A DNA stretch of 64,000 nucleotides from Patescibacteria group bacterium (GTDB lineage: Bacteria; Patescibacteriota; Minisyncoccia; Minisyncoccales; Staskawiczbacteraceae). The notes under the pieces were generated by a model, which ran no database searches, was not told the origin of the DNA, and was given only the letters and a program-made list of their open reading frames with translations. The stretch spans positions 6,527 through 70,526 of the forward strand of contig JAHIOM010000013.1 in NCBI GenBank assembly GCA_018895235.1, written 5' to 3'. Shown piece by piece: positions 1 to 64,000 of the stretch (positions are counted from its first letter, which is position 1; each line of letters starts with the position of its first letter). The translations under genes and the position numbers were made by a program.

Positions 1-345
1 CATAACTCCTTTTTTATAGACAGTATCAATCTCTTCATTACTGACATTATTGCCAGTGAAAATTATATTTTGGTTGGAAACTCCAGCCCTTAAAGCCAGA
101 TCTACTTCACCCGGAGAAACAGCATCAACTCCCAAAATAACCCCTTTGGGCAACCGCTGGTTAACTAAAGTCCGCACAAGGCGGAAGTTGGAATTTGCCT
201 TTATAGCGTAAAGGATTGTTAATGGTCTCCATAAAATTGCATTCGCTAAAGTTAACAGTTGTGTTTTCAATAATTCTTGCTCATATACATAAGCAGGCGT
301 TTTGAACTTCTTTGCAATTAATTGGAAAATTTCCGTATTTATCAT
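1..345 (-). CDS. PLP-dependent decarboxylase, diaminopimelate/ornithine decarboxylase-like (N-terminal 115 aa; continues beyond the left window edge)
   Basis: Minus-strand translation MINTEIFQLIAKKFKTPAYVYEQELL...YAIKANSN...DAVSPGEV matches the alanine-racemase-fold N-domain of LysA/ODC family. SD AAAGGAG lies 6 nt upstream of the ATG at 343-345. The ORF is under 60 aa within the window threshold, so it is absent from the supplied track. Confidence 0.5.
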   Translation of the reverse strand, partial: MINTEIFQLIAKKFKTPAYVYEQELLKTQLLTLANAILWRPLTILYAIKANSNFRLVRTLVNQRLPKGVILGVDAVSPGEVDLALRAGVSNQNIIFTGNNVSNEEIDTVYKKGVM

Positions 346-515
346 TTTCACTCCTTTCGTATTTTCAAGGAACTGTTTTAAACTGACTTTAAACTACCTT
401 TTTTTATATTTTTGTCAATAAAAAACGGCTTTTGCCGTTTTTATTGTCCAAATAGTCCCGATAACAATTACTTTATTTCTTTTCTTTTTGATATTCAAGG
501 TAGGAATAAACAAAA

Positions 516-851
516 TTACTGCCCACAATCCTGCGGGCAATCTTCTGGAGTTTCAGGGCAAGGACAATTCATATCATCGCTGCAGACACTATTCAAACAA
601 ATTCCATCACCGCATAAATCACGGCAGATAATAAGACCACCTTGATTAGTGTTTGGTTTCTCTTCTTCGCCAACCGGATTATTATTCTCCGGACCACTCA
701 CCTCCAGCTGTTCCTGCCCTGTTTCCCCCTCTATTCCATTATTAGACGGCTGTTCTTGAGAAGAAACGCTATACCACGAATAAGCGCCGTAAACAGCCAG
801 CGCCACTACTACAATTCCGATTATAATATAGATATTTTTTCTATTTAGCAT
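516..851 (-). CDS. small membrane-anchored or secreted Cys-rich protein (hypothetical)
   Basis: N-terminal hydrophobic helix IIIGIVVVALAVYGAY, a low-complexity linker and a C-terminal cluster of about 8 Cys. No recognisable family. Confidence 0.35.
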   Translation of the reverse strand: MLNRKNIYIIIGIVVVALAVYGAYSWYSVSSQEQPSNNGIEGETGQEQLEVSGPENNNPVGEEEKPNTNQGGLIICRDLCGDGICLNSVCSDDMNCPCPETPEDCPQDCGQ

Positions 852-886
852 ATTAAATATATTTTAATAATTGTTTTATACCTCCG

Positions 887-1141
887 CTACCGGTAAACTC
901 CTTGGCGATGGCCAATTTTAATAACCAAAATTGCCAATTCTTTTTTATAAATCTGATAGATAATCCGATGCGGCCAAATTCTATATGAATAACAACCGCA
1001 ATATTCTCTTTTTAATTTTTTGCCGATAAAAGGATCTTTAACTATCAAAGAGAAAGCGGCAAGAATTCTATAATAATCTTCTTTTGATAGTTTGTTTAGT
1101 TCTTTTTGCGCGCTTGGTTTTACCCTTAGTTGAAATTCCAT
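887..1141 (-). CDS. RelE/ParE-family type II toxin
   Basis: 84 aa; ...YRILAAF...DPFIGKKL...YSYRIWPHRIIYQIYKKELAILVIKIGHRQGVYR matches the RelE/ParE C-terminal consensus (YRiiY...igHRkdiY). Confidence 0.75.
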   Translation of the reverse strand: MEFQLRVKPSAQKELNKLSKEDYYRILAAFSLIVKDPFIGKKLKREYCGCYSYRIWPHRIIYQIYKKELAILVIKIGHRQGVYR

Positions 1142-1454
1142 ATTTCTTTAATGATTTATCAGCTATTACAAAACCTTCTTTGGATAATAAATCTTCAAGT
1201 GTAACCCAACTTCTGTGCTCGCCGCTTCTAACTGCGCGCTCTGTTTCTTTAATATCTTTTTTTAAATCAGGAAATTCTTTAATTACTTCCATGGTTTCTT
1301 GCCAAGAATCAAAATCATTAGCAGACATAATAACTGCTTTCGGCCGGCCATTTTCAGTTAAGGTATAGTAGTTTCCCGGTTTTTGGCTTTCTTCGGCTAT
1401 TTTAAATATTTTCTTTCTTGCCTCAGAGATAGGTATGGTTGTTTTAGTATTCAT
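1068..1454 (-). CDS. Phd/YefM-family antitoxin
   Basis: N-terminus TIPISEARKKIFKIAEE...GRPKAVIMSANDFDSWQETMEVI is typical Phd/YefM. Encoded directly upstream of the toxin. Its basic C-terminal tail overlaps the toxin start by 74 nt. Confidence 0.7.
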   Translation of the reverse strand: MNTKTTIPISEARKKIFKIAEESQKPGNYYTLTENGRPKAVIMSANDFDSWQETMEVIKEFPDLKKDIKETERAVRSGEHRSWVTLEDLLSKEGFVIADKSLKKYGISTKGKTKRAKRTKQTIKRRLL

Positions 1455-1482
1455 ATTATTTTAAGATTGATTTTACGCTATA

Positions 1483-1502
1483 TGTACATTATAATGTACA
1501 TC
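1483..1502. promoter_or_regulatory. perfect palindrome ATGTACAT-TATA-ATGTACAT upstream of the antitoxin start; likely autoregulatory operator overlapping a -10-like TATAAT
   Basis: Seen in sequence 29 nt upstream of the phd/yefM-like start (1454, minus). TA operons are classically autorepressed at palindromic operators. Confidence 0.4.
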
Positions 1503-1626
1503 ATATACCTCTGTCAAGGGTTGACAAATATTTAACAAAAAGCCCCTATAGGGGAGCTTAAATAATTGTTTTAGACAATGGCTTGCCGCAGGCAAACATT
1601 CAAGGTTCTGCCCGCAGGCATGGTTC

Positions 1627-1836
1627 TTACTTTTCTTTTTTCTCTTTTTCTATTTGCATTTCCACCCTACCCCTGCCGGCAATCAACTTCTTTACCCTAT
1701 CCCATTTTGAAACAACAAGCATCAAAACAAGCGTCAGAAAGGCAAACATATACTGCTGATATAAAAAGAAAGCAACCGCAGCAGCCAACAGCAATATCAT
1801 AAGAATTATTTTTCCTATAAAATTAAATATTTTCAT
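1627..1836 (-). CDS. small membrane protein (hypothetical)
   Basis: 69 aa with two hydrophobic helices. No family recognised. Confidence 0.3.
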   Translation of the reverse strand: MKIFNFIGKIILMILLLAAAVAFFLYQQYMFAFLTLVLMLVVSKWDRVKKLIAGRGRVEMQIEKEKKEK

Positions 1837-1901
1837 ATGAATTAAAATTAAATTTTATTAATTAACTGATTATACCAAAAAATCGCCATTTGGGCGATTT
1901 G

Positions 1902-2147
1902 TTATTTTATAACCTCAATGATTTTTAATTTTGAACTAGAACCTGAAATTATATTTATATTTGCCCGGTTGACGCCGAAATATTCAGCCAGCGCCAATAT
2001 CACGGCCGCGTTCGCTTTCCCCTTTTCCGGAGATTGTTTCACAAATACTTTGAAATTAATATCATTAATCTTTTGCACTTTTTCCTCTTTTGCTTTTGGT
2101 TTAACCTTAACAAAAATCTTCATAATTTTGTTTCTAAAACCCTGCAA
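1902..2147 (-). CDS. YggU/DUF167 (UPF0235) family protein
   Basis: 81 aa; ...KQSPEKGKANAAVILALAEYFGVNRANINIISGSSSKLKII resembles the YggU consensus (GKANaal...G.ts..K.i.i). Confidence 0.55.
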   Translation of the reverse strand: MQGFRNKIMKIFVKVKPKAKEEKVQKINDINFKVFVKQSPEKGKANAAVILALAEYFGVNRANINIISGSSSKLKIIEVIK

Positions 2148-2865
2148 ATTCTTTTATTTTTTGGATTGGTATTGTTGAAACCTGACCCAAATAATTAATA
2201 AGGCTTAAACCTATAAGATTGCCTTCTATATTAAATAAAGGACTGCCCGTCAAAGATAGAGATTCTATAATATTGGTCCTTACAATTTCTTCGTTGAATC
2301 TTTTAATTATTCCCTCATTCACTGTTTGCAAAAAAGAGGAAGGAGTAATACCCATTAAAAAAACTTTTCCACCGATGCGCACTTGCTCTGTTGAACAGAA
2401 CCCGCAGGTTTTAAGGTTTGTTTTTTCTATTTTTAATAAAGCCAGGTTATTTTCTGAATCTCTTTTCAAAACCTGGGCTTTTATTTTTTCTCCATCTAAA
2501 ATAACGCTGGAAGTTCCGCCTGTCGGGACTAATTCTGCTAAGGTAATTATTAAGCCATCAGAAGTTGCAATTAAGCCAGAACCAACAAAAACTTCTTGGT
2601 CTTTAATTGTTTGAATGCCAATAACTGATTTTTCTACCTTATCAATTGCTTTTTCTAAGGCGGTTTCTTGGGTAACAATAATTTCTTCTCTGGTGTTGAT
2701 TATCACATTTCCTTCTTTGAAGTTTTTAACGAATTCAAACTGGGAAAAATAAGGGTGGGTTAAGAAATAAGGAAAGATAAGAATCTGAAAAATAAGGCCG
2801 GAAATTAATCCGCCCAAAAATACAGAGAAAACCAGGACAATGAGTTTTTTATTATTAAAAACCAT
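2134..2865 (-). CDS. membrane-anchored HtrA-like trypsin-fold protein with all catalytic residues substituted (pseudoprotease), no PDZ
   Basis: N-terminal TM helix. GSGLIATSDGLIITLAELV aligns with GTGFIVSEDGLILTNKHVV of the bona fide HtrA at 15131-16408 (His to Glu). NLALLKIE aligns with DLAIIKIE (Asp to Asn). LTGSPLF aligns with GNSGGPL (Ser to Thr). Confidence 0.55.
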   Translation of the reverse strand: MVFNNKKLIVLVFSVFLGGLISGLIFQILIFPYFLTHPYFSQFEFVKNFKEGNVIINTREEIIVTQETALEKAIDKVEKSVIGIQTIKDQEVFVGSGLIATSDGLIITLAELVPTGGTSSVILDGEKIKAQVLKRDSENNLALLKIEKTNLKTCGFCSTEQVRIGGKVFLMGITPSSFLQTVNEGIIKRFNEEIVRTNIIESLSLTGSPLFNIEGNLIGLSLINYLGQVSTIPIQKIKEFAGF

Positions 2866-5600
2866 TATTTTTTAGAACCGACCTTAATTAGATGAGATTT
2901 TCTTGGTTTCATTAATAGGGCCGGCATCTCAAAAACAATCTTGCTGTCTTTGGCATCAATAATGATATTGTCGCCTTCTTTAATTTCATTGGTCACCAGC
3001 TTCAAAGATAAAGGATCCAAAATTGTCCTTTGGATAACTCTTTTCAAGGGACGAGCGCCTAAGTTCGGGTCAAAACCCTTATTTGCCAAAAGTTCTTTTG
3101 CTTTTTCAGAAATTCTAAAAGTAATGTTTTTTAATTTAAGCCTTTTTTCTACTTTTGCAAGTTCCAATTCGACGATCTTCTTTATTTCCGGCCTTCTTAA
3201 ATAATTGAAGATTATAATCTCGTCTATTCTGTTCAAAAACTCAGGCCTGAACTGGTCTTTTAATGCTTCTGTTATTTTATCTTTCATTGATTCTCGCTGG
3301 GCCTGGTCTTCTTTGGTGGAAAAGCCAATTGCTGACATTTTATTAATGTAATCAGAGCCGACATTAGATGTCATTATAATGATTGAGTTTTTAAAAGAAG
3401 CCACTCTGCCCTTAGAATCGGTCAGCCGGCCGTCCTCAAAAATCTGAAGCAAGATATTAAATACTTCAGGGTGGGCTTTTTCTATCTCGTCCAGTAAAAT
3501 CACGGCATAAGGCCTTCTCCTTATTTTTTCTGTTAACTGGCCGCCCTCTTCATAACCGACATAACCAGGAGGAGAACCGATAATCTTGGCTACGGTGTGT
3601 TTTTCCATATATTCTGACATATCCAAGCGGATCAGGGATTTTTCATCATTGAAAAGAAATTCGGCTAGAGCCCTAGCAGTTTCTGTTTTGCCAACGCCGG
3701 TTGGACCCAAGAACAAGAAAGAACCCATTGGCCGGTTTTCCTCGGCAATGCCTGCCCTTGCCCTTCTAATAGCCCTGGAAATAGCTTCAATACCCTCTTC
3801 CTGGCCAATAACTCTCTTTTTCATAATGTCTTCCATATTTTCCAGTTTTTGGGCTTCTTCAGTCATTAACTTAGTTACTGGAATTCCTGTCCAACGAGAA
3901 ACAACATCAGCAACATCTTCTTCGGTTACTTCTTCTTTAATATAGTGGTGCTTGCTTTGAAGTTTTATTAATTTCTTCTCAGCTTCTTTTGACTCTTTTA
4001 ATAATTGGGGGATTTTACCGTATTTTATTTCAGCTACCTTTTCTAGATTGGCATCTCTTTGGGCGATTTCCGTCTGATATGATAATTCGTCAATTTTCTT
4101 CCTGATTTCTTTTATCTTGTCCACTAATTCTTTTTCTGCCTGCCATTTTGCTCTTATACCTTTTGATTTTTCCCGTAAATCAGCCAAAGAGCGCTCAATT
4201 ACTTTTAACCGCCTTGCTGACCCGGTTTCTTTTTTTAAGGCCTGTTTTTCAATTTCAAGTTTGGTAATTTCTTTATCATATTTTTCAAGGTCAACCGGAG
4301 AAGATTCAATTTCCAAACGTAAAGAAGAACCAGCTTCGTCCATCAAATCAACTGCTTTGTCCGGCAAAAACCTGTCTGAAATATAGCGGTTGCTTAACTC
4401 CACTGCTGCACAAATCGCAGAATCCTTAATTCTTACTCCGTGATGAACCTCGTATTTTTCCTTAATACCGCGCAGAATAGCAACTGTATCTTCGGGAGTC
4501 GGCTCCTGAACATAAATTGGCTGAAACCTTCTTTCCAAAGCAGGATCTCTTTCAATATATTTTTGATATTCTTTTAAGGTAGTGGCACCGATAGCTCGCA
4601 GCTCGCCTCTTGCTAAAGCAGGTTTTAGTAAATTGGAAGCATCAATTGCGCCTTCAGCTGCACCGGCTCCAACTAGCGTATGAAGTTCGTCAATAGATAA
4701 AATGTATTTACCGTCAGCTCGATTGATTTCTTTTAAGAGGGCTTTTACCCTTATTTCAAACTCGCCCCTGTATTTAGTTCCGGCAACTAAAGAACCCAAA
4801 TCCAAAGCAATTATTTCTTTGTTTTTTAAAAACTCGGGCACATCACCCTTGCTGATTTTTTGGGCAAAACCCTCAACAATAGCTGTTTTACCAACTCCGG
4901 CTTCGCCTATTAAAACCGGGTTATTTTTTGTCCTTCTGGAAATAATTTGCATTAAACGCCGAATTTCGTTTTCTCTGCCGATAATCGGATCTATTTTTCC
5001 GGAAGCAGCTAAGTTGGTCAGATTTCTGGTGTACTTTTCAACAACCTGATATTTTGATTCTGGTTCGGGATCAGTAATTCTTACTCCGCCCCTGATTTGG
5101 GATAAGATTTTTAAAATCGCATCATATTCAAGCTTGCTTGTTTTTAGGGTAGCTGCATCTCCTGCGCCTGGCTGTAAAAAAGTTACTTTATCTAAAACAT
5201 CTTTAGCATTGGTTGGAGTATCAAGCAGGCCTAAAAATAAATGCTCCACTGAAACAAACTCATCACTCATTTTAAGAGCTTCTTGCCTGGCTCTTTCTAG
5301 AACCTTTGCCATATCCTGGGTTAAATAGAACTGGCCAACTCCTGAAGGAGTAACAATTGTCGGAATTTTGTTAACCTGCGTTTCAACTTTCTTTTTAAGA
5401 TTTTCCGGGTCAACGCCCAGTTTTTGAAGTATAGTCAAAATAACACTTTCTTCTTGCGATAGTAAAGATAAAAGCAAATGCAGGGCATCAACCTGTTGCT
5501 GACCCCTTTCTTGGGCAAACGACTGAGCGGAAAGTATGGATTCCTGGGCTTTATTGGTAAAATTAGCTCCGTTCACACTTCGACTCGTCCTTCGTTTCAC
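2865..5600 (-). CDS. clpB: ATP-dependent chaperone ClpB (two AAA+ modules, middle coiled-coil domain)
   Basis: Walker A GEAGVGKT and GPTGVGKT, long coiled-coil M-domain, and N-domain HLLLSLL. The ORF begins at GTG (5598-5600) with SD GAGGA 4 nt upstream. An alternative GTG start lies at 5574-5576. Confidence 0.9.
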
Positions 5601-5752
5601 TCAGTCCTCGCTCAGTGCAAGTATATTTTTAAAATAATTTTTAATACTTGAACTTAAAGTCGAAGTGTCCTGAGCTTGTCGAAGGATAATTTCTTATTCT
5701 TATTTTTAGCACAAATTCCCAAAAAAATCAAACAAAATAAAAAAGTCCCTTT

Positions 5753-5968
5753 TCAAAAGGGACCCTTAAATTCTAATGTTACCTGCGTAACCTCTTCAGA
5801 AAATGCCATCTGGAACAAATTGGCAACTAAACTGCGGAAATCCTTATCCTTTAATGCTTTTTTATCGACTTTAATTAATATGTTGCGACCCTTAATTAAT
5901 TTTCTGAATTCTTTGCCAGAAATCTTCTTCGGTTTTTTTCTTTTCTGGGGCATTGTTCTGTCTTTCAT
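5753..5968 (-). CDS. small basic protein (hypothetical), 4-nt overlap with the downstream tyrA-like gene
   Basis: 71 aa, Lys/Arg-rich N-terminus. No recognisable family. Confidence 0.3.
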   Translation of the reverse strand: MKDRTMPQKRKKPKKISGKEFRKLIKGRNILIKVDKKALKDKDFRSLVANLFQMAFSEEVTQVTLEFKGPF

Positions 5969-6834
5969 TTAGGTTTTTTATGGAAGGAAAATATCTTTTG
6001 AGTTGAGTCAACAAACCACATTTCTATCCATTGATTGACCCTTTTTCTTTCTTCTGAGGACAAAGTCTTAACAAAATCTTTTTGTTTTGCTAGTTTTTTT
6101 GCAATCTCGTCAGTCGAAATTTTGCTTAATTCTCCAAAGGTTTTTCTGGCAGACCCGACTAAATCTCCGTGAGCGCCTAAAAGTAAATCTTTTCTGAGCC
6201 AATTAGCCGAACTGTTAACGGCGCGGGCATAAACAGAGAATAAAGAGTTTGAAGCCGGGACCGCCCACTCCATCATTTTCTTCATATCGGGCTTTTTCCG
6301 GTCGCATTGCTTTGAGTACCGGGAAATCAAAACATCAATGACAATTGTTAAAAGTTCGGGCATGCTTAAGGTGATTCCCATCATAAAATCATGCTCGTCT
6401 TCTGTTTGGCACTGGATAAAACTAATCTCTTGTTCTTTTAGAAAAGACAAAACTCTTTGAGCTTTCTTATTTCTCTTTGTCGTATTGCCGTTGATAATAA
6501 CCCATTTTTGGCCATTTAACGGAATATGGGGACCGTGCAATGGATGTAAGGACAGATGAACAGCGCCTGTGGTTTTGATTATCCTGGACAAACGCCGTTT
6601 TATAGAACAAACATCAATAACTAACTGGTCGGGGCTTAAACGCACGTCTTTGATAATGCCGGGAATGGCATCACGCGGAACAGCCAACCAAATAACATCT
6701 GATGTCCAAATCTTTCCCCAGGTTCTGGGAGAATTGTTTCTGTCTACCAAATTAACCGGGCCCAGTTGTTTCAAAAGCGGGAAAAGAAGATTCTTCGCTA
6801 TATCTCCTTTTGCTCCAACAATTGCGTTAATCAT
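5965..6834 (-). CDS. prephenate/arogenate dehydrogenase (TyrA family) with a C-terminal extension
   Basis: N-terminal Rossmann IVGAKGDIA, ...DVIWLAVP...VIDVCSIK...LHPLHGP matches the TyrA core (HPmaG). The C-terminal ~120 aa are unassigned. Confidence 0.6.
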   Translation of the reverse strand: MINAIVGAKGDIAKNLLFPLLKQLGPVNLVDRNNSPRTWGKIWTSDVIWLAVPRDAIPGIIKDVRLSPDQLVIDVCSIKRRLSRIIKTTGAVHLSLHPLHGPHIPLNGQKWVIINGNTTKRNKKAQRVLSFLKEQEISFIQCQTEDEHDFMMGITLSMPELLTIVIDVLISRYSKQCDRKKPDMKKMMEWAVPASNSLFSVYARAVNSSANWLRKDLLLGAHGDLVGSARKTFGELSKISTDEIAKKLAKQKDFVKTLSSEERKRVNQWIEMWFVDSTQKIFSFHKKPK

Positions 6835-6950
6835 ATCCGTCTCCTTCCTAGGTTAGTAAAGATCTATTTTCTTTCTATCATTAAATCATATTAAGTCAAC
6901 TCTTTTTAAATGAAAAGCGGCCTACCTTATGGCTAGACCGCTATATTAGA

Positions 6951-7991
6951 TTAGATGCTTCTACCGATAGCAGAAGCAATGGCTTTTAACTCTTCCATCA
7001 AACGGCTGAAATCAGAAAAAGTAAGCGACTGGGCGCCGTCAGAAAGCGCCTTTTTGGGATCAGGGTGAATCTCGACTATCAAACCGTCAGCGCCAGCAGC
7101 AACACCTGCTTTTGCTAAAACAGGGACATAGCCAAAGTATCCAGCAGCATGACTGGGATCAATGATAATCGGCAAGTGGCTGAAACGCTTTACTACCGGC
7201 ACCACACCAACATCTAAAGTGAAACGGGTGCAGTTGCTGAAAGTGCGTATTCCTCTTTCGCAAAGAATAACCGATGAATTGTCTTCCCTTAAAATCCAAT
7301 CCGCTGCCATTAACCATTCTTCCAGTGTCGCTGCAAAGCCGCGCTTCAAGAGAACTGGCTTGTGCGATTTTCCCACCGCCGTAAGCAAAGGGTAATTCTG
7401 CATATTTCTGGTGCCAACCTGAATAATATCGGCGTAATCGGCGACCACAGCGACATCTTCAATAGACATAGCTTCAGTGATTATCAGCAAACCAGTTCTT
7501 TCTTTGGCTTTTGCCAAAATCTTCAGACCATCTTCTTTCAAGCCCTGAAAACCAAAGGGCGAAGTTCTGGGCTTAAATGCCCCGCCCCTCAGTATTTTAG
7601 CTCCTTTCTGTTTGGCTATTTCCGCACAGGCCAAGATCTGCTCTTCACTTTCTACTGAGCAGGGACCAGCCATTATAACAACGTTTTTACCACCAATTTC
7701 GACATCACCAATCTTTAAAATAGTGTCTTTTTGCTGGAAATCTCTGGAGGCGAGTTTAAAAGCTTTTTCGATTCTGAAAACCTTTTCCACGCCAGGCAGC
7801 ACTTCAAAAACTTGCGTGTCGCAACTTCCGGTTTCCTTGCCCAAAACAGCAATAACAGTCAGCTCTTCGCCAGAGTTCAGTTGATAATCAAACCCCAATT
7901 CTTTGATTCTCTGCTTCACGCTTTCAATTTGACTGTTAGTGACACCCTTCTGCATTTCAATTATCATGATCTTCTCCTTTCTGAATAACAA
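6951..7991 (-). CDS. aroF: 3-deoxy-7-phosphoheptulonate (DAHP) synthase, type I-beta, with an N-terminal ~80-aa regulatory domain
   Basis: KILRGGAFKPRTSPFGFQGL...ADIIQVGTRNMQNYPLL...IIDPSHA is the KDO8PS-like DAH7PS core. It is preceded by a ferredoxin-like/ACT-type domain as in Thermotoga and Bacillus enzymes. Confidence 0.85.
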   Translation of the reverse strand: MLFRKEKIMIIEMQKGVTNSQIESVKQRIKELGFDYQLNSGEELTVIAVLGKETGSCDTQVFEVLPGVEKVFRIEKAFKLASRDFQQKDTILKIGDVEIGGKNVVIMAGPCSVESEEQILACAEIAKQKGAKILRGGAFKPRTSPFGFQGLKEDGLKILAKAKERTGLLIITEAMSIEDVAVVADYADIIQVGTRNMQNYPLLTAVGKSHKPVLLKRGFAATLEEWLMAADWILREDNSSVILCERGIRTFSNCTRFTLDVGVVPVVKRFSHLPIIIDPSHAAGYFGYVPVLAKAGVAAGADGLIVEIHPDPKKALSDGAQSLTFSDFSRLMEELKAIASAIGRSI

Positions 7992-8300
7992 GTTTTAAAA
8001 GAACGTTTTCCCGGGCTTTAACAAAAAAGCCCTTTTAGGGAAAGGGCTGGCTTAGAATAATTAATGATTAATTTTTAATTTCTAAACTCTAAATCAGCCC
8101 CTTCTTTAAAAAAGGCATAAAACCAAAAAAAGGTTTTGCTGATTTGGTTATCCATAATGTCTTATTTTTAGCACCAGCAACAATTAATGTCAACCCTTGA
8201 CAACGATTTTTTTTCTATTAAGGTAATTATAGGACATTGACAAACAGAACTGGGACTTACGGTTTACTTTCTTAAAACAGTGCGCTATAAAGGAGAATAT

Positions 8301-9533
8301 ATGAACGCGCTAGAAGTTTTAAAAACAAGAGGATTTATTCAGCAGTGCTCAGACGAAAACGGTCTGAAAGATTTGTTTTCTAATTCGGCGGTTACTTATT
8401 ACGTCGGTTTTGACCCAACAGCAGAAAGTTTCCATGTAGGAAGTCTTATCCCTATTATGGCAATGGCCCATCTCCAGAGGCTTGGCCACAAACCGATTGC
8501 GATTATCGGCGGCGGCACCGGATTAATCGGAGATCCAAGCGGCAAAAGCGAAATGCGCAAATTGCTGTCGCGGGAAGACATTGCTAATAATATGGCGAAG
8601 CTTTCCCAACAGTTTAACCGCTATCTTTTGCTTGATGGCGAAAAGGGATTATTGATTGACAATGCCGATTGGATTGTTGGGCTCAACTACATTGAGTTCC
8701 TACGAGACATCGGTAGATATTTTAAAGTGAATGAAATGATTAAGAACGAGGGCTACCGACTCCGTCTTGAAAGAGAGGAAGGGCTTTCGTTTATTGAATT
8801 CAATTACCAACTCCTTCAGGCCTATGATTTTCTCGTTTTGTTTGACCGTTACGGCTGCATGCTTCAGATGGGCGGCGACGACCAGTGGGGAAACATCCTG
8901 GCTGGCGTTGACCTTGTCAAGAAGATGAGAAAGCAAGTAGTTTTTGCCCTCACCTTCCCGCTTATCACTACTGCCCGCGGACAAAAAATGGGAAAAACCG
9001 AAGCCGGAGCCATTTGGCTTGACGCGACAAAAACCTCACCATACGATCTCTATCAATACTGGATTAACTGCGATGACCGCGACGTTATCCGCTTCCTAAA
9101 GATGTTTACTTTTCTGCCAATGGAAGAGATTGAAAAAATGGCAGAACTTCAGGGCGCTGAACTCCGCAAAGCAAAAGAGATTCTTGCTTTTGAAGCAACT
9201 CGACTTTGCCACGGAGAAAATGAAGCGGTGAAAGCCCAACAAACTGCCCGAGCTGCTTTTTCTAAGGAAAAAGAGGACAGCACGGGACTTCCGACTACGA
9301 CTGTTAGTAAGAGCAGAATTGCTGCAGGCATTCTTGCAGTTGATCTGCTTGTTGAAATAGGCCTTGTCCCGTCAAAAAGCGCGGCACGCCGCTTGATTGA
9401 ACAGGGCGGCGCCTATGTTAATGATGAAAAAATCACTGCTATTGATGCAGTGGTTAATGAAAGTTCTTTCCAAAGTGGTGTTTGTATCGTTCGTCACGGC
9501 AAGAAGCAACACCACCGCGTGGTGGTTGAGTAA
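8301..9533 (+). CDS. tyrS: tyrosyl-tRNA synthetase (ORF opens at 8280; the ATG at 8301 with SD AAAGGAG is the likely start)
   Basis: HIGH-class motif HVGSLIP, KMSKS-like KMGKT, C-terminal S4-like domain, and start MNALEVLKTRGF typical of TyrRS. Local GC is clearly higher than the genome background. Confidence 0.9.
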   Translation: MNALEVLKTRGFIQQCSDENGLKDLFSNSAVTYYVGFDPTAESFHVGSLIPIMAMAHLQRLGHKPIAIIGGGTGLIGDPSGKSEMRKLLSREDIANNMAKLSQQFNRYLLLDGEKGLLIDNADWIVGLNYIEFLRDIGRYFKVNEMIKNEGYRLRLEREEGLSFIEFNYQLLQAYDFLVLFDRYGCMLQMGGDDQWGNILAGVDLVKKMRKQVVFALTFPLITTARGQKMGKTEAGAIWLDATKTSPYDLYQYWINCDDRDVIRFLKMFTFLPMEEIEKMAELQGAELRKAKEILAFEATRLCHGENEAVKAQQTARAAFSKEKEDSTGLPTTTVSKSRIAAGILAVDLLVEIGLVPSKSAARRLIEQGGAYVNDEKITAIDAVVNESSFQSGVCIVRHGKKQHHRVVVE

Positions 9534-9544
9534 GGAGACACATC

Positions 9545-10471
9545 ATGTCAGACGAAGTTGGTTATTTGGGACCCGGCACAGTAAGCTGGGGCTATATTGC
9601 TGCTGAAAAGTATTTTAATGGACAAGATGTCAAATTCACTACCCTTAAAACTCACCCCGACATTTGCAAGGCCGTTGCCGAAGAAAAAATTTCTCTGGGC
9701 GTCGTTGCCGTTGAAAATGTTTTAGATGGCGTAATCAGCGAAACGGTTCGGGCGGTTAAAGAACTGCACGAAGACGGAATCCGCATCTGCGGAGAGATTG
9801 AAATCCCCATCAGACATTTTCTCTTTAGAAATCCGAACAATGATGGTGCTGTTAAAATTGTCGCCTCCCACCAATCGGCTATAAGACAATGCAGCCGAGT
9901 AATGGGCCAGCTCCGACAATTAGGCATCACAACTCAAGCTGTTGATACAACTGCAGCGGCTGCCGAACTCTCCAGTAAGAATCCGGAATATCTGGCAATC
10001 TGTTCCGATAAGGCCGAAGGAGAATTCGGTCTTGTCCGAACAATAAAGATTGGCCAGACCAGTCTTAAGAATCCTTGGGAAAGACCCGAGAGGTTTCTTG
10101 TTTCGGAAGATCATATCGGCGACAATTACTGTAATTTCACAAGATTTTGGGTTGTCGGCACGAAGAAAACTACGTCAACTGGCAAAGACAAAACCTGTTT
10201 CCTCGTAGGATTAGACCAATCTGTTTCCGGCGGTCTTTGCAAGGTTTTGAGGTGTTTTGCCGAACGTAAACTCAATCTTCTAATCGTTTTGCCTATTCCT
10301 ATTTTCGGAAGAAAGTGGGAATATAATTTCCTTTTGGAATATTCCGGCCACATCCGTGACCAGGTAATGCAAGACGCCTACGAAGAATTGAAGGGTTGCG
10401 GAGCCTGCATTGACGGACCTACGGTTTTCGGTTCGTACCCTGTCGGTTCATATCCCGGCATCCTCAGTTAA
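9545..10471 (+). CDS. pheA: prephenate dehydratase with a C-terminal ACT-like domain
   Basis: PDT domain (ENVLDGVISETV, ...TRFWVVG) followed by a regulatory ACT-like C-terminus. Confidence 0.8.
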   Translation: MSDEVGYLGPGTVSWGYIAAEKYFNGQDVKFTTLKTHPDICKAVAEEKISLGVVAVENVLDGVISETVRAVKELHEDGIRICGEIEIPIRHFLFRNPNNDGAVKIVASHQSAIRQCSRVMGQLRQLGITTQAVDTTAAAAELSSKNPEYLAICSDKAEGEFGLVRTIKIGQTSLKNPWERPERFLVSEDHIGDNYCNFTRFWVVGTKKTTSTGKDKTCFLVGLDQSVSGGLCKVLRCFAERKLNLLIVLPIPIFGRKWEYNFLLEYSGHIRDQVMQDAYEELKGCGACIDGPTVFGSYPVGSYPGILS

Positions 10472-10490
10472 TTGAAAAAATCAAAAAACT

Positions 10491-10573
10491 GGGTAGGTGC
10501 CCGAGTGGTTTAAGGGGGCGGTCTGTAAAACCGTTGGCCAACGCCTTCGTGGGTTCGAATCCCACCCTACCCA
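10491..10573 (+). tRNA. tRNA-Tyr (anticodon GTA), class II with long variable arm
   Basis: Acceptor GGGTAGG/CCTACCC, anticodon stem-loop GCGGT-CTGTAAA-ACCGT (GTA), long variable arm, T-arm GTGGG-TTCGAAT-CCCAC, discriminator A. CCA is not encoded. Confidence 0.85.
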
Positions 10574-10596
10574 GTTCTTTTCAAAATCAAATGAAA

Positions 10597-10628
10597 AGCC
10601 CCAATCGTGAGATTGGGGCTATTTTATT
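10597..10628. terminator. bidirectional rho-independent terminator between tRNA-Tyr (+) and the aminotransferase (-)
   Basis: Hairpin AGCCCCAATC-gtga-GATTGGGGCT flanked by A-run/T-run. Confidence 0.6.
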
Positions 10629-11769
10629 AGAACATCTTTGGAGCAGCAAGGGCTTTCAATGTTTTGTCTATTCTATCTAATGCTTCTTTCAATGTGTCGA
10701 TAGACACTGCCGCGTAAGATATCCTTAAAAAATTATTATATGGACCAAAGGCTATACCAGGAGTTACGGCTACCTTGGTTTGATCTAACAACAAATTTGC
10801 TAAAGACATGGATGGCATCTCATAGCGAGAAAAATCAGGGAAAACATAGAAAGCTCCCATTGGTTTTGGATATGGGATGTCTCTTTTATCCAACCAAGAC
10901 ATAAGAAGTTGTCTACGTTGGTCAAGCGTCTCTATCATAAATTTTTCTGTATCATTATCGAGGATAGCTGTGGCTGCTTTCTGAGAAATGGCGCAGGGAC
11001 ATCCTACTGCCATTTCCAAATATAGTTGTATCTTTCCCACTACTTCTTCAGACCCCATAAGATACCCTATCCGCCAGCCAGTCATTACAAAGGATTTGGA
11101 ACAAGAACGAATAGTTATTGTTCTTTCTGCCATATTGGGTAGGCTGGCAATGCTAACACATCTGCCGCCGAAAACAATATTACAGTATGATTCATCAGTT
11201 ACGACCCACAAATGCTGGTCTAAGTCTTTTAGTTCCGCCCAATCCCAAATCATTCCAGTCGGATTATTCGGAGAGTTTAAGATAATCCCCCTTGTATTGC
11301 TTGTGATTAATTCTTTTATACGCTGACCCCTAAGTATAAACCCATCTTTACTAGTATCGACCAATACTGGTTTTGCTCCAAGATCTTTTACAAGATCCCA
11401 GAAAGGCGGATAGTAGGGCCCGGGGATCAGGATCTCGTCCTCGGGGTTGCAAAGAGCCCATAGGCTGGCTGCGATCAAGGGCTTAGCTCCTGGACCAATT
11501 ATTGTGTTGTTAAAACTAGCAGAAGATATTCCGCTTCTTTGGAAATCAACTACCGCTGCTTTTCTTAAATCTGCAATGCCTGATGCTGGAGTATATCCAG
11601 TAAAATTGTTCTTAATCGCCTCTATGCCCTTTTCTTTAATAAACGATGGGGTTTGAAAGTTTGTTTCGCCCACTTCTAGAGAAATTGCGCCTTCTACTGT
11701 TTTGGCTTTTTTGAAGAATTCTTGCAAAGGAGACGGCTGAAGAATTACTGCTCTGGTCGCAAGTTGCAT
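10627..11769 (-). CDS. class I/II (AspC/TyrB-like) PLP-dependent aminotransferase
   Basis: PLP-lysine motif SKSFVMTGWRIGY and overall class-I aminotransferase architecture. Context suggests an aromatic/aspartate aminotransferase. Confidence 0.8.
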   Translation of the reverse strand: MQLATRAVILQPSPLQEFFKKAKTVEGAISLEVGETNFQTPSFIKEKGIEAIKNNFTGYTPASGIADLRKAAVVDFQRSGISSASFNNTIIGPGAKPLIAASLWALCNPEDEILIPGPYYPPFWDLVKDLGAKPVLVDTSKDGFILRGQRIKELITSNTRGIILNSPNNPTGMIWDWAELKDLDQHLWVVTDESYCNIVFGGRCVSIASLPNMAERTITIRSCSKSFVMTGWRIGYLMGSEEVVGKIQLYLEMAVGCPCAISQKAATAILDNDTEKFMIETLDQRRQLLMSWLDKRDIPYPKPMGAFYVFPDFSRYEMPSMSLANLLLDQTKVAVTPGIAFGPYNNFLRISYAAVSIDTLKEALDRIDKTLKALAAPKMF

Positions 11770-11783
11770 TTCTTGCTCCTTTC

Positions 11784-12524
11784 TTATTTGTTTTTCAATG
11801 TGCTTAACTTTTTATCAATTTCAATCGCTTTTTTAATAAACTGTTTCCTTACTTCTTTTGTAAATCTGTTGCGGTTCTGCATATCATAAAATAGCTGTTC
11901 AGAATCATTGCTGACAATTCTGCCTATTTCCCTCAATTTCTCAAATGTCATTGTTGTGATATCAAGTTTTGGAATATCCATATTCGCAAATGCACGGCCT
12001 ATAAAATAGACCAAAGCAAGCGACATCGCATTCTGCCTGTCGTGCTCTTTGGGAGACATCTCTATTATTTTCAACCCTAATTTCTTGAATATCTTCTTAA
12101 TTTTTTCAAAGTTTTTCTTTGCAGCTCTAAGATTATAGAAAACTATTTGTAATCCTTTTAATCCTTTCTTTGCGCTGTCTGGCCCAAACATTGGATGACA
12201 GGAAATGATTTCTACGTCTTTATCTAAATGTTTCAACATCAGCTTTGCTGAGTATTCTTTCACAGAACAAATATCCATAATTATTTGACCCTTCTTAATC
12301 TTGTCTTGTATTTTTAATAGAACACTCTCTACCTCTGAAATTGGAATACATAAAACAATAATCTCTTGTCTACAAACCTCGTCTATGTTGCAGAAATTAA
12401 CGCCAATTTCTTTGGCTATGTTTAGTTTATTTTGTTTATCCGTAACTTTTATATTATGTTCTTTTGGCAAAATCCTGGCTAATAGATGCCCGAATCTGCC
12501 AAATCCTATAATGCCTATTTTCAT
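11784..12524 (-). CDS. tyrA: prephenate dehydrogenase (TyrA), NAD-binding
   Basis: MKIGIIGFGRFGHLLARIL Rossmann motif and IISCHPMFGP catalytic motif. Confidence 0.8.
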   Translation of the reverse strand: MKIGIIGFGRFGHLLARILPKEHNIKVTDKQNKLNIAKEIGVNFCNIDEVCRQEIIVLCIPISEVESVLLKIQDKIKKGQIIMDICSVKEYSAKLMLKHLDKDVEIISCHPMFGPDSAKKGLKGLQIVFYNLRAAKKNFEKIKKIFKKLGLKIIEMSPKEHDRQNAMSLALVYFIGRAFANMDIPKLDITTMTFEKLREIGRIVSNDSEQLFYDMQNRNRFTKEVRKQFIKKAIEIDKKLSTLKNK

Positions 12525-12546
12525 ATGTTATAACTATAACAATTTA

Positions 12547-12595
12547 TTTAAAAAAATCAAGATCAAAGAAAAGCCCCGAACTTTGCAGTCGGGGC
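12547..12595 (-). terminator. rho-independent terminator for the GC-rich gene at 12605-13498
   Basis: Minus-strand hairpin GCCCCGACTGCAAAGTTCGGGGC followed by a T-rich tract. Confidence 0.5.
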
Positions 12596-12604
12596 ATTAA
12601 TGAG

Positions 12605-13498
12605 CTACTCGAAAATATGGTCGATAATCTGCTGGACTTTTTGGGGGACCGAACCTTTGTCCAAAGGATGATGGACCAAGCGCTCGTAAAGGCGGCAGAT
12701 TGCGGCAAAGTAATTTGCTGCGCCATTTACGACATCTCCTCTCAAATGCTGGGTAGCCCGATTAAACTTTTCCTCTACCGGCTCTCCATCTCTTAGAATA
12801 ATTCTGTCTTCTTCTGCTATGGCAATATAGGGCGCTACCCTTGTCTTACGATTGAACGCGCGCCCCGCTTTTGTGTAGACAAACGAAAGGGACTTGCCAA
12901 AATATCGGACAAATTTATCATCGTACCATCTTTCGTCAAAAGAGAAATCTGAAGCCGCCCATCCTAGTTTAATCACTACACCATGTTTTACCTGATACCA
13001 TAACATATCTGCCAGTTCCCGTTGGGCATACTCTCCATTACGATTATCTCCGTTTTGAGTATCCACCTGCCGCATAAAAGCGGCATACTCTAGAGAAGAA
13101 TCAAATGAAGATGACCGCAGGATTACAAAATGGCTTAATCCTAATTTCTGTACGACTTTATTCATAACTGTTTCTATTTCGGCGGCTTTCTGCAAAATCG
13201 CCGCATGACTCTCTGGAAGGTTACACAAGGCATGAGTATCAGCGATATGATGAAAGACTTTAGAAAGTCCCAAAGCCGACCTCAGTTTTTCAGCAACCAA
13301 CACCATGGCCAGTATGTCAAAGGGCATACCAATAGTAATAGCGTGACTATTGCAAAGCCCTGTCCCATAGTACAGGGCACCACCCTTGCTATCCCAAAAA
13401 GAATCCGCAATCATTGGTAAAGAAAATTCGTGTTCAATAAGAGGCTCATTCTTGAGTAAGTTGACGAGCTTATCCTTGTCTACCCTAACCTTTTCCAT
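12605..13498 (-). CDS. hypothetical protein, conspicuously GC-rich (the track ORF extends to 13585; the likely start is ATG 13498 with SD AAAGGAG)
   Basis: 297 aa; no family recognised by eye. Embedded in the aromatic amino-acid block and has its own terminator. Confidence 0.4.
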   Translation of the reverse strand: MEKVRVDKDKLVNLLKNEPLIEHEFSLPMIADSFWDSKGGALYYGTGLCNSHAITIGMPFDILAMVLVAEKLRSALGLSKVFHHIADTHALCNLPESHAAILQKAAEIETVMNKVVQKLGLSHFVILRSSSFDSSLEYAAFMRQVDTQNGDNRNGEYAQRELADMLWYQVKHGVVIKLGWAASDFSFDERWYDDKFVRYFGKSLSFVYTKAGRAFNRKTRVAPYIAIAEEDRIILRDGEPVEEKFNRATQHLRGDVVNGAANYFAAICRLYERLVHHPLDKGSVPQKVQQIIDHIFE

Positions 13499-13807
13499 GG
13501 CAATCGATCTCCTTTCTCTGACGGTGGATTCGGTTGTGAAAGAACAAAAAAAACTGGTTTCTACAAACCAGTTCAGGAGTGTCAAATATTATTTATATTA
13601 CCTATTGTTTTAACATTCCAAAACTGGCTTGTATTTTCCCAGCCACGTAGTAATAATAAGAATAATATAAAACGTTAAAACACATAAATCCTATTATTAG
13701 AATATAATCCCAGCCAGAAAGTTTGTCAATACTAAAGAGGCTTAAAAACATTGAATAATTTTAATACTGAGTTAAAATTTAAAATTTTTAATTCAAGTGG
13801 CAGGTCT

Positions 13808-14500
13808 TTAATCTTTTAGTATTTCCCGAACAGTGGCATCGGCAAAAATTTTCATAGTATCATAAATTTTAATTTCCAGGTCTTGTGGGGTTATTAGCTG
13901 CAAATCGGTACATGCCAAGAGAATATTTTTTAAACCCTTTTCTTTAAAAGTGTTTATAATTTCGATTAGTTCTTCTTTGTCCTTATTGCTATGCTTATTC
14001 ATAACTAAATTATAGATTATTTCTCCGATTTTTTTCTGCTGGTGATTATCGGGCAAAACTTGTTTTATGTTATTCTTTAAAAAATAACTTTCGTATATTT
14101 TTTTCTTCAAAGTTATCTCAGTAGATAAAACACCGATATTTGAAATGTTTTTTTCCTTTAAAAATTTTGTCGTTTCTTCGACTATGCTTAACGCCGGGAT
14201 ATTTACAGAATTTCTAATATCTTCAATAAAAACATGCAAAGTATTGCATGGCATCACTAAAAAATCGGCGCCTGCTTTTTCTAATTTTTGAGCAGCTTCT
14301 GTTAAAAGTGGCACGTATCTTTCTTCTCCCATACCCCTTACAATAGCGTCTTCTTCAACGTCATAAGGTAAAGGAATACTGTAAATCAAAATCGGCGGTC
14401 TGTTTGTATTATTTAAATTTTGGCATTGAAGAATCAATTCTGAATAAAATTCAGAGGTTGTCTCTGGTCCCACTCCGCCGATAATACCTACGGTTTTCAT
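13808..14500 (-). CDS. Asp/Glu/hydantoin racemase-family amino-acid racemase
   Basis: N-terminus MKTVGIIGGVGPETT and two catalytic Cys contexts (LVMPCNTLH, LLACTDLQ) typical of aspartate/glutamate racemase superfamily. Confidence 0.75.
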   Translation of the reverse strand: MKTVGIIGGVGPETTSEFYSELILQCQNLNNTNRPPILIYSIPLPYDVEEDAIVRGMGEERYVPLLTEAAQKLEKAGADFLVMPCNTLHVFIEDIRNSVNIPALSIVEETTKFLKEKNISNIGVLSTEITLKKKIYESYFLKNNIKQVLPDNHQQKKIGEIIYNLVMNKHSNKDKEELIEIINTFKEKGLKNILLACTDLQLITPQDLEIKIYDTMKIFADATVREILKD

Positions 14501-14657
14501 ATATTTATTTAAAAAATGTTCTTTACTAATAATATTAATATAAGCTATTATACAATAATTTTCATAAAAAATCAGCCAGTTATAAAATCATTAAAAAATA
14601 CTCTTCTCAGTAAAATAAAAGGCCTACTCGAGAGTTCTCTTTCGGCCTATTTTTGTA

Positions 14658-15128
14658 TCAATCGAAATTTAAAAGCTTATATCCTTCCACTATTTTGTCG
14701 TGGGCAGTGGCTTTTAATGTGCTACCTTCCGGCGCTATTCTTTTGATAATTTTCCAGTCATTTAAACTGCTGGCAAGTTCGGCCATCTTCATTAAAGCAA
14801 GCGCTCGCAAATCACTCTTTTGCGGTGCGCGTCTGTAAATAATTCTCCAATTATCAAAATCAATCGGCATTTCTGCTAAAGTGTTGAACGCTCTTTGAGA
14901 AAGCGAATCGTTTGTATCGCAGGCGCAATATATTTCAACTAATTGTTCAAACCTCAATCCGTCCCAAAAATCAGGAGCCAATCGCTCTTGAAATTCGACG
15001 ACTGCTTTTCCAAAACCATTTTGCTTTATTGTTTCTTCGAAGGTCATATAAACTCCTTTCTTCTGTTGAAAAAGAACCATTGTCACAATTTCATTATTAT
15101 CTTTACCACTAACCTGCAAATTAGTCAA
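14658..15128 (-). CDS. hypothetical protein
   Basis: 156-aa ORF with no recognisable motifs. Confidence 0.3.
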   Translation of the reverse strand: MTNLQVSGKDNNEIVTMVLFQQKKGVYMTFEETIKQNGFGKAVVEFQERLAPDFWDGLRFEQLVEIYCACDTNDSLSQRAFNTLAEMPIDFDNWRIIYRRAPQKSDLRALALMKMAELASSLNDWKIIKRIAPEGSTLKATAHDKIVEGYKLLNFD

Positions 15129-15130
15129 TA

Positions 15131-16408
15131 TTACTCGCTTCTTTCCCCTAAAATAACGTCAATATTTATCTCCTCCCCCTTTCTTAAAACCTTAAGGGTT
15201 ATTTTGTCTTCAGGATTATAATCTGCAATAATTTTGGCTAGAGAATTATCTTGGGTGATTTTTTTCCCGCCAAACTCTAAAATAATATCGCCTTCTTTTA
15301 TTCCGGCTTTATCTGCAGCGGAGCCAGGGGTAACAGCTGTTTCGCTGTTTTCTCCTTTTATAACCAAGGCGCCATAGTTAACAGACAAGCTGTTTTTTTC
15401 TTTCAGTTGGTCATCAATTAAAACATATCTAACGCCTAAAAACGGATAAATAATTTTCCCACTTTCTTTAACTTGTTTGATGTCTCTCTTGGCCATATTA
15501 ATAGGTATGGCAAAACCAATGCTTTGAGCTGTTTCGGCTATAGCAGTATTAATACCAATCACTTCGCCTTTTAAATTTAAAAGCGGACCCCCAGAGTTTC
15601 CTTTATTAATTGCCGCGTCTGTTTGAATAATATCTTCTAATATTTCTGAGAAACCGCCCGACCCGGAAGCACTGACTGTTCTTCCTAAACCCGATATTAC
15701 CCCGACTGAAACAGTATTACGAAATTCTCCTAAAGCATTACCAATAGCAATCACTGTCTGGCCAATCTGTAAATTGTCAGAGTCGCCCAGCTTCACAACG
15801 GGAAAGGATTTAGAGTCAACTGCCTCAATTTTAATAATTGCCAAATCTTGAACCGGATCTTTGGCTAAAACTTTAGCTGAATACTTGTTACCGTCATTGG
15901 TAAAAACCGTATAATCTGCTTTATCGTCTAAAACTACATGTTTATTTGTTAGAATCAAACCATCTTCTGAAACAATAAATCCCGTTCCCCCTCCAACCTC
16001 TTGTTTTTCGGTACCTTTTTGGCGATAACCGGGAATTTCAAAAATAAAAGGGCTGTCTTCTCCAAAAGGATTATAAAAATACTCTTCCATTATCGGCACG
16101 TCTTTTGAAATAATAATGCTTACCACTGCCGGTGAATATTTTTTAACTGCGTCGATAATCGCCTCTTCTTGAGAGGTTTGGGACGCGTATTGATTGTTTT
16201 GGTTTAAAGAGGGGCTATTTATATTCAATCCCGGCAAATAATCTTTCAAATCCAAACAAAAATAGGTACTAGAGAAAAACCCGGCCATAAAACCAAAAAA
16301 AGAAGAAATTAAAATTATTATCAAAACAACCCGATAACCACGGTTTTGATAAATCTTTTTGAATGATTTTTTAAGTTTTTTGAAATTAAAAGGCGCTATA
16401 TCGTACAT
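15131..16408 (-). CDS. htrA: HtrA/DegP-family serine protease with N-terminal TM anchor and C-terminal PDZ domain
   Basis: Catalytic triad contexts TNKHVV, DLAIIKIE, GNSGGPLLN, and a PDZ-like C-terminus (GIKEGDIILEFGGKKI). Confidence 0.9.
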   Translation of the reverse strand: MYDIAPFNFKKLKKSFKKIYQNRGYRVVLIIILISSFFGFMAGFFSSTYFCLDLKDYLPGLNINSPSLNQNNQYASQTSQEEAIIDAVKKYSPAVVSIIISKDVPIMEEYFYNPFGEDSPFIFEIPGYRQKGTEKQEVGGGTGFIVSEDGLILTNKHVVLDDKADYTVFTNDGNKYSAKVLAKDPVQDLAIIKIEAVDSKSFPVVKLGDSDNLQIGQTVIAIGNALGEFRNTVSVGVISGLGRTVSASGSGGFSEILEDIIQTDAAINKGNSGGPLLNLKGEVIGINTAIAETAQSIGFAIPINMAKRDIKQVKESGKIIYPFLGVRYVLIDDQLKEKNSLSVNYGALVIKGENSETAVTPGSAADKAGIKEGDIILEFGGKKITQDNSLAKIIADYNPEDKITLKVLRKGEEINIDVILGERSE

Positions 16409-16666
16409 TTACCCAGTTAAATAAGACTTGAGCCTGTTTTTTAAGAACATCCGACCCAAGTATGTTTTTAAATATTTTTCACGATGAGTGGCATCTTGTT
16501 GATTTAGACACCCCTCAAAGTAAATAAGTTTGAATGGACTTTTATTTTTAGTATATTCCACTTTATTATTTTTATGTTGCTCAAGTCTTAATTTTAAATT
16601 TTTTGTATATCCTTTATACAATTCTTTAGTGTTTTTAAATTGTAAAATATAAATATAATGGAACAT
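16409..16666 (-). CDS. GIY-YIG nuclease-family small protein
   Basis: 85 aa; FHYIYILQ...LYKGYTKNLKLRLEQH matches the GIY-YIG core. Confidence 0.6.
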   Translation of the reverse strand: MFHYIYILQFKNTKELYKGYTKNLKLRLEQHKNNKVEYTKNKSPFKLIYFEGCLNQQDATHREKYLKTYLGRMFLKNRLKSYLTG

Positions 16667-16699
16667 ATAAAAATTTAAAATTATTTAACCGGGTGAACC

Positions 16700-17404
16700 T
16701 TATTTTTTAGAATAATGGTCAAACTTATATTTAAATATATCAGACCTTACCGGACCCCTCAAGATCATATGCAGCTCGCAAAAAAGATATTTTATCGCAG
16801 TCTTTGACCAACCTTCTTTGCGAAGCCGCCTGTCAGAAACAAAAATCTTCGTTGATTTTAAAATACCATATTTGGCTATTTTTTTTGCTCTCCTGGCTAA
16901 ATCATGGTCTTCTGCTAATTTGATTGTTTCGTCATAACCATTAAGGTTTGAAAAAACATCTTTGCGCGTTAAAATCCCCATTGCTGCGTGCGGTAAGGTT
17001 TTTTCTAAAACATAAATGTAATTATTATAAAATAAATTAAAGGCGAGCCGATGGATCTTCTTGCCCTTATATGGTAAAAGGCCAAAAGAAGCAAAATCAA
17101 GTTTTTTATTTTTAAATTCTTCCAGGGTTTTTTCAAAAAAGTTATCAGGCAAAACAGCATCAGCATCCAAAAAGAAAAGCAAATCTCCTTTTGCAACTTT
17201 AGCGCCTTCGTTCCTGCCTTTTGCCGGCAAACCACCCTTAATAACCCGGCAACCATATCGCTTGGCAATTTCTACGGTTTTGTCCATAGAACCAGCATCA
17301 GCCACAATTATTTCATAATCAGAGAAGTTCTGTTTTTTTATTGAATCTAAAAGCAGGGGCAGATATTTTTCTTCGTTTAAGGTTGGAACAATAATAGAAA
17401 TCAT
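16700..17404 (-). CDS. family-2 glycosyltransferase (the ORF extends to 17545 but the likely start is M at 17404)
   Basis: ISIIVPTLNEEKYLPLLLDSI...EIIVADAGSMDKT and the DXD context FLDADAV are GT2 hallmarks. Confidence 0.8.
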   Translation of the reverse strand: MISIIVPTLNEEKYLPLLLDSIKKQNFSDYEIIVADAGSMDKTVEIAKRYGCRVIKGGLPAKGRNEGAKVAKGDLLFFLDADAVLPDNFFEKTLEEFKNKKLDFASFGLLPYKGKKIHRLAFNLFYNNYIYVLEKTLPHAAMGILTRKDVFSNLNGYDETIKLAEDHDLARRAKKIAKYGILKSTKIFVSDRRLRKEGWSKTAIKYLFCELHMILRGPVRSDIFKYKFDHYSKK

Positions 17405-17417
17405 AAAAAAAGTTATT

Positions 17418-18416
17418 TTAGGGTTGAAACAATTTCCGAGCCTCGTTCCATATTTCCGGCTGATTATGTTTTTCTTTGAGCCAATACCACCATTCGGCGC
17501 CCCAAAGATAAAAAGTGTCAAAACCGGTTTTCTTGGCAAACTCAATATTATGCTTAAATTTTTCCAAATTCATTGATTTTTGCTGTTCTTCTATAGGCAA
17601 ATCATATAAAAGTATCGGTCCCCAGGGCTCTGCCTGAAGCTCAACACATTGCACTTCTTTGCCCAATAATGTTTTAACAAGCTGGGCCTTTGACCAATAA
17701 AACAGGGGGGGGAAGGGCACAGAGAAATAAACATTCAATTCTTTCGACCAAACCTTTTTATACATTGTAGTTCCTGCTATGTCTCCGATTTTGGCGGCTT
17801 TCAACCATAAAGAAAACTCTCCTGTATCTGAAATTATAATCGGTCTTTTTTGCAGGTCAAGAGATTTAACCAACTCTACCTCCTTTTTAAGAAAGTTTAT
17901 ATCGGTCTTAGGACATTCTCCAAACGGGAAAAACGGTTCATTCTCAACCTGCCAAGAGATAACAGCATTTGAATCTCTATATTTTAAAACCATTTCTTGA
18001 ATATATTCTAAAACCTCGTTTTCTCTCTCTTCTTTTGATAGGCCTTCTACCCAAGCCGGCATATGGCACTCTGGCCATCGCCCGGTTTTCATACCAATTA
18101 CCATCATTAACTTTACCCCATTTTCTTTTGCTTTTTTAACTTGCCAGTCCACATCGTCAAAAAAATAATCATTTCTTTTACCCTCAACCCAATCCCAATT
18201 AATAATAAGCTTAATATATTTTGCTCCTAAATCTTCAATCAGTGCCAAATATGTATCTTTCCAATCCAGACCCAATCTTTCAGTCTGCATCTGGGAAAAA
18301 TTAACACCCCATAAAATATTCTCGGCTTGAGGCGCCCGACCGATGAAAAAGTACAAAACCAAAAACAAAAATGACAAAACCAAAGCCAAAAGAATTATTT
18401 TCAGCGTTTTTTTCAT
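17418..18416 (-). CDS. secreted or membrane-anchored glycoside hydrolase, GH5-like TIM-barrel fold
   Basis: N-terminal TM/signal, and a conserved NEP motif (ISWQVENEPFF) typical of the GH5 catalytic acid. Confidence 0.45.
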   Translation of the reverse strand: MKKTLKIILLALVLSFLFLVLYFFIGRAPQAENILWGVNFSQMQTERLGLDWKDTYLALIEDLGAKYIKLIINWDWVEGKRNDYFFDDVDWQVKKAKENGVKLMMVIGMKTGRWPECHMPAWVEGLSKEERENEVLEYIQEMVLKYRDSNAVISWQVENEPFFPFGECPKTDINFLKKEVELVKSLDLQKRPIIISDTGEFSLWLKAAKIGDIAGTTMYKKVWSKELNVYFSVPFPPLFYWSKAQLVKTLLGKEVQCVELQAEPWGPILLYDLPIEEQQKSMNLEKFKHNIEFAKKTGFDTFYLWGAEWWYWLKEKHNQPEIWNEARKLFQP

Positions 18417-19699
18417 TCTTGAGAAATAATTTTTTCAATATTATAAGTTCCCATTTTCTCTATCTCAACAAAACCTTGCATAGCTCCCTCTGCCAGTCTT
18501 CCTCCTTCTAATAAATCAAAAAGCCATTGGTCAGTGTATTTCAGATTCTGTTGAGCAAAGCCCGCTCCTATGTGCAAAAGCCACTTTCGATTAAAATCCT
18601 CCTGTGAACCAATCGAGGGAGCCATAATAATAGGTATGCCCAAACCGGAATAAAAAGAGAGTTCTGAAGGTTTTGTCCAAAGAATATCTGTTTTTCTCAG
18701 TTTTCGGTTGAATGTTGAAAAGTAGTTATCTATGTTGTCGCTAAAGATTATTTCAATATTTTTATTCAGTTCAGATTCTAACCCCACCTCCCTAACATTA
18801 TCTAATAGAAAATCTCTAACTGTTTTTTTAATTCCGGCAGACAAAATCATTTTTATTTCGTTATTCTTTATTTTTTTGCTTAAACTCTTTAATATTTTGC
18901 AGCACATTTCCTTCTGGGCGCCCGCCCCGCCTATGGAAAACATTATTGTCAGGGGGTGATCTGATTTTTCTGGCAGTTCTCCGACATAATCTTCAATAAC
19001 TGGATGATACATCTTAGAGTATTGTTTTTTAGGATCGAGGTTTAAAAGCCGAAAAGCCAAATCTTCTTTTACAATCTCCATATTGCGACCGATATTTTCC
19101 TTTGGCAAAGGATAACCCGTTAAATACATGTTTTTTTCTTTTACCCCATAGAGTTTTAATCTATCTTGTACCCAAGTTGAAGGAGCAAAATATTTAATAT
19201 TGCTTTTTGCGGGGTCTAAAGAAACCCAAGATCTTGCAATATCAGCATCGCAGATAACGCAGTAAATCTGGCCCGGATAATTAAGGGCCTCTGCCATAAA
19301 GGCGGGTATAAAAAAGGTGCTGACAATCGGCAGAGGATTGGCGCTTAGGGTTTTGATTAGGTTTTCACCCCAACCTCTTTTAATTAAGGAAAAAATCCTC
19401 TTTAGGTTGGCATTCGACTTAGATAGATCCCGTCTTGGATAATAACTTAAAATACGCTGGAACTTATCAAAAAGAGAGAAAGCAAAATTGCCAACCAAAG
19501 GAACCCGCTTAACATTAGAAATAAACTCATAAAATTCCCGACTTGTTTCCCAAATCAATCTATCTTTATTCGGAATTCCTTCATAGTGATTAGCTTTAAT
19601 AATATCGTTGGCGCTTAAATCTTTTAAAGGATAGGCGGTTCTTTGGTGGCCGTAACCCATATCAACGGCTATTATCCAAGCTTTGTTTTGTTTATTCAT
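18413..19699 (-). CDS. GT28-like glycosyltransferase (MGDG synthase / UgtP-like)
   Basis: N-terminus AWIIAVDMGYGHQRTA resembles the G-rich N-terminal motif of MurG/MGDG-synthase/UgtP family. Size is about 430 aa. Confidence 0.45.
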   Translation of the reverse strand: MNKQNKAWIIAVDMGYGHQRTAYPLKDLSANDIIKANHYEGIPNKDRLIWETSREFYEFISNVKRVPLVGNFAFSLFDKFQRILSYYPRRDLSKSNANLKRIFSLIKRGWGENLIKTLSANPLPIVSTFFIPAFMAEALNYPGQIYCVICDADIARSWVSLDPAKSNIKYFAPSTWVQDRLKLYGVKEKNMYLTGYPLPKENIGRNMEIVKEDLAFRLLNLDPKKQYSKMYHPVIEDYVGELPEKSDHPLTIMFSIGGAGAQKEMCCKILKSLSKKIKNNEIKMILSAGIKKTVRDFLLDNVREVGLESELNKNIEIIFSDNIDNYFSTFNRKLRKTDILWTKPSELSFYSGLGIPIIMAPSIGSQEDFNRKWLLHIGAGFAQQNLKYTDQWLFDLLEGGRLAEGAMQGFVEIEKMGTYNIEKIISQE

Positions 19700-19732
19700 A
19701 AAAATTTAGGATTTTATTTGTGGTTTCATTCA

Positions 19733-19800
19733 TTATAATTGGCAACGAGAGAGGAGTAAAGAAGCTTGCTTGTTTACTCCGAACGAGTGAACCAATTATA
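19733..19800. repeat. intergenic repeat element R1 (arms TTATAATTGGCAACGAG ... CGAGTGAACCAATTATA around a central 8-bp hairpin), followed by palindrome ATATCGAAT-ata-ATTCGATAT (19798-19818)
   Basis: Near-identical arms recur at 43925-43988 (R2). Related to the E-family elements at 31827, 33484, 35255, 38006. Confidence 0.5.
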
Positions 19801-19821
19801 TCGAATATAATTCGATATACC

Positions 19822-21324
19822 CTAATATTCAAGAAATTTTAACCTTGTCTTCTTTCTGAAACGCTTAACAATAAATGCTAATAACAGATAAAAAACTACA
19901 AGCCAAAACCAATGAATATTCTCAATTATTTTTGCGGCCCAGGGATGAGAAAAAATGTCTATTACCTTTGTAGAATAACCGATTAAAAACCAACAAGGAA
20001 AAGAAAGAACCCAACCCAAGGGCTGCCAAATTATTCCCACAGATGTAAACAAAAAACCAAAACCAATAATATAAGGGAGAAGAGGAACAATTAAGATATT
20101 AGTAAGGGGAGCAACTAAAGAGACATAGCCGAAATTATAGATTAAAATTGGGAGAGTAAAAACCTGAGCCGACAAAGTCATTGCTAAGATATTTCTAAAC
20201 TGAAAAATATTGGGAATTTTTCTAAACCAGTTTTGGAAAATTGGTAAAAGATAAATTATGCCGAGTATCGCAAGAAAAGACAACTGAAATCCAACATCTA
20301 ATCTTAAAAGTAATGGATTTTGAAGAAGCATTACTGCAGCAACAAAAACTATAATTCGAGAGGCGCTGTTCATTCTTCCTAAATATTGGGCTAAAAGAAA
20401 AAATCCACCCATAATTCCAGCCCTGATAGCTGAAGGTTGAAGGCCGGTCATAATAATAAAAAGAGAAATAATTACAATTGTTAAATAAAAAGACTGTCCC
20501 CGCCATAGACCCAGACCAATTAATAAAGTCATTAAAATACTAGTCAGAATAGCAACATGCATTCCGGAAACTGCCGTGATATGTCGAACCCCGGAAATAT
20601 TTAATTTTTCTTTCAGGGTTGTTGAAAGACGGCTTTTATCTCCTACAAGCATAGCTCCCAACAAAGAGCTTGCGGGATAAGGGAGGAATTGATTGATATT
20701 TTCTCTTATTTTCTTTTTGAATTTTAAAACCTGACCGTAACTAAACTGCCACCAGCTTGAATAATCATTTTTTTGAATAGTTTGAATATCCGGCCAATCT
20801 ATAAGAGACAAAATTCCTTTTTTGACCAAATAGTCTTTATAATTAAAATCCTCGAACTCTTGCGGCGTTTTTAAAAAACCCTTAACTATTAAATAATCGG
20901 CATAATTGTATTCCGGATATTTGTTTGTTTTGACTAAAACCTTTCCCGAGGTCGTTATTATATCTTCCCCGATTATTATTTTTTCGACATCAACTACTAG
21001 TTGAACACTGTTTTCCCTTACATCGGGCTCGGTTAAAATCTTGCCCGCCAAAATAACTTTCTGTTCGTTATATTGTTTTAAACTGCTATTTTGAATGTTA
21101 AAGTTGACTGTTTGATAGCGCAAAATTCCGAATAAAATAAAAATTAAACAAAAACTAAAAACCGCTACCAGTTTATATTTTTTAAATAAAGAAAATAAAA
21201 TTAAAAATGCGTTTAAAAATATAATCCCCCATAAATAATTATGAGGGATAGAAATTATAGAACCGATGAATATTCCTGCAATAAAACTTAAACAAAAATA
21301 AAAGAATATTTTTGAGGGGGTCAT
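19822..21324 (-). CDS. comEC: ComEC/Rec2 competence channel protein (DUF4131 plus competence domain, no metallo-beta-lactamase domain)
   Basis: Multiple TM helices, and ...VRHITAVSGMHVAILTSIL... matches the ComEC core. Confidence 0.8.
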   Translation of the reverse strand: MTPSKIFFYFCLSFIAGIFIGSIISIPHNYLWGIIFLNAFLILFSLFKKYKLVAVFSFCLIFILFGILRYQTVNFNIQNSSLKQYNEQKVILAGKILTEPDVRENSVQLVVDVEKIIIGEDIITTSGKVLVKTNKYPEYNYADYLIVKGFLKTPQEFEDFNYKDYLVKKGILSLIDWPDIQTIQKNDYSSWWQFSYGQVLKFKKKIRENINQFLPYPASSLLGAMLVGDKSRLSTTLKEKLNISGVRHITAVSGMHVAILTSILMTLLIGLGLWRGQSFYLTIVIISLFIIMTGLQPSAIRAGIMGGFFLLAQYLGRMNSASRIIVFVAAVMLLQNPLLLRLDVGFQLSFLAILGIIYLLPIFQNWFRKIPNIFQFRNILAMTLSAQVFTLPILIYNFGYVSLVAPLTNILIVPLLPYIIGFGFLFTSVGIIWQPLGWVLSFPCWFLIGYSTKVIDIFSHPWAAKIIENIHWFWLVVFYLLLAFIVKRFRKKTRLKFLEY

Positions 21325-22022
21325 TATCGAATCTTACAAGTTTTAAAAAAAGGAGAAATTTGTTTTTTTACATCTAAAAGCCACTCATCAGGGTACGGCC
21401 TTATTTTTTCAAACTTTGGGTCAATTGTTTTTTCTGGCCTAAAATTCTGTAAATAATATTTAATATTTGGTCCCCCTATCCACTTGGCGATTTTAATAAA
21501 ATCGTCTTTTGCGTTAATGCCAGGGACTGCGGTTGTCCGAAATTCAAAATCTACTTTTCTTTCTTTTAAGATTTTAGCGCTTTTCTCAATATCTGAAAGT
21601 TTTACTTTTGTGCCGAAAATCTCAGAATGTTTTTCTGGAGAACATTTAATGTCCATCGCAACATAATCTATTAACTTTTTATCAATTAAATCTTTTAACA
21701 TTTCGGGGTTTGAACCATTTGTATCTAATTTAACTAAAAATCCAAGTTTCTTTATTTTTTTAATAAACTCCGGCAAATCCTTTTGCATTGTCGGCTCTCC
21801 CCCGCAGACAACCACACCGTCTAACAAGCTCCGTCTTTCTTTTAAAAAATCAAAAAATTCTTTTTCTGATATTTTCGGTTGTTTTTTGATTTTATCTGGC
21901 AAAACAAGTTCGGAGCTATAACACCAAGGACAAAAAAAATTACAGCCACTCAGAAATACTGTGGCTGCTATTTTTCCCGGATAATCGATTAAAGTTGTCT
22001 TTTGGAGACCGCCAATTTTCAT
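21324..22022 (-). CDS. nrdG: anaerobic ribonucleoside-triphosphate reductase activating protein (radical SAM)
   Basis: CNFFCPWC radical-SAM cysteine motif. Overlaps the upstream nrdD by 4 nt. Confidence 0.85.
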   Translation of the reverse strand: MKIGGLQKTTLIDYPGKIAATVFLSGCNFFCPWCYSSELVLPDKIKKQPKISEKEFFDFLKERRSLLDGVVVCGGEPTMQKDLPEFIKKIKKLGFLVKLDTNGSNPEMLKDLIDKKLIDYVAMDIKCSPEKHSEIFGTKVKLSDIEKSAKILKERKVDFEFRTTAVPGINAKDDFIKIAKWIGGPNIKYYLQNFRPEKTIDPKFEKIRPYPDEWLLDVKKQISPFFKTCKIR

Positions 22023-24130
22023 GTTACAATTGCAGGCACTTTGTATTCTTTCCTGTCTTTATACTCCTGTTGTTTTCCTTTATGCCACTGCTGAACCGGC
22101 CTGATGTATCCCACAACTCTGGAATAAACCTCGCAAGGCTGTTTAACAAGGCATTTGGGACACTCAAAATGTTCTCCTGCTAAATAACCGTGAGAAGGAC
22201 AAATAGAAAACGTGGGAGTTAAAGTAATGTAGGGCAAATGGAATTTTTCAAAAACTTTCCTAACTAGGTTTTTTGCCGCTTCGGGCTCAGAAATCTTCTC
22301 GCCCAAAAATAGATGTAAAACTGTTCCTCCGGTATATTTCGTTTGTAATCCGTCTTGAAGTTTCAACGCTTTAAAAACATCATCCGTATAGTTTACCGGC
22401 AACTGGCTGGAATTTGTGTAATAAGGCACTTCTTTTGTCCCGGCAGTAATAATATCGGGATATTTTTTTTTATCGCTTTTCGCCTGCCTATAACTTGTCC
22501 CCTCTCCGGGGGTTGCTTCAAGATTATACAAATTGCCTGTTTCTTCCTGAAACTTTACCAGCCTGTTACGCATAAATTCTAAAACCTCAGTGGCAAATTT
22601 CCTGCCGTTAACTGTCCCGATGTCTTCTCCCAGAAAATTCAAAAGGGTTTCGTTCATGCCTATTAATCCAATAGTGGAAAAGTGATTACCAAAATAAGAG
22701 TCTCTCATTTTTTTAACGCCTTCTAAATAATGCTTTGAATAAGGATAAAGTCCCTTTTCGATAAAGTTTTCAAGCGCTTTCCTTTTAATCTCCAAACTTT
22801 CTTTCGCTAAATCCATTAAGTGTTTCAATCTTGCAAAATAATCTTTTTTGGTTTTTGATAAATAACCAATTCTCGGCATATTAATAGTAACAACGCCCAC
22901 CGAACCAGTTAGGGGTTGGGAACCGAAAAGACCGCCGCCCCGCATATACAATTCTTTATTATTCAAACGAAGCCGGCAACACATAGACCTAAAATCTTCC
23001 GGCTTCATATCCGAGTGTATAAAGTTGGAGAAATAATTGACGCCGTATTTAGCGGTTGCCTCCCAAAGCGGAGTGAGATTTGGATTATCCCATTCAAAAT
23101 CTTTTGTGATAGAAACGGTCGGTATCGGAAAAGTAAATGGCCGACCCCTTGCGTCTCCTTCCATCAAACCTTCGTAGAAGGCCTTAACAAACATATCCAT
23201 TTCCGGCTGAAAATCTCCGTAAGTTTCTTTTTGGGGTTGGCCGCCAACAATAACCGGCTGGCTTGCTAAAAATGAAGGCGATTTTATATCCAAAGAAACA
23301 TTTAAAAATGGCGTTTGAAATCCGACCCTTGTCGGCACCATACAGCTATATAAAAATTCCTGCATTACCTGTTTTAACTGCTTGTAACTTAAATTATCGT
23401 AGCGAATAAAGGGAGCTAAAAGCGTGTCAAAGTTAGACACGGCATTAGCACCGGCTGTTTCCCCCTGTAAGGTATACAAAACATTAACCAATTGTCCTAA
23501 AGCAGTTCTTAGGTGTTTTGGCGGACTGCATTCTATTTTCCCTATTACCCCACCAAAGCCTCTTTTCAAAAAATCATACAAATCCCAACCGGCACAGTAT
23601 GGAGCCAAAAGCTCCAAATTGTGAATGTGAAAATCTTCGTTAGCGGCTGCTTCTCTAATTTCTTTAGGATAAATTTTATTCAGCCAGTATTTTTTTGAGA
23701 TATAAGAACCGACGTATTGATTCAATCCCTGCAAAGAAAAGGTCATATTAGCGTTTTCCGAAATTTGCCAGTCAATTTCTTGCAAATAACTGTCAATTTT
23801 CTCGCTTGACTCGTCTACAATCTGCGTTGCTTCCCTGATTCTTCTTCTTTGTTCCCTATAAAGAATAAAGGACTTGGCTGTTTCAACAAATCCTTCCAAA
23901 ATTAAAACCTCTTCAACAATATCTTGAATCTGTTCCACTTGAGGCATCTCGTCTTTTTTAAAACGGCGGAGTAAAATCTGAACTACTTTATTGGAAAGTC
24001 GCTTGGATTTTACTCCGTCGCCTTGACCGGAAGCGGTAATGGCTTTAAAAATTGCTTCGGTAATCTTTTTCTGGTCAAACTCAACGATTCTTCCGTCTCT
24101 CTTTTGAATTTTAGTAATTTTATTTTTCAT
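22019..24130 (-). CDS. nrdD: anaerobic (class III) ribonucleoside-triphosphate reductase
   Basis: N-terminal ATP-cone, C-terminal Zn ribbon CPKC...C..C, and glycyl-radical motif RVVGY. Confidence 0.9.
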   Translation of the reverse strand: MKNKITKIQKRDGRIVEFDQKKITEAIFKAITASGQGDGVKSKRLSNKVVQILLRRFKKDEMPQVEQIQDIVEEVLILEGFVETAKSFILYREQRRRIREATQIVDESSEKIDSYLQEIDWQISENANMTFSLQGLNQYVGSYISKKYWLNKIYPKEIREAAANEDFHIHNLELLAPYCAGWDLYDFLKRGFGGVIGKIECSPPKHLRTALGQLVNVLYTLQGETAGANAVSNFDTLLAPFIRYDNLSYKQLKQVMQEFLYSCMVPTRVGFQTPFLNVSLDIKSPSFLASQPVIVGGQPQKETYGDFQPEMDMFVKAFYEGLMEGDARGRPFTFPIPTVSITKDFEWDNPNLTPLWEATAKYGVNYFSNFIHSDMKPEDFRSMCCRLRLNNKELYMRGGGLFGSQPLTGSVGVVTINMPRIGYLSKTKKDYFARLKHLMDLAKESLEIKRKALENFIEKGLYPYSKHYLEGVKKMRDSYFGNHFSTIGLIGMNETLLNFLGEDIGTVNGRKFATEVLEFMRNRLVKFQEETGNLYNLEATPGEGTSYRQAKSDKKKYPDIITAGTKEVPYYTNSSQLPVNYTDDVFKALKLQDGLQTKYTGGTVLHLFLGEKISEPEAAKNLVRKVFEKFHLPYITLTPTFSICPSHGYLAGEHFECPKCLVKQPCEVYSRVVGYIRPVQQWHKGKQQEYKDRKEYKVPAIVT

Positions 24131-24246
24131 AATTTAGCAGTTCGCAACGAAAAAAAAATAACTTGTCGTGAAATTACTTAATTTTAAACTCCATAGCGAG
24201 GAAGGTCAAGCCCTGTGAATTGTTTCAAATATTTTTTAATATTTTG

Positions 24247-25173
24247 TCAAAACCCTGCCGCAATAACAGTTACCTTTATTTCTCCCTTCTTTAAGTTTTC
24301 ATCATTAATCGCGCCGAAAATTACTTGGGCTTTTTTATCTGCGGTTTTTGTAATTATTTTTGCTACTTCTGAAATTTCAGCAAGCCCTAAATCCTGACCG
24401 GATACATTAAATAAAACTCTTTTTGCTCCAGAAATCGAAGAATCAAGCAGGGGAGAATTAATGGCTTTTTGAGCCGCTTCAACAGCCCTGTTTTCTCCCT
24501 TGGCTTTACCAACACCAAATAGAGCTGTGCCTGCATTTTTCATAATTGCTAAAATTGAAGCCATATCTACAGTAACTATCCCCGGCAGTACAACCAAATC
24601 TGTAATTCCTTGAACTGCTTCTCTTAAAACTTCGTCACAAATCCAAAAAGCATTACTAACCGTTGTTTTGTTATCAACCAAGTGAAGCAGTTTATCGTTA
24701 GAAATAACCAACAAAGCATCGACTCTATCTTTTAGTTGCTCAATTGCTGAATTAGCAACTTTTCTCCGCTGCTCGCCTTCAAAAGAAAACGGCCTTGTGA
24801 CAACCGCTATAGTTAAAATGCCAAGACTTTTTGAAACCTCGGCAATAATCGGAGAGGCGCCGGAACCGGTGCCCCCACCCATACCGCAGGTAATAAAAAC
24901 CATATTCGCCTCTTTTAATAACTCTTTTATTTTCTCTTTGCTTTCTTCGGCTGCTTTCCTGCCTAAAGAAACATCCATGCCAGCCCCGAGCCCCCGCGTG
25001 ACATTTTCTCCAATTAAAACTTTCCTTTCCGCTTTACAAAAACGTAACGCTTGAGCGTCGGTATTAACAGCAATCAGATCTATCCCCTGAATACTGTCTT
25101 TTACCATCCGAGAAATTGTATTGGAGCCAGACCCTCCGACTCCAACTACTTTAATTTTTGGATTAGGTTTCAT
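24247..25173 (-). CDS. ftsZ: cell-division GTPase FtsZ (short form)
   Basis: GVGGSGSN, tubulin signature GGGTGSGASP, VTRPFSFEG, ISNDKL. Confidence 0.9.
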   Translation of the reverse strand: MKPNPKIKVVGVGGSGSNTISRMVKDSIQGIDLIAVNTDAQALRFCKAERKVLIGENVTRGLGAGMDVSLGRKAAEESKEKIKELLKEANMVFITCGMGGGTGSGASPIIAEVSKSLGILTIAVVTRPFSFEGEQRRKVANSAIEQLKDRVDALLVISNDKLLHLVDNKTTVSNAFWICDEVLREAVQGITDLVVLPGIVTVDMASILAIMKNAGTALFGVGKAKGENRAVEAAQKAINSPLLDSSISGAKRVLFNVSGQDLGLAEISEVAKIITKTADKKAQVIFGAINDENLKKGEIKVTVIAAGF

Positions 25174-25177
25174 TAAC

Positions 25178-26410
25178 TTACGGAATAAAATTCTTGAAAA
25201 TCTTTTTTATTTTCGCCCAAACTTTCGCCCAAAATCCTCCCTTAGACAAAGAAGGATTATCTTCTCCAAAGTCAGATCCTTCCAGAACAAGACCGCAAAC
25301 CGTAGCCAAAGACGGATCTTCTTCAAGACCCATGATCCTACCTGGGATTCCTATCTCACAGGGCAATTTTAACTCCTGCTTTGCTAATTCTTTGATTTTA
25401 GGTAGTTTGGCTCCGCCGCCGGTTAAAACAACTCCGCCCGGTAATAATTGCTGACGGCCTATTTTTTTTAATTCTTTATTTATTAAATCAAAAATCTCAG
25501 AGACTCGCGGTTCAATAATATCCACTAATAATTTTTTAGGGAAAACAAGCGGAGAACTCTTGTCAAAAATCTCTATTTTTTTCCGCGACTGCGAAGCTTT
25601 ATCTTTTTTGTTTTTAGCCAAAAGGCAAGAGCCGTGTTCTTTCTTTATATTTTCCGCAATGCCGATTTCTGTCCTTAAACCAATAGCAATGTCATTGGTT
25701 ATGTTTGAGGAACCGATTGGGAAAACAGCAAAATGAATCAGTTCCCCCTCCTCAAACACTACCAAACTGGTAGTGGCTGCCCCAATATCAATCAAAGCCA
25801 CTCCTATCTCTTTTTGCTGTGGTGTTAAAACGGCCGAAGCCGCTGCTATAGGCGAAGGAATAATATCATTAATTTGAACTTTCGTATTTAAAACAGCCTG
25901 AGTCAGATTTATAAAATAAGGAGAGAAAACGCAAAGTAAAAGAGCCCTTACTTCTAATCTTACGCCGGTTAAACCGAGCGGTTCTTTTATTCCTTTTTGG
26001 TCATTAATAATAAACTCTTTCGGGAAAACATTCAGTATTTCTTCGTTAGTAGGAATATTAACGGCTCTAACGGCCTGAAGAACTCTATCAATATCTTCTT
26101 GAGAAATTTTCTGATTGGCTCTTGAAACAGAGATTATACCGTCAGAGGGCGTAATATAAAGATGGCTGCCACCGATATTTATGAAAACTGAACTTATTCT
26201 TTTATTAGATAATTTCTCAACTTCTGATAAAAGCGCCTGGACATTTTTCTCTACCTCGTCAATATTAACTACTGCTCCTTTTCTGACGCCAAAAGAAGGA
26301 ATTTGGGACTGGGCCAAAACTTCCAGCTCTTTGCCCCTCTTTTGGACAACAAGGGCTTTAATAGTGCTTGTTCCTATATCCAAGCCGGTAATAATATGAG
26401 TTCTTGCCAT
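25178..26410 (-). CDS. ftsA: cell-division protein FtsA
   Basis: Actin-fold N-terminus ITGLDIGTSTIKALV, and the ftsA-ftsZ gene order. Confidence 0.9.
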   Translation of the reverse strand: MARTHIITGLDIGTSTIKALVVQKRGKELEVLAQSQIPSFGVRKGAVVNIDEVEKNVQALLSEVEKLSNKRISSVFINIGGSHLYITPSDGIISVSRANQKISQEDIDRVLQAVRAVNIPTNEEILNVFPKEFIINDQKGIKEPLGLTGVRLEVRALLLCVFSPYFINLTQAVLNTKVQINDIIPSPIAAASAVLTPQQKEIGVALIDIGAATTSLVVFEEGELIHFAVFPIGSSNITNDIAIGLRTEIGIAENIKKEHGSCLLAKNKKDKASQSRKKIEIFDKSSPLVFPKKLLVDIIEPRVSEIFDLINKELKKIGRQQLLPGGVVLTGGGAKLPKIKELAKQELKLPCEIGIPGRIMGLEEDPSLATVCGLVLEGSDFGEDNPSLSKGGFWAKVWAKIKKIFKNFIP

Positions 26411-26414
26411 AAAA

Positions 26415-26864
26415 TTAAAGGTTTATTTTAAATAGATATTTTTCTGTTTTTTTATCCATTATTTCGGCTTCCTTTTTTAATCCTTCGTGGCTATATCCTA
26501 AAAGATGTAAAATCCCGTGGATTAAAACGAAAGCTAACTCTTTTTTGAAAGCCATTTTATTTTCTTTAGCGTTTTTCTTAACTTCTTTCGGGCAGATTAC
26601 TATTTCTCCTAAAAAATCTTCTTCACACTTCCCTGTCCGCCGTAACCCGCTTTTGCTAACGAAGGCGGGGAAAGAAAGAACATCTGTCGGCTTATTTTTT
26701 TTTCTATACTTTTGGTTCAGTTTTTTTATCGCCGGCGCTTCAATCAAAACAATTGAAAGTTCTTTACCTTTTCCTGTATTTTCGCCTTTCAATACAATTT
26801 TTGCAACCCCTTTTAAAAAAACTGCGCTGACTTTTTTTTTAGTCAGATTATTAATTGATATCAT
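26415..26864 (-). CDS. ybeY: rRNA maturation endoribonuclease YbeY
   Basis: HGILHLLGYSHEG matches the H3XH5XH zinc motif. Confidence 0.85.
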   Translation of the reverse strand: MISINNLTKKKVSAVFLKGVAKIVLKGENTGKGKELSIVLIEAPAIKKLNQKYRKKNKPTDVLSFPAFVSKSGLRRTGKCEEDFLGEIVICPKEVKKNAKENKMAFKKELAFVLIHGILHLLGYSHEGLKKEAEIMDKKTEKYLFKINL

Positions 26865-26948
26865 TAATCAATTTTAGCAAAATATCCTTATAAATCAAAT
26901 GCCCGCCAAGTTGGCGGGCATTTGAAAAAGATTTATTTTTTTTATTCA

Positions 26949-27506
26949 CTACAAACCGGCTTTTGCTCCTTTTGCCCTTTTAATAAACTCTTCTCTTAAT
27001 TGTTCTGCTATTTTTGCATCCAGACCCGGTAAACGTCCTTCAGCCCCCGCCCCCCTTACACCTCTTCCTCCATAACTAGTGCTATAGCCAGCCGTCTGAA
27101 TCTGGAGATCACTTAATCCTAAAATCCGGGCAAAAACTCCGCGATAAATATCTACATTTTGGATTCTTTCATAAGGAATAGAAATATATTTTTTCCATAT
27201 TACGCCGCATTCCTTTTTAAGGGCATCATTTGTAAGTTCATAGCCGTAATAACGATAACTCAACTTTGCCCAAATCCAGCAGAAAACAATATATAAAACT
27301 AGAAAAAAAATAGAAACGATCAAATAAACTGAGAAAAAAACCGTACCCACCCCCTCAATATTCTGATCCTTTACTCCCATCAGAGCTGAAATGAGAGCGG
27401 AAAAAAAAGAAACAAACCATATCCCAAAAAAGAGAATAAAAACAAGTCCTCCGAATAAAAATTTAAAAAAGAATAACCAAACTGCTTTAGGATGAAGTTT
27501 TTGCAT
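26949..27506 (-). CDS. membrane protein with bacterial PH (bPH_2 / YdbS-like) domain
   Basis: Two TM helices followed by ...YISIPYERIQNVDIYRGVFARILGLSDLQIQTAG, matching the bPH_2 consensus. Confidence 0.5.
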   Translation of the reverse strand: MQKLHPKAVWLFFFKFLFGGLVFILFFGIWFVSFFSALISALMGVKDQNIEGVGTVFFSVYLIVSIFFLVLYIVFCWIWAKLSYRYYGYELTNDALKKECGVIWKKYISIPYERIQNVDIYRGVFARILGLSDLQIQTAGYSTSYGGRGVRGAGAEGRLPGLDAKIAEQLREEFIKRAKGAKAGL

Positions 27507-27511
27507 AAGTT

Positions 27512-28012
27512 TTATTTGGGTGATAAAAGTTGTTTTACAATATTGCTTATCATACTCGCATCGGCTCGACCTTTTATTTTTAGCATTAACTCGGCCATCA
27601 CTTTTCCCATATCTTTCATTTCTTTGGCGCTGGTTTTAGTGATTGCTTGGACAACTATTTTTTTTATTTCATCTTCTGAAAGTTGCTCGGGCAAATATTT
27701 TTGTAGAATCTCTATTTCTTTTTTTTCTTTATCTGCTAATTCTAACCTGTTGCCTTTGGTATAAAGATCAACCGCATCTTTTCTTTTCTTTATTTCCGAC
27801 CCTATTATATCAATCACTTCTTCATCTATTAGTTGAGATTCTTTAATAAGGCCTTTTTCATCTAGGTCGGGTTTTTGTTTTGAAATTTTATATCTTTTTT
27901 CCTTCTCTTTCGATATAATGGCGGCAGAAAGCATTCTTAGAGTGCTTAAAACCTTCTCTTGGTTTTCCTTCATCGCCCGGGTAATTGAATTATGGATTTC
28001 TTCTTTTAACAT
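27512..28012 (-). CDS. GatB/YqeY-domain protein
   Basis: 166 aa; the whole length resembles the YqeY/GatB C-terminal helical domain. Confidence 0.65.
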   Translation of the reverse strand: MLKEEIHNSITRAMKENQEKVLSTLRMLSAAIISKEKEKRYKISKQKPDLDEKGLIKESQLIDEEVIDIIGSEIKKRKDAVDLYTKGNRLELADKEKKEIEILQKYLPEQLSEDEIKKIVVQAITKTSAKEMKDMGKVMAELMLKIKGRADASMISNIVKQLLSPK

Positions 28013-28048
28013 ATTACTGAGACAAAACCCCGCAAAGAAATTGTTCTC

Positions 28049-28267
28049 CTACTGGGGTTTGCTAAGCTTTTTTGCTTTCTCATATTTTTTTCTTGATTCC
28101 TCTTTTCTTAAAGCAGATCTCTTTTTAACAAGATCGCTTTTTGCTCTTTTATGAAATTGCCTTTTCCTCGTTTCAAGCAATATTCCGCTTTGGCGAATTG
28201 TCTTTGTAAAGCGGTGAACCAAATTCTGAGAACTTTCTCTTTCTTTTTTTCTTATTTCTAAAGCCAT
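28049..28267 (-). CDS. rpsU: 30S ribosomal protein bS21
   Basis: 72 aa, basic, with LVHRFTKTIRQSGILLETRKRQFHKRAKS (S21 consensus ...rFkr....g.l.e.r.r.). Confidence 0.75.
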   Translation of the reverse strand: MALEIRKKERESSQNLVHRFTKTIRQSGILLETRKRQFHKRAKSDLVKKRSALRKEESRKKYEKAKKLSKPQ

Positions 28268-28281
28268 GGGTTAATAATTAT

Positions 28282-29568
28282 TTATTTAAGTTTCTTAAGT
28301 TTCTTTTTTATCTCAGCAACGATGTTTTTTAATTCAAATGTTTCCTGGGAGCCCGATTCCATATCCCTAACAACAATTTCCCCATCCAACGCTTCTTTTT
28401 GCCCGAATATTAAAACATATTTAATCCCCAGCTTGTTTGCTGTTCTAAGTTGTGCCTTTAAAGAGTCTTTGGAAAGGGATTCGGCAACTATTATTTTGGA
28501 CCTTCTAAACTCCTCAAGCACCTTTAAACTCTTTTTCTTGGCTAAATTTCCCAATTGAGCCAAAAAAACTTTTGCTTCTTTAACTTTTAATGGTTTTAAT
28601 TCTTTGGTTTTTAAAATATTGGCGATTCGTTCTGCCCCTCCTGCCGCCCCACAACCCGGAGTATCTCGACCACCCAATATCTTAACTAGATTATCATATC
28701 TTCCTCCTCCTATTAAAGCACCCTGTTCTTTACCTTGGGGGGTATTCTCAAAAATCTCAAAAACTGTCTTGGTATAATAATCTAATCCCCTTACAAGATA
28801 AGGATTTAATTTATATGGCATTTCTGCTTCATCTAAAAACTCCAAAACCTGTTTGAAATGATCGTGACAATTTTCACAAAGGTGATCCATTATCTGGGGA
28901 GCATCTGTTTTAATCTGCTGGCATTTTTCTTCCTTGCAGTCCAGAATTCTTAAAGGGTTCTGTTTAAGCCGTCTTTGGCAGTTCGAGCATAAAGATGACC
29001 GCCTCGATCTTAGATAGTTTGACAAGTTCTTCTTAAAATATGGCCGACATTCTGAATCTCCAATACTGTTTATTTCTATAATTAAATTTTTAAAATGGAG
29101 CTCTTTTAAAACATCATAGCTCATCTGAATTATCTGGCTGTCTATGGCTGGACTTTTATCTCCTAAAACCTCAAAACCAAACTGATGGAATTGCCTATAT
29201 CTGCCGGCCTGCGGCCGCTCATAGCGGAAACAGGGACCCTCATACCATAACTTTACCGGTTGGGGCAAGCTCTGCATTCCGTTTTCGATATAGCTTCTTA
29301 CCACAGAGGGAGTCAATTCCGGCCTCAAAGCAACATAATCCCCTCCTTTGGTACGAAATGTATACATCTGTTTTTCTACGATATCAGTGTCTAAACCCGT
29401 GCTTTTACAAAAAAGGTCGGCTGATTCTAAAATCGGCGTTTCAATTTTCTGAAAACTATAAAAATTAGCTACGCCTTCAACGGTTTTACAAATCCTCTGG
29501 AAGTGCTTCTGGTCTTCGGGCAATATATCATGCATCCCAGGCAACGACTGGAATTTTATTTTTTTCAT
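28282..29568 (-). CDS. hisS: histidyl-tRNA synthetase
   Basis: Class II motifs (FRYERPQAGRYRQFHQ, YYTKTVFEI, GGGRYD) and C-terminal anticodon-binding domain. Confidence 0.9.
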   Translation of the reverse strand: MKKIKFQSLPGMHDILPEDQKHFQRICKTVEGVANFYSFQKIETPILESADLFCKSTGLDTDIVEKQMYTFRTKGGDYVALRPELTPSVVRSYIENGMQSLPQPVKLWYEGPCFRYERPQAGRYRQFHQFGFEVLGDKSPAIDSQIIQMSYDVLKELHFKNLIIEINSIGDSECRPYFKKNLSNYLRSRRSSLCSNCQRRLKQNPLRILDCKEEKCQQIKTDAPQIMDHLCENCHDHFKQVLEFLDEAEMPYKLNPYLVRGLDYYTKTVFEIFENTPQGKEQGALIGGGRYDNLVKILGGRDTPGCGAAGGAERIANILKTKELKPLKVKEAKVFLAQLGNLAKKKSLKVLEEFRRSKIIVAESLSKDSLKAQLRTANKLGIKYVLIFGQKEALDGEIVVRDMESGSQETFELKNIVAEIKKKLKKLK

Positions 29569-29604
29569 CAGTGTAGAATTATAATTAAACTCAAAATTAA
29601 AAAC

Positions 29605-30156
29605 CTAGTAAGCAGGGCTTGTTATTTTTCCTAAAGCAGCCAAAGGGAAAACCCGAACAAAAACCTTGCCGATAATATTCTCTGCTGGCAAGGGCCCCCA
29701 GTTTCTTGAATCTGAGGAGTAAGCCCGATTGTCGCCTAAAACAAAGTACTCTTTTTCTCCTAGAATAATCTGCAGATTTCCATAGGTATTATCTTCCGCG
29801 TATGGAAGATAAATTTCTTCATTTAAAACTTGCGTTTGATTATTTTTAGTATAGATAAAAATCTTACCGTCCTTGATTTCAATGGTTTCGCCCGGTAGTC
29901 CAATAATTCTTTTAATGAATCTGTGGCTTGGATTTTTGGGGTATTTAAAAACAACAACATCTCCTCTTTGAGGGGAATTTAATCTATACGATATCTCATC
30001 AATAATCAGGTAGTCGCCGGAATGGAAGTTTGGGACCATTGAATCACCTTTAACTATAAACGGCTGAAATAAAAAATAGCGGATAGGTACCACTATAGCC
30101 AAAGCAATGAGAAATATTTTTGCAAGTTCCCAAATATATAAAAGTGTCTGTTTCAT
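29605..30156 (-). CDS. lepB: signal peptidase I
   Basis: N-terminal TM helix, S26 catalytic Ser context GDSMVPNF, and Lys box RGDVVVF. Confidence 0.85.
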   Translation of the reverse strand: MKQTLLYIWELAKIFLIALAIVVPIRYFLFQPFIVKGDSMVPNFHSGDYLIIDEISYRLNSPQRGDVVVFKYPKNPSHRFIKRIIGLPGETIEIKDGKIFIYTKNNQTQVLNEEIYLPYAEDNTYGNLQIILGEKEYFVLGDNRAYSSDSRNWGPLPAENIIGKVFVRVFPLAALGKITSPAY

Positions 30157-30292
30157 ACCCCGTTAGAAGTCCTTGACGAAAAAATTTTAGGATAAAATTT
30201 TTTCTACCCTAAGGACAAATTATAATTTGATATACTTTTCTATAATGCCACGATAAAAGTCCTTGTTATAATACTCAGACTTCTAACGGGGC
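30157..30292. repeat. 136-bp segment bounded by a perfect 14-bp inverted repeat (CCCCGTTAGAAGTC / GACTTCTAACGGGG), with an internal direct repeat AAGTCCTTG and an extended -10-like TGTTATAAT
   Basis: Seen in sequence immediately upstream of the lepB ATG. MITE-like geometry or a 5'-leader stem. Confidence 0.35.
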
Positions 30293-30339
30293 ATAACAGT
30301 ATAATTTTCCAATTGTTATTATTTTAGCAACTTTTTTAC

Positions 30340-30636
30340 TTTTTAGCAAGCCCCCACACCAATTTTGGCAATGAACTTTAATTGCCCACAACGACAGGCG
30401 AAGCCACTTCGCTTTTTATCGTCGGAATATCCAAGAACATTGTTGAAATTGGTGTGGGGGCGAGCAACGAAGAAGATTGTCTGAATTCGCCCGCCCGAAG
30501 GGAAGCCAGAAAATGAGATGATTTCTGCGTTGCTCCTACTCAATGTAGTGTAAAACTACATTTCGGTCGTCGCGCCTTGAAATCATCTCATTTTCTGGCT
30601 TCTAAAGCTGGCTCTGGTTCGAATCCTGCACCCTAA
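30340..30636. ncRNA. candidate structured ncRNA or selfish element: serial perfect inverted repeats ending in a tRNA-like GGTTCGAATCCTGCACCC
   Basis: A 14-bp perfect IR (30351-30364 / 30447-30460) and a 22-bp perfect IR (30504-30525 / 30579-30600) enclosing an 8-bp hairpin (30542-30562). There is no credible ORF; the 66-aa minus ORF is low-complexity. Identity and strand are unresolved. Confidence 0.3.
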
Positions 30637-30672
30637 AAAAAGAAAAAAGGACCACTAATTTTAGCAGTCCTT
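30634..30672 (-). terminator. rho-independent terminator of the 30689-31315 gene (the hairpin also reads as a weaker + strand terminator)
   Basis: Minus strand: AAAGGACTGCTAAAATTAGTGGTCCTTTTTTCTTTTTTT. Confidence 0.55.
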
Positions 30673-30688
30673 TATTTATCTGGTTAAG

Positions 30689-31315
30689 TTAAACCTTAAT
30701 CTCTTCTGATGGGCGTAAACAAACTATATTACATCCTTTCTGCACTAATTTGTGATAATGATCTCTACTAATAGCTGGCGTGGCAAAAACCACGCTGCTT
30801 GCTCTATTAGCAATGAAAATTTCGCGCAAAGCCAACAAACTAATCGGATCCCAAAGAGAAAAATCACCGCAAAGAAGAACATTGCCTCGAATTTCGGGAT
30901 AAGGAATATCTATCTGTTTGGACAAACCAAGCGATTGAGATATAAGTTTGCTACGCAGATTAATCAATTGTCGAAGAATCGGAGTTTCTCGAGGGGTTTG
31001 ATTATCACGGCAAATCTTGATTTCAAAATCTTCTCCTATAGCGAAAACCTTGGCATTTCCATGAGTTGTCAGAACTTTCCATCTACTCGGACTTAATTGG
31101 TGCAAGAAAACACAGCAAGTGTCTTTTAAATTGTGGGCGAGATTAGCAGCCAGCGACGCACTTATTTCTGAAAATTTTCCCGCTTTGTGTTTATCAACAA
31201 CCCCAACTAACAAATCAATCTGCGGACACTTTTTTCTGACAATCCGCGAAAGTGGACCAACTAAATCGGTTCGGGTTAATGGTTGCATCGCAAATCCTGT
31301 TGTTTTACCGTCCAT
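30689..31315 (-). CDS. hypothetical protein (moderately GC-rich)
   Basis: 208-aa ORF with atypical composition. Fragments (VLLCGDFS, THGNAKV) faintly resemble metallophosphoesterase motifs but occur in non-canonical order. Confidence 0.35.
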   Translation of the reverse strand: MDGKTTGFAMQPLTRTDLVGPLSRIVRKKCPQIDLLVGVVDKHKAGKFSEISASLAANLAHNLKDTCCVFLHQLSPSRWKVLTTHGNAKVFAIGEDFEIKICRDNQTPRETPILRQLINLRSKLISQSLGLSKQIDIPYPEIRGNVLLCGDFSLWDPISLLALREIFIANRASSVVFATPAISRDHYHKLVQKGCNIVCLRPSEEIKV

Positions 31316-31326
31316 GGTTTCTTCTC

Positions 31327-31593
31327 CTAAGAAACGGCCATATTGCCCAAGTTGTGCCGCACGAAAAACTTCCTCACAAAAGGAGGCGGTACATCTTTTA
31401 CTTCCCGGTTATCGCCGTTCCTTCTCTGCTTCCTCTGCAGATTGGTTGCCATCCGTCGAACATCTGACCAAGGAACACCCAAGGCCTTACCCAATGTCCT
31501 CATCTGCTGCTGGTTTTTGGGATCAACCCATAGTAAGACTTCCTGCTTTTCAGACGTGATTTTTTGAGATGATGTACTGTTGTTACCTGCCAT
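31327..31593 (-). CDS. hypothetical small protein, possibly DNA-binding
   Basis: 88 aa; the segment LGKALGVPWSDVRRMATNLQRKQ looks HTH-like. Co-directional and immediately upstream of 30689-31315. Confidence 0.3.
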   Translation of the reverse strand: MAGNNSTSSQKITSEKQEVLLWVDPKNQQQMRTLGKALGVPWSDVRRMATNLQRKQRRNGDNREVKDVPPPFVRKFFVRHNLGNMAVS

Positions 31594-31826
31594 TTCTGAA
31601 TTCCTTTCCTGATTTTGACCAGTGCCATAATCACATTTACATCCCTGTACCCCCTGAATCTACCTAGGGCGCTCTTGCTTTTTTCATTTTCTTTCCTTTC
31701 TTATCAATATTTTTTTGTGAATGAACTATGACCAACCTGAATTTTTCTATTTTATATCTTTAATAATCCTTTGTCAATTTTGAAGAACCATGATATATAA
31801 AATGTATATAGAGACCTTTAATCTAT

Positions 31827-31891
31827 ATAATTGCTCGTTCGGTCGGAAAATAAAAATAAATTTTCATTTTCCTTCCTCATTCGTAATTATG
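31827..31891 (+). repeat. E-family repeat element E1 (ATAATTGCTCGTTCGGTCGG-hairpin-CTCATTCGTAATTATG); its 3' end supplies the pth ATG
   Basis: Shares its arms with E2 (35255-35316), E3 (33484-33549) and E4 (38006-38061, reverse). Central stem GGAAAAT/ATTTTCC. Confidence 0.55.
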
Positions 31892-32470
31892 AAAATCATT
31901 GTCGGCCTAGGGAATCCAGGACAAAAATTTGAAAATACGCCCCATAATTTCGGCTTTATGGTGATTGACGCTTTTGCGGAAAAAGATAATTTTCCTGATT
32001 TTAAGGTATCCAAAAAATTTAACTCTTTAATTTCAGAGGATCGTTTGAACACAGAAAAAACAGTTTTAGCCAAACCCCAAACTTTTATGAATGAATCTGG
32101 TAAAGCCATTAAAAAAATAGTTTCGCATTACAAATTACCTCCTATTGATTTGATTATTGTCCACGACGACATTGATTTGCCCTTTGGCACAATTAAAATA
32201 GTCAAAAACCGAGGTTCTGCCGGACACAAAGGCATAGAATCAATTATTAAAGAATTAAGCAGTAAAAACTTCACCAGAATCCGATTAGGCATTAAACCAG
32301 GAAGACCTAACTCATATCAAAAAAAAGTTTCTGGTGCGAGGTTTGTCATTAAAAGGTTTAACCCAAGGGAAAAAACGATTGTTGCCGATACTATAAAGAA
32401 AACTGCTGACGCGATTGAATTTTTGGTTAAAGATGGGCTAGAAAAAGCAATGAATGAATACAACAAATAA
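31889..32470 (+). CDS. pth: peptidyl-tRNA hydrolase (the ORF opens at 31790; the likely start is ATG 31889)
   Basis: MKIIVGLGNPGQKFENTPHNFGFMVIDAFA is the canonical Pth N-terminus. Confidence 0.85.
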   Translation: MKIIVGLGNPGQKFENTPHNFGFMVIDAFAEKDNFPDFKVSKKFNSLISEDRLNTEKTVLAKPQTFMNESGKAIKKIVSHYKLPPIDLIIVHDDIDLPFGTIKIVKNRGSAGHKGIESIIKELSSKNFTRIRLGIKPGRPNSYQKKVSGARFVIKRFNPREKTIVADTIKKTADAIEFLVKDGLEKAMNEYNK

Positions 32471-32472
32471 AA

Positions 32473-33471
32473 TTAAAGCCTAGAAATTTTTTGTTTCAGC
32501 TCATGGCCGTTGCAATGTTTTAATACCCCAAAATATGACTGCAGGGTTTGGTTGAATAAATCTTTTGATATCTTGCCCTTGTCAAAATCAAGGGATTTTA
32601 ATTTTATCTTTTCCAGCATTCTCTTTTTTGTTTTTGTTCTTAAAATCCTATGATATGGGAGGTCAACGTAACCCAGAAAATCAATTCCTTGATGATGTTT
32701 TTTAATTATTACTTTACCTTTATGTAAAGACAATTTCAGTTTCTCTTTTAAGAACTCACTAATTACGGAAATAATACTTTCAAGATGTTCTCTATCACTA
32801 GTTAAGATAACGAAATCGTCGCAATAGCGGATATAATGTTTTATTCTCAAATTTTGTTTAATAAAATAATCCAATTCGTTAAGGTATATGTTGGCGAATA
32901 ATTGGCTTGTAATATTTCCTAATGGAAGGCCTTTGTCGGACAATGTTGAAAAACTTTTAATGATTTTTTCTATTAACCAAACGGCGTTTGTGTCTTTAAT
33001 TTTCTTTTTAATCAAAAAAGTCAGAATATCTTGGTCAATCGAATTAAAGAACTTTTTAATGTCGCATTTTAAGATAAAACAGGTTTTGGTTCTGTTTTTA
33101 CTGGTTTTTCTGGCGAACATCTGAAGTCGGCTGACCGCTTTATGTGTTCCTTTGGCGTTTCTACAGGAATAAGAATCGAATATGAATGATTTGTCGAAAA
33201 TAGGATACAAAATTCTGAATATGGCGTGGTGCAAAACTCTGTCTCCTACGCAGGCTTTATGGATTTTTCTAGGTTTTGGGTCGCAGATGTTAAATGATGT
33301 ATAATCAGAATGAGAATAGATTTTTATTTTTAATTCGTGATGGAGTTCAAAAATATTGTTTTCTAAATTGTATTCAAACTCCTGAACGTCTTTCTTTTTT
33401 CTTTTTCCTTTTTTAAATTCGTCCCAAGCTAAAAACAAGTTATCAAGAGAAATAATCTCTTTAAACATATT
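32473..33471 (-). CDS. diversity-generating retroelement reverse transcriptase (the ORF extends to 33579 via TTG through a poly-G tract; the likely start is Met at 33471)
   Basis: RT motifs: LFLAWDEFKKGKRKKKDVQEFEYNLENNIFELHHEL (DGR-RT-type N-terminus), KPRKIHKACVGDRVLHHAI (motifs 1-2), GLPLGNITSQLFANIYLNELD (the [I/L]GxxxSQ form of motif 4), YIRYCDDFVIL (YxDD), FLGY (motif 7). Confidence 0.85.
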   Translation of the reverse strand, partial: NMFKEIISLDNLFLAWDEFKKGKRKKKDVQEFEYNLENNIFELHHELKIKIYSHSDYTSFNICDPKPRKIHKACVGDRVLHHAIFRILYPIFDKSFIFDSYSCRNAKGTHKAVSRLQMFARKTSKNRTKTCFILKCDIKKFFNSIDQDILTFLIKKKIKDTNAVWLIEKIIKSFSTLSDKGLPLGNITSQLFANIYLNELDYFIKQNLRIKHYIRYCDDFVILTSDREHLESIISVISEFLKEKLKLSLHKGKVIIKKHHQGIDFLGYVDLPYHRILRTKTKKRMLEKIKLKSLDFDKGKISKDLFNQTLQSYFGVLKHCNGHELKQKISRL

Positions 33472-33483
33472 ATATCTCTGGAT

Positions 33484-33549
33484 ATAATTATTACGCTCGG
33501 TCGAAGAACAAAAATAAATTTTTTCTCTTCTCTCTCGCTTATAATTATG
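33484..33549 (+). repeat. E-family repeat element E3 between the RT start and avd
   Basis: ATAATTATTACGCTCGGTCGAAG...CTCGCTTATAATTATG; 60 of 66 positions shared with E4 reverse complement. Confidence 0.55.
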
Positions 33550-33567
33550 GAAAACTTTTCCTCTAAT

Positions 33568-33577
33568 CCCCCCCCCC
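33568..33577. repeat. homopolymeric C10 (G10 on the RT strand) tract 13 nt upstream of the avd TTG start
   Basis: Counted directly: ctctaatCCCCCCCCCCaac. With C10 the upstream ATG (33547-33549) reads into a TAA at 33586-33588. With C9 that ATG is in frame with avd. Confidence 0.8.
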
Positions 33578-33589
33578 AACCAGTTTAAT

Positions 33590-33919
33590 TTGCCAATTTT
33601 GCATAGAGTTTATGAATTATATAAATTATTTTACCAATATGAGCAACACCTTCCTCAAAAAGATCGCTATTGTATCGGACAAAAATGCGAAAAAATAATT
33701 TTAGATATTTTAGAACTGATTATTGGAACAATTCAGTCACCTAAAAATAGAAAACTAGAACTACTGAATGAAGCAAGCATAAAGTTAAATATTTTAAGAA
33801 TAATTATTCGTTTATCAAAAGATATAAAAGCATTAGACTTTAAAAAATATATTACCCTACAGGAAAATATAAATGAAATAGGAAGAATGCTAGGTGGCTG
33901 GATAAAATCACTAAAATAA
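33590..33919 (+). CDS. avd: Avd-like DGR accessory protein (four-helix-bundle, 23S rRNA intervening-sequence protein family); TTG start as drawn
   Basis: LPQKDRYCIGQKCEKIILDI...NEIGRMLGGWIKSLK matches the IVS-protein/Avd family (LPKeekY.LgdQlrRAa....EIGKMLnGLIksl). It is divergent from the RT and followed by the terminator hairpin AACACCCCAAATGGGGTGTT (33931-33950). Confidence 0.65.
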   Translation: MPILHRVYELYKLFYQYEQHLPQKDRYCIGQKCEKIILDILELIIGTIQSPKNRKLELLNEASIKLNILRIIIRLSKDIKALDFKKYITLQENINEIGRMLGGWIKSLK

Positions 33920-33970
33920 TCTTTAACAAAACACCCCAAATGGGGTGTTCATCTTTGATAGAGAAGGAAG

Positions 33971-34085
33971 TTCCTAACGGAGGAAAGGCCGATGTTGTCA
34001 TTGCGATTGTCATCCCAGTAGTTGTTGACATTGAGACCACTTGAGTCGAAGTTACCGATATTGACACGGTTGCCGTCCGAGTTAA
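33971..34085 (-). repeat. DGR template repeat (TR); the sense strand is minus
   Basis: 115 bp aligning colinearly with 34379-34493. Translated in the target frame it gives NSDGNRVNIGNFDSSGLNVNNYWDDNRNDNIGLSSVR, with AAC (Asn) codons at the variable positions. Confidence 0.85.
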
Positions 34086-34305
34086 GAATTTGCCCATTTT
34101 TATCCAAACCACTGAAAGTTGTCTTTATTTTAATAGAAAGATTCCTTTCTGTATTTTATTCGGGAGCAGTCTCCTAGGCGACATCTCCGCTAAAAACGGG
34201 CAAGAAGTTCAGTCTTTATTAGATTAATTCTCGCGAGGCTAAGCCGTAACCCAACCTTCATTAACGAGATATTATATTTTATCAGTTTTAAAAAGAAAAA
34301 TAAAT

Positions 34306-34334
34306 GCCCCTCGACTGCTATGCAATCGAGGGGC
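34306..34334 (-). terminator. GC-rich hairpin (GCCCCTCGA-loop-TCGAGGGGC) 45 nt downstream of VR/IMH; target-gene terminator and possible DGR homing-enhancing stem-loop
   Basis: 9-bp perfect stem followed on the minus strand by a T-rich tract. A GC-rich hairpin/cruciform downstream of VR is a known DGR feature in Bordetella phage BPP-1. Confidence 0.5.
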
Positions 34335-34371
34335 TTCAAGGGTTCAATCTTCAAACATCAAAGATTCAAGA

Positions 34372-35256
34372 CTAAACCTTCCTGACGGAGGAAAGGCCGA
34401 TGAGGCCATGGCGAGTGCCATCCCAGTAGTGGCTGACATCGAGACCACTCCAGCCGAAGCTACCGACATCGACACGGAGGCCGTCCGAGCTAATATCCGA
34501 GCAATGAACATATACTTGCTCGAATAACCGCTCGTTAGTGGCCATAAAATGACCGATAATGGTGTAAACCATTACTTGGGCAGTTGGCGTTTCCTCATCC
34601 TTGGCGAGAAGCGATTGCTGCTCATTCCAGGTTTTGGAGGTCGAGTTGCTGACTGGCGTCTTGCGGACAAGTTGCCAGCTGACCTCGCCGTGTTCTTTGG
34701 CAAACTTTTCCTGGTTATGCCAGTCCTGGCTGTAGAACAATCCTTTGTCCTGCACCTTTCCACGAATCTCGAGGATCGAGATTGGGAAGATTGCCACAAA
34801 GACATGAGTGTCCTTGCACTCCTGGAGAACGGCTTCGGAGAACGGAATCTCGGAGAGGATGGCGAGTTGCTGCTTCGTGGAATTAACCCCGAAGTGCTTG
34901 ATCGCCTCCTCGACACCGAAGAAGTTCTTGCCCATGATTTCATGGGCGCGCTTCTGAGATGTCGTAGCTTCGTAACCACCTCTCTGAATCAACCCTACCA
35001 CCTTTGTGGCAAGGTCGTTGCCCTTTGAGTCAATGACCTTCTGGGCAAGTTCGTCCGTGAGCCCCGCCTTCTCCATTTTGAGAAGAAATTCGTGCTCATT
35101 GTGCACCGAAATAGTGCGTTCATCTGCTTGGCTTACCATGGTATTCATAGCACACCTTCCTTTCTTATAAAGAACAAAAACTCGTTGCTGATTACCCGCA
35201 ACTAGGCTATTAAGCACTATGCTTAATATGACTATATTATTGCAGCTACGCTGCAT
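34372..35256 (-). CDS. DGR target (variable) protein with a C-terminal CLec-like variable region; GC-rich, no signal peptide (alternative start M37 at 35148)
   Basis: C-terminus ...YVHCSDISSDGLRVDVGSFGWSGLDVSHYWDGTRHGLIGLSSVRKV* is encoded by the VR. The VR ends 5 nt before the stop codon. Confidence 0.8.
   Translation of the reverse strand: MQRSCNNIVILSIVLNSLVAGNQQRVFVLYKKGRCAMNTMVSQADERTISVHNEHEFLLKMEKAGLTDELAQKVIDSKGNDLATKVVGLIQRGGYEATTSQKRAHEIMGKNFFGVEEAIKHFGVNSTKQQLAILSEIPFSEAVLQECKDTHVFVAIFPISILEIRGKVQDKGLFYSQDWHNQEKFAKEHGEVSWQLVRKTPVSNSTSKTWNEQQSLLAKDEETPTAQVMVYTIIGHFMATNERLFEQVYVHCSDISSDGLRVDVGSFGWSGLDVSHYWDGTRHGLIGLSSVRKV
34379..34493 (-). repeat. DGR variable repeat (VR) at the 3' end of the target gene
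   Basis: About 20 mismatches versus TR over 115 bp. About 18 lie at positions where the TR sense strand has A (T on the + strand), with substitutions to C, G or T. The IMH-like 3' end GGCCTTTCCTCCGTCAGGAA differs from the TR (..GTTAGGAA) by one base. Confidence 0.85.
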
Positions 35257-35316
35257 AATTACTCATTCGGTCGAAATGAGAACAAGTTCTCATTTCTTTC
35301 TTATTTTATAATTATA
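35255..35316 (+). repeat. E-family repeat element E2 (perfect 11-bp central hairpin GAAATGAGAAC-aa-GTTCTCATTTC) abutting the target-gene start codon
   Basis: ATAATTACTCATTCGGTCGAAATGAGAACAAGTTCTCATTTC...TATAATTATA. Confidence 0.55.
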
Positions 35317-35381
35317 ACAAATTATATTATTTATGTCAAGCTTTTGACAGAACTAACAATCGGTATTATAATTTAGGTAAA

Positions 35382-37346
35382 ATGCAACCGGCACAAAATA
35401 CCAGTCAGGTTTTAATCGTCTCAATTACCCCCTATTTTTTAGAAAAGGGGTTTTTGTGGTTTAAAGAAAATCTCAAAAAGATATTAAATGCTCAAAAGTC
35501 CCAAACATTTTTTCAAGATAATGTTTTATATTTGGAAAAAGATCAGGTTTTCAACCTGTCTCTGCTTTTAAGAAAATTGGAAGAAATGGGTTATGAAAAA
35601 GTTCTAAGGATTTCGGAACCGGGAGAATTTTCCCAGCAAGGCGGGATAATTGATGTTTTTCCTATAAATACAAAAAACGCTGTCAGATTTGATTTTTTAG
35701 GGAACAGAATTGAAACCATAGAATTATTAGATGCAGCGGTTGAAGATGAAGAAAAGGCAAAAGAAATACTAAAGAAAAAACTGAAATCCCAAAGGTTATT
35801 TTCTGATTTGAAGGGATTAAAACCCGGTGATTATTTAGTACATCTTGACCACGGCATAGGTAAATTCAATAATCTTCTGTCGCATAATAACGAAAACTAT
35901 TATCTTTTAGAATATAGCGAAGGGGATAAACTTTATGTGCCCTTGGGCCTTGAAAGAAAACTATCCCGATATGTCGGTTTTGTCGAACCGAAAGTTTCCC
36001 GCCTGGGTTCTTCTTTGTGGCAAAAAACAAAAAAGAAAATTAAAGAAGGGGCTGAAAAACTGGCAAAAGAATTGCTCGGGATTTATGCAAAAAGAGAGAT
36101 TGCTAAAAGACCTGCTTATCTGCCCAACGATGAATTTGATTCAGCAATTTCTTCAAATTTCAAATACGAAGAAACGCCAGACCAATCACAAGCAATTCAG
36201 GAAGTAATGAAAGACCTGGAAAAAACAAAACCAATGGACCGACTGGTCTGCGGCGATGTCGGATTCGGCAAAACCGAAGTCGCTTTAAGGGCAGCGGTTA
36301 AGGTTGTAAAGTCCGGCTATCAAACGGTTTTAATCGCACCAACAACAATTCTGGCTGACCAACATTTCCAGAATATTAAGAGCAGATTACAAGGATTACC
36401 AATTAAGGTTGCACTTTTAACTCGACTCCAATCGAAAAAAGAACAGAAAAAAATTATTGAAGATTTGAAAAACAATAAAGTTGATATTTTAATAGGCACG
36501 CACCGGATTTTGTCTGGCGATATTGTTCCGCTACTTTTTCAAAGGGACGAAACCGGGCTTTTGATAATTGATGATGAACAAAGGTTCGGCGTCAGACAAA
36601 AAGAAAAGTTAACGCAGTTGAGAAGCAAGATTGATATTTTGTCTTTATCGGCCACTCCCATCCCCCGCACCCTCTATCTTTCCCTCTCATCTTTAAGAGA
36701 CGTAAGTCTTATCCAAACCCCGCCCGAAGGCAGATTATCAGTTAAAACTTTTATCCTCCCTTGGTCAATAAAAATTGTTAAAATGGCAATCGAACAAGAA
36801 CTAAAACGCGGCGGCCAGGTTTATTATCTTCATAACCGAGTGGAGACAATTGATTTAACCAAAAAAGCGCTCCAAGATTTATTGCCCAATGTAAAATTTG
36901 CTATCGTTCACGGCAGAATGAGAGAAAAGGAATTAGTAAAAATAATGGATAATTTCCAACAAAAATCTATTAACGTTTTGATAGCAACAACTATTATTGA
37001 AAATGGTTTGGATATTCCAAATGTAAATACTTTAATAGTGTCTGATGCTACCCGGCTCGGATTATCCCAAGCCTATCAAATAAGGGGCAGGGTCGGCCGT
37101 TCCAATATTCAAGCTTTCGCCTACTTTTTTTATAATAAACAACTGAAAGGAAAAGCAGCTATAAGGTTGGCTGTTTTGAAAGAAGCCGAAGAATTGGGAT
37201 CTGGCTATCGTGTTGCAATGAAAGATTTGGAATTAAGAGGAGCGGGCAATATTTTGGGAAAAGAGCAGTCAGGCAGCATTAATAAAGTCGGTCTGAACTT
37301 ATATTGCCAGATGGTCGCTGAAGCGGTTGAAAAATTCAAAGAATAA
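35382..37346 (+). CDS. mfd: transcription-repair coupling factor Mfd lacking the N-terminal UvrB-homology domains
   Basis: RNAP-interacting domain (DYLVHLDHGIGKF), SF2 helicase motifs (GDVGFGKTEVALRAA, DEQRFGV, SATPIPRT), and C-terminal TRCF domain. At 654 aa it is well short of the ~1150 aa of full Mfd. Confidence 0.8.
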   Translation: MQPAQNTSQVLIVSITPYFLEKGFLWFKENLKKILNAQKSQTFFQDNVLYLEKDQVFNLSLLLRKLEEMGYEKVLRISEPGEFSQQGGIIDVFPINTKNAVRFDFLGNRIETIELLDAAVEDEEKAKEILKKKLKSQRLFSDLKGLKPGDYLVHLDHGIGKFNNLLSHNNENYYLLEYSEGDKLYVPLGLERKLSRYVGFVEPKVSRLGSSLWQKTKKKIKEGAEKLAKELLGIYAKREIAKRPAYLPNDEFDSAISSNFKYEETPDQSQAIQEVMKDLEKTKPMDRLVCGDVGFGKTEVALRAAVKVVKSGYQTVLIAPTTILADQHFQNIKSRLQGLPIKVALLTRLQSKKEQKKIIEDLKNNKVDILIGTHRILSGDIVPLLFQRDETGLLIIDDEQRFGVRQKEKLTQLRSKIDILSLSATPIPRTLYLSLSSLRDVSLIQTPPEGRLSVKTFILPWSIKIVKMAIEQELKRGGQVYYLHNRVETIDLTKKALQDLLPNVKFAIVHGRMREKELVKIMDNFQQKSINVLIATTIIENGLDIPNVNTLIVSDATRLGLSQAYQIRGRVGRSNIQAFAYFFYNKQLKGKAAIRLAVLKEAEELGSGYRVAMKDLELRGAGNILGKEQSGSINKVGLNLYCQMVAEAVEKFKE

Positions 37347-37360
37347 AAAAAACTAGCCTT

Positions 37361-37918
37361 TCAGCTAGTCGTTGGAACAGAATCTTTTTTAGGAATTGGA
37401 TTCATTTTTAAAGCATCAAAAACCGCAAGAGAAACTGAGGAAACTATTCCTTTTTTTTTGCCATTCACTTTAGCAATCATCTTTCCGCTTTCAATCCTAG
37501 CGGCTGACTCGACTTCGTCGAATTCCACCTCAATTCCGGATTCAAGGGTTAAAACATCACCGGGAACAATAAAACCATTAAACTTTACTAAAGCAATCTC
37601 TCTGGCGGCAAAAGCTTTGTTAATTAAAAGCGGAGACATTTCAGGATGTTTGCTAATAAGTACTCCGAGAAGCTGAAAAGCCATCTCTGGTATTTCAACC
37701 CCTCTCATAACGGGCATCCCTGGAATCGGTTCATGACCCTCACAAACCTCTGCCGTTACAAGAAATTCTCCAACGACTTTATTTTCCATAATAATAACTT
37801 TATCCAAAAGCAACATTCTGCCACGATGGAATAAAATTGTCATAATTTCTTCTTTATCAACAATAATTTCTTTTTTGCCAACAAAAAAATCACCAATCCA
37901 TTTAATTACTCTTTTCAT
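37361..37918 (-). CDS. FabZ/FabA-like hotdog-fold dehydratase
   Basis: ILFHRGRMLLLDKV...EGHEPIPGMPVMRGVEIPEMAFQLLGVL matches (3R)-hydroxyacyl-ACP dehydratase FabZ motifs. Confidence 0.6.
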   Translation of the reverse strand: MKRVIKWIGDFFVGKKEIIVDKEEIMTILFHRGRMLLLDKVIIMENKVVGEFLVTAEVCEGHEPIPGMPVMRGVEIPEMAFQLLGVLISKHPEMSPLLINKAFAAREIALVKFNGFIVPGDVLTLESGIEVEFDEVESAARIESGKMIAKVNGKKKGIVSSVSLAVFDALKMNPIPKKDSVPTTS

Positions 37919-38005
37919 ATTATTCTCCCATAAAAATGTTGTCTAAGAGCTGGTTTAGATTCTACATTAAAATCCTAAAATTTCAAGGGTTCTGGTCTTT
38001 TGTGC

Positions 38006-38061
38006 TATAATTGCAAGCGAGGGAGGAGAAGAAAAAAACATTTTTATTCTCCGACCGAGTG
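38006..38061 (-). repeat. E-family repeat element E4 (reverse orientation) upstream of dprA
   Basis: Reverse complement CATAATTGTGCACTCGGTCGGAGAATAAAAATG...CTCGCTTGCAATTATAG. Central stem GGAGAA/TTCTCC. Confidence 0.55.
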
Positions 38062-38097
38062 CACAATTATGTGGTAATAACCACAATAATTATTAGA

Positions 38098-38967
38098 ATG
38101 GAAGAGATAAAACAGATAAAAATCGAGGACAGAAACTATCCCGAATTGCTCAAGAGGATTCCTGATCCGCCGAAGGTTCTGTATTTCAGGGGTGAATTTA
38201 AAAAGGAAGAATTCTGTTTCGGGGTAGTCGGCACAAGAAGATATTCTGCTTATGGCAGACAATCAACCTTTGATATTGTCGGAAAGCTAGCTGAAAAAGG
38301 ACTAACAATTGTTTCTGGATTAGCGCCCGGGATAGATACATTCGCTCACCAGGTATGCGTTGAAAGAAAGAAAAGGACAATTGCTGTTTTGGGGACGGGT
38401 TTGGATGAAAAGAGTATTTATCCCCAATCAAACCTAAAACTAGCAAGAAAAATTATAGAAACAGGCGGATGTTTAATATCAGAACTGCCCCCCGGAACTC
38501 CGGGTTCAAAGTTTACTTTTCCCAAAAGAAATCGTATTATATCGGGACTATCTCGCGGGCTTTTGGTGGTTGAGGCAAAGAATAAATCCGGCTCTTTAAT
38601 TACGGCCAAATATGCTTTTGAACAAAACCGACCCCTGTTTGCCGTACCCGGCCCTATTTATTCTTCCAATTCGGCCGGACCTCACAAATTAATAAAAAAG
38701 GGAGCCAAATTAGTTGACAATCCCAATGATATCCTGCAAGAATTAAACCTGCCTGTTTTGGAAAATAAAAATGACGAGACAAACAGTGTTCATAATTTAG
38801 AGGAGTTATTAATTCTCAGGGTTTTAAAAGAGGAATCATTACATATTGATAAAATAATAGAGAAAACAAAATTAAAAACCACTACTGTTGCTAGCACCCT
38901 CGCGGTTTTAGAAATACAGGAAAAGGTAAGAAACCTTGGGGGAAATGTCTACGGAGTGATACATTAA
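38098..38967 (+). CDS. dprA: DNA-processing protein DprA/Smf (the ORF opens at TTG 38011; the likely start is ATG 38098)
   Basis: GVVGTRRYSAYGRQSTFDIVGKLAEKGLTIVSGLAPGIDTFAHQ Rossmann-like DprA core, and C-terminal winged-helix region. Confidence 0.8.
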   Translation: MEEIKQIKIEDRNYPELLKRIPDPPKVLYFRGEFKKEEFCFGVVGTRRYSAYGRQSTFDIVGKLAEKGLTIVSGLAPGIDTFAHQVCVERKKRTIAVLGTGLDEKSIYPQSNLKLARKIIETGGCLISELPPGTPGSKFTFPKRNRIISGLSRGLLVVEAKNKSGSLITAKYAFEQNRPLFAVPGPIYSSNSAGPHKLIKKGAKLVDNPNDILQELNLPVLENKNDETNSVHNLEELLILRVLKEESLHIDKIIEKTKLKTTTVASTLAVLEIQEKVRNLGGNVYGVIH

Positions 38968-38971
38968 ATTT

Positions 38972-41002
38972 ATGAATTTAGTTATCGTTGAAAGCCCAAC
39001 CAAGGCAAACACAATTCAAAAGTTTTTAGGAAGCGATTATAAAGTACTTTCTTCTTTTGGCCACATAAGAGATTTACCAAAGAATGAATTGGGGGTGGAC
39101 GTTGAAAATGATTTTACGCCAAGATACGTTATTCCACCAAAAGCCAAAAAAACCTTGTCTGCGTTAAAAAAAGAGATCAAGAAAGACACTAAAACCATAC
39201 TGGCCACCGATGAAGACCGGGAAGGAGAAGCAATCGCCTGGCACTTATCAGAAGTTTTAAAATTGGAAAAACCAGAAAGAATCGTCTTCCATGAAATCAC
39301 TAAAACAGCTATTAAAGAGGCGATCCAAAATCCAAGATCTATTAATATGGATTTAGTTGATGCCCAGCAGGCAAGAAGGATTTTAGACAGAATAGTCGGA
39401 TATAAGCTTTCTCCCTTCCTTTGGAAAAAAGTTGCCAAGGGCCTTTCAGCCGGCAGGGTTCAGTCAGTAACCGTAAGGTTAGTTGTTGAAAGGGAAAGAG
39501 AAATAGAAAAGTTTGTACCGCAAGAATATTGGACCATTGAGGCTTTATTTAAAAAAGAAAATAACGAATTTAAAACAACTCTAGTCAAAAAGGACGAAAA
39601 ACCGATAGATAAATTGGATATTAAATCAAAAAAAGAGGCTGATGAAATTGTAAGTGATTTAGAGGGCGCGCAATATAAAGTAATAAATATTGAAAAAAAA
39701 GAAACGAAGAAGAACCCTTTTCCTCCGCTTACCACCAGCACCCTGCAGCAAGAGGCCTGGAAACGACTCCGCTATCCGGCTAAATTCACTATGAAAATAG
39801 CCCAGGATCTTTATGAAGAGGGTCATATTACTTACCATAGGACTGATTCGGTTAACCTATCTAAAACAGCTTTGTTTTCAGCCAAGAAATTCATTGAGGA
39901 AAATTACGGTGAAAATTATTGGTCGGGCTATTTAAGACAGTATAAATCAAAAGGAAGAACCCAAGAAGCTCATGAGGCAATTAGACCAACTTATGCTGAA
40001 AATGCACCCGAAAAATTAAAACTAGATGACAAACATTTAAAGATTTACAAACTTATTTGGCAAAGGTTTATCGCCTGCCAGATGGCTCAAGCTATATTTG
40101 ATGCAACGACTATTGATGTTGATGCTAAAAATTACGGTTTCCGGACAACGGGCCAAATCTTAAAGTTTGATGGTTTTTTAAAAATCTACCCTATGAAATT
40201 TACTGAGGAGCAACTGCCGGATTTAGAAAAAAACGAAGTTTTAAAATTAGTAAAAATCCTCCCCGACCAGCATTTTACAGAACCTAGCGCAAGATATAAT
40301 GAGGCAACCCTGATTAAAGCTTTGGAACAGAATGGAATCGGCAGGCCGTCTACCTACGCTCCGATTTTATCCACCATCCAAGAAAGAAACTATATTGAAA
40401 AAAACGAACAAAGAAGATTTAAACCAACCGAAATCGGCTTTGTAGTAAATGATTTATTGGTAGAACATTTCCCAGAGGTTGTTGATGTGGATTTTACCGC
40501 CAAAATGGAGAAAGAATTAGACGAAGTAGCAGAAGGAAAGGATACATTAGTGAAAACCTGCAAAGATTTCTATACTCCCTTTTCTAAAAATTTAAAGGAA
40601 AAATATAAGGAAGTTTCAAAATCAGACATCACCGATAAACCAACAGACAAAGTCTGCCCGAAATGCGGTTCGCCCTTAATTGAGAAACTTGGAAGATTCG
40701 GCAGATTCTATGCCTGCTCTAAATTCCCCGAGTGTAAATACACCGAATCCTTACCAGAAAATAATTTAGGAATAAAATGCCCAAAATGCAACAAAGGCAA
40801 GATTGTTGAAAAAAGAACTAAAAGAGGAAAAATATTTTATGCCTGCAACCAATTCCCGAAATGCGAATTCGCTCTCTGGGATAAACCGATAAATGAAAAT
40901 TGCCCAAAATGCGATTCCCCGCTTGTAGAAAAGGCAAAAAACATAAAATGTTCTAACAAAGAGTGTGATTATCGTTTAACAAAAAACAAAGATGTTCGAT
41001 AA
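38972..41002 (+). CDS. topA: DNA topoisomerase I with C-terminal zinc ribbons
   Basis: TOPRIM N-terminus MNLVIVESPTKANTIQKFLG, active-site Tyr region, and three CxxC...CxxC zinc-ribbon repeats at the C-terminus. Confidence 0.9.
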   Translation: MNLVIVESPTKANTIQKFLGSDYKVLSSFGHIRDLPKNELGVDVENDFTPRYVIPPKAKKTLSALKKEIKKDTKTILATDEDREGEAIAWHLSEVLKLEKPERIVFHEITKTAIKEAIQNPRSINMDLVDAQQARRILDRIVGYKLSPFLWKKVAKGLSAGRVQSVTVRLVVEREREIEKFVPQEYWTIEALFKKENNEFKTTLVKKDEKPIDKLDIKSKKEADEIVSDLEGAQYKVINIEKKETKKNPFPPLTTSTLQQEAWKRLRYPAKFTMKIAQDLYEEGHITYHRTDSVNLSKTALFSAKKFIEENYGENYWSGYLRQYKSKGRTQEAHEAIRPTYAENAPEKLKLDDKHLKIYKLIWQRFIACQMAQAIFDATTIDVDAKNYGFRTTGQILKFDGFLKIYPMKFTEEQLPDLEKNEVLKLVKILPDQHFTEPSARYNEATLIKALEQNGIGRPSTYAPILSTIQERNYIEKNEQRRFKPTEIGFVVNDLLVEHFPEVVDVDFTAKMEKELDEVAEGKDTLVKTCKDFYTPFSKNLKEKYKEVSKSDITDKPTDKVCPKCGSPLIEKLGRFGRFYACSKFPECKYTESLPENNLGIKCPKCNKGKIVEKRTKRGKIFYACNQFPKCEFALWDKPINENCPKCDSPLVEKAKNIKCSNKECDYRLTKNKDVR

Positions 41003-42761
41003 AATAGATAAAATTAGAAGTATAATCAAAAAATCTTCCAACCCAAAATTAATTGAGGAAGCATTTAGATTTGCTGAAACCGCCTATAAAGGTAAACAAA
41101 GAATTTCTGGTGAAAACTATATTGACCACACAACAAGAGTCGCTCTAATGCTTGATTCAATAAGTTCTGATCCTGAAATAATCGCTGCCGGCCTTTTGCA
41201 TGATGTTTTAGACGATCTTCCGCAAACTATGGTGACCAAACAACTAAATGAGTTAGAAAGAAAATTCGGAAAAGAAATTGCGTTTTTTGTGGAAAGAAAC
41301 CCGGAAATTCATAAGGTCCGCTATCCATTGCTAATAGATATAAAAGAAAAAACAAGGTTCACTAAAGAAAAATTTGAGAAACTCCAAAAGATGTTTTTCG
41401 CTTTGGCCCAGGATTTAAGGGTGGTTTTGATAGAATTAAGTTCCAGAATAGATAATTTGAATAATCTATTTTCTTTACCCCAAGAAAAACAAAAAATATA
41501 CGCTCTGGAAACTTTAAAAATATTTGTTCCAATAGCTGAAAGATTGGGCATCTGGGAGATAAAATCCCGACTTGAAGATCTTTCTTTTTCTTATCTTTTC
41601 CCAGAAAAATTTACTTGGTTGAAGTCTTATATCAAAACAGAATATGAGGAAAGAAAAAAGTATCTTAAATCTTTCTCTAAGCATCTTAAAAAAATACTAG
41701 GAAAAGAAAGGATTCTGGTTTTGGATATGAACTGGCGGCCGAAAAGTTATTGGAGCACCTACAAAAAACTGCTGAAAAAGAATATGGACATTGAAAAGGT
41801 TCATGATTTATTGGCTCTACGGATAATAGTTAAAGATATTAAAAGTTGCTATAAAACCCTAGGAATTATCCATAAATATTATAAACCTCTTTACGAGGAG
41901 ATTGATGATTACATAGCCAAGCCAAAATCAAATGGTTATCGTTCTTTACACACTACGGTTTTTTGCGAAAAGGGACATATTACAGAAATTCAGATTAGAA
42001 CGCCTATAATGCATAGGGAGGCAGAATATGGTATCTGCGCCCACTGGGCTTACAAAGAAAAAATTGACCTGAAAAAAGATAAGGAAAACCTTGAATTTAT
42101 AAAAGAAATCCCGGAATTTTGGAGAACCTTTAAAATTGATTTCTACAAAAACCAAGTTTTTGTTTTTACTCCGCGTGGCGATGTAATTATTTTGCCCGAA
42201 AATGCGACACCTGTTGATTTTGCCTATGCAGTGCATTCAGATATCGGAAATCATTGTGAAGCGGCTAAAATCAATAATAAAATTGCTAATTTGTCCCAAC
42301 CTTTAAAAAACGGCGATATTGTAGAAATTATTGTAAATAAAAAAAGAAGCCCTTCAACGGACTGGTTAAAGTTTGTAAAAAGTAATTTGGCTATCTCGCA
42401 AATTAAAAAAGAACTAACAAAAAAAACCATACTGAATAAGATCGCTTCTTTGGGTAAAATTCCCTCTTTTGTTAAAAGAAAGGTTTTTGAGGTTTCAGAA
42501 AGAATTACAAAAAAAGCCATGCCTGCCGGCAAACAAAAAAAACCAGAAAAAGAAAAAACGCAGGAAATTTACATTGCCGGCGAAAAAGGAATTTTGGTTC
42601 ACAAAGCTAAGTGCTGCAACCCTGAACCAGGTGATAAAATTATAGCCTATATTTCAAAATATAGAGCTGCTGTTCTGCATAAAACATCTTGCAAAAATTT
42701 CAAGAAATTAGCGGAAAAAAACCCGGAAAGAGTTATCGAGGCCTCCTGGGGTAAGGATTGA
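40992..42761 (+). CDS. bifunctional (p)ppGpp synthetase/hydrolase (RSH: HD plus synthetase plus TGS domains)
   Basis: HD motif HTTRVALML...LLHDVLDD, synthetase core RIIVKDIKSCYKTLGIIH...YRSLHTTV, and TGS VFVFTPRGDVIILPENATPVDFAYAVHSDIG. Confidence 0.85.
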   Translation: MFDKIDKIRSIIKKSSNPKLIEEAFRFAETAYKGKQRISGENYIDHTTRVALMLDSISSDPEIIAAGLLHDVLDDLPQTMVTKQLNELERKFGKEIAFFVERNPEIHKVRYPLLIDIKEKTRFTKEKFEKLQKMFFALAQDLRVVLIELSSRIDNLNNLFSLPQEKQKIYALETLKIFVPIAERLGIWEIKSRLEDLSFSYLFPEKFTWLKSYIKTEYEERKKYLKSFSKHLKKILGKERILVLDMNWRPKSYWSTYKKLLKKNMDIEKVHDLLALRIIVKDIKSCYKTLGIIHKYYKPLYEEIDDYIAKPKSNGYRSLHTTVFCEKGHITEIQIRTPIMHREAEYGICAHWAYKEKIDLKKDKENLEFIKEIPEFWRTFKIDFYKNQVFVFTPRGDVIILPENATPVDFAYAVHSDIGNHCEAAKINNKIANLSQPLKNGDIVEIIVNKKRSPSTDWLKFVKSNLAISQIKKELTKKTILNKIASLGKIPSFVKRKVFEVSERITKKAMPAGKQKKPEKEKTQEIYIAGEKGILVHKAKCCNPEPGDKIIAYISKYRAAVLHKTSCKNFKKLAEKNPERVIEASWGKD

Positions 42762-42785
42762 AAATTACTCTTAAAAGTGATATAA

Positions 42786-42872
42786 TATAGAGAAAGCCGG
42801 GGTGGTGAAATTGGCAAACACGCAGGTTTCAAAAACCTGTGAGCGCAAGCTCTTGAGGGTTCAAGTCCCTCC
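42786..42872 (+). tRNA. tRNA-Leu (anticodon CAA), class II, CCA encoded
   Basis: Acceptor GCCGGGG/CCTCGGC, anticodon stem-loop CAGGT-TTCAAAA-ACCTG (CAA), long variable arm, T-arm GAGGG-TTCAAGT-CCCTC, then ACCA. Confidence 0.85.
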
Positions 42873-42887
42873 CTCGGCACCAACTAT

Positions 42888-43505
42888 ATGAGAGGTTATT
42901 TTCGCAATACTATTCTTAATAAAGATAAACTTCTGCAGTCCTATATTATAGGGCTAGCTATCGGCGATGGAAATCTATCTAATCCAAACGGCCGCGCAAC
43001 AAGATTAAGAATTACCTGCGACAAAAAATATCCGTTATTAATTAAGCGGATAGCTAATTCATTAAAGGCGTTGCTACCTATTAATAAAGTAAGTATTGTT
43101 AATCGCAAAGAAAATTGCGTAGATGTAAGTATTTTTTCCAATCATTTAGAAAAATTACTCGGCTGGAAGGCTGAAAATGGTTCAAAGATGGCACAAAAAG
43201 TATCAATACCAAGTTGGATAAAACAGAAAAACGAATATAAAATTAGTTGTTTAAAGGGATTAATAGAAACAGACGGTTCAATTTATTCTGACAGAAATTA
43301 TAAAATGATGATGTTTACTACAATAATTAATAAACTGGCAAAAGATTTTTATGGGATGATTGTTTCACTGGGTTTTAATCCTCATATCTATAGAATAGAA
43401 AGGAAAACTAATATATATAATTTTAACAAACAAATAGAGTATAACATTAGATTATCTAAAAACGTTTTAAAATTTTTAGATTTAGTCCGACCGGAAAAAA
43501 GTTAG
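42888..43505 (+). CDS. free-standing LAGLIDADG homing endonuclease (double-motif, monomeric type) 15 nt downstream of tRNA-Leu
   Basis: Two LAGLIDADG motifs: IIGLAIGDGNL and LKGLIETDGSI. Confidence 0.75.
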   Translation: MRGYFRNTILNKDKLLQSYIIGLAIGDGNLSNPNGRATRLRITCDKKYPLLIKRIANSLKALLPINKVSIVNRKENCVDVSIFSNHLEKLLGWKAENGSKMAQKVSIPSWIKQKNEYKISCLKGLIETDGSIYSDRNYKMMMFTTIINKLAKDFYGMIVSLGFNPHIYRIERKTNIYNFNKQIEYNIRLSKNVLKFLDLVRPEKS

Positions 43506-43526
43506 TTTTTTCTACGGCACTTAAAT

Positions 43527-43553
43527 AAAAACGGGGGTAAACCCCCGTTTTTA
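43527..43553. terminator. bidirectional rho-independent terminator
   Basis: AAAAACGGGGGTAAACCCCCGTTTTT, with a perfect stem and U-tracts on both strands. Confidence 0.7.
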
Positions 43554-43575
43554 TTTACAAGAATAGTTTATCTTT

Positions 43576-43920
43576 TTATCTCTCGTTCCAATCAACTCGA
43601 GTGTTATTCCTCGAAGCGTCTTTTTCGGTAAATCCTTGGGGATACCGTTTTTTTAGTTTATCTAAGTTCTCCTGTAATATTTTATCTAGATCCCATCCAA
43701 AGAAGTTGCAGATCATTGCCATATACCACATCATATCTCCAAGATTTTCTTTAACACCGGCTTTCTGATCGTTCCCATGAGAAAAGGTTTTTTTAATACA
43801 ACCTGCTACGTCTCCTCCTTCGCCAGCAATACCCAATCCCCAAGTCATAATTTCTTTTTCTGGGTTATCAAACTTTTTTGCAGTTGTTTTACAAAATTCT
43901 TGATATTCTTTTAAAGTCAT
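43576..43920 (-). CDS. MazG-like nucleotide pyrophosphohydrolase (the ORF extends to 43983 through the R2 repeat; the likely start is ATG 43920)
   Basis: ...WGLGIAGEGGDVAG...ENLGDMMWYMAMI matches the MazG/NTP-PPase EExxE/D-containing helices. Confidence 0.7.
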   Translation of the reverse strand: MTLKEYQEFCKTTAKKFDNPEKEIMTWGLGIAGEGGDVAGCIKKTFSHGNDQKAGVKENLGDMMWYMAMICNFFGWDLDKILQENLDKLKKRYPQGFTEKDASRNNTRVDWNER

Positions 43921-43924
43921 AGTT

Positions 43925-43988
43925 TTATAATTGGCAACGAGCAAGGAATGAAAATTTATTTTAATTCCGAGCGAGTGAACCAATTATA
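43925..43988. repeat. repeat element R2 (same arms as R1; central hairpin GGAAT...ATTCC) ending 5 nt before the mazG-like start codon
   Basis: TTATAATTGGCAACGAGCAAGGAATGAAAATTTATTTTAATTCCGAGCGAGTGAACCAATTATA. Confidence 0.5.
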
Positions 43989-44006
43989 TAAATATTGAAG
44001 ATATTT

Positions 44007-44534
44007 CTATTTTTTAAATTTTAATAATTTACTAATTAACCAGCCGGAAAAAATACCGACCACTGCTCCGGCTAAAATATCCAATGGCCAATGTACTCCG
44101 ACGAATATTCTGCTTGTGGAAACCAGAAAAGCACCCGCAAAAAAGAGAACACCAACTTTTTTATTATACAAATACACCACCATTGCTAAACCAAAAGTAA
44201 AAGAAGCGTGACCAGAGGGGAAAGATTGTTGGTTTACTTTATCTATCAGTAAATTAATATTGCTATCTATAAATGGTCTTAGGCGCGGTTTAAACAAACG
44301 AATTAGCCCCGTAATAACAAACCTGGCCGTTAAAGCCGAGGATAAAGCAATAAAAATTATTTTCCAGTTTTTTCTTGATTTAAGTAAAAACAAGAATAAA
44401 GCTGCTATCATCAGATACACGAAATATTTTGCGAAGAATACGCCCAAAATATCAAGCCACTCCCATTTGAAAGCAAGCTGGTTGATTAATTGGAATAATT
44501 GGTAGTCTAAATTCTTAATAATGTCTAAAATCAT
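44007..44534 (-). CDS. PAP2-family membrane phosphatase
   Basis: PAP2 motifs KPRLRPF...PSGHASFTFG...SRIFVGVHWPLDILAG. Confidence 0.75.
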   Translation of the reverse strand: MILDIIKNLDYQLFQLINQLAFKWEWLDILGVFFAKYFVYLMIAALFLFLLKSRKNWKIIFIALSSALTARFVITGLIRLFKPRLRPFIDSNINLLIDKVNQQSFPSGHASFTFGLAMVVYLYNKKVGVLFFAGAFLVSTSRIFVGVHWPLDILAGAVVGIFSGWLISKLLKFKK

Positions 44535-45367
44535 TTTGCATTTTGATTAAGTTTTACTAAATTTTCTAACAAGCAGGCAACAGTCAAAGGCCCCACTCCT
44601 CCCGGCACAGGGGTAATGAACTTTGCCTTTTTGGCAACTGATTTGAAATCAACATCACCGATTAATTTGCCCTGCTTTAAGCTGGTACCGGCATCAATAA
44701 TTATTACTCCTTTTTTTACCATAGAACCATTTATCAAATTCGGTTTTCCAACCCCCGAGATTATAATGTCGGATTTTTTAAGGAAGTTGTAAGCATCTTC
44801 GGTAAATTCATTAATTATAGAAACTGTTGCTTTTTGTTTTAATAACCAGATAGCCAGGGGGAAACCGACTAATCTGCCAGCCCCGACCAAAAGGATATCT
44901 TTGCTTTTCACTGAAATTTTATAACTGTTTAATAGGTGCAATATGGCCCCAACCACAGGCGGTAAAACAGATAAATTACCCGTATAAAATTTCCCCAGGT
45001 TCTTTTCAGATAAAATATCAACATCTTTGTCTTGAAGTATAATATTCAAAATTTCCTGGTCTTTTTCCCTCAAATGTTTAGGGAGGGGTAACTGTACAAT
45101 GGCACCAGAAACATCTGGGTTTTTGTTTGTTCTTTCTATTTCTTTTTTAAGTATAGGAAAAGAAGTTTTGTTGGGAAGTTTTAATAGCGAAAATTTTATT
45201 CCGACTTTCCTACAAGCAATTTCTTTTTGTTTGACAAATATTTTAGAAACTTGGTCATCACCCACTAAAACCACAACCAATTTTAATTTAAGGTTCTTTT
45301 TTTTAATTTCTTTTTTAAGGTTTCCTAGAATTTCTTGTGCTATTTTTTTACCATTTAAAAGTTTCAT
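44531..45367 (-). CDS. folD: bifunctional methylenetetrahydrofolate dehydrogenase/cyclohydrolase
   Basis: MKLLNGKKIA...VLVGDD...ILLVGAGRLVGFPLA...PVPGGVGPLTVACLLEN. Confidence 0.85.
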   Translation of the reverse strand: MKLLNGKKIAQEILGNLKKEIKKKNLKLKLVVVLVGDDQVSKIFVKQKEIACRKVGIKFSLLKLPNKTSFPILKKEIERTNKNPDVSGAIVQLPLPKHLREKDQEILNIILQDKDVDILSEKNLGKFYTGNLSVLPPVVGAILHLLNSYKISVKSKDILLVGAGRLVGFPLAIWLLKQKATVSIINEFTEDAYNFLKKSDIIISGVGKPNLINGSMVKKGVIIIDAGTSLKQGKLIGDVDFKSVAKKAKFITPVPGGVGPLTVACLLENLVKLNQNAK

Positions 45368-46605
45368 GGTAGGGGAAACTTTTTACAAAAACTTTTTATC
45401 TTTTTTCTGATTTTGGGGACAGATTTAGAACTAGAAATAACCTCGTTTATCCAACCGGCGATTTGTTTCATTTCTTTTTCCTTCATTCCTCTTGTAGTGA
45501 TAGCCGGAGTACCTATTCTAATACCAGAAGGATTAAACGGCGGATTCGGGTCATAAGGGATAGTGTTTTTATTTATTGTAATTCCTGCTTTTTCCAATCT
45601 ATATTGGGCTTCTTTGCCAGAAATATTTTTATTTCTTAAATCTATTAAGATTAAGTGATTATCAGTGCCGCCAGTAACTAAATTAAAACCATATTTTTTA
45701 AGTTCTTCTGCCAATACCTGGCAGTTTTTTACAATTTGCTTTCCATATCTTTTAAAAGCCGGAGTTGCCGCTTCTTTCAGGCAAACCGCCAAAGCAGCGA
45801 TTTGGTTCTCATGTGGACCGCCTTGCAAGCCAGGGAAAACCGTTTTGTTAATTTTATCCGGCAGATTCGGATCTTTTCTAAAACCCTCTTCTGTAACCAT
45901 TATCATACCCCCTCTAGGCCCCCGTAGGGTTTTATGGGTAGTTGTAGTAACAATATGTACATAAGGAACAGGACTTGGGTGTACGCCAGCAATAACTAAG
46001 CCTGCGATATGAGCGATGTCAGCTGCCAAATATGCGCCAACAGAATCAGCAATATCGCGGAATTTTTTCCAATCAAAAATCCGCGGATAAGCAGTGGCGC
46101 CAACCCAAATCAGTTTTGGTTGGGCTTCTTTAACAAGTTTTTTTATTTCTCCGTAATTAAACATTTGTGTTTTTTTATCTACGCCGTATTGGACTGATTT
46201 GAAAAATTTAGCAGAAAAATTGACTTTCCAACCGTGGGTTAAATGTCCGCCATGTGGCAAAGAAAGCCCCATTATAGTATCTCCTGGTTCGCAAACCGCC
46301 ATATAGACCGCTTGGTTCGCCGGAGAACCGGAATATGGCTGGACATTGGCATGAGGCACTTTAAACAATTTTTTAGCCCTCTCAATACATAAATTTTCAA
46401 TTTTGTCATAATATTCAAGTCCGGCATAATATCTTTTTCCAGGATAACCCTCGGCGTATTTATCGGTAAGAATAGACCCTAGCGCCTCACGAACTGCGGG
46501 GCTCGTGTGATTCTCCGATGGAATCATTTCAAGAGAAGTTTTTTGTCTCTCGGTTTCCAATTCTATTAATTTTGCGATTTGGGAATCTGCTTTTTTGAGT
46601 TTCAT
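45364..46605 (-). CDS. glyA: serine hydroxymethyltransferase
   Basis: EMIPSENHTSPAVREALGS...YPGKRYYAG, PLP-lysine region TTTTHKTLRGPRGG. Confidence 0.9.
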   Translation of the reverse strand: MKLKKADSQIAKLIELETERQKTSLEMIPSENHTSPAVREALGSILTDKYAEGYPGKRYYAGLEYYDKIENLCIERAKKLFKVPHANVQPYSGSPANQAVYMAVCEPGDTIMGLSLPHGGHLTHGWKVNFSAKFFKSVQYGVDKKTQMFNYGEIKKLVKEAQPKLIWVGATAYPRIFDWKKFRDIADSVGAYLAADIAHIAGLVIAGVHPSPVPYVHIVTTTTHKTLRGPRGGMIMVTEEGFRKDPNLPDKINKTVFPGLQGGPHENQIAALAVCLKEAATPAFKRYGKQIVKNCQVLAEELKKYGFNLVTGGTDNHLILIDLRNKNISGKEAQYRLEKAGITINKNTIPYDPNPPFNPSGIRIGTPAITTRGMKEKEMKQIAGWINEVISSSKSVPKIRKKIKSFCKKFPLP

Positions 46606-46630
46606 AATTAAATAGTTTACTATTTCTATA

Positions 46631-47206
46631 TTATTTTCTTAATATTTTTAGTTGTTTTTTGGTTAAATCTACGACTTTTGATGGTTTGTTTTTTGGCAAA
46701 TCACCAGCATCTATAGTAAGGTCGGGCCCCACCTTTTGATTTTTGAACTGTTCTAAAACTTCTTTTATTTTTGTCGTTGCCATCCTGCCAGAAATATTGG
46801 CCGATGTTTGGGCGATTGGCTTTTTAAATTTTTCTAAAATAGAATTAAGCACTTCGTAATCTGGCATTCTTATTCCAATTGTGCCTTTTTTGTAAACTAA
46901 CGGTGATAATTTATATGGTTTTTTAGCTTTTAAAATTACGGTTAATTTATTATTTTTCAAAAACCTTTCCTGTTTTTTGTTAATATGAACAATTTTCTTC
47001 GCGGCAACAATATTTTTTACAAAAACAGCTAATGGTTTTGATTTATCCCTTTCTTTTATTTTAAAAATTTTATTAACTGCTTTTTTATTTTCGGCATCGC
47101 AAATTAATCCATAAACAGTATCGGTGGGGAAAATTAAAACTTTTCCACTCTTCAGGCCTTTTAAAATAATTTTAAGATTTTCTTTTTTGGCAGTAATTAT
47201 TTTCAC
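46631..47206 (-). CDS. tsaC: L-threonylcarbamoyladenylate synthase (YrdC/Sua5 domain)
   Basis: GKVLIFPTDTVYGLICDA is the YrdC signature. Confidence 0.8.
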   Translation of the reverse strand: MKIITAKKENLKIILKGLKSGKVLIFPTDTVYGLICDAENKKAVNKIFKIKERDKSKPLAVFVKNIVAAKKIVHINKKQERFLKNNKLTVILKAKKPYKLSPLVYKKGTIGIRMPDYEVLNSILEKFKKPIAQTSANISGRMATTKIKEVLEQFKNQKVGPDLTIDAGDLPKNKPSKVVDLTKKQLKILRK

Positions 47207-47915
47207 CTTTTAAAAACTTAGAACATTTAATTATATCCCCGGGATTGCCGAAGTCCAACCATCTATCGTCAATTTTGACTACTTTTACTTTTTTATCTTT
47301 AGCTAAAAGAGTAATCACATCGGTAATCTCGTATTCGCCGCGAGGAGACTTCTTGATTTTAGGAAGTTTATCAAAGACCTCGGGAGTAAATTTATACATT
47401 CCTGTGTTGATTAAATTTCCGACATATTTTTTTGGCTTCTCAATAATCTCTTTAAGAAACCCATTATCAGTAATCAGGATGCCGTATTTTTCGGGATTTT
47501 CGTGAACCAAACCCGCCACGTAATTATAATTATCGTCCTTTGTCATCTCTTTTAAATCTCTGACGGAATATAAATTGTCGCCACAAACAAATAAAAACTG
47601 TTTTCCTTTTAGAATATCTTTAGTGCACATTAAAGGGCATGCCGTTCCATATATTTTTTCTTTTGGACCCAAAATATCAAATTGGTTAACAACCGTTGCT
47701 TTATAGCCGTATTCTTTTAAAAACTGTTTCATTAAATCACTGGCGTGGCCAACAACTAGAATAATTTCTTTGTAGCCGGCTTGCAGAAGATTGTCTAAAA
47801 CATACGCTAAAAAAGGTTTTCTATTAACCTTTATCAGATGTTTTGACTTATTTTTTGTAAGGTGCAGCATCCGGGCACCCTGCCCTGCCGCAGCCACAAT
47901 AACTGTTTTAATCAT
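47172..47915 (-). CDS. sugar-phosphate nucleotidyltransferase (NTP_transferase family)
   Basis: MIKTVIVAAAGQGARMLHLTKNKSKHLIKV...EIILVVGH. Confidence 0.75.
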   Translation of the reverse strand: MIKTVIVAAAGQGARMLHLTKNKSKHLIKVNRKPFLAYVLDNLLQAGYKEIILVVGHASDLMKQFLKEYGYKATVVNQFDILGPKEKIYGTACPLMCTKDILKGKQFLFVCGDNLYSVRDLKEMTKDDNYNYVAGLVHENPEKYGILITDNGFLKEIIEKPKKYVGNLINTGMYKFTPEVFDKLPKIKKSPRGEYEITDVITLLAKDKKVKVVKIDDRWLDFGNPGDIIKCSKFLKGENNYCQKRKS

Positions 47916-47983
47916 AACTATGAGTGAGGAAGAAATAAAAATTAATTTTTATTTAGACCGAACGATTAGTTATATAAATTACG

Positions 47984-48559
47984 TTAATTTCTATTAACTA
48001 AATTGAATGCCTTTTTATTTAATTCTAAATATTTTATAGGGACGATTTTCTTGATTGCCTTTAAAATTGAATTGGCTTTCAAGGGAATTATTTTTTTAAA
48101 TATACAATATCCCAAAAGATAAACCCCGCTAACCACTCCATTCTGCAATTCTTTTTTGCAAATTTCCGATGCGGGAATTAAGTAAAGGCGCTTTTTTAAT
48201 AGAGATTTTATTTTCTGCTCGATTTTTTCGCGACTAAATCCGCCCCGATAAAGAACATAATCATTATTTACTGCAAAGATGGTTTTTGAGTGAGAAAGGG
48301 GAATTTTTCTTGCACCCTCTTGAGTTTCCAAACTTATTACCAAATCCGCCTTCTTTCCATCAATTAACGGACTGTATATTTTTTTTCCGAACCTGATGTG
48401 GGTTTCAACGCTTCCGCCTCTTTGAGAAAGCCCGTGCAGTTCAGATGTTTTTACATCATAACCTTCCGATAGAGCGGCTTCAGCTAAAATCTGAGTTAAA
48501 GTAATTAACCCCTGACCGCCTACACCGGCAATTATAATATTAAAAGAATTTTTAACCAT
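47984..48559 (-). CDS. iorB: indolepyruvate/2-oxoacid:ferredoxin oxidoreductase gamma/beta-type subunit (IorB-like)
   Basis: IIIAGVGGQGLITLTQILAEAALSEGYDVKTSELHGLSQRGGSVETHIRFG is the POR gamma-domain signature. Confidence 0.7.
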   Translation of the reverse strand: MVKNSFNIIIAGVGGQGLITLTQILAEAALSEGYDVKTSELHGLSQRGGSVETHIRFGKKIYSPLIDGKKADLVISLETQEGARKIPLSHSKTIFAVNNDYVLYRGGFSREKIEQKIKSLLKKRLYLIPASEICKKELQNGVVSGVYLLGYCIFKKIIPLKANSILKAIKKIVPIKYLELNKKAFNLVNRN

Positions 48560-50183
48560 TTTTTTGTTTTTTAATAAGTAGAGCGCAAATTCTGCGAGCC
48601 ACGATTAAAGAAACTTCTTTTTTATTTAAAAACTCTTTAATGGTACTTTCATATTCTTTAATATTTACCGGGTCTATCACTTTTATATTTTTTACCCCGC
48701 AGGCAACGGCGATTTCTTCTGGTTTTAATATGGCCGTATCTTCACCCATTCCGGTTTTTCCAATACCAGGATTTGTCTGATGACCGGTCATTGCAGTAGT
48801 GCGATTGTCTAAAACAATAATTAAGGGGCTGGATTTATTAAAAACCGTGTTTATTAAAGCGGAGATGCCGGCATGGAAGAACGTTGAATCGCCCATTAAA
48901 GCTATCACTTTTTGCTTTTTTGTCGCTTTCATAATGCCATGTCCTATACCAACAGACGAACCCATTGAGAAAAGATAATCTTGCAAATTAAATTGGGGCA
49001 TCCCGGCCAACATATAGCAGCCGATATCACCGCCAAATATTATGTTTTTTGAAGTTAGTTTTTTAAGTATGGAAAAAGTTAAAAGATGGGGGCATCCCAA
49101 ACAGGGATTGGGATATCTTTTGGGAATTATTTCTTTTACTTCGGGAATTTGATATTTTCTGCCTAAAATTTTTGCTAATGCGAAGGTAATTTTATTAGCG
49201 TTTAATTCACCAATTGGAGACAAAAGGTTTTTCCCGAAAATCTGCAATTTTGGATTAATATCTTTTGCTAAAGCAGTAATTTCTTTCTCAAGATAACCTT
49301 CCAACTCTTCAACCACTAAAACTCTGTTTAACTTTTTAATAAACGGTTGTATTATTTTTTTCGGCAATGGGTAGAAAAACCCGAGTTTTAAAACCGGAAT
49401 ATGAAGATTTAATTCTTTCAATGCCTCCAATGTGTGCAAATAAGAAACACCGGAAGTAATTATTCCAACTTTAGCTGTGTTCCGAACTCCGCTAACTTTA
49501 TTTAGAGGGGATTTTTCGGCAAAATCGCGGATTTTTTCTATCTTTTCTAATAATTCTTTTTTCATTTCTAAAACCCTTGGCGGCATTGTAACAAACTGAT
49601 GCGGGTTTTTTATAAATTCGCCTGTTTTTTGGGTCCCAGTGTTCACCTTTGGGTCTATTACCACTGGCATTCTTTGGTGCGCTACTCTTGTGGTGGTTTT
49701 GACAATAACCGGGAGTTTGAACTTCTCTGAAAGTTTAAAGGCAAACTTGGTAAAATCTTTTGCTTCTTGAGGATCTGCTGGCTCTAATATGGGAATATGA
49801 GCCAAATAAGCAAAAGCCCTAGAATTCTCTTCTGATTGGGCAGAACTCCAGCAAGAAGGATCATCTGCAACTATAATTACCATAGGACCTACTACGCCAG
49901 TGTATAAAAGGGGTATTAAAGAATCTAAACAAACATTTACTCCAAAACTCTTCATCGCTACCAGAGATTTTAAACCAGAAAAACTAGCGCCGATTGCCGC
50001 TTCCAGGGCCACCTTTTCGTTGGTGGAAAATTCGAAATAGACACCGTTCTCTTTTGCTATTTTAGAAAAAACATTTCCGATTTCCGAACTGGGGGTGCCA
50101 GGATAAGCAGAAACAAAATTAACGCCTGCTTCTAAAGCGCCTTGTACGATTGCTTCGTTGCCCAACAAAATCTTTTTTATCAT
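48552..50183 (-). CDS. iorA: indolepyruvate:ferredoxin oxidoreductase alpha subunit (TPP-binding)
   Basis: N-terminal POR domain (GYPGTPSSEI), TPP-binding GDIGCYMLAG...GDSTFFHAG. Overlaps the downstream iorB by 8 nt. Confidence 0.7.
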   Translation of the reverse strand: MIKKILLGNEAIVQGALEAGVNFVSAYPGTPSSEIGNVFSKIAKENGVYFEFSTNEKVALEAAIGASFSGLKSLVAMKSFGVNVCLDSLIPLLYTGVVGPMVIIVADDPSCWSSAQSEENSRAFAYLAHIPILEPADPQEAKDFTKFAFKLSEKFKLPVIVKTTTRVAHQRMPVVIDPKVNTGTQKTGEFIKNPHQFVTMPPRVLEMKKELLEKIEKIRDFAEKSPLNKVSGVRNTAKVGIITSGVSYLHTLEALKELNLHIPVLKLGFFYPLPKKIIQPFIKKLNRVLVVEELEGYLEKEITALAKDINPKLQIFGKNLLSPIGELNANKITFALAKILGRKYQIPEVKEIIPKRYPNPCLGCPHLLTFSILKKLTSKNIIFGGDIGCYMLAGMPQFNLQDYLFSMGSSVGIGHGIMKATKKQKVIALMGDSTFFHAGISALINTVFNKSSPLIIVLDNRTTAMTGHQTNPGIGKTGMGEDTAILKPEEIAVACGVKNIKVIDPVNIKEYESTIKEFLNKKEVSLIVARRICALLIKKQKNG

Positions 50184-52591
50184 ACAACAATATTTATCAA
50201 TTTATTCTTTATAAATACTACTTTTTTTATTTTTTTATCTGCTATCCATTTTTTGATTTTTTCTTGTGATAAAGCTATTTCTTTTGCCTTATTTTCAGAA
50301 ATATCCACTGCAACCTCTATTTTATCACGCACTTTGCCATTTATTTGGATTACCAAAGTTATTTTTTCTTCTTTAATCAGTTTCGGATTATAAACCGGCC
50401 ATTTTTGAAGGTGAACACTCTTTTTAAAACCAGACAGCGACCAAAGTTCTTCTGTAATATGGGAGGCAAAAGGAGCAAATAAAATTAATAATTTTTCAAT
50501 AACATCTTTACCGGTTTTATCTTGGTTACTGGAAACCAAATTAGAAAATTCCATAAAAGCCGCGACTGCCGTGTTAAATTTAGCATTATCTAAATCTTCT
50601 GTAATTTTTTTAATCAGTTTATTAAAAGCAGATTGGATCTCTTTATTTGATTTTTTATTGTTTATACAGGACAAAACTAAATTCCAAAATCTGTCTAAAA
50701 ATCTTCTTACTCCAATTATACCCTTCGTGTCCCAAGCGATCATCTGGTCAAAAGGCCCCATAAACATCTCGTAAAGCCGGAGGCTGTCGGCCCCATATTG
50801 TTTGATAATATCATCTGGATTTATAACATTGCCCCAGGATTTGGACATTTTTCTACTGTCTTGGGCTAAAATAATACCGTGGGAAGTTCTTTTGGCATAG
50901 GGCTCTGACTGCGGAACAACCTTAATATCGTACAAGAACTTATACCAAAAGCGGGAATATAAAAGATGCAAAGTTGTATGTTCCATCCCTCCGTTATACC
51001 AGTCAACCGGTATCCAGTATTTTAGTTTTTTAGGATCAGTTATTTTTTTATCATTTTTGGGATCCAAATAGCGCATAAAATACCAGGAGGATCCAGCCCA
51101 ATTAGGCATTGTGTCTGTCTCTCTTTTAGCCGGTCCTTTGCATTTCGGACATTTTACCTTAATCCAAGAAGAAATAGCAGCTAAGGGCGATTCGCCAGTA
51201 CCTGTTGGCTGATATTTTTTCACAAAAGGAAGCTTAACCGGCAGATCTTTTTCTAACACAGGAACCTGCCCACACTTTTTACAATGGATTATCGGAATCG
51301 GCTCTCCCCAGTAGTGTTGACGCGAGAAAACCCAATCTCTTAATTTGTACTGGATTGTCTTCCGGCCTAATTTTTTCTGTTCCAACCATTGAGTAATTAT
51401 TTTAATTGCTTTTTCTGATGAAAGACCATCAAATTCTCCCGAGTTAATCAAAGCGCCATAATCAGTAAATGCTTCTTTTTTAATATCGCCGCCAGAGACC
51501 ACTTCTTTTATTGCCAGTTCATATTTTTTAGCAAATTGATAATCTCTAGCATCATGCGCCGGCACCATCATTACTGCCCCGCCGCCATAAGCAGCCACAA
51601 CGTAATCTCCAACCCAAATAGGCACTTTTTCGTTATTTAAAGGATTTATACAATAAGCGCCGGTAAATACGCCTGTTTTTTCTAGGTTTATCCTTTCAAA
51701 CTCGCTTTTTTGTTTTGATTGTTTTATATATCTTTTTACTTCTGTTTCTTTTTCTTTTTTTGTAATTTCTTGAACCAAAGGATTTTCTGGGGATATAACG
51801 ACAGCGGTAGCACCGAATATAGTGTCTATTCTGGTAGTAAACACCGTAATCTTTTTATCGGTTTTTTCTAATTTAAAATCAACTTCTGTACCAAAAGATT
51901 TTCCAATCCAATTTATCTGCTGAGCTTTTATCTTTTCCAAATAATTAACCTTATCTAAATCTTTAATCAGCCGATCGGCATATTTTGTAATTTTTAACAT
52001 CCATTGTTCCTTTTCTTTTATTGTTGCCTGTGCTCCACATCTCTCACATTCACCATCTACCACTTCCTCGTTAGCTAAACCGATCTTACAAGATGGACAC
52101 CAGTTAATCGGCATCTTTTTTTTATAGGCCAAGCCATTTTTGAAAAGTTGTAAAAAAATCCATTGGGTCCACTTATAGTATTTTGGGTCAGTGGTGTTTA
52201 TTTCTCTTTCCCAATCAAAAGAAAGGCCTAAACTCTTCATTTGGCGTTTAAAGTTAGCGATATTTTTCTTTACGGTAATTGAGGGGTGAATGCCGGTTTT
52301 AATAGCATAATTTTCTGCCGGTAAGCCAAAAGCGTCCCAGCCCATGGGGTATAAGACATTAAATCCCTGCATTCTTTTTTTCCGGGCAACTGCGTCTAAA
52401 GCGGTATAGCTTCTCACATGGCCGACATGAAGACCATCACCCGAAGGATAAGGAAACTCAACTAAAATATAAAATTTCGGGCCCAGCCTCTTTTGCGAAG
52501 GGGCTGGGTTTTGCGCCCGATAAAAACCTTTCTTTTCCCAAAAATTCTGCCATTTTTTTTCAATTTTCTGGGGGTTATATTTAATGGACAT
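50180..52591 (-). CDS. leuS: leucyl-tRNA synthetase (the ORF extends to 52822, overlapping tatD; the likely start is ATG 52591)
   Basis: Start MSIKYNPQKIEKKWQNFW, HIGH (YPSGDGLHVGHVRSY), KMSKS, and the CP1 editing domain. Confidence 0.9.
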   Translation of the reverse strand: MSIKYNPQKIEKKWQNFWEKKGFYRAQNPAPSQKRLGPKFYILVEFPYPSGDGLHVGHVRSYTALDAVARKKRMQGFNVLYPMGWDAFGLPAENYAIKTGIHPSITVKKNIANFKRQMKSLGLSFDWEREINTTDPKYYKWTQWIFLQLFKNGLAYKKKMPINWCPSCKIGLANEEVVDGECERCGAQATIKEKEQWMLKITKYADRLIKDLDKVNYLEKIKAQQINWIGKSFGTEVDFKLEKTDKKITVFTTRIDTIFGATAVVISPENPLVQEITKKEKETEVKRYIKQSKQKSEFERINLEKTGVFTGAYCINPLNNEKVPIWVGDYVVAAYGGGAVMMVPAHDARDYQFAKKYELAIKEVVSGGDIKKEAFTDYGALINSGEFDGLSSEKAIKIITQWLEQKKLGRKTIQYKLRDWVFSRQHYWGEPIPIIHCKKCGQVPVLEKDLPVKLPFVKKYQPTGTGESPLAAISSWIKVKCPKCKGPAKRETDTMPNWAGSSWYFMRYLDPKNDKKITDPKKLKYWIPVDWYNGGMEHTTLHLLYSRFWYKFLYDIKVVPQSEPYAKRTSHGIILAQDSRKMSKSWGNVINPDDIIKQYGADSLRLYEMFMGPFDQMIAWDTKGIIGVRRFLDRFWNLVLSCINNKKSNKEIQSAFNKLIKKITEDLDNAKFNTAVAAFMEFSNLVSSNQDKTGKDVIEKLLILFAPFASHITEELWSLSGFKKSVHLQKWPVYNPKLIKEEKITLVIQINGKVRDKIEVAVDISENKAKEIALSQEKIKKWIADKKIKKVVFIKNKLINIVV

Positions 52592-52665
52592 TATATTCAA
52601 ATTTAATATTCTATAATAGCATAAACAGGCTTTTTTAAAAGACCCTTGTTCTTGTTCGTGGAAAA

Positions 52666-53496
52666 CTAAATTCTGAATAATTCTCTTGCGTTTTGAGCAG
52701 TAATTTCCGCCACCTTTTCGTAATCGAGGCTTTTTAGTTCTGCGATTCTTCGAGCAACATATTTTACAAAAATCGGTTCGTTTCTCTCGTTCCCCTCTTG
52801 GGGCGGAGTTAAGTAGGGACAATCTGTTTCAAGTAAAATGCTTTCTAATGGAATTTGTTTTATTATTTCATCTAGATTTAGTTTAAAAATAATGCCGTTT
52901 AACCCGATATAAAAACCCATATCAACATATTTTTTAGCATCTTCTAGGGTGCCTGTAAAACAATGGATAACACCCCTAACATCTTTGTTTTTTTCTAAAA
53001 TAGCTATCAAATCCTGATGAGCCATCCGACAATGGAAAATAACTGGCAGTTTCAGTTCTTTTGCCAAATTTAATTGTTTTATAAAAAATTCTTTTTGCCG
53101 TGCTTTAAATAATTCTAATTTTGTTTTTGTTTTAGGCCGATAATAATAATCCAAACCAATCTCGCCTATAGCAACAACCCTCTGGCTATCGCTCAGGGCC
53201 AGCTTTTTGTATTTATCAATATCAAGGCTATCTTTGTTCGTTTCATCGCCCTCCTGTTCATTGGTGTCTTTTTTTATCTTGAAAAAATCACCGGCCAGGT
53301 GAATTGGATGCAATCCAATCGCGGCATAAACTCCTTGCTCATATTTTCTTGCGATATCAATTGCCAGCTTGCTATTGTCATAATTTGAACCAACATTAAT
53401 AACCCAAACATTTTCTTTTTGGGTTTTTTTAACAACTTCATCTAAATCGTCTTTGTAAGCAGAGAAATTAAGATGGGCGTGGGTATCGAAAAGCAT
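52666..53496 (-). CDS. tatD: TatD-family metal-dependent hydrolase/DNase
   Basis: MLFDTHAHLNF...HCF...LLETDCPYL. Confidence 0.85.
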   Translation of the reverse strand: MLFDTHAHLNFSAYKDDLDEVVKKTQKENVWVINVGSNYDNSKLAIDIARKYEQGVYAAIGLHPIHLAGDFFKIKKDTNEQEGDETNKDSLDIDKYKKLALSDSQRVVAIGEIGLDYYYRPKTKTKLELFKARQKEFFIKQLNLAKELKLPVIFHCRMAHQDLIAILEKNKDVRGVIHCFTGTLEDAKKYVDMGFYIGLNGIIFKLNLDEIIKQIPLESILLETDCPYLTPPQEGNERNEPIFVKYVARRIAELKSLDYEKVAEITAQNARELFRI

Positions 53497-53576
53497 TTTT
53501 TTATCTTATCAGATTTCTTGGCAATGAAAAAGGCGCAACTTTCGTTGTGCCCTTATTATTAGAACATTTAATCCGG

Positions 53577-53837
53577 CTATTCATCGGAATGTTTTTGAGG
53601 ATCTTGTGATCCATCTTTCTTTTCTGCCAAAGAGTTGACTTTTTCTGGCTGACTCTGTTGAGCAGTAGCTTGTTTCTCCCGCTTAATTGCTTCCCACACT
53701 TCCTTGCGGTGAACGGGGATGTGCGGTGGACAATTAATGCCAAGCCGAACTTTTTCACCCCGAATATCGACAATGGTAATCTCGATATCGTCGCCGATCA
53801 TAATTGTTTGGTCACGTTGACGGGACAGTACTAACAT
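53577..53837 (-). CDS. csrA: carbon storage regulator CsrA (RNA-binding) with an acidic/Gln-rich C-terminal tail
   Basis: MLVLSRQRDQTIMIGDDIEITIVDIRGEKVRLGINCPPHIPVHRKEVW versus the CsrA consensus MLILTRRVGETLMIGDEV...GVNAPKEVSVHREEIY. Confidence 0.8.
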   Translation of the reverse strand: MLVLSRQRDQTIMIGDDIEITIVDIRGEKVRLGINCPPHIPVHRKEVWEAIKREKQATAQQSQPEKVNSLAEKKDGSQDPQKHSDE

Positions 53838-53840
53838 GTT

Positions 53841-54269
53841 TCACCTCTTACTTTCTGTTTGTTTTATTATTGTTAATGCTTCCCGAACATAATTACATAA
53901 TTTTTCCATTCGAAACGGCTTAAAAATATACTGCCAAGCACCAAGCGATTCTCCATATACTTTATGCCGTAAACCAGGATTGCCGGTAATTACGATAATA
54001 ATGGGTGGTGCTGTTTTGTTTGCCCCTTTGCCCGTAATTCTGAAAATTTTTTCCATTACTAAAAAACCAGATCTTTTGGGCAACATAATATCAAGAATAA
54101 TAATGGCGGGAAAATGCTTCTCAAACTCGTCTATTGCTTCATTCCCATCATAGGCCTTGATTGTAGTGATGTGAGAAAATTCACTACTAATAAACGTACA
54201 AATTGCCTCTGTAATATCTCTGTCGTCATCAACTACTAAAATTTTATCAACGTCAAACAGGTTTTCCAT
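53841..54269 (-). CDS. single-domain response regulator (CheY-like receiver)
   Basis: ILVVDDDRDI...IILDIMLPKRSGF...KP; 4 nt upstream of csrA. Confidence 0.8.
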   Translation of the reverse strand: MENLFDVDKILVVDDDRDITEAICTFISSEFSHITTIKAYDGNEAIDEFEKHFPAIIILDIMLPKRSGFLVMEKIFRITGKGANKTAPPIIIVITGNPGLRHKVYGESLGAWQYIFKPFRMEKLCNYVREALTIIKQTESKR

Positions 54270-54440
54270 TGGTCTTACCTCCTCGTGAGTTTTTATTAAC
54301 GAACCGATTCCACTATACGGGGGAAGAGGTATTTTGTCAAATCTTTACTCTAAATAATATTGTTTATAAAAGATAGGAAGTTAAAAAAAAGCGCAATAGA
54401 TTTCTATTGCGCTTTTTGTGGCTCCTCTCTTGTCTCCCTA

Positions 54441-54947
54441 TCACGCTCCTGCTAATTCCCTGTCTTTTTTCTTGCTGATGTTACAAACACCAATCCAGAG
54501 AAGTTTAATAACCGATGCAACGAAGGCGAAACCTATGGCAAGAAAGAACCAATTGAAGTTCCCATTAAATTGCCTAAGGTCTCCAGATACCACCATTTTT
54601 TTGATAACTGAAGGTATCTTAACCATCTCCCCATAGCTGCATTGGACAACATGGGCAGATTGATTTGCTGCATCAGAACTAAACCAACTCATTAAGGCAT
54701 CGCCGCCGGCAAAGATGAAAATAACTGCCAACGGAGCAAGTAAAGGAATGGACAATATCCGAATGCCATTCCTCCACATTTTCTTTTCCGGTATTAACAC
54801 TAAAGTAATTGCAAATACCGAAAAAGTCCATGAGAGAGCAACAAAAATCATTCGGGCGCTTTCCACTTTCTCTGGGACCAAAAGAACAGCAGGAACCAGA
54901 AAAACTAATGCTAGAATTACATGTATTCTCTTCCAATCTTTTTTCAT
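54441..54947 (-). CDS. integral membrane protein (hypothetical)
   Basis: Four predicted TM helices. No family recognised. Confidence 0.35.
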   Translation of the reverse strand: MKKDWKRIHVILALVFLVPAVLLVPEKVESARMIFVALSWTFSVFAITLVLIPEKKMWRNGIRILSIPLLAPLAVIFIFAGGDALMSWFSSDAANQSAHVVQCSYGEMVKIPSVIKKMVVSGDLRQFNGNFNWFFLAIGFAFVASVIKLLWIGVCNISKKKDRELAGA

Positions 54948-54994
54948 AACAATCTCCTTATAAACAGAGCGGGTCTTAAGCTAAATTCTGTTTT

Positions 54995-55300
54995 TTACAT
55001 ACCCAATGCTTTTTCTGCCCTGGCAACTGGACCACTTCCGCCGTCGCTGGTAACTGCACTTCTTGGAGTCGTAACAGGATTTGGTGCAGTATTTGGCCTC
55101 TTCACAACTTCAGTAAGAAGTTCGGGATTACCACTTAGAGCAATAGCTCCCTCTGTCTCACCACCATTGAGAATGAGCCGAGAATGACTTTCCCAATTCA
55201 AGCTAGGAAATCTTGTAGATTGGGAATTTGCGCACCCACCGACGACGAACATCAAAACAACAACCAGAACAACAACCAAATTTTTGAGCATGCTACTCAT
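54995..55300 (-). CDS. small lipoprotein (hypothetical)
   Basis: Signal peptide with lipobox LMFVVGGC. Confidence 0.4.
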   Translation of the reverse strand: MSSMLKNLVVVLVVVLMFVVGGCANSQSTRFPSLNWESHSRLILNGGETEGAIALSGNPELLTEVVKRPNTAPNPVTTPRSAVTSDGGSGPVARAEKALGM

Positions 55301-55335
55301 TCTACATCTCCTTAAAAGAGCCGAACATCTTGAGC

Positions 55336-55362
55336 AATTTCTAAACTACAAGTTTAGAAATT
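55336..55362. promoter_or_regulatory. perfect palindrome AATTTCTAAACT-aca-AGTTTAGAAATT upstream of the lipoprotein gene; candidate operator
   Basis: 12-bp arms with a 3-nt spacer, 36 nt upstream of the lipoprotein start. Confidence 0.35.
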
Positions 55363-55497
55363 TACAATAAAACATAAACATTTATATCCACGCTTCCGTT
55401 CGTCTAACTTCCATCCGTGTTTTTATGTTTTCCAAATATAGTTGTCAAATTACAAAAACGAATAAAATAATACTAACATAAAAAGGATTTCTTGTCA

Positions 55498-55584
55498 ACC
55501 CTTCACCTTTCGGGAACACCCTATGGCAGTTATAATCTTCTATTTTTTCTACGATGACACTATATCTACCGAAAGGTGAAGGGT
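55498..55584. repeat. 16-bp perfect inverted repeat (ACCCTTCACCTTTCGG / CCGAAAGGTGAAGGGT) separated by 55 nt
   Basis: Seen in sequence between the lipoprotein gene and the thioredoxin-like gene terminator. Confidence 0.35.
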
Positions 55585-55628
55585 CAATATCAGCAATAAA
55601 AAAGCGCTGCCTGAAAAGAGCAAGCGCT

Positions 55629-56030
55629 TTATGCCACTGGAACTATTCTTTCCATACGTTTTAAGCCAGAATATGGCTCTGGGTTGAGTAGTTCGTCTAA
55701 ATGATAATAAATGCCGGGTTCACTGCTTGGGCAGGAAAATCGCGCAACTTCTTTACCTTGGTAAAACAGAACTATAGTGGGAACATCATTAATGGAAATT
55801 TGCTGACAAATATTTTTATCTTCGCCCGAATTCACCCAAAAAAATCTTACTCTTCCGCCGTATCTTTCTGCAAACCTTTCCGCTAAAATCGACATATTCA
55901 ATGCTTCGCCATCAATATTTTGGGTACAAGTAAAAAAGAGGGCTAAAGGGTTATTTTCCTTTAATAATTCGGCAAAACCGCCGTTGCCGTTATCCCTAAA
56001 CTGCGGGAATGTTGGTTTAAATTCTCCCAT
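55629..56030 (-). CDS. thioredoxin-fold protein lacking a canonical CxxC
   Basis: beta-alpha-beta pattern ...ALFFTCTQN...RVRFFWVN...VPTIVLFYQGKEV resembles thioredoxin-like fold. Confidence 0.4.
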   Translation of the reverse strand: MGEFKPTFPQFRDNGNGGFAELLKENNPLALFFTCTQNIDGEALNMSILAERFAERYGGRVRFFWVNSGEDKNICQQISINDVPTIVLFYQGKEVARFSCPSSEPGIYYHLDELLNPEPYSGLKRMERIVPVA

Positions 56031-56088
56031 AAGTTCTCACCTCTTTTCCTTGACCAATAGAAAGTTGTTAAGGACCTATTAGGGTACA

Positions 56089-56107
56089 GGGTTCGAATCT
56101 TGTGCCC
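56089..56107 (+). other. tRNA-like 3'-end fragment GGGTTCGAATCTTGTGCCC (no complete tRNA can be folded); 15 of 18 identical to 30616-30633
   Basis: T-loop consensus GGTTCGAATC but no 5' half. Confidence 0.4.
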
Positions 56108-56217
56108 TTAATCAATTCTAGATTTGATAAATAAATAGGTCAAGATGGGGCTTTTGCACAAGTAAAAAAAGAGCGCCCAGTACTTTTAAGTACATTAGGC
56201 GCTTTACGAATTGAGAA

Positions 56218-56382
56218 TTAGGCGACCTTGTTTTTGAGGTCTTTAAGCATCTCCCGAACTGCAGTTTTAATCACGACCGGTTGGTCGTAAAAATCGGCTG
56301 CAATCCGTCTCTTTGCCTTAGCCACTTTTTCCGGTCGCACCGTACCCTCTGGCGGCCTTTCGTTTTTCTTCATTTGAGCCAT
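56218..56382 (-). CDS. 54-aa FlgM-like (anti-sigma-28 domain) protein, last gene of a four-gene small-protein operon; below the ORF-track size cutoff
   Basis: RPEKVAKAKRRIAADFYDQPVVIKTAVREML versus B. subtilis FlgM [38 protein letters not shown] 5 nt upstream. Terminator hairpin AGCGCC...GGCGCT plus T7 downstream (56170-56215). Confidence 0.35.
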   Translation of the reverse strand: MAQMKKNERPPEGTVRPEKVAKAKRRIAADFYDQPVVIKTAVREMLKDLKNKVA

Positions 56383-56399
56383 TCATTCTCCTTTCTGGA

Positions 56400-56468
56400 T
56401 CAATATAAGCTGACAAAAGCTAGGAATATAAACAGAACCATCTTTTTAACTTTCTTCCAATTAATCAT
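56400..56468 (-). CDS. 22-aa hydrophobic peptide MINWKKVKKMVLFIFLAFVSLY (paralogue of the upstream peptide)
   Basis: SD AAGGAG 6 nt upstream; single TM helix. Confidence 0.35.
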   Translation of the reverse strand: MINWKKVKKMVLFIFLAFVSLY

Positions 56469-56497
56469 ATTTTTCTCCTTTTTGGAGCCAAGATTAA

Positions 56498-56569
56498 TCA
56501 ACACGTAAAGAAGATAAATGCCCAAAATGTTAGAAAGGCTATTATTTTTATTTCCTCCCAGTTCGTCAT
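56498..56569 (-). CDS. 23-aa hydrophobic peptide MTNWEEIKIIAFLTFWAFIFFTC
   Basis: Start codon 1 nt after the stop of the upstream 58-aa ORF (SD GGAGGAG); single TM helix. Confidence 0.35.
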   Translation of the reverse strand: MTNWEEIKIIAFLTFWAFIFFTC

Positions 56570-56570
56570 T

Positions 56571-56747
56571 TTATTCTCCTCCTTTATTAGCGGTTTCTTC
56601 GGAAAAAATGGGTAAACCAGCCGCCGCCCGAACAGCATAAATCAGTACATTACTTCCTCTCACTATGGCGACTTCTTCTTGGTCTACTTCTTCACTAAAC
56701 CGACCCGGCCTAAATCCTTTCCACGTCCGTGTTCCTTCTGATATCAT
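56571..56747 (-). CDS. 58-aa hypothetical protein, first gene of the small-protein operon
   Basis: MISEGTRTWKGFRPGRFSEEVDQEEVAIVRGSNVLIYAVRAAAGLPIFSEETANKGGE. SD AAGGAG 5 nt upstream. Confidence 0.35.
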   Translation of the reverse strand: MISEGTRTWKGFRPGRFSEEVDQEEVAIVRGSNVLIYAVRAAAGLPIFSEETANKGGE

Positions 56748-56902
56748 TCCTGCTCCTTCTTCTCAATATGGGTTGTTAAAGTACAAACATTTAATATAAC
56801 GTAAAACCCATTATATTATGAAAGAATAGGTTTGTCAATCCTCCTGGACGAGGAATTGGTTTCAATAAAAAAGCGCGGATTACCACGCCTTATTGTTTTT
56901 CA

Positions 56903-57358
56903 TCATTTTCTCTTTTTTCTTGCCTTTTTTATCTCACCTTCCAGTGCACTTATATTTATTTCTAGCTCCATATTTTCTCTTTCTAGTATCTTTTGTTCTC
57001 TTTTTACATCTCTTGCTCTTTTTTGAAAGGCCTCTACAACCGCAGTCAACCTCTTTTGGTCCCTATTACGGCATTCTATATCGTGCTGTAGTGATTTAAT
57101 CACCACAAATAAAGTAGCCACAAGGCCCTTAAGACCTTCAGATTCTGTAACAGAAAGCAATTCGTCATCTATATTTAGTTCTTCTAAGAAGAAATGGATA
57201 TTTTCTTCAACCCGACGCAAGAGTAGAAATAGGCTGGTTTTTCCCTTCGCTACTTTTTCTTTTTCTTGCTGTAACTCATTAATCCTTTGAATCAACAGTG
57301 ATACATCGCTAGATGGGACTTCTTCTGCTAAATTAAAATTTCTACCCTTGCCATCCAT
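56903..57358 (-). CDS. coiled-coil protein (hypothetical)
   Basis: 151 aa, heptad-rich, Lys/Arg-rich C-terminus. Confidence 0.35.
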   Translation of the reverse strand: MDGKGRNFNLAEEVPSSDVSLLIQRINELQQEKEKVAKGKTSLFLLLRRVEENIHFFLEELNIDDELLSVTESEGLKGLVATLFVVIKSLQHDIECRNRDQKRLTAVVEAFQKRARDVKREQKILERENMELEINISALEGEIKKARKKRK

Positions 57359-57445
57359 CTTTTTGTCTCCTTCCTTTGATAAAACCGCTATTAAGTTGTC
57401 AGGGTGCTATTTACCCGGTTAAATAGGCCTTCGGCCTAAAATCTT

Positions 57446-58936
57446 TCAGATTTTATTTAACTGGGTGAATTTATTATTTAATTTTGGAAACAATAGTTTT
57501 CCTTTTTTTATTCTAAACTTTAAAAACTTTTTGTCAAAAGGACTAACGCCTAACTGGTCAAAAATCTTTTCAGCGGTTTCTGGCAAAAAGGACTGAAGAA
57601 GTTTTGCAATATGCGCCAGAGAAACCAATAAATTATAAATAACTTTTGGCTCTTTTGTCTCCCAGGGTTTTTTTATCTCGATATACTTATCACAAAAACC
57701 AATAAGATCCCAAATCGCTTTTAACGATTCGTTGAACTTAAAATTATCCAGTGCGCTTTTGCAATTATAATGGGTTTTTTTAATTTCTTTTTCAAATTCC
57801 GGCTCTATTTTCTCTATTCCCCCTAACTTGGTTTTTTCTGCTACTGTAAGTACTCTGGCAACCAGGTTTCCAATGCCGCCCGCTAAATCAGCATTATATT
57901 TCTCCTCGAATTTCGGGTATGTAAAATCGCCGTCATCAGTTGGCGAGATTTCTCTTAAAAGATAATATCTTACGGCATCTGTCCCGTATTTTTTAACCAA
58001 AGGAAAAGGATCAACCACATTTCCTAAAGATTTTGACATTTTTTGATTGTCGGCGGTTAAATAACCGTGAACAAAAATCCTCTCAGGTAATGCTAATCTT
58101 GCTGAAAGAAGTATCGCAATCCAGTATATCCCATGAAATCTTAAAATTCCCTTTCCTATGACATGCAATTTATTTTCGTTTTTTTGCCACCATTCTTGAA
58201 ATTTCTTGCTATCTTCTGCATATCCCAAAGCATTAATATAGTTACTCAAAGCATCAAACCAAGTCCATAAAACTTGAGTTGAATCTTCTGGGACCGGAAT
58301 TCCCCAACCGCGTCCGCGTTCCGCTAAACGAGAAATACAAATATCTTTAAGGCCTGAATTAATAAAACTTATAACTTCATTTTTTCGTGTTTGAGGAATT
58401 ATTTTAACTTCATCTTTTTCAATAATTTTTTTTAATTGGTTTCGATATTTTGAAAGTTTAAAAAAGTAGTTCTCTTCTTTAATTAATTCTGGTTTCGTTT
58501 TGTGCTCTGGGCAAAGGCCGTTTACTAATTCGTTTTCTTTATAGAATTCTTCGCATCCAACACAATAAAGACCTTGATAAGTTTTTTTGTAAATATCTTT
58601 TTGACAGGCTTTCCATAATTTTTGAGCTCCTTCAATATGTCTTACTTCGGTCGTTCTTATAAAATCGTCAAGAGATAAATCTAAAACTTCTTTCAGGTCG
58701 TAAAACTTTTTGGCATTTCTATTAACTAATTCTCTTGTGCTTATGCCTTCTTTTCCAGCTGCTTGAACATTTTTTAGAGAGTTTTCATCTGTGCCAGTCA
58801 AGAAAAAAACATTCTCGCCTAAAAAACGGTGATAACGTGCCAAAACATCCGCTTGAATTTTCTCTAAGGCGTGCCCTGCGTGGGGAAATGAATTTACATA
58901 ATCTATTGCTGTAGTAATCAGGAAGGATTTTTTCAT
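57446..58936 (-). CDS. metG: methionyl-tRNA synthetase (core, no C-terminal dimerisation domain)
   Basis: HIGH-class SFPHAGHALE, zinc knuckle CVGCEEF...CPEH, KMSKSLGN. Confidence 0.9.
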   Translation of the reverse strand: MKKSFLITTAIDYVNSFPHAGHALEKIQADVLARYHRFLGENVFFLTGTDENSLKNVQAAGKEGISTRELVNRNAKKFYDLKEVLDLSLDDFIRTTEVRHIEGAQKLWKACQKDIYKKTYQGLYCVGCEEFYKENELVNGLCPEHKTKPELIKEENYFFKLSKYRNQLKKIIEKDEVKIIPQTRKNEVISFINSGLKDICISRLAERGRGWGIPVPEDSTQVLWTWFDALSNYINALGYAEDSKKFQEWWQKNENKLHVIGKGILRFHGIYWIAILLSARLALPERIFVHGYLTADNQKMSKSLGNVVDPFPLVKKYGTDAVRYYLLREISPTDDGDFTYPKFEEKYNADLAGGIGNLVARVLTVAEKTKLGGIEKIEPEFEKEIKKTHYNCKSALDNFKFNESLKAIWDLIGFCDKYIEIKKPWETKEPKVIYNLLVSLAHIAKLLQSFLPETAEKIFDQLGVSPFDKKFLKFRIKKGKLLFPKLNNKFTQLNKI

Positions 58937-58948
58937 ATAATTAATTTC

Positions 58949-60235
58949 TTATTTTAATCTAAATATTACATTCTTCAAACCATTTAATAAATCTTTTTTA
59001 CGTTTTTTATGTTTTATCAAAGGCTTTAAATAATTAAAGAGTTTTAATAAAGATTTCCGCTCGTTCACAATAACGGCCCAAGAATCTTTATGTCGCGAAA
59101 CGCCTCTTTTATCTATTCCAGATTTTTTATCTAATCTAAATAAACTCTTTATATTAAATCTATTTAGTTTTTTATTAATATCTCGCAAAACCTCTTTATC
59201 GTAAGATCTAATCCTGAATTTCGCTCGCCTTCCACAAAATCCAATATTCCCTTCAGCATCTGTATAACCAGCTAAAAAACTGAAAAAGTTCTTTTTATTT
59301 CTTAAAATCCATTTCGGAATTAAGTTGTATTTTGGTAATAAAAAACTAAAAGATGAATTTAAAGAACAACCAACATGGACAGCGCCTCTTTTATCTTTAT
59401 TCCCCACATAGATTGGTCCGAAAGGACCAAATACAGTTTTTATAAGTTCCACTTGATCCTCTTTAGTAGTACCACAACCGATATTAATTAAATTATAATC
59501 TTTTCTCACTCCTAAATCGCCTATTCTAAACCCTATCATATACGCTTTCTCATCCAATTTGCCACTAAAATCACTTTTTATATGGCGAGTGCTAGTTTCC
59601 GAAATAGTCCTTCTAGGAATTTTATATCTTCTCATTTTATCTAAAATAACCGCTGGACAACATTTATGAATATTCGCAATTTTACTTAATGAAAGTTTTT
59701 TCTTTAAATAAAGTTTTTCTAATTGATTCTTTGTTATTTGAATCCTTTTTAATGGCCGAGTTTTAATTTTATATAATCTTAAATATCGATAAGATGTCCC
59801 TGAACCACAAAGATATATTTTTGCAATTTTGTATGCAGAAAGCTTCTGTTTTGTGTATAGTTTTTTTAATTCTTCTTTGGGTATATCAAGTTTTTCTTTG
59901 GGATGCCTTATAGAAATACCATATTTTCTTAATCTGTTTAAAACAGCGGTTTGTTCGCAATGACAGATTTTAGCTATTTTTTTACTGGAAAATCCTTTTT
60001 TAATGTAAAGTTCGTAGAGAGATTTTTCAGATATACTAATTCTTTTCGGACCCGAATGTCTTCTTTTTATACCATATTCTCTCATTCGGTTTATTATTGT
60101 GCCAGTAGTACAATTAAAAATTTTTGCAATTTTAAAAATACTTAGCTTTTGTTTACAATAAAGGTTTTTTAACTTCTTTTTTAATATAACATATTTTTTC
60201 TTTGCCATTAAATATATTATATCAAAACTTTTCAA
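58949..60235 (-). CDS. LAGLIDADG homing endonuclease with four N-terminal HTH-like repeats
   Basis: Repeats of the L(Y)xK(Q/K)KLSxxKIAKIxxC...YGIKxR type, then two LAGLIDADG-type motifs (MIGFRIGDLGV and FLAGYTDAEGNI). Confidence 0.6.
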   Translation of the reverse strand: MKSFDIIYLMAKKKYVILKKKLKNLYCKQKLSIFKIAKIFNCTTGTIINRMREYGIKRRHSGPKRISISEKSLYELYIKKGFSSKKIAKICHCEQTAVLNRLRKYGISIRHPKEKLDIPKEELKKLYTKQKLSAYKIAKIYLCGSGTSYRYLRLYKIKTRPLKRIQITKNQLEKLYLKKKLSLSKIANIHKCCPAVILDKMRRYKIPRRTISETSTRHIKSDFSGKLDEKAYMIGFRIGDLGVRKDYNLINIGCGTTKEDQVELIKTVFGPFGPIYVGNKDKRGAVHVGCSLNSSFSFLLPKYNLIPKWILRNKKNFFSFLAGYTDAEGNIGFCGRRAKFRIRSYDKEVLRDINKKLNRFNIKSLFRLDKKSGIDKRGVSRHKDSWAVIVNERKSLLKLFNYLKPLIKHKKRKKDLLNGLKNVIFRLK

Positions 60236-60394
60236 TATAATCCATAGCTGTTGTAATGTAAAATGTAATCCAGTTTATCAACTCGCTCCACTAAAATTTT
60301 GGCGGGGAGGCGAGATCGGGTCTCGTTATTTTTATTTTTTTGTTTTTTTCTGTTACAGGTTATAATAATTCTGTCATAACACTATTAAAATTCC

Positions 60395-60862
60395 ATGATT
60401 TTTATAGTGCATTTAATTATTGGCGCGGCTATTGCCTCAAAAATTAAATTCTTACCGTTAGTGATCTTACTAGCTCTTTTGAGCCATTATTTTTTGGATT
60501 CTTTGCCGCATGCCGAATATTCAATTAAGAATATAAAAGAGAAAAAATGGAACAAGTCAAAATTAGATTTTCTAAAGTTAACCTTAGATCTAACGGCAGG
60601 GCTAATTATTATTTTAATTGTTTATTTTACAGTTAAAATAAATCACACTATTCTTTTCGCCGCCTGTTTTTTTGCTGTTCTGCCTGATATTTTGGTTGTT
60701 TTTAATTGGATGTTTCCAAACAACGATCTTTTAAAAAAACATTTCAACTTTCACCACAGAATTCACTTTCCTGAAGATAAAAAAATCCCCGCCCGGGAGA
60801 AATTGATTATAGAATTGTTAGTGGTTTTATTGGGTTTTCTTCTCTTACTGGTTAAGGTTTAA
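60395..60862 (+). CDS. membrane protein, YdjM/DUF457-like
   Basis: Four TM helices and SHYFLDSLPH, matching the YdjM-type motif. Confidence 0.4.
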   Translation: MIFIVHLIIGAAIASKIKFLPLVILLALLSHYFLDSLPHAEYSIKNIKEKKWNKSKLDFLKLTLDLTAGLIIILIVYFTVKINHTILFAACFFAVLPDILVVFNWMFPNNDLLKKHFNFHHRIHFPEDKKIPAREKLIIELLVVLLGFLLLLVKV

Positions 60863-61896
60863 ATCATTTGAGCTGCCTGCTCTTCTTTTCTTTTCTCTAA
60901 AAATTCTTTTATAAACTCATATAAGATGCCGAAAACCGGCACTGCAAAAATCGCTCCCAAAAATCCAAAAATTTGAGCACCTATCACCACAGAAAGTAAA
61001 ACTAAAATAGGGGGCAACCCGACAAACTTCTTTGTTAGAACGGGCGATATAATATTGCCTTCAATCTGCTGAATCACAATAAAAGCCGCAAGGACAATAA
61101 GCGCTTTTAACCAAGAATCAGCTACCGTTATGAAAAGTACCAACAGCAAGCCGGTCACAGCTGGCCCCAAAAATGGAATGAAGTTTAAAACACCTGCTAA
61201 AAAAGCCAAAATAAAAGTATATTTTACTTTAAAAAGATAAAAAACAATAAAGGAAGCAACCGCAACAAATAAACAAGCAAGAACCCGTGCCCCAAACCAA
61301 CCGCTTACTTTAACTTGGCATCTTTCAAAAAGAGCCAAAACATATTCTTCGTATTTTTTGGGTGACAAAAGACCGACAACCCGTTCCACTCCTTTTCTCT
61401 CTAAAGAAAGGAAAAAAGCCAAAGACAGTACAAAAAACGTTGAAACAACTCCGCCAAAAAAAGTAGTAAGAGCGTTTAAAACACCTACCGAGATTTTTTC
61501 TAAGTTTCCGGTAACCGTCTGAATAAAGCTCTCCAAACTCTGGAGGGCTTCAATTTTTAGTTCCTGGAACATCGGACTGACTTTTTCAAAATATTGAGGA
61601 ACCAACTGAGAAAATTGCCTGACCTCGGTGATAAAAATAGGCGCTGTCAAATAGATAATCAAGCCAAGTGCTCCAAAAATTGATAAATAAGTGAAAATCA
61701 CGGCTAAAACTTTTGGTACGCGGAACCATCGTAAAAAATTAACTATCGGATTAAGCAAAACCGAAATTATTAAAGCGAAGAAAAACCAAAGAACAACATC
61801 TCTAACAAGGTATAAAAGATAAAAAACAGAGCCGGCTAAAAAAACCTTTAAGATTGTTTCCCAAGAAATGTCTAGTTTGTACAATTGATTTTCCAT
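60859..61896 (-). CDS. AI-2E-family transporter (PerM/YhhT-like, UPF0118)
   Basis: Eight predicted TM helices with AI-2E architecture. Confidence 0.7.
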   Translation of the reverse strand: MENQLYKLDISWETILKVFLAGSVFYLLYLVRDVVLWFFFALIISVLLNPIVNFLRWFRVPKVLAVIFTYLSIFGALGLIIYLTAPIFITEVRQFSQLVPQYFEKVSPMFQELKIEALQSLESFIQTVTGNLEKISVGVLNALTTFFGGVVSTFFVLSLAFFLSLERKGVERVVGLLSPKKYEEYVLALFERCQVKVSGWFGARVLACLFVAVASFIVFYLFKVKYTFILAFLAGVLNFIPFLGPAVTGLLLVLFITVADSWLKALIVLAAFIVIQQIEGNIISPVLTKKFVGLPPILVLLSVVIGAQIFGFLGAIFAVPVFGILYEFIKEFLEKRKEEQAAQMI

Positions 61897-61901
61897 CGCT
61901 T

Positions 61902-63167
61902 TTAAATTTTTAGCAGCTTATTAAACTTTTCCTTTTCTTTAAACGGTCCAATAAGCGCTAAATTTAACTTCTTTGGCTTAAAAATGTCTTCTGCTACCTT
62001 CTTTATATCATTTATAGTAACCCGGTCAATCTTCTTAAATATTTGGTTTGGGCTAAGAATCTCTTTTTTTAATAACTCTTGCGAAGTATAAAAAGATGAT
62101 TGGCTGTCAGACGATTCTAATGATAAAAAAACATTACCTTTGTAATAGTCTTTTGCTTTTTTTAGTTCTTCTTTAGTTATTAAATTATTCTTGAAAAACC
62201 GGTATTCTTTTAGGATTAATCTAATAACCTCCCCAACGTTTTTGTGGTCCACTCCGGCCGAAGTAACCAAACACCCGGTATCAGTATTGCTTTCGGGACT
62301 GGTCCTAACATAATAAGCCAAACCCTTTCTTTCTCTTATTTTGATAAAAAGGCGTGAACTCATATTTCCCCCCAAGATGGTGGCCAAAAGAATCAAGGCA
62401 TATTTTTGAGGATGGAAGAGATTATATGCTCTAACTCCCAAACAAAGATGGGTCTGGTCGGTTTCTTTAAAATAAACCAGACTTTCGGGCTTTTCTTGTT
62501 TTTCTTTTACTTTTATTTTTTGTTCGTGAACAATATTACTGATTTTTTTAAAATGTTTTTCTATTTTATCTTCAATAAGACGGGGGCTGATGTCTCCGGC
62601 AGCGCAAACTATGGTGTTGGAGGCAGTGTAATGATTTTTCAGATAATCCACAAGTTTATTCCTGGTCATATTTTGAATATTTTCCTTTTCACCGATAACT
62701 CGCCAACCGGCCGGTTGGTTCCCGTAAAGCACTTTTTCCCAAAGATCTGAGATATAAGAAACAGGGGTATCCAAATACATATTAAGTTCTTCAATTATCA
62801 CCCCTTTTTCTCTTTCTATTTCTTTTGTTTCTAATTTGGAATTCAAGAAAATGTCGGAAACCCATTCCAAGGCAATATCTTGATGGGGACTGGCAACTTT
62901 TGCCCAATAACCGGTCATTTCATTTGAAGTAAAAGCATTATATTCACCGCCAACCCTATCCAGGGTTTCAGCAATCTCTAGAGTATTTGATCTTTTTTTC
63001 GTCCCCTTAAAAAACATGTGCTCCAAAAAATGGGAAATGCCGTTTATTTCTTTTGTTTCATATTTTGAACCGACCCCGACCAGTACCAAAAAATTCACCG
63101 TTTTGGTGTTTTTCATCGGAATGGTAATAATCCTTAAGCCATTTTTAAGAATTGTTTTTTTGAACAT
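61902..63167 (-). CDS. M16-family zinc peptidase (the ORF extends to 63194; the likely start is M10)
   Basis: Inverted zinc motif HFLEHMFFKGT (HxxEH). Confidence 0.8.
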   Translation of the reverse strand: MFKKTILKNGLRIITIPMKNTKTVNFLVLVGVGSKYETKEINGISHFLEHMFFKGTKKRSNTLEIAETLDRVGGEYNAFTSNEMTGYWAKVASPHQDIALEWVSDIFLNSKLETKEIEREKGVIIEELNMYLDTPVSYISDLWEKVLYGNQPAGWRVIGEKENIQNMTRNKLVDYLKNHYTASNTIVCAAGDISPRLIEDKIEKHFKKISNIVHEQKIKVKEKQEKPESLVYFKETDQTHLCLGVRAYNLFHPQKYALILLATILGGNMSSRLFIKIRERKGLAYYVRTSPESNTDTGCLVTSAGVDHKNVGEVIRLILKEYRFFKNNLITKEELKKAKDYYKGNVFLSLESSDSQSSFYTSQELLKKEILSPNQIFKKIDRVTINDIKKVAEDIFKPKKLNLALIGPFKEKEKFNKLLKI

Positions 63168-63171
63168 AATT

Positions 63172-63951
63172 TTAAAATTTCGCCAATATACCAACTTCTG
63201 TTAAATACCATTTCCAAACTTTATTACTGCCTAAGATTCTAAATCCCTCTTTTTGGAATAATTTTGATAATTCCGATAGCGCAAGCGGCCTTTCATCTGG
63301 AAAACGCCAAATACCCAAAAATTCCTGAAAAGACCGCCAAAATTTATAACTTAACGATGAGGTAGGAACGTAACTTATAACCCAGCCATCTTTTTTAATG
63401 TTTTTTTTGTGAATTTTTATAATTTCCTCTTGCTCTTCCGGCGAAAAATGTTCCAAAACTCCGGAATTATGGATTAAATCAAACTTTTCTTTTAAATTAA
63501 GGTGACGGATATCTGCTTGAATAAATTTTACTGAAATGTTTTTATCAAAGAAAAATTTTTTGCTTTTCTCTAAAATTTTTTCGTTGAAATCAACTAAAAC
63601 TATTTCGGAAACCGGCAAGATTTTTGATATCCAAAAAGAATTTCTCCCCGAACCGCTTCCCAGTTCTAAAATTTTCCCTCCTTTTACCGGCCAGTCATTT
63701 TTTATTTGTTTGATAAACTTTTTATATCCCTTAAACACCCCATATGGAAAAATAAATGAACCCAAATATTTATCCCAATTGGTTGCTTTTCTTTTTTGAA
63801 TATTTTTCTCTCTGCCCATAAATAAAATCCTTCTGAAAACTAAAATGATTCTTATTTTCAAAACATGGAATATAAGCTTTATTCTTTGCCAAGAACCTTT
63901 AAAAATCCCCCATTTTTTTTCTTTTATAACGTGGTCTAAATTATTGAGCAA
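63172..63951 (-). CDS. class I SAM-dependent methyltransferase (start uncertain; an internal Met lies at 63819)
   Basis: Motif I ILELGSGSGRNS and downstream motifs II-III. Confidence 0.7.
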   Translation of the reverse strand: MLNNLDHVIKEKKWGIFKGSWQRIKLIFHVLKIRIILVFRRILFMGREKNIQKRKATNWDKYLGSFIFPYGVFKGYKKFIKQIKNDWPVKGGKILELGSGSGRNSFWISKILPVSEIVLVDFNEKILEKSKKFFFDKNISVKFIQADIRHLNLKEKFDLIHNSGVLEHFSPEEQEEIIKIHKKNIKKDGWVISYVPTSSLSYKFWRSFQEFLGIWRFPDERPLALSELSKLFQKEGFRILGSNKVWKWYLTEVGILAKF

Positions 63952-64000
63952 AACACGTTTAACCGGCAGGTTTTTAGCAAAACAATAATAATTAAGCGCA

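Follow-up and report, generated by a model that had tools for sequence, protein, structure and literature searches.

A probable nest of three palindromic insertions in the hairpin-rich spacer upstream of lepB in a Patescibacteria group bacterium

The hairpin-rich block upstream of lepB probably consists of three palindromic insertions, independent of one another and nested around an ancestral terminator and the lepB promoter. Within the window, i.e. the whole stretch of 64,000 nt that was analysed, these are element A (30158-30291), hairpin 1 (30350-30461) and element M2 (30462-30634). The anatomy of all three parts is established here. They are mutually unrelated, and mobility is shown for A and M2. 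The initial annotation had treated the block as a single object; it comprises the three insertions and, situated in between, the lepB promoter.

Composition of the lepB upstream spacer

The gene order pth-(88 aa)-(208 aa)-spacer-lepB-hisS is common to eight relatives. In seven the spacer measures 114-395 nt and contains neither A nor hairpin 1 nor M2, yet the same terminator and promoter are kept, which argues that the block was inserted. The promoter block CTTGATAAAAAGTAAAAAATTTGATAYAAT is likewise kept in relatives lacking the hairpins. L014, whose lepB is 85% identical, carries A and a complete M2 at the lepB site. M2 is inserted directly after the T-run of the terminator belonging to the 208-aa gene. 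The features of the window are as follows.

29605-30156, minus strand: lepB ORF (ORF list)
30154-30157, minus strand: left TSD copy of A (CATA on plus, TATG on minus), its ATG being the lepB start codon
30158-30291, no strand: element A, a MITE of 134 bp that lacks an ORF and has an AT-rich inner hairpin at 30178-30204 (TIRs, other copies)
30292-30295, minus strand: right TSD copy of A (CATA / TATG), read from the sequence, as in L014 and L021
30321-30349, minus strand: probable lepB promoter TTGCTA - 17 nt - TG-TAAAAT (promoter scan), ancestral and outside any insertion
30350-30461, no strand: hairpin 1, a 112-bp palindromic segment with 16-bp perfect outer arms, single-copy
30462-30493, minus strand: remnant of M2 domain 2, i.e. 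the 5' strand of the stem plus TTCTTCGTTGCTCG, pairing partners lost (alignment with complete copies)
30494-30502, minus strand: M2 linker mini-hairpin CCC-UUC-GGG between the domains, conserved in L009, L014, L025, L052, L154 and L112
30502-30602, minus strand: M2 domain 1, hairpin 2 of the initial annotation (covariance model R1, covariation)
30610-30634, minus strand: left TIR of M2, AGGGTGCAGGATTCGAACCAGAGCC on this strand, which is the T-loop/acceptor-like motif (complete copies)
30646-30673, minus strand: intrinsic terminator of the upstream 208-aa gene, ancestral and conserved in L013 and L014
56079-56110, no strand: collapsed M2-family copy TTA-GGGTACAGGGTTCGAATCTTGTGCCC-TTA, TIRs fused at TTCGAA, with TTA as a direct repeat on either side

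The three perfect inverted repeats that had been described are present, with arms slightly longer than reported. The outermost (30158-30171 / 30278-30291) is perfect over 14 bp with its arms separated by 106 nt, the next (30350-30365 / 30446-30461) is perfect over 16 bp and extends to 40 nt at 75%, and the last (30502-30525 / 30579-30602) is perfect over 24 bp and encloses an 8-bp hairpin at 30543-30563. In shuffles the expected number of 24-mer arm pairs is 0.00. Folding of 30330-30640 is far more stable than chance would give, at -126.7 kcal/mol (z = -10.3) for the plus strand and -125.9 kcal/mol (z = -8.8) for the minus strand. No credible ORF exists in the block, as already stated in the initial annotation; its only frames, of 66 aa and 44 aa, cross the hairpins.

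Element A, hairpin 1 and element M2

Element A is a recently active MITE which duplicates TATG. Its TIRs CCCCGTTAGAAGTC (30158-71 and 30278-91) match in 14/14 bp and are identical in the copies of L014 and L021. The copy of L014 occupies the same lepB site, while L021 holds two copies in tandem before ftsA (6146-6276 and 6280-6413), arranged as TATG[A]TATG[A]TATG, i.e. TATG[A]TATG[A]TATGCCAAGAGG. All copies in the window, L014 and L021 are 131-134 bp long and without ORF. The corresponding ftsA site of L022 is empty (TTTTATGCC / TTTTATGCCAAGAGG), its flanks being 99.2% identical to those of L021. Because of this pair of filled and empty sites A must be regarded as mobile and as duplicating TATG. 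The MITE features examined are all found in A: TIRs, a TSD read from a filled/empty pair, several loci and no coding capacity.

In the window A is inserted exactly at the lepB start codon. On the lepB strand the right TSD opens a mini-ORF, ATG CCC CGT TAG, that runs into the TIR. By inserting at start codons and restoring them, A provides a natural experiment on the tolerance of a 134-nt hairpin ahead of the AUG. The extended -10 TGTTATAAT of the initial annotation is located at 30265-73; as a conserved outward promoter it was rejected since the other A copies (L014, L021) do not have it.

Hairpin 1 stands where the right-hand ~97 nt of M2 would be. By alignment there is none at the homologous position of L014, L009 and L025, and no further copy was found among the fetched loci or viral contigs. 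It is a single-copy palindrome and occupies the space of the M2 portion that was lost.

We read M2 as a mobile element, 270-325 bp long and non-autonomous, which forms hairpins and carries a conserved structured module. Complete copies with both TIRs, each of ~25 bp, are present at L014:1614-1885, L009:2293-2562 and L025:2858-3182. They show the T-loop-like motif at both ends in inverted orientation, which identifies it as the terminal inverted repeat. The window copy is 3'-truncated and keeps the left TIR alone: its right third is gone, and with it the right TIR and the greater part of domain 2. The covariance model detects domain 2 on the opposite strand in L009, L014 and L025, at 31-36 bits, and does not detect it in the window. 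The earlier suggestion of a decayed miniature element with a tRNA-3'-like fragment was therefore essentially right, M2 being cut off at 30461/30462 with its right end lost.

At the lepB site M2 is present in the window and in L014 and absent from the remaining seven syntenic relatives. The L009 copy, 96% identical to that of the window, lies between dprA and a 185-aa gene, and the orthologous site of the window (37918-38011) is empty. In L025 the element is located after an alaS-like gene. Filled and empty orthologous sites together with different loci at 96% identity show that M2 is mobile; elements missing from syntenic relatives and found at other loci also vindicate the mobile-element reading in the initial annotation. 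The flanks are TTA..TTA in L009 and in the 56079 remnant, TTA..TTG in L014 and AAA..TAA in L025, and the junctions of the filled/empty pairs at the lepB and dprA sites are too diverged for any duplication to be read. An apex-deleted copy analogous to the 56079 remnant occurs in L121. Probing the genomes with the TIR pattern yielded 14 chance matches and 1 real copy.

The window M2 sits behind the terminator, and the promoter scan shows no promoter of its own. This copy is probably inert debris between the terminator and the lepB promoter. An invertible segment was considered as the cause of contig breaks in hairpin 2 and discarded: the assemblies are 100% identical and overlap by just 19 nt, so the breaks reflect a coverage gap and not a branch.

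The conserved core module of M2

Hairpin 2 is the core domain of M2 and consists of helix P2, an irregular conserved helix and hairpin P3. On the minus strand P2 comprises 24 perfect bp (30602-30579 with 30525-30502), followed inwards by core strand S1 (CAAGGCGCGACGAC, 30579-30566), hairpin P3 (30563-30543) and core strand S2 (GUAGGAGCAACGCAG, 30539-30525). Covariance model R1 scores the window domain at 70.4 bits (E = 1.6e-16). The irregular helix is modelled as 5'-CAAGGCGCGACGAC over 5'-GGAGGAGCAACGCAG, in which C-G pairs enclose two tandem G.A/A.G pairs. The core thus predicted is a G.A-rich helix of 29 nearly invariant, U-free nucleotides between two covarying stems, whereby 23 core positions formed the search pattern and are invariant by construction; only the flanking positions and the divergent copies found with the covariance model give an unbiased view of conservation.

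The covariation analysis supports P2, P3 and the core pairs of hairpin 2. In P2 and P3 87.6% of the cells are paired compared to 60.7% in shuffles and 30-61% in slid controls. Double changes were counted in 174 cells versus 61 in shuffles, and none of 500 shuffles reached the observed value. Core pair 33/84 is G-C instead of C-G in 5/35 sequences, and so is core pair 36/81 in 7/35. The proposal of a novel structured ncRNA holds in part, and only as regards hairpin 2, which represents the top-scoring type among the members of a covariation-supported motif outside Rfam.

Only one strand, the minus strand of the window, is under selection for its fold. This follows from an excess of G.T/T.G over A.C/C.A among 1x1 mismatches (67 vs 13, ~5:1, counted over related and thus non-independent copies), from a sense fold that is the stabler one in 63/69 elements, and from co-orientation with the upstream gene, which has the same direction as the element in 25 cases and the opposite one in 7.

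The core was matched in at least 120 metagenome contigs. It recurs in multi-copy hairpin elements of ~160 nt in MAGs of Acidobacteria, Elusimicrobia and 'Deltaproteobacteria', and one 10-kb locus holds three core copies. Hosts, labelled by exact protein look-ups for the carrier contigs, come from at least four phyla including Patescibacteria and range in G+C from 0.35 to 0.75. Among the matches listed, 48/120 cores are no more than 150 nt away from the end of their contig, where ~13 are expected. A recurrent protein family adjoining the copies was not found, nor were copies in phages or plasmids.

Most soil copies have CTAG, TTAA, TTAG or CTAA (YTAR) at both sides; as CTAG and TTAA are palindromic, a direct repeat is indistinguishable from an extension of the inverted repeat, and the informative non-palindromic cases split both ways. 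YTAR is the TSD motif of IS5 (PMC10359306). In the fetched loci no transposase with matching ends lies beside or inside the copies. A search for an autonomous parent via distant TIR pairs yielded a single case (L117, ~1.1 kb), which encloses an alpha/beta-hydrolase-like ORF. Ordinary MITE families have common ends and differ in their interiors. In the core family it is the ends that vary from lineage to lineage around a nearly invariant centre, a pattern not expected of a plain DDE MITE.

The module is new to Rfam 15 and to the searchable literature. Rfam 15 gave no match for the window (gathering and E <= 10), for L025 (E <= 10), for 10 loci at gathering and for 9 loci at E <= 1; below threshold these runs returned chance matches to miRNA hairpins alone. 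Searching the literature with the sequence string and keywords retrieved nothing relevant. The core fits no ribozyme or riboswitch consensus known to us, and an informal comparison with a 16S sequence showed no convincing complementarity.

Possible mechanism, alternative explanations and comparison with known systems

A trans-acting transposase encoded elsewhere would move the elements, and flanks of TTA..TTA around the Patescibacteria copies and of YTAR around those from soil would suggest an IS5-superfamily-like DDE enzyme. The tandem-GA helix may serve as a protein recognition platform on a single-stranded form of the element, either a transcript reading through from the gene upstream or an intermediate of single-stranded DNA. 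It is possible, though doubtful, that the P2 / tandem-GA / P3 module represents a new class of structured RNA, protein- or ribosome-binding or catalytic, which spreads between phyla inside hairpin-shaped mobile elements. If so, the two-domain form of Patescibacteria may have one functional copy per strand such that either orientation yields an active transcript.

Selection on the fold of one strand (G.T 67 vs A.C 13) is equally expected of single-stranded DNA and of RNA. A REPIN-like element, whose folded hairpin a domesticated HUH tyrosine transposase (RAYT/TIRYT) would recognise and mobilise as single-stranded DNA, with the tandem-GA helix as binding and cleavage site and with neither a DDE enzyme nor a true TSD, would account for this, for the compensatory changes in the stems and for the biased orientation towards neighbouring genes. 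Complete Patescibacteria copies moreover join two inverted core units in one long hairpin, comparable to the two REPs of a REPIN, and Acidobacteria possess tyrosine transposases flanked by TIRs, along with the corresponding repeat families (PMC3733652). We nevertheless consider it unlikely: the ends are YTAR or TTA instead of a GTAG or CGTC tag, no HUH gene was seen adjoining any copy, the flanks resemble IS5-type YTAR / TNA duplications, and the elements have 4-8 times the length of a REP. Quite improbable is that hairpin 2 and its relatives constitute a beneficial host ncRNA or cis-regulatory RNA, binding for instance a protein or the ribosome via the GGAGGAG-containing helix, with the repeat-like behaviour being secondary. 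The near-invariant core across hosts of such different G+C and the strong covariation would suit a host RNA, strand asymmetry and co-orientation with the upstream gene suit a 3'-UTR position, and the L009 element begins just downstream of a promoter-like -10 box in the 5' UTR of the next gene. However, presence varies at orthologous sites among relatives, truncated or collapsed copies occur, genomes hold several copies at which contigs tend to break, the class of the adjacent gene is inconsistent, and the window copy lacks both domain 2 and a promoter.

The resemblance to tRNA requires separate consideration. The T-loop/acceptor-like motif GGTTCGAATCCTGCACCC is found at 30616-33, and its 17-mer cannot be told from genuine tRNA 3' ends; 15 of 20 checked matches in viral contigs end tRNAs called by ARAGORN. 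Genuine genes for tRNA-Tyr, -Thr and -Ser have an identical 3' end, which might suggest an att-site scar, i.e. a displaced tRNA 3' end left by an integrase-type island, and the adjoining 208-aa and 88-aa genes are higher in G+C than their surroundings. These two genes are syntenic in relatives without the motif and, for the same reason with respect to the hairpins, were dismissed as island cargo. Neither an integrase nor a matching tRNA occurs in the window; the two tRNAs at 10490 and 42796, the only ones detected by ARAGORN and by the Rfam tRNA model, both differ in their 3' end. As complete copies carry the motif at both ends, inverted and ~270 bp apart, the scar put forward in the initial annotation is very improbable. 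GGGUGCAGGAUUCGAAC does resemble a tmRNA 5' end, and its complement a tRNA 3' end. A degenerate, permuted or intron-containing tRNA or tmRNA, of which the degenerate or permuted tmRNA was also proposed in the initial annotation, is nevertheless hardly credible at all. ARAGORN, permuted tmRNA included, is empty for the window region and L025, the Rfam tRNA/tmRNA clan has no match up to E = 10, the 5' strand of the T-stem is unpaired (TCTGG vs CCTGC), the locus is missing from close relatives, and the motif makes up both TIR arms of complete copies. A search by hand for a 5' acceptor partner, a tag ORF or an intron-split tRNA was empty, the 66-aa ORF over the hairpins being the sole long frame. 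The hairpin with a CUA 'anticodon', CTGGC-TTCTAAA-GCTGG, does exist but is not conserved, the homologous stretch of L025 forming ~2 bp only. The TIRs of M2 resemble the T-loop and acceptor 3' strand of tRNA by happenstance. A link of the block to the neighbouring reverse transcriptase, as retron or DGR RNA, was rejected as well: the enzyme is part of a complete DGR, whose own TR and VR lie ~3.3 kb away, and relatives carrying M2 are without it.

In annotation, what looks like a tRNA/tmRNA fragment beside long perfect hairpins may turn out to be a MITE end. Hairpin blocks of this kind also break short-read assemblies. To our knowledge mobile elements of the reduced genomes of the candidate phyla radiation are barely described. 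Should the core be a functional RNA or a recognition module of single-stranded DNA, it would provide a new and directly testable family with hundreds of natural variants.

M2 shares with tRNA and tmRNA domains 17 to 18 terminal bases that are identical to genuine T-loop and acceptor 3' strands. In contrast to these it has no cloverleaf, T-stem, acceptor partner or tag ORF, and the motif forms both inverted-repeat arms. Similarities to REP/REPIN-RAYT and TIR-TIRYT systems (PMC3733652) comprise multi-copy extragenic palindromes, strand-specific selection on the hairpin, doublets of inverted units forming one long hairpin, and enrichment after genes. M2 differs from them in that it lacks the GTAG/CGTC tag, is far longer, is conserved at its apex and not at its ends, and shows no HUH gene.

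A YGAAR-type motif is present in the ends of IS5 and IS903. The ends of our elements contain a YGAAR motif ~13-17 nt from the tip, and the flanking CTAG, TTAA, TTAG and CTAA of soil copies and TTA of Patescibacteria copies likewise resemble the IS5 family; the targets however are palindromic and no IS5-type transposase lies beside or inside any copy. Bacterial MITEs such as Correia, ERIC, RUP and QMITE (reviewed in PMC10969869) are small, non-coding, intergenic and multi-copy, possess TIRs, vary in presence between strains, and their transcripts fold to long stable hairpins. Element A agrees with them in every tested respect. M2 agrees in size, TIRs, mobility and the lack of an ORF. M2 and the soil family differ from MITEs in that they have no known parent IS, their stems change compensatorily on one strand, and a central 29-nt module is near-invariant across phyla while the ends are lineage-specific, the reverse of the usual pattern.

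Insertions in the lepB spacer

The window corresponds, in reverse orientation, to contig JAHIMO010000007.1 of a Patescibacteria MAG (GCA_018896455.1). The spacer between lepB (29605-30156, minus strand) and the gene of a 208-aa hypothetical protein (30689-31315, minus strand) comprises 532 nt. The initial annotation is confirmed: all inverted repeats and the T-loop-like motif it lists are present where it had placed them, with arms slightly longer than described.

30158-30171 / 30278-30291: perfect inverted repeat of 14 bp, ends of element A (30158-30291)
30350-30365 / 30446-30461: perfect inverted repeat of 16 bp, arms of hairpin 1 (30350-30461)
30502-30525 / 30579-30602: perfect inverted repeat of 24 bp enclosing an 8-bp hairpin, together hairpin 2
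30616-30633: T-loop-like motif GGTTCGAATCCTGCACCC

The chance expectation for the 24-mer arm pair is 0.00, and the folding energy of region 30330-30640 has a z score of -10.3 (plus strand) and -8.8 (minus strand). Second copies of the inverted-repeat arms are not found within the window. The T-loop-like 18-mer has one relative there (56082-56107, 3 mismatches).

LepB has many homologue clusters, the 208-aa protein only eight; eight loci were fetched that preserve the gene order pth-(88 aa)-208 aa-spacer-lepB-hisS. In seven of them (L009, L011, L012, L013, L015, L018, L021) the spacer is 114-395 nt long and is made up of the terminator of the upstream gene plus a promoter block, CTTGATAAAAAGTAAAAAATTTGATAYAAT, that is conserved; none of the three hairpin blocks is there. 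The window retains this promoter at 30321-30349, between the insertions. The eighth locus, the JGI metagenome contig L014 (LepB 85% identical), has a spacer of 544 nt with the same elements. By comparison with its relatives, the block is thus evidently an insertion.

Several observations concern the surroundings. Four independent assemblies of identical sequence stop in the loop of hairpin 2 (window 30550-30580; L002, L003, L006-L008) and contigs from either side overlap by only 19 nt, which suggests a drop in read coverage at the 24-bp perfect hairpin and not strain variation. The 208-aa and 88-aa genes upstream (30689-31593) match no Pfam family, and 5.8 billion proteins include only eight clusters of their homologues. 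All examined homologues lie in the pth-lepB neighbourhood of related Patescibacteria, and the G+C content of both genes is higher than that of the flanks (0.43-0.48 vs ~0.33). Further on, 32473-35256 is a complete diversity-generating retroelement.

32473-33579, minus strand: reverse transcriptase (PF00078)
33590-33919, plus strand: bAvd gene (PF22296)
33971-34085: template repeat
34379-34493: variable repeat, at the 3' end of the 294-aa gene
34372-35256, minus strand: 294-aa gene

Its repeats (115 nt) are 83% identical, and 17 of the 19 mismatches are T in the plus-strand template repeat, i.e. adenine on the coding strand. In L015 and L021 pth directly adjoins mfd, hence the cassette is an insertion in the window.

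Two mobile elements, M2 and A

The sequence at 30462-30634, including hairpin 2 as its first domain, belongs to an element termed M2, which is complete in L014. There it starts with AGGGCACAGGATTCGAACCAGAGCC and finishes with GGTTCTAGTTCGAATCCTGTACCCT, therefore the T-loop/acceptor motif, formerly described as tRNA-like, represents an arm of a terminal inverted repeat (TIR) of ~25 bp. Starting at the terminator, window and L014 are 96% identical up to and including ...CTTCTTCGTTGCTCG (window 30462); beyond that point they diverge completely, with hairpin 1 in the window vs ~97 nt including the right TIR in L014. The window copy is 3'-truncated. Complete copies occur at other sites.

L009, 2293-2562: complete M2 in the spacer separating dprA from a 185-aa gene (96% identity with the copy in the window)
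L025 (Parcubacteria bacterium Gr01-1014_30), 2858-3182: complete M2 just after an alaS-like gene

The dprA spacer of the window (37918-38011), orthologous to the L009 site, is empty. Judged by these sequences, M2 is mobile. At 56079-56110, in the spacer after gene 55629-56030, the window shows TTA-GGGTACAGGGTTCGAATCTTGTGCCC-TTA with a 26-bp palindrome centred on TTCGAA, which looks like a collapsed M2 copy with two TIRs fused at TTCGAA. An analogous copy with the apex deleted is seen in L121. The M2 copy in the lepB spacer lies between terminator and lepB promoter, has no promoter of its own and is most likely inert. The earlier suggestion of a decayed miniature element is thereby supported and made precise: it is a truncated M2.

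The tRNA and tmRNA readings did not hold. In the window, ARAGORN and Rfam 15 at gathering score detect only tRNA-Tyr (10490) and tRNA-Leu (42796), and at E <= 10 Rfam returns for the block nothing but plant miRNA hairpin models below threshold, as it does for any long hairpin. A cloverleaf is absent from every M2 copy, and the motif is a TIR arm. The 17-mer GGGYRCAGGATTCGAAC matches in at least 120 viral contigs, and 15 of 20 checked matches are 3' ends of ARAGORN-called tRNAs (Tyr, Thr, Ser, Gln, Glu). At the sequence level the tRNA resemblance of the TIR is real; it may reflect descent from a tRNA or convergence.

Hairpin 1 has no further copy in the window, the fetched loci or the viral contigs, and no flanking duplication. 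Its right arm finishes in GGGGC, which is ancestral flank in L013 and L014. It may stem from a third mobile family or from a fold-back rearrangement at this locus that took the place of the right end of M2.

Element A carries 14-bp perfect TIRs with CATA at either side (TATG on the lepB strand). The left TATG supplies the ATG of lepB. The real AUG comes directly after the 14-bp stem, and the upstream ATG opens a 3-codon mini-ORF (ATG CCC CGT TAG). As pure speculation, this layout recalls the short ORF and hairpin of ribosome shunting. L014 has element A at the same site with identical TIRs and a diverged interior, and L021 has two tandem copies directly before the ftsA ATG (6140-6416). In L022, which encodes the identical LepB and has flanks 99.2% identical, this site is empty (6140-6160): TTTTATGCCAAGAGG vs TATG[A]TATG[A]TATGCCAAGAGG in L021. 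Element A is therefore a MITE that has been active recently and duplicates 4 bp, TATG. In every respect examined it agrees with MITEs (features reviewed in PMC10969869), and both independent insertions (lepB, ftsA) sit exactly on the start codon. By all appearances it is an active MITE targeting start codons. The AT-rich inner hairpin beside its right TIR covaries between copies.

A core motif common to several phyla

All Patescibacteria M2 copies share AAAATGAGATGATTTCAAGGCGCGACGAC, a variable hairpin and AGGAGCAACGCAGAAATCA. Searching JGI metagenome contigs with AGGCGCGACGAC-N15-45-GAGCAACGCAG yielded this core in at least 120 contigs, with ~0.5 chance matches expected by our own estimate. 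The G+C content of the matching contigs listed is mostly 0.60-0.75, in a few 0.35-0.5. The core lies either at the apex of an imperfect hairpin (~160 nt) or in a two-domain element of 240-330 nt. Exact look-up of flanking proteins assigned carriers to an Acidobacteria MAG (L141), an Elusimicrobia MAG (L106, via a cluster at 90% identity) and a MAG labelled Deltaproteobacteria (L056).

Signs of a dispersed repeat are an excess at contig ends (48 of 120 listed cores <150 nt from the end vs ~13 expected), three copies in one 10-kb locus and no recurring protein family beside the copies. L059 (392-8414) holds three same-strand copies within 8 kb, one of them degenerate, and L041 (75-238) two inverted units back to back, the second in the flipped form (GGAG...CGAC). 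The core loci tested match no Rfam family, the plasmid and viral collections lack the core, and full-text searches by sequence and topic retrieved no relevant report.

Invariance at the 23 positions of the pattern follows from the search itself and is no evidence of conservation. Conservation beyond the pattern is seen at the adjacent CA and GGAG positions and in divergent copies that were detected with R1, a covariance model of the core domain. R1 scores hairpin 2 at 70.4 bits (E = 1.6e-16) and the same domain in L009, L014 and L025 at 67-70 bits.

In a 55-sequence alignment, strong covariation was found for P2, the helix that flanks the core, and P3, the hairpin that the core encloses. Paired cells amount to 87.6% vs 60.7% in shuffles, cells changed on both sides to 174 vs 61, and the covariation score to 0.647 vs 0.195; none of 500 shuffles matched these values, and slid controls were only 30-61% paired. 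The conserved strands, GCGACGAC over GGAGGAGC, can form an irregular helix in which C-G pairs bracket each of two tandem G.A/A.G pairs. A natural variant with CGAC and GGAG swapped between sides, equal to two C-G to G-C flips, supports this register; the flips occur in 5 and 7 of 35 aligned sequences (Patescibacteria, a low-G+C contig, an Acidobacteria-type contig).

L009, L014 and L025 contain a second, flipped core on the opposite strand (31-36 bits), absent from the window, hence a complete Patescibacteria M2 is an inverted doublet of core units in one TIR-closed hairpin. The strands of both units are mutually complementary, which explains the 13-nt complementarity 30462-30474 / 30523-30535 in the window and the alternative RNAfold folds of L025 and L112.

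In counts from related, non-independent copies, isolated 1x1 mismatches in folds without G-U pairs are G.T/T.G in 67 and A.C/C.A in 13 cases, the better fold is that of the sense strand in 63 of 69 elements, and the closest gene upstream has the same orientation in 25 cases vs 7. These counts all indicate selection on the strand reading CAAGGCGCGACGAC...GGAGGAGCAACGCAG, the window minus strand, in its single-stranded form. This form may be RNA transcribed by read-through or an intermediate of single-stranded DNA. Taken together, the core is an unannotated, covariation-supported motif common to several phyla. The proposed novel structured RNA holds in part, confined to hairpin 2 and its core motif, which Rfam lacks.

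Mode of transposition

The soil copies, metagenome members of the core family, have CTAG, TTAA, TTAG or CTAA at either boundary, and for IS5 the duplication motif is YTAR (PMC10359306). Patescibacteria copies show TTA..TTA (L009, the 56079 remnant) or near-repeats. We favour the reading that M2 and the core family represent a non-autonomous, IS5-superfamily-like element whose conserved helix would serve as recognition platform. A target duplication is not proven because CTAG and TTAA are palindromes, and the non-palindromic flanks go both ways. No transposase was found in the fetched loci. The only ~1.1-kb TIR pair (L117, 4362-5487) consists of two inverted type-1 ends around a 288-aa alpha/beta-hydrolase-like ORF; two half-elements may have captured this gene, or the ends may belong to truncated copies unrelated to each other. 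As the chief alternative, the element would be REPIN-like, and a HUH tyrosine transposase would move it in the form of single-stranded DNA; for Acidobacteria, such transposases have been described together with families of TIR repeats (PMC3733652).

By itself the block is ordinary debris of mobile elements, and it leads to two less ordinary things, a start-codon MITE and a cross-phylum core motif. The ends of the core elements differ between lineages around a nearly invariant centre, hence a functional RNA in its own right is a further possibility; such a pattern would be unusual for an IS5-like and a REPIN-like element alike.

Follow-up and report, generated by a model that had tools for sequence, protein, structure and literature searches.

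A small dispersed palindromic repeat, probably REP/MITE-like, found at gene starts in a subgroup of Paceibacteria

The 64-kb stretch of DNA analysed here, referred to as the window, carries seven copies of a palindromic repeat, one more than the six listed in an earlier note, all of which are present. We consider it probable that the repeat is a previously undescribed, small, non-coding and dispersed palindromic element of the REP/MITE-like kind that ends up in the 5' leaders of genes. On the best reading, the family is neither a DGR recombination site nor itself a promoter. We found no prior description of it in the literature, and no dispersed repeats of such kind turned up for CPR/Patescibacteria in the searchable literature.

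In an unfiltered run of the covariance model, the seven window copies score 59.7-79.3 bits (E <=1e-10). The next matches are the opposite strands of the same seven loci (<=25.8 bits), followed by noise (<=15.8 bits), and no decayed copies are seen in the window. The copy density is about 1 per 9 kb. We define the core as the palindrome bounded by ATAATT...AATTAT, and the unit as the core plus P0, a small extra hairpin that lies on the 5' side of nearly every copy. The seven units are arranged as follows.

R1, 19735..19816, minus strand: core 19735-19799, 79.3 bits; P0 ATCGAAT-TAT-ATTCGAT at about 19798-19818, overlapping or abutting the core; neighbours are comEC and a DUF6938 gene.
E1, 31810..31890, plus strand: weak P0 31810-31826, core 31827-31890, 77.6 bits; the pth ATG (31889-31891) shares its first bases with the last 2 nt of the unit; the host -10 TATAAA (31796-31801) is followed, after 6 nt, by the original AT (31808-31809).
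E3, 33471..33548, plus strand: P0 ATATC-TCTG-GATAT 33472-33485, core 33484-33548, 75.4 bits; between the DGR reverse transcriptase (minus strand, ATG at 33468) and avd (33590).
E2, 35241..35315, plus strand: P0 GCAGC-TAC-GCTGC 35242-35254, core 35255-35315, 60.2 bits; at the right edge of the DGR insertion.
E4, 38007..38085, minus strand: core 38007-38070, P0 GTGGT-AATA-ACCAC 38071-38084, 72 bits; in the -10 region of the dprA promoter, with direct repeats ATAATT at 38007-38012 and 38086-38091.
R2, 43927..44008, minus strand: core 43927-43987, P0 AAATAT-CTTCA-ATATTT 43990-44006, 72.5 bits; its first two bases are the AG of the TAG stop codon (44007-44009) of the upstream PAP2 gene, and mazG starts 6 nt past the unit.
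Seventh unit, 47914..47992, minus strand: core 47914-47973, P0 AAATTA-ACG-TAATTT 47976-47990, 59.7 bits; the NTP-transferase ATG (47915-47913) overlaps its 3' end, and the POR-gamma stop codon (47986-47984) lies within P0.

The copies located by the earlier note are real, although the end it gave for E4 (38061) falls 9 nt short of the end of the core. R1 and R2, which it took for mere palindromic relatives, are full members with the same asymmetric arms as the E copies. Its placement of the pth ATG at the end of E1 is correct and, because the host TATAAA stands 6 nt before the original AT, E1 sits inside the pth start codon (AT/G). R2 does lie just upstream of mazG, at a distance of 6 nt instead of 5 nt. 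The proposed overlap of E2 with the start of the DGR target applies to the longest ORF (ATG 35256) only, and not to the called gene, which starts at 35148.

The whole unit spans 75-82 nt and consists of P0 followed by an imperfect palindrome of 61-65 nt. The core is composed, in order, of ATAATTNN, TCGNTCGR, a variable stem-loop, YCTCCCTCRYT, and NNAATTAT. The terminal inverted repeats ATAATTNN/NNAATTAT form an outer stem with 2 covarying positions and 6 nearly invariant ones, the invariance being partly imposed by the pattern used to find the copies. In the seventh copy this stem is changed on both sides in a compensatory manner (ATAACT/AGTTAT). Within the arms, helices of 2 bp are interspersed with three conserved, nearly invariant 2x2 pyrimidine-pyrimidine mismatches; read on the purine strand, the same internal loops form three tandem G.A/A.G pairs. 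The apical stem covaries freely, and C13-R14 is conserved within the unit. Among 92 distinct copies taken from relatives, 92.8% of cells are paired, compared to 78% after shuffling and about 50% with the partners slid, and 20 of 24 pairs show compensatory two-sided changes. The compensatory central stems described in the earlier note are thus borne out both in the window and in these 92 copies. RNAalifold recovers the same helices from an alignment not fitted to the model. The pattern scan of genomes specified the 5' half and the ends and left the 3' arm YCTCCCTCRYT out of the query; all of the roughly 70 Patescibacteria matches nevertheless carry this arm.

Copies within one genome have diverged by 25-40%, yet fold and arm sequences are kept. 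Such retention would imply selection at each locus, and it points to a host-level role beyond selfish spread. The strong covariation and the nearly invariant internal loops have also to be weighed as signs of independent small structured RNA genes, or of a riboswitch-like cis-regulator acting via its conserved internal loops. The purine-arm strand is indeed the better folder (-19.7 versus -16.0 kcal/mol, in 79 of 92 copies). However, the downstream genes share no common pathway, both orientations relative to genes occur with equal covariance-model scores, and the units behave as insertions. Rfam detects two tRNAs only in the window, with nothing overlapping the copies at E up to 10. The bias in wobble pairs is absent on both strands: G.U mismatches are as common as A.C mismatches (53 versus 61), and splitting the copies by gene context yields only a weak trend toward the transcribed strand, so the attempt to choose a strand from wobble pairs was abandoned. 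Taken together, we regard a structured RNA of this type as very improbable. Further candidates were tried and set aside: a small reverse-strand peptide (its frame relative to the conserved arms is not kept among copies), an intrinsic terminator (no U-tract on either side, and convergent gene contexts in just 2 of 47 cases), and an ATAG motif arising as a stop-codon artefact (the upstream gene's stop is found there in just 9 of 31 copies).

The dispersed, REP/MITE-like character of the repeat is seen at three orthologous loci that are filled in one genome and empty in another. At the dprA promoter, the window is filled by E4, while the relative L288 is empty and reads TGTTATGATT/ACTGAG-ATG. The POR-gamma/NTP-transferase junction holds the seventh copy in the window and is empty in L079, where the two genes overlap. 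The window, L295 and L246 carry the unit upstream of pth; about 75 orthologs lack it and have TTGTCAA-N17-(TGn)TATAAT-N6-9-ATG in its place. In these comparisons the 75-82 nt unit alone differs, with neighbouring genes unchanged. Because relatives have empty sites at the same loci, the aligned sequences identify the whole 75-82 nt unit as an insertion, and the comparison of flanking genes suggested in the earlier note thereby supports mobility.

Searching with the arm pattern and the covariance model, also suggested there, uncovered the seventh copy in the window and further copies in related genomes. The distribution is patchy, with 7 copies per 64 kb in the window versus 5 per 332 kb in relatives. 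Copies at least 90% identical are found in unrelated, non-homologous flanks, identical copies occur within single MAGs, and tandem pairs and nested copies exist. All copies known to date come from a subgroup of Paceibacteria, namely CPR genomes of the Staskawiczbacteria/Nealsonbacteria-like kind. Since genome fragments were analysed, the number of copies and the boundaries of the clade are approximate. Deep CPR-wide conservation including Saccharibacteria was considered and rejected: the label 'Candidatus Saccharibacteria' on the binchicken MAGs cannot be relied on, as proteins of these MAGs are 55-72% identical to Nealsonbacteria-like orthologs, and the sole genuine Saccharimonadales match is a false positive. 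An association with phages was also dismissed, as the arms-only pattern gave random-looking matches in IMG/VR, with no hairpin. Among the three options offered by the earlier note (promoter/leader module, MITE-like element with intergenic preference, DGR recombination site), the MITE-like one is best supported, through empty sites, patchiness, unrelated flanks, and tandem or nested copies.

The option of recombination sites, integron attC-like or Xer-like, holds that the repeats bracket and mobilise gene cassettes, notably the DGR modules. The DGR insertion comprises 2.9 kb between pth and mfd, with E3 inside it and E2 at its right edge, and in L097 an avd homologue is followed by a repeat copy. 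The architecture is attC-like as well: ends and unpaired positions are conserved, and the paired centre varies. At its left edge (32470/32473), however, the DGR insertion is without a copy, and most copies by far adjoin single housekeeping genes, in either orientation; about 100 copies in other genomes lie next to housekeeping genes. The attC core sites RYYYAAC/GTTRRRY are absent, the ends being ATAATT/AATTAT, and neither an integrase nor a cassette array is seen. Moreover, only the 75-82 nt unit differs between genomes, and not the neighbouring genes. This alternative is already largely refuted, and we give it next to no credence. That the E copies delimit three blocks, as the earlier note put it, is true as a description and reflects no DGR-specific role; the closeness of the repeats to the DGR is incidental.

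The insertion point lies after ...AT, within -10 boxes or ATG codons of leaderless genes. The left flank ends in AT in 40 of 40 copies, usually as WWTTAT, and a -10-like hexamer ends it in 19 of 38. With its own AATTAT end, the unit rebuilds the split TATAAT box or ATG upon insertion. As to target duplication, AT is all that is common to the 40 copies with a placeable left boundary, and copy-specific matches between left flank and right end are not in excess (2.65 versus 2.60 of 6). Three copies have longer direct repeats: 6 nt in E4, 8 nt in the L295 copy and, allowing for an indel, about 8 nt in the seventh copy. A guide-and-target model, in which left flank, inner strand, and right end would all covary, was tried and rejected: such covariation is anecdotal (L295 and the seventh copy) and not significant over 40 copies.

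Window genes are devoid of Shine-Dalgarno sites; their TATAAT stands 6-11 nt ahead of the ATG. The host promoters are recognisable next to the inserted units. A host TGnT is fused directly to the reverse-strand ATAATT in 17 of 92 copies, versus about 3-5 expected. A perfect minus-strand promoter, TTGACA-17-TGtTATAAT (35339-35311), reads into E2 and uses the AATTAT end of the unit as its -10, and a perfect host promoter also reads into E4. The dprA host promoter TTTCAA...TGcTATAAT is conserved in L288, and that of pth consists of TATAAA, 6 nt, and ATG. The downstream genes are unrelated housekeeping genes (tuf, rplB/C/J/Q, thyA, folA) and a tRNA. As the unit is located between promoter and start codon, it is necessarily part of the leader. 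The promoter/leader module of the earlier note is therefore right in that the units lie in leaders, whereas the promoters belong to the host genes, as at dprA and pth. Its idea of a module feeding near-leaderless mRNAs is reversed, since a leaderless gene acquires a leader through the unit.

A host cis-regulatory module would be either a compact expression cassette driving and stabilising downstream mRNAs, or an RNA-processing site of the RNase III/RNase Y type that regenerates a leaderless 5'-AUG. In the proposed cassette, P0 would serve as terminator, the TATAAT where P0 meets the core as -10 box, and the conserved C-R as start site, followed by a 5' stabiliser hairpin ending at the AUG. Consistent with this, the 5'-junction TATAAT is preserved in 26 of the 29 copies with a gene directly at their 3' end, versus 8 of 18 in reverse context, and C13-R14 lies at the expected start distance. 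The ATG overlaps the unit end in 17 copies, copies precede the tRNA and the highly expressed tuf and rplB/C/J/Q, diverged copies keep fold and arms, and the rarity of convergent contexts fits too. Against it, the internal TATAAT has no -35 or TG signal upstream, the region being taken up by the variable P0; where a -35 and TGn do occur, they are parts of host promoters lying outside the unit, and orthologous loci without a copy retain them. ATAGAAAT was tried as a -35 box and rejected, its spacing to TATAAT ranging over 15-24 nt. In addition, compensatory changes in the outer stem destroy the -10 consensus (TATAAC in the seventh copy), the orientations are equally conserved, and the same genes are expressed without the unit in most relatives. 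We judge such a module unlikely as the explanation of the family and, because presence at many loci requires copying, it would be at most a secondary, domesticated role.

For the REP/MITE-like repeat, we postulate the following course of events. These genomes appear to use leaderless promoters (TGnTATAAT, 6-9 nt, ATG) and no Shine-Dalgarno sequence, and the target ..TTAT would mostly occur in -10 boxes, start codons, and stop/start overlaps. Copies would abut start codons because the preferred target falls mostly there. After insertion, the host promoter would transcribe the unit as a self-folding 5' leader or an intercistronic hairpin, whose folding may keep the inserted bases out of the way. 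Copies losing the fold are probably selected against, which would account for the compensatory changes in old, diverged copies. The mismatched, conserved arms are most likely the recognition structure for the enzyme moving the repeat, which, like those of IS200/IS605 and REP-RAYT, may work on single-stranded DNA in its folded form; an RNA-processing factor is a possible alternative partner of the arms. Two features, the start codon exactly at the hairpin base and the tandem mismatches, which are invariant and read as three tandem G.A pairs on the purine strand, also suggest that the hairpin might be a specific substrate in leaderless, SD-free initiation, where a nuclease or RNA-binding protein trims to 5'-AUG or lets ribosomes bypass the hairpin. 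We hold this to be a rather remote prospect. In a variant of it, spread may be guide-directed, the internal ATAATT, in folded single-stranded DNA, selecting complementary ..AATTAT targets.

CPR/Patescibacteria genomes are considered to be extremely streamlined. Within them, the repeat occupies the most sensitive spot, from the -10 box to the start codon or within the start codon itself (tuf, rplB/C, pth, dprA), with its fold still intact. Annotators should be aware that it can supply start and stop codons in gene calling. For translation initiation, the filled sites provide natural experiments on SD-less, leaderless-type translation facing an 80-nt structured leader. For enzymology, the regular 2x2 mismatches and the covarying stem constitute a structure that should lead to the recognising enzyme. 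The apparent link between the repeats and DGR mobility is removed. If the substrate reading were true, a CPR-specific post-transcriptional step would connect a mobile hairpin with translation initiation.

The repeat resembles several known elements, each in part. Integron attC sites share its conserved ends and unpaired positions, a structure-conserved centre of variable length, and a gene starting just after the site; in contrast to them, the CPR repeat lacks R''/R' core sequences, extrahelical bases (its mismatches are symmetric), and an array or integrase, and it lies in both orientations beside housekeeping genes. The likeness to IS200/IS605-derived PATEs consists of a pair of hairpins, P0 and the main palindrome, whose irregularities are conserved, an apparent insertion 3' of a short A/T-rich motif (left flank WWTTAT/) without clear duplication, and an internal ATAATT that can pair with the left flank ..AATTAT or with its own right end, recalling guide/cleavage-site pairing. 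This resemblance is mechanistic only: there is no overall copy-specific covariation between left flank and right end, the repeat has a terminal inverted repeat that IS200/IS605 ends lack, and TnpA was not found in 1.23 Mb of fragments. The Y1 transposase search, by tblastn with IS200, IS608, and YafM (RAYT) queries, gave no match below E=0.2 in these 1.23 Mb of fragments from incomplete genomes. Likewise, neither a transposase or other mobilising gene nor an autonomous element with matching ends was seen in the genome fragments.

REP/BIME elements of Enterobacteria and Pseudomonas, mobilised by the Y1 HUH transposase RAYT, are likewise short, non-coding, imperfect palindromes of high copy number in intergenic positions. 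They further share both orientations, occasional tandem clusters, conserved stem mismatches, conservation at the clade level and, probably, co-transcription with neighbours. Compared to the REP palindrome of about 20-40 nt, the CPR repeat is longer (61-65 nt plus a second hairpin) and has three regular 2x2 pyrimidine mismatches. It has no GTAG-type 5' tetranucleotide, its flanking motif being ATAATT, with AG or T plus P0 on the 5' side. REPs lie mostly at gene 3' ends, whereas the CPR repeat lies at gene 5' ends, in the -10 box or ATG; RAYT was not found in the 1.23 Mb of CPR genome fragments. Correia/NEMIS elements, the Neisseria MITEs, are small palindromes that insert at an A/T dinucleotide near genes, contribute to -10 boxes with their ends, and form long hairpins in the mRNAs of which they become part; these Correia hairpins are substrates of RNase III. 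In sequence the two families are dissimilar: a Correia element measures 100-155 bp and possesses terminal repeats of 26 bp, a TA duplication, and an IHF site, while the CPR repeat is inverted in its outer 8 bp only, has non-complementary arms, and in general shows no demonstrable duplication beyond AT. Like a MITE, it is small, non-coding, and multi-copy, carries terminal inverted repeats, and is present or absent at orthologous sites.

The six palindromic repeat copies named in the earlier note (E1–E4, R1 and R2) belong to one repeat family: the sequences were read at each site, and in a window search for ATAATT...AATTAT pairs spaced 40–90 nt the mutually similar ones are exactly these six. 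All six can be placed in a common orientation, consisting of ATAATT, 6–7 nt, TCGNTCGR, a variable hairpin, YCTYCCTCRYT, 3–4 nt, and AATTAT. R1 and R2, previously set apart as palindromic relatives, are indeed palindromic and of the same family, but are ordinary members, since both fit this layout; their more palindromic appearance comes from a longer outer stem (TTGG/CCAA). The whole window was scanned without filters using a covariance model derived from 73 copies. It recovered the six copies (60.2–79.3 bits) and added a seventh on the minus strand at 47914–47973 (59.7 bits); the runners-up are the complementary strands at these loci (up to 25.8 bits), followed by noise (up to 15.8 bits). In the seventh copy, ATAACT...AGTTAT replaces the usual ends, a double, compensatory change, and its final two bases form the AT of the NTP-transferase start codon.

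Structurally, the hairpin stems described earlier as compensatory hold up across a structure alignment of 94 model matches from the loci fetched from related genomes, 92 of them distinct. Standard pairs fill 92.8% of alignment cells, compared to 78% in shuffled controls and 44–55% when partners are slid, and covariation is present once the 92 copies are aligned, with changes on both sides in 20 of 24 pairs. When RNAalifold is given an unfitted MAFFT alignment, it again predicts the outer stem, the GG/CC pairs, and the basal part of the apical stem. The two arms lack complementarity: T16, C17, T20, and C21 lie opposite T, C, Y, and T in 89 or more of the 92 copies, so that two paired bases alternate with 2x2 pyrimidine-pyrimidine mismatches three times along the stem. 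On the opposite strand, these mismatches read as tandem G.A/A.G pairs, and predicted folding is better for this purine-pair strand in 79 of 92 copies (-19.7 versus -16.0 kcal/mol). Wobble-type mismatches reveal no strand preference in the 92-copy alignment (53 G.U versus 61 A.C); dividing the copies according to gene context brings out no more than a weak trend favouring the transcribed strand. We show that the family conserves its fold as well as its pattern of mismatches. A perfectly palindromic variant (L038:267-330) lacks the conserved mismatches, as both of its arms are 5'-type (CACTCGGTCGAAA ... TTTCGACCGAGTG); both of its strands score.

In most copies, a small hairpin, P0, lies directly 5' of ATAATT. 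Its stem of 5–11 bp varies in sequence from copy to copy, and its loops include UUCG, UGCG, and GAA. P0 and the core palindrome together form the unit. P0 is preceded by ..AT|AG or ..AT|T; of 91 left flanks, 31 contain ATAG(A/G), versus 7 of 92 mirror flanks, and this motif is the stop codon of the upstream gene in only 9 of the 31 copies. The reported placement at or near start codons is borne out, with the ATG overlapping AATTAT in 17 copies and lying 3–16 nt from the 3' end of the core in about 13 more. Start and stop codons abut this 3' end and never come nearer than ~10–15 nt to the 5' end, an asymmetry that results from P0 on the 5' side.

Comparison of flanking synteny in relatives, proposed earlier as a check, yielded sites that are empty in relatives (L288, L079, and, upstream of pth, about 75 Pth-ortholog loci). 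Three filled/empty comparisons delimit the insert, namely the dprA promoter, the POR-gamma/NTP-transferase junction, and pth. At the dprA promoter, the empty site (L288) reads ...TTTCAAGGG...GTGTTATGATT|ACTGAG-ATG, while the filled site in the window reads ...TTTCAAGGG...GTGCTATAATT[79 nt = E4 + P0]ATTAGA-ATG. E4 is flanked on both sides by ATAATT (38007–38012 and 38086–38091), and taking out its unit restores TGcTATAAT, 7 nt, and the ATG. In L079, which bears the family at other positions, the POR-gamma and NTP-transferase genes overlap (..AAT GAT TAA.. / ATG ATT AAA); in the window they are separated by a 79-nt unit, with the POR-gamma stop codon inside P0 and the NTP-transferase ATG at the unit's end. 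At pth in the window, a host -10 TATAAA (31796–31801) is followed by 6 nt, AT (31808–31809), the 81-nt unit, and G AAA ATC, so that the unit sits inside the start codon. Another copy at pth (L295) lies 8 nt further in, with ATGATTAT on both sides and the inner strand altered to ATAATCA. The start of pth, ATG ATT ATA ATA ATT, evidently imitates the target sequence and forms an insertion hot spot. In each of 40 copies, AT closes the left flank, usually as WWTTAT. This flank matches the copy's own right end no better than the right ends of other copies (n=40), so a duplication longer than AT is not demonstrable in general. We show that the copies form a single sequence family and arrived by inserting at ..AT sites that lie in -10 boxes, in start codons, or at gene junctions; the unit's own ends rebuild the junction. 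An open reading frame from ATG 31790 to 32470 crosses the E1 unit in frame and stop-free into pth (33 extra codons); it is probably fortuitous, and gene callers could pick the wrong pth start.

The earlier suggestion of a MITE-like element is the right one, given the empty orthologous sites, the similar copies in unrelated flanks, and the tandem and nested copies. Among the closest pairs of copies (identity 90% or more), the flanks mostly show no similarity, also between genomes; R1 is 91% identical to L024, yet lies upstream of a different gene. Tandem pairs occur at L114, L090, L022, L053, L084, and L089. Two long copies are nested (L088:1736-1839, which directly abuts the tuf (EF-Tu) start codon, and L003:1496-1606), with a second arm set inside the apical stem; these second conserved arms read UCGGUCGUCG / CUCCCUUCCUC. 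Both orientations are present with similar scores, and orthologous genes may bear a copy in either. Identical copies lie on different contigs within single MAGs, inside a larger repeat of 250–330 bp. This larger repeat has its own ~25-bp inverted ends (TAGACCTG.TG..TATTAAGGATT) and one palindrome copy in its centre (L002:1350-1640, L039:480-760, L068/L106/L115; Staskawiczbacteria MAGs MHPA01 and MHOT01, several contigs each), and may itself be a further, composite mobile element, or else a gene for a small RNA.

The reading as a promoter/leader module proved half right. About 75 Pth-ortholog loci carry TTGTCAA-N17-(TGn)TATAAT 6–9 nt ahead of the pth ATG, a leaderless arrangement, and window genes are without Shine-Dalgarno sequences, several having TATAAT 6–11 nt upstream of the ATG. 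Transcripts in this genome and in related ones appear to be leaderless or nearly so: (TGn)TATAAT 6–9 nt before ATG, with Shine-Dalgarno sequences almost absent, is seen window-wide (for example at 35344–35384 and in the 29575–29568 region) and in L236–L315. In reverse-context copies, a host's extended -10 joins onto the AATTAT end: TGnT|ATAATT is found on the other strand in 17 of 92 copies, E4 and E2 among them, versus ~3–5 expected, and a perfect TTGACA-17-TGtTATAAT (35339–35311, minus strand) reads into E2. Forward-context copies retain an intact internal TATAAT at the P0/core junction in 26 of 29 cases, compared with 8 of 18 in reverse context; this box may contribute to transcription, and neither a -35 nor a TG was found upstream of it. 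In our reading, transcription is driven by host promoters and the unit becomes the leader; on this view the leader part of the claim stands, but the promoters, as in the E2 and E4 fusions, are the host's.

In ~45 relatives, pth is directly followed by mfd (adjacent or overlapping), with the FabA-like gene and dprA further on. In the window, a 2.9-kb DGR cassette (32471–35381) is inserted between pth and mfd:

Features of the DGR cassette
32473–33468, minus strand: DGR reverse transcriptase (RT)
33590–33919: avd
33971–34085: TR
34379–34493: VR, 83% identical to TR
34372: end of the DGR target gene

E3 lies within the cassette and E2 at its right edge. The proposal that the copies are recombination sites for DGR mobility is not supported, as the left edge is without a copy and copies elsewhere flank housekeeping genes (tuf, rplB, rplC, rplJ, rplQ, smpB, thyA, folA, tmk, cysS, argS, RNase J), glycosyltransferases, and tRNA-Tyr. 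Promoters and AT-rich intergenic sites are simply abundant around the DGR. Apart from these copies, a single DGR-linked one was seen; it lies, in forward orientation, 14 nt after an avd homologue (L097:68-476; 41% identical to the window's Avd). The rare genes with Shine-Dalgarno-like sequences sit in or beside the DGR (hypothetical genes 30689–31593, the target gene, the FabA-like gene), and mfd has gained its own perfect promoter, TTGACA-17-TATAAT (35344–35372). A ten-C run between E3 and the avd start (33568–33577) could make the avd leader prone to slippage.

The wider genome search envisaged in the earlier note does yield further copies. With one genome per species and a pattern of only the two ends and TCGNTCGRA, at least 114 loci were found. 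Among the matches listed, ~70 come from Patescibacteria MAGs, all with the pyrimidine-rich 3' arm, which lies outside the search pattern, and a paired centre; the ~40 from other phyla have neither. Positive genomes among the matches listed are labelled Staskawiczbacteria, Nealsonbacteria, or 'Parcubacteria/Patescibacteria group', with a single Nomurabacteria and a single Komeilibacteria label, and many are labelled 'uncultured Candidatus Saccharibacteria'. On binchicken MAGs this last label looks wrong and is not reliable, judging from proteins 55–72% identical to Nealsonbacteria-like/Patescibacteria-group orthologs; such mislabelled-looking loci include L003, L005, L009–L011, and L018. Among 80 fetched Pth-ortholog loci (Pth 47–66% identical), the model matched 5 times in 332 kb, versus 7 times in the 64-kb window. 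IMG/VR viral contigs gave only random-looking matches to an arms-only pattern, Rfam contains no family matching the repeat, and no description of it was found in the literature.

The family is real and statistically solid and, as far as the searchable literature shows, new. We postulate that transcription turns the units into leaders or intercistronic hairpins that fold on themselves. A copy that lost its fold would be selected against, as the unit parts the start codon from the promoter or from the upstream stop codon. The arms may serve as a recognition structure for an RNA-processing factor and/or a putative mobilising enzyme, the latter perhaps working on single-stranded DNA folded into a hairpin; 1.23 Mb of sequence yielded no transposase. 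As a whole, the family is most aptly grouped with the dispersed palindromic repeats of REP/MITE-like type, its target and position being unusual.

Follow-up and report, generated by a model that had tools for sequence, protein, structure and literature searches.

Introduction

Diversity-generating retroelements (DGRs) of the Candidate Phyla Radiation (CPR; Patescibacteria) were reportedly first surveyed by Paul et al. 2017. Among candidate phyla, 90% of DGRs have the B3 architecture, TR-(avd)-RT (Wu et al. 2018, PMC5758913), and targets without a signal peptide or recognisable domain are known in 'DGR clade 2' (Roux et al. 2021, PMC8144416). Outside this group, the prototype is the DGR of the Bordetella phage BPP-1, with the gene order mtd-avd-TR-brt, and FGE-type C-type-lectin variable proteins are represented by TvpA (2y3c, Treponema denticola) and TaqVP (5vf4, Thermus aquaticus). 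With respect to RNA elements, Rfam RT-16 (RF03019) is one of 19 RNA motifs described near reverse transcriptase (RT) genes and has no assigned function; only RT-10 has been tied to a DGR, and other RT motifs were speculated to act in DGRs too (Weinberg et al. 2017, PMC5737381).

Here we describe a locus at positions 32473-35256 of a stretch of 64,000 nucleotides (the window) from a Patescibacteria group bacterium, analysed with a comparative set of 79 related loci. The locus is a genuine DGR, a kind of element that rewrites the tip of one binding protein via error-prone reverse transcription, and its type is the standard one, already catalogued in thousands of ultra-small Patescibacteria. Specifically, we are highly confident that it is a chromosomal DGR of the type dominating the CPR, with architecture B3 and the order target - TR - (avd reversed) - RT. 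The analysis establishes the presence and family assignment of its four parts, differences between template repeat (TR) and variable repeat (VR) that are specific to adenines, and a conserved structured RNA 5' of the TR; the C-type-lectin fold of the target comes from a confident prediction.

Results

Organization of the locus and comparison with known DGRs

A previous sequence-only reading had proposed a complete DGR at this locus, and all of the components it listed are there and are upheld by independent tests. As a parts list, the description 'complete' is accurate, but several features discussed below cast doubt on current activity. The following features were recognized:

32473..33471, minus strand: DGR reverse transcriptase gene, 331 aa from ATG 33468, matching the public gene call
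33483..33577, plus strand: intergenic region separating avd from the divergent RT gene; it holds a copy of a short repeat and, after that, ATG 33547 and a C10 tract (33568-33577)
33590..33919, plus strand: avd, 109 aa, TTG start; RT, TR and target all lie on the other strand
33930..33949, strand unassigned: hairpin AACACCCCAAATGGGGTGTT separating the stop of avd from the TR tail
33950..33970, minus strand: 3' tail of the TR RNA, CUUCCUUCUCUAUCAAAGAUG
33971..34085, minus strand: TR, 115 nt with 33 adenines, many of them in AAC codons
34088..34274, minus strand: structured leader of the TR RNA in shortened form, matched by covariance model R1
34306..34334, minus strand: target terminator hairpin of 13 pairs (9 G-C) and T-run, ATTTATTTTT
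34335..34371, minus strand: target 3' UTR with repeated (C)TTGA motifs
34372..35148, minus strand: target gene, 258 aa, made up of a helical, variable N-terminal part and a conserved C-type-lectin/FGE core
34379..34493, minus strand: VR, comprising the final 38 target codons, with the invariant 3' end UCGGCCUUUCCUCCGUCAGGAA, one base off the TR
35311..35339, minus strand: putative target promoter by consensus match, TTGACA-17-TATAAT, 12 of 12 matches, with upstream TG

The locus shares with the CPR DGRs (B3, clade 2) its host group, gene order, reversed avd and chromosomal, non-phage setting, as well as a short target lacking a signal peptide, transmembrane segment or recognisable domain, a C-terminal VR and an AAC-rich TR. 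It does not differ from them in kind, the distinguishing features being the shortened TR leader RNA, the C10 tract and the intergenic repeat between avd and RT. Three points that had been singled out as unusual were all observed, but all three are normal for the clade. The avd gene is indeed reversed, which is the published B3 architecture and the arrangement (target, TR, reversed avd, RT) of 33 of the 38 related loci having both RT and avd; absence of a signal peptide or transmembrane segment from the target has already been reported for the clade; and the neighbours are indeed the housekeeping genes pth and mfd, a chromosomal non-prophage setting that is typical of these elements.

The similarity to BPP-1 extends to the RT, whose closest solved relative is the BPP-1 enzyme (8ub7), to the presence of Avd, to the adenine-specific TR-to-VR differences, and to an invariant GC-rich VR 3' end that is slightly different from the TR. 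In contrast to BPP-1, avd is found downstream of the TR in reverse orientation, the conserved structured RNA is located 5' of the TR, whereas that of BPP-1 is a spacer 3' of the TR (Rfam RT-10), and the TR/VR difference at the 3' boundary amounts to one or two bases rather than five. The hairpin found 45 nt past the VR is terminator-like and not a cruciform adjoining the homing site, and the target is a cellular protein, whereas that of BPP-1 is a phage tail fibre.

Adenine-specific differences between TR and VR

Shifted by 408 nt against each other, TR and VR give a gap-free alignment of 115 nt on the minus strand, with 19 mismatches, 17 of which fall on TR adenines (10 A>G, 5 A>C and 2 A>T). 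These counts are close to the approximately 20 and 18 reported from sequence alone. The two remaining mismatches are a C>G at TR 34043 and a T>C at TR 33976, the latter within the invariant 3' end. When 118 nt are compared, changes affect 17 of 33 TR adenines and 4 of the 85 remaining bases (Fisher exact p = 2.6e-8), and 16 of the 17 changes at adenine sites are on codon positions 1 or 2. The translations are NSDGNRVNIGNFDSSGLNVNNYWDDNRNDNIGLSSVR for the TR and SSDGLRVDVGSFGWSGLDVSHYWDGTRHGLIGLSSVR for the VR, which is stop-free in the target frame. An adenine bias is also seen in approximately 26 related TR/VR pairs, and no further VR-like copies were found in the 64-kb window.

Homology between the repeats stops at 34379, close to the target stop codon (34374-34372), as had been noted earlier. 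Past the final variable site, the last 22 nt of TR and VR are the same save one T/C difference at TR 33976, in agreement with the IMH-like VR end, one base off the TR, of the sequence-only reading. The boundary itself reads GGAA|G in the VR and GGAA|C in the TR, and a TR-specific C at this place was counted by eye in about 19 of 27 related pairs. The invariant 3' end of the VR is therefore different from the matching end of the TR, which in terms of sequence has the appearance of an IMH/IMH* pair.

Reverse transcriptase and Avd

The protein encoded by the RT gene, whose open frame extends upstream to a TTG at 33579, matches Pfam RVT_1 at 78 bits. Its best PDB match is Bordetella bRT (8ub7; E = 1.7e-45, 159 bits, query residues 36-325), followed by matches at E = 1.6e-22 or weaker, with group II and retron-type enzymes reaching 84 bits at most, so that bRT is ahead of the other solved RT relatives by 23 orders of magnitude in E-value. 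The motifs LGNITSQ and YCDD, on which the claim of a DGR-type RT had been based, are present and conform to the DGR-clade form of motif 4, [I/L/V]GxxxSQ, and to YxDD; in the alignment with bRT, GLPLGNITSQLFANIY corresponds to GIPIGSLTSQLFANVY.

The proposed Avd-family gene of 109 aa between TR and RT was confirmed as a plus-strand open reading frame, in keeping with the presence of this accessory protein in DGRs of architecture B, scoring above the cut-offs of both NCBIfam NF033474 DivGenRetAVD (87.2 bits, cut-off 80, model positions 1-104 of 104) and Pfam bAvd (71.8 bits, cut-off 40). In most relatives the aligned starts of avd and RT are approximately 27-51 nt apart, with ATG codons a few nt from each other (as judged by eye). 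In the window copy, an intergenic repeat consisting of TCGGTCG, a hairpin, a CT-rich stretch and TAATTAT(G) is inserted between the two genes; other copies of it are located near 31839 (+), 35267 (+) and 38058 (-). A frame starting at ATG 33547 would be in the avd frame if the following tract had 9 C, but with the observed 10 C it stops 2 nt before the TTG start. This leaves avd with a TTG start that has no Shine-Dalgarno sequence and with an upstream ATG put out of frame by the C10 tract. The equivalent tract in one relative, L010, is C9 and, read by eye, is apparently in the avd frame.

A structured RNA around the TR

In relatives, the TR is preceded by a structured RNA of approximately 250 nt with 69 predicted pairs, 45 of which show compensatory changes. 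A covariance model (R1) built from 22 relatives detects this leader in 37 of the 38 loci having both RT and avd, and in the window with 125 bits (E = 4e-35). Copies in RT-bearing loci are 238-319 nt long and score 120-284 bits; the window leader is 187 nt, with model positions ~48-108, comprising two stems, deleted and an inner hairpin degenerate. A -10-like TATAAT can be read at 34276-34271. In neither the window nor five relatives did any Rfam family match the leader at its gathering threshold. RT-16 gave a full-length sub-threshold match on the correct strand, ending at the TR start, in both the window (27.1 bits, E = 0.054) and relative L003 (25.7 bits), and it also has AUAAAAUACAG and the enclosing long-range stem. 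The element described here is longer, with ~100 nt extra at its 5' end in relatives, and since the scores are about half of the gathering score of 50, we do not consider the leader a member of RT-16 as curated.

In relatives, the tail 3' of the TR, which shares the motif CUUC..CUC[U/C]AUC with the window, appears to pair with a single-stranded junction of the leader. The duplex has a mean z-score of -2.9 against shuffled tails, no more than 2.7% of shuffles attaining its energy at 15 of the 22 loci, and compensatory pairs are seen (GGAUGGAG/CUCCAUCC vs GGAUAGAG/CUCUAUCC). This pairing rests on locus-by-locus duplex prediction; RNAalifold on a MAFFT alignment recovered only 3 leader-tail base pairs. 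For the window, the isolated duplex is no better than shuffles (z = -0.9), although the minimum-energy fold of the whole transcript includes it.

The hairpin at 33930..33949 was called by the terminator scan on the plus (avd) strand only, and on its minus-strand side it is followed by UUUGUUAAAG, a weak U-rich stretch. Hairpins of differing sequence occupy the same place after the TR in 26 aligned relatives. It is likely the avd terminator and possibly also ends the TR RNA. Its location, directly following the TR and separating it from the avd stop in the window and in the aligned relatives alike, suggests a separate short TR RNA rather than a TR-RT co-transcript, and the antisense run of such a co-transcript through avd, postulated previously, is not required.

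The target protein

The target start had been placed at 35256; we corrected it to 35148, most likely the true start, because of its strong Shine-Dalgarno sequence, its fit to the N-termini of homologues and the public annotation. More than 1,158 close homologues exist (2,045 representatives at the 50% identity level), and all the named ones are from Patescibacteria, the host group to which the names on identical proteins also point. The sequence has no match in Pfam, including FGE-sulfatase and DUF1566, nor in NCBIfam or PDB. Nevertheless, structure prediction, proposed earlier as a check for a C-type-lectin/FGE fold, gave an AlphaFold2 model of residues 58-258 (pLDDT 98.1) in which the core confidently adopts the fold of known DGR variable proteins, including TvpA, Mtd and TaqVP, and in which the VR would be displayed on this C-type-lectin fold. 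Compared with TvpA and TaqVP, the target is just 10-17% identical, lacks a lipoprotein or secretion signal and has a different helical N-terminal part. No transmembrane-like segment was found in the target, the maximum Kyte-Doolittle hydropathy over 19 residues being 1.22.

Between the stop codon and the terminator, the (C)TTGA motif recurs every ~9-10 nt and is kept in most of 75 loci, RT-less ones included. The GC-rich hairpin noted before at 45 nt downstream of the VR corresponds to the 13-pair hairpin at 34306-34334, which we read as the intrinsic terminator of the target because of the T-run after it; its position is conserved, with differing stem sequences, in both DGR-linked and orphan homologues.

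Discussion

Proposed mechanism

By analogy with BPP-1, from which the priming and homing steps are taken over, a separate transcript of ~350 nt would start just past the target terminator and contain, in order, the leader (34274-34088), the TR (34085-33971), the tail of ~20 nt and possibly the terminator hairpin. The RT-Avd complex would copy the TR to cDNA, misincorporating opposite template adenines, and the cDNA would then replace the VR, with the invariant GC-rich 3' end (...GGAAG in the VR, ...GGAAC in the TR) as boundary. Judging from relatives, the single-stranded junction of the leader may pair with the TR 3' end and tail beside the long-range stem that ends at the TR 5' end, an arrangement by which both template ends would be held together at the start of cDNA synthesis; the leader would thus act from the 5' side in place of the BPP-1 spacer, which lies 3' of the TR. 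The outcome might be up to ~10^17.7 protein variants through 20 codons on the ligand-binding face of the target, which would be an abundant, probably non-membrane protein.

Activity of the window copy and alternative explanations

Current activity of the window copy is uncertain, since two leader stems are absent, a C10 tract lies upstream of avd and the same VR is found in four assemblies. Signs of attenuation are the short leader, the unremarkable leader-tail duplex, the C10 tract, the repeat insertion, the two non-adenine differences and the shared VR, and this copy may be partly decayed. We consider it quite conceivable, if somewhat short of probable, that the DGR is decaying or silenced, with recognisable parts, a target that is no longer diversified and a VR frozen in one variant. 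The leader lacks ~64 nt including two conserved stems, and at 187 nt and 125 bits it resembles the remnant in L016 (139 nt, 132 bits), which has no RT within 6 kb. Targets that outlive their cassette are common: such leader remnants persist in six RT-less loci, and about 20 homologues with full 6-kb flanks have kept the target with neither RT nor avd. The RT frame of the window, however, is intact with its catalytic motifs kept, and although the C10 tract breaks the ATG-initiated avd frame, the Avd domain is intact from the TTG and covers the whole family model. Likewise, the one C>G and one T>C difference are not explicable by adenine mutagenesis, but the TR keeps its 33 adenines in AAC-rich codons and the VR is in frame without stops. 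Finally, the target protein is identical on four contigs, which means that all four carry the same VR; one of these was compared and shows 100% identity with the window across 7.6 kb. Since the four contigs may share one population or study, the identical consensus is weak evidence, and the contig of a sibling assembly breaks off ~30 nt upstream of the VR, in the way seen at hypervariable sites.

The target is GC-richer than its surroundings, as previously noted (GC 0.52 vs 0.366 for the window), and its GC3 (third-codon-position G+C) of 0.65 compares with at most 0.46 in other long ORFs, except a spurious ORF antisense to it. Wu et al. 2018 (PMC5758913) used atypical GC as an indicator of DGR transfer, and a recent horizontal acquisition of the target, or of the entire cassette, from a GC-rich donor could be considered. 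We find this improbable: RT (GC 0.31) and avd (GC 0.26), which belong to the cassette as well, do not exceed host GC, and the excess is family-wide: in 68 of 73 loci, the GC3 of the target is well clear of its neighbours and higher than in each long ORF nearby. Furthermore, the GC3 of the target rises with that of the host (r = 0.60, slope 0.58) and stays above it by a constant margin, also in target copies without a DGR, as for a resident gene under gene-specific bias rather than one from a single donor.

The idea of an ordinary diverged duplication beside a retroelement of another kind, be it a group II intron, a retron or a defence RT, with a coincidental adenine bias, has practically no chance of being correct, because although NCBIfam returned no DGR-RT family for the RT and its top match was a group II intron model, this match is far under the cut-off (150 of 300 bits), as Drt3a (77 of 200), retron (61 of 235), Drt2 (48 of 390) and AbiA (38 of 250) also fail theirs, Rfam shows neither intron RNA domains nor a retron msr/msd, and the idea is refuted by the strength of the bias and its recurrence in the related TR/VR pairs, the RT and above-cut-off Avd profiles and the bRT match.

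A chromosomal DGR of the CPR type is also consistent with the behaviour of its target family. In one cluster at >90% identity, the first ~215 residues of 12 members are nearly the same, and many of their VR positions vary; judging from these sequences, the family is actively diversifying. The structured leader, the leader-tail pairing and the GC3 excess of the target are undescribed in surveys of CPR DGRs, Paul et al. 2017 aside, and these three features are what the comparative analysis newly contributes to the description of this family.

A diversity-generating retroelement of the usual type for its host group

The locus is a diversity-generating retroelement (DGR) of a familiar type, in the host group where that type normally occurs, as the sequence-only reading had correctly identified. 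With the offset set to 408 nt, the template repeat (TR, 33971-34085) and the variable repeat (VR, 34379-34493), both on the minus strand, align without gaps over 115 nt with 19 differences. Seventeen of these fall at a TR adenine, with A replaced by G in ten cases, by C in five and by T in two; the other two differences are a T>C at TR 33976, within the invariant 3' end, and a C>G at TR 34043, which together with two neighbouring A>G changes turns TCA into TGG. Across 118 nt, changes affect 17 of the 33 adenines and 4 of the 85 other bases (Fisher exact p = 2.6e-8). This per-base classification agrees with the colinear 115-bp pair originally described (about 20 mismatches, about 18 of them at adenine, with one C-to-G change and one edge position as exceptions), and the TR and VR translations given at that stage match the computed translations exactly. 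All but one of the 17 adenine changes affect codon position 1 or 2 of the target frame, and the 20 TR codons with adenine at either position allow about 10^17.7 possible protein variants. A scan of the whole window with the TR, treating adenines as wildcards, found no second VR. Adenine-biased TR/VR pairs are present in 26 related loci.

The cassette encodes the two expected proteins:

32473-33579, minus strand: reverse transcriptase (RT) ORF, Pfam RVT_1
33590-33919, plus strand: avd ORF, 109 aa, NCBIfam DGR Avd at 87.2 bits (curated cut-off 80 bits), Pfam bAvd also passed

In a search of all PDB chains the RT is closest to bRT, the enzyme of the Bordetella phage DGR (8ub7; 159 bits, E = 1.7e-45, residues 36-325), versus at most 84 bits for group II intron and retron-type enzymes. 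Its motif 4 has the DGR form (GLPLGNITSQLFANIY, aligned with GIPIGSLTSQLFANVY of bRT) and YCDD is present, while the NCBIfam group II, retron, Drt and AbiA models all score the RT far under their cut-offs. Both the DGR-type RT and the Avd-family gene proposed from the sequence are thus borne out.

Three features that had been considered unusual, namely the opposite strand of avd, the lack of a signal peptide or transmembrane segment in the target and the housekeeping rather than prophage setting, are instead norms of the clade. The neighbours in the window include signal peptidase, HisRS, pth, mfd, a FabA-like gene, dprA and topA. Architecture B3, TR-(avd)-RT with avd reversed, accounts for 90% of the candidate-phyla set (Wu et al. 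2018, PMC5758913), and a cellular DGR clade is restricted to Patescibacteria (Roux et al. 2021, PMC8144416). Our comparison sample comprised 79 loci from GTDB genomes encoding a target homologue; RT and avd both lie within 6 kb in 38 of them, and the order target, TR, reversed avd, RT is found in 33 of these 38.

Some related loci carry more than one target gene: two in close tandem in L005, L006, L024 and L072, and a second, distant paralogue downstream in L014, L021, L027, L033, L054 and L067. In several two-target loci the VR regions are more alike to each other than either is to the TR.

The mfd homologue beside the target (35382-37346, plus strand) is only 654 aa long, with UvrB-interaction, CarD/TRCF-RID and helicase domains; the domain search gave no match past the helicase C-terminal domain. 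In L008, L021, L040 and L051, too, mfd is found within a few kb of the target. The target-mfd spacer holds two perfect 12-of-12 sigma-70 consensus promoters (35311-35372), back to back and 5 nt apart, one directed toward the target (with an extended -10 TG) and the other toward mfd. Elsewhere in the window, a cluster of long inverted repeats at 30150-30650 comprises three arm pairs: 30339-30378 with 30433-30472 (40 nt), 30502-30525 with 30579-30602 (24 nt, perfect) and 30155-30171 with 30278-30294 (17 nt). It adjoins an unannotated 208-aa ORF (30689-31315, minus strand) and matched no Rfam family, except for spurious microRNA-precursor matches on both strands.

A conserved structured RNA lies directly 5' of the template repeat

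We aligned the stretch from the target stop codon to the TR across relatives and found a conserved order of elements:

34335-34371, minus strand: target 3' UTR, with (C)TTGA repeated 4-6 times at about 9-10 nt spacing
34306-34334, minus strand: terminator hairpin with T-run, after the target 3' UTR
between terminator and leader block: -10-like box TATAAA/T, conserved across relatives
34088-34274, minus strand: leader block, about 250 nt in relatives, extending up to the first base of the TR

The GC-rich hairpin reported earlier downstream of the VR is present, and with its T-run it reads as the terminator of the target. The (C)TTGA array occupies the same position in about 70 related loci, whether a DGR is present or absent, and in most of them has a small hairpin in its middle.

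For the leader block, RNAalifold predicts 69 base pairs from 22 relatives, 45 of them with compensatory double changes; among the 69 are those of a long-range stem of 12 bp, with its 3' strand ending at the TR. A covariance model of the leader made without the sequence of the window (R1) detects it in 37 of the 38 loci with RT and avd at 120-284 bits, many of them outside its training set, and finds it in the window at 34088-34274 on the minus strand (125 bits, E = 4e-35). No Rfam family matches the leader at threshold. Below threshold, RT-16 (RF03019) matches over its full length on the same strand and at the same location, with 27.1 bits (E = 0.054) in the window and 25.7 bits in the related locus L003. 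It belongs to a set of 19 motifs discovered near reverse transcriptase genes, of which only RT-10 was tied to a DGR, as the Bordetella phage spacer 3' of the TR (Weinberg et al., PMC5737381). A literature search returned nothing relevant joining DGRs to RT-16, or DGR template repeats to covariation. Whereas the Bordetella phage prototype BPP-1 has its spacer 3' of the TR, the DGRs compared here have a conserved structured domain 5' of it.

Neither RT nor avd was found near about 20 target homologues for which the full 6-kb flanks were available:

RT/avd-free loci: L006, L015, L016, L019, L020, L028, L033, L039, L043, L045
RT/avd-free loci, continued: L057, L061, L062, L065, L066, L068, L071, L073, L075, L078

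Additionally, R1 detects shorter remnants in six loci with a target and without an intact RT (L015, L016, L045, L066, L067 and L073), where a truncated leader RNA is kept after the target. Together these loci suggest that the cassette has been lost repeatedly while the target was retained.

Probable pairing of the leader with the end of the template repeat

The leader segment directly 5' of the long-range stem, GAU[A/G]GAGAU.GAACUUCU, is unpaired in the consensus. Locus-by-locus prediction gives it a duplex partner in the last four TR bases (GGAA) and the next ~20 nt, the tail (C-UUCU...CUC[U/C]AUC). These duplexes are more stable than those formed with shuffled tails (mean z = -2.9); for 15 of the 22 loci, no more than 2.7% of shuffled tails gave an energy as low as the real one. 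Compensatory pairs are seen as GGAUGGAG/CUCCAUCC in L008, L018 and L023, as GGAUAGAG/CUCUAUCC in L032, L064 and L074, and as GGGG/CCCC in L063. When leader, TR and tail were aligned with MAFFT, RNAalifold recovered only 3 leader-tail pairs, because the spacing varies and there are two pairing registers; the helix was therefore judged by duplex energies against shuffles and by these compensatory examples rather than by per-column covariation. We infer that the leader probably pairs with the TR 3' end and tail, a pairing with weaker support than the structure of the leader itself. In about 19 of 27 TR/VR pairs, counted by eye, the TR has a C where the VR has G (GGAAC/GGAAG) or A (CGGCAG/CGGAAG), and this C faces a leader C in the duplexes inspected.

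Directly after the tail and before the avd stop lies a hairpin (33930-33949 in the window), with differing stem sequences in 26 aligned relatives. The TR RNA may be a separate transcript; if so, this hairpin would end it, and the TR-RT co-transcript running antisense through avd that the sequence-only reading had envisaged would not be needed, although avd does lie on the opposite strand as stated. The hairpin is called as a terminator on the avd strand only, and on the TR strand it is followed by a weak U-rich UUUGUU.

We tentatively propose, as a possibility somewhat short of probable, that B3 DGRs may use a differently built template RNA, with a 5' domain, end-joining pairings and a closed loop at the cDNA start. 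A structured domain of about 250 nt would precede the TR, its long-range stem ending at the first TR base, and the adjacent single-stranded junction would pair with the last TR bases and the ~20-nt tail. The template would then form a closed loop with both TR ends side by side on one continuous helix at the cDNA start site, and the 5' domain would substitute for the Bordetella phage spacer, which lies 3' of the TR. If true, a relative of the orphan Rfam motif RT-16 would acquire a function, and the window copy would be a natural deletion variant without two leader stems.

The window copy shows signs of reduction

The leader in the window is 187 nt long, versus 238-319 nt in intact relatives; it has no counterpart of model positions ~48-108, which hold two stems, and its inner hairpin is degenerate. 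Its leader-tail duplex is no better than shuffles (z = -0.9), although the minimum-energy fold of the complete transcript retains a long-range pairing. The distance between the aligned avd and RT starts is about 27-51 nt in most relatives, where the two ATG codons, read by eye, are separated by only a few nt. The avd-RT gap of the window has some 85 extra nt, a copy of a short intergenic repeat:

31825-31890 (plus), 33483-33549 (plus), 35253-35320 (plus) and 38000-38072 (minus): intergenic element, about 65 nt

The element consists of (T/C)ATAATT, ~6 nt, TCGGTCG, a hairpin with copy-specific stem, a CT-rich stretch and (T)AATTAT. Of its other copies, one precedes pth, one lies between target and mfd, and one precedes the FabA-like gene. 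Two of the four copies end at an ATG, which is the pth start codon in one case and an ATG upstream of avd in the other. It could be a promoter and 5' leader module, or a small mobile repeat.

The repeat-derived ATG at 33547 is followed by a C10 tract (33568-33577) upstream of the avd TTG start. Nine C would put this ATG in the avd frame; ten C, as found here, give a short frame that ends 2 nt upstream of the TTG. A corresponding C9 tract in the close relative L010 is in frame when read by eye (MPPP...), and the public copy that we fetched has C10 as the window does. Phase variation, a frameshift that has become fixed and an assembly error are all possible causes.

The window copy thus has the signs of a reduced variant, and it is plausible, if somewhat doubtful, that the element is currently inactive. 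The shortened leader, the unremarkable leader-tail duplex, the inserted repeat and the frame-breaking C10 tract all favour inactivity, as does the identical target protein, hence the same VR, on four contigs; one public contig, when fetched, was 100% identical to the window over 7.6 kb. Yet the RT and Avd domains are intact, the TR adenines are retained, the VR is in frame, and a sibling assembly contig breaks about 30 nt before the VR. The only divergent member of the cluster, a candidate VR variant of the window element, proved to be artefactual: its assembly carries an inverted duplication at the end of a contig, directly upstream of the VR.

The target family clearly diversifies in nature, as judged from 12 members of one >90%-identity cluster, which are near-identical over the first ~215 residues and carry many VR differences.

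The target protein and its synonymous GC excess

The target most likely starts at 35148 (258 aa), and not at 35256 as first annotated, since the former has a strong Shine-Dalgarno sequence and agrees with homologue N-termini and with the public gene call. Neither the single sequence nor a profile gave a usable Pfam, NCBIfam or PDB sequence match, and no transmembrane-like segment was found in the target. Its predicted fold, which had been anticipated as C-type-lectin/FGE, does match dozens of animal C-type lectins. The family comprises more than 2,000 clusters at 50% identity, and the best matches to the target, about 65-75% identical, are on contigs labelled as different candidate phyla. The family has a confidently predicted C-type-lectin core and usually lacks an export signal. 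A few distant members (P0168, P0173, P0179, P0204, P0208 and P0210) have a hydrophobic segment in the first ~25 residues, so that the core may be membrane-anchored or exported in some lineages.

The target had also been described as far more GC-rich than the genome, and this trend extends across the family. Its GC3 is 0.65, and all other long ORFs in the window are at or below 0.46 except for a spurious ORF antisense to it. In 73 related loci the mean target GC3 is 0.69 versus 0.42 for neighbouring ORFs, and it exceeds the highest neighbour in 68 (Wilcoxon p = 1e-13). RT and avd of the same cassettes have GC at or below that of the host. The excess consists of C in NNY codons (0.72 versus 0.36 in RT genes) and G in NNR codons (0.62 versus 0.34), runs along the whole gene, though weaker at codons 172-218 (GC3 0.52), and is present in target copies with and without a DGR. 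Target GC3 tracks host GC3 (slope 0.58, r = 0.60).

High expression is a plausible explanation. In the window a strong ribosome-binding site precedes the target, and its promoter, with TG, matches the consensus at 12 of 12 positions; reference genes for high expression, such as those for ribosomal proteins, were absent from the window ORFs tested. A single GC-rich donor in the recent past is unlikely, as the GC3 offset tracks host GC3 throughout the family and RT and avd have host-like GC. Adenine depletion is rejected because the sense-strand A/T ratio (1.3) is that of other genes, and both C and G are raised at third positions. No explanation tested accounts for the strong, host-independent synonymous excess throughout the family.

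Significance

As an instance the locus carries little weight, since DGRs of B3 architecture and of this host group are catalogued by the thousands and it adds one well-annotated example. What goes beyond the published descriptions that we found, some of which Paul et al. 2017 may cover, is the leader with its probable tail pairing, the GC excess of the target and the signs of reduction in this copy. The R1 model marks the template RNA of the B3 clade, finds relics of lost cassettes and defines an RNA of ~350-400 nt to test with the RT-Avd of an uncultivated lineage. The target family combines a confidently predicted C-type-lectin core with a synonymous GC excess in almost every host. The core, the usual absence of an export signal, the consensus promoter and the GC excess point to an abundant binding protein, intracellular or unconventionally exported; Roux et al. 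2021 (PMC8144416) raised the question of its role in these episymbiotic bacteria.
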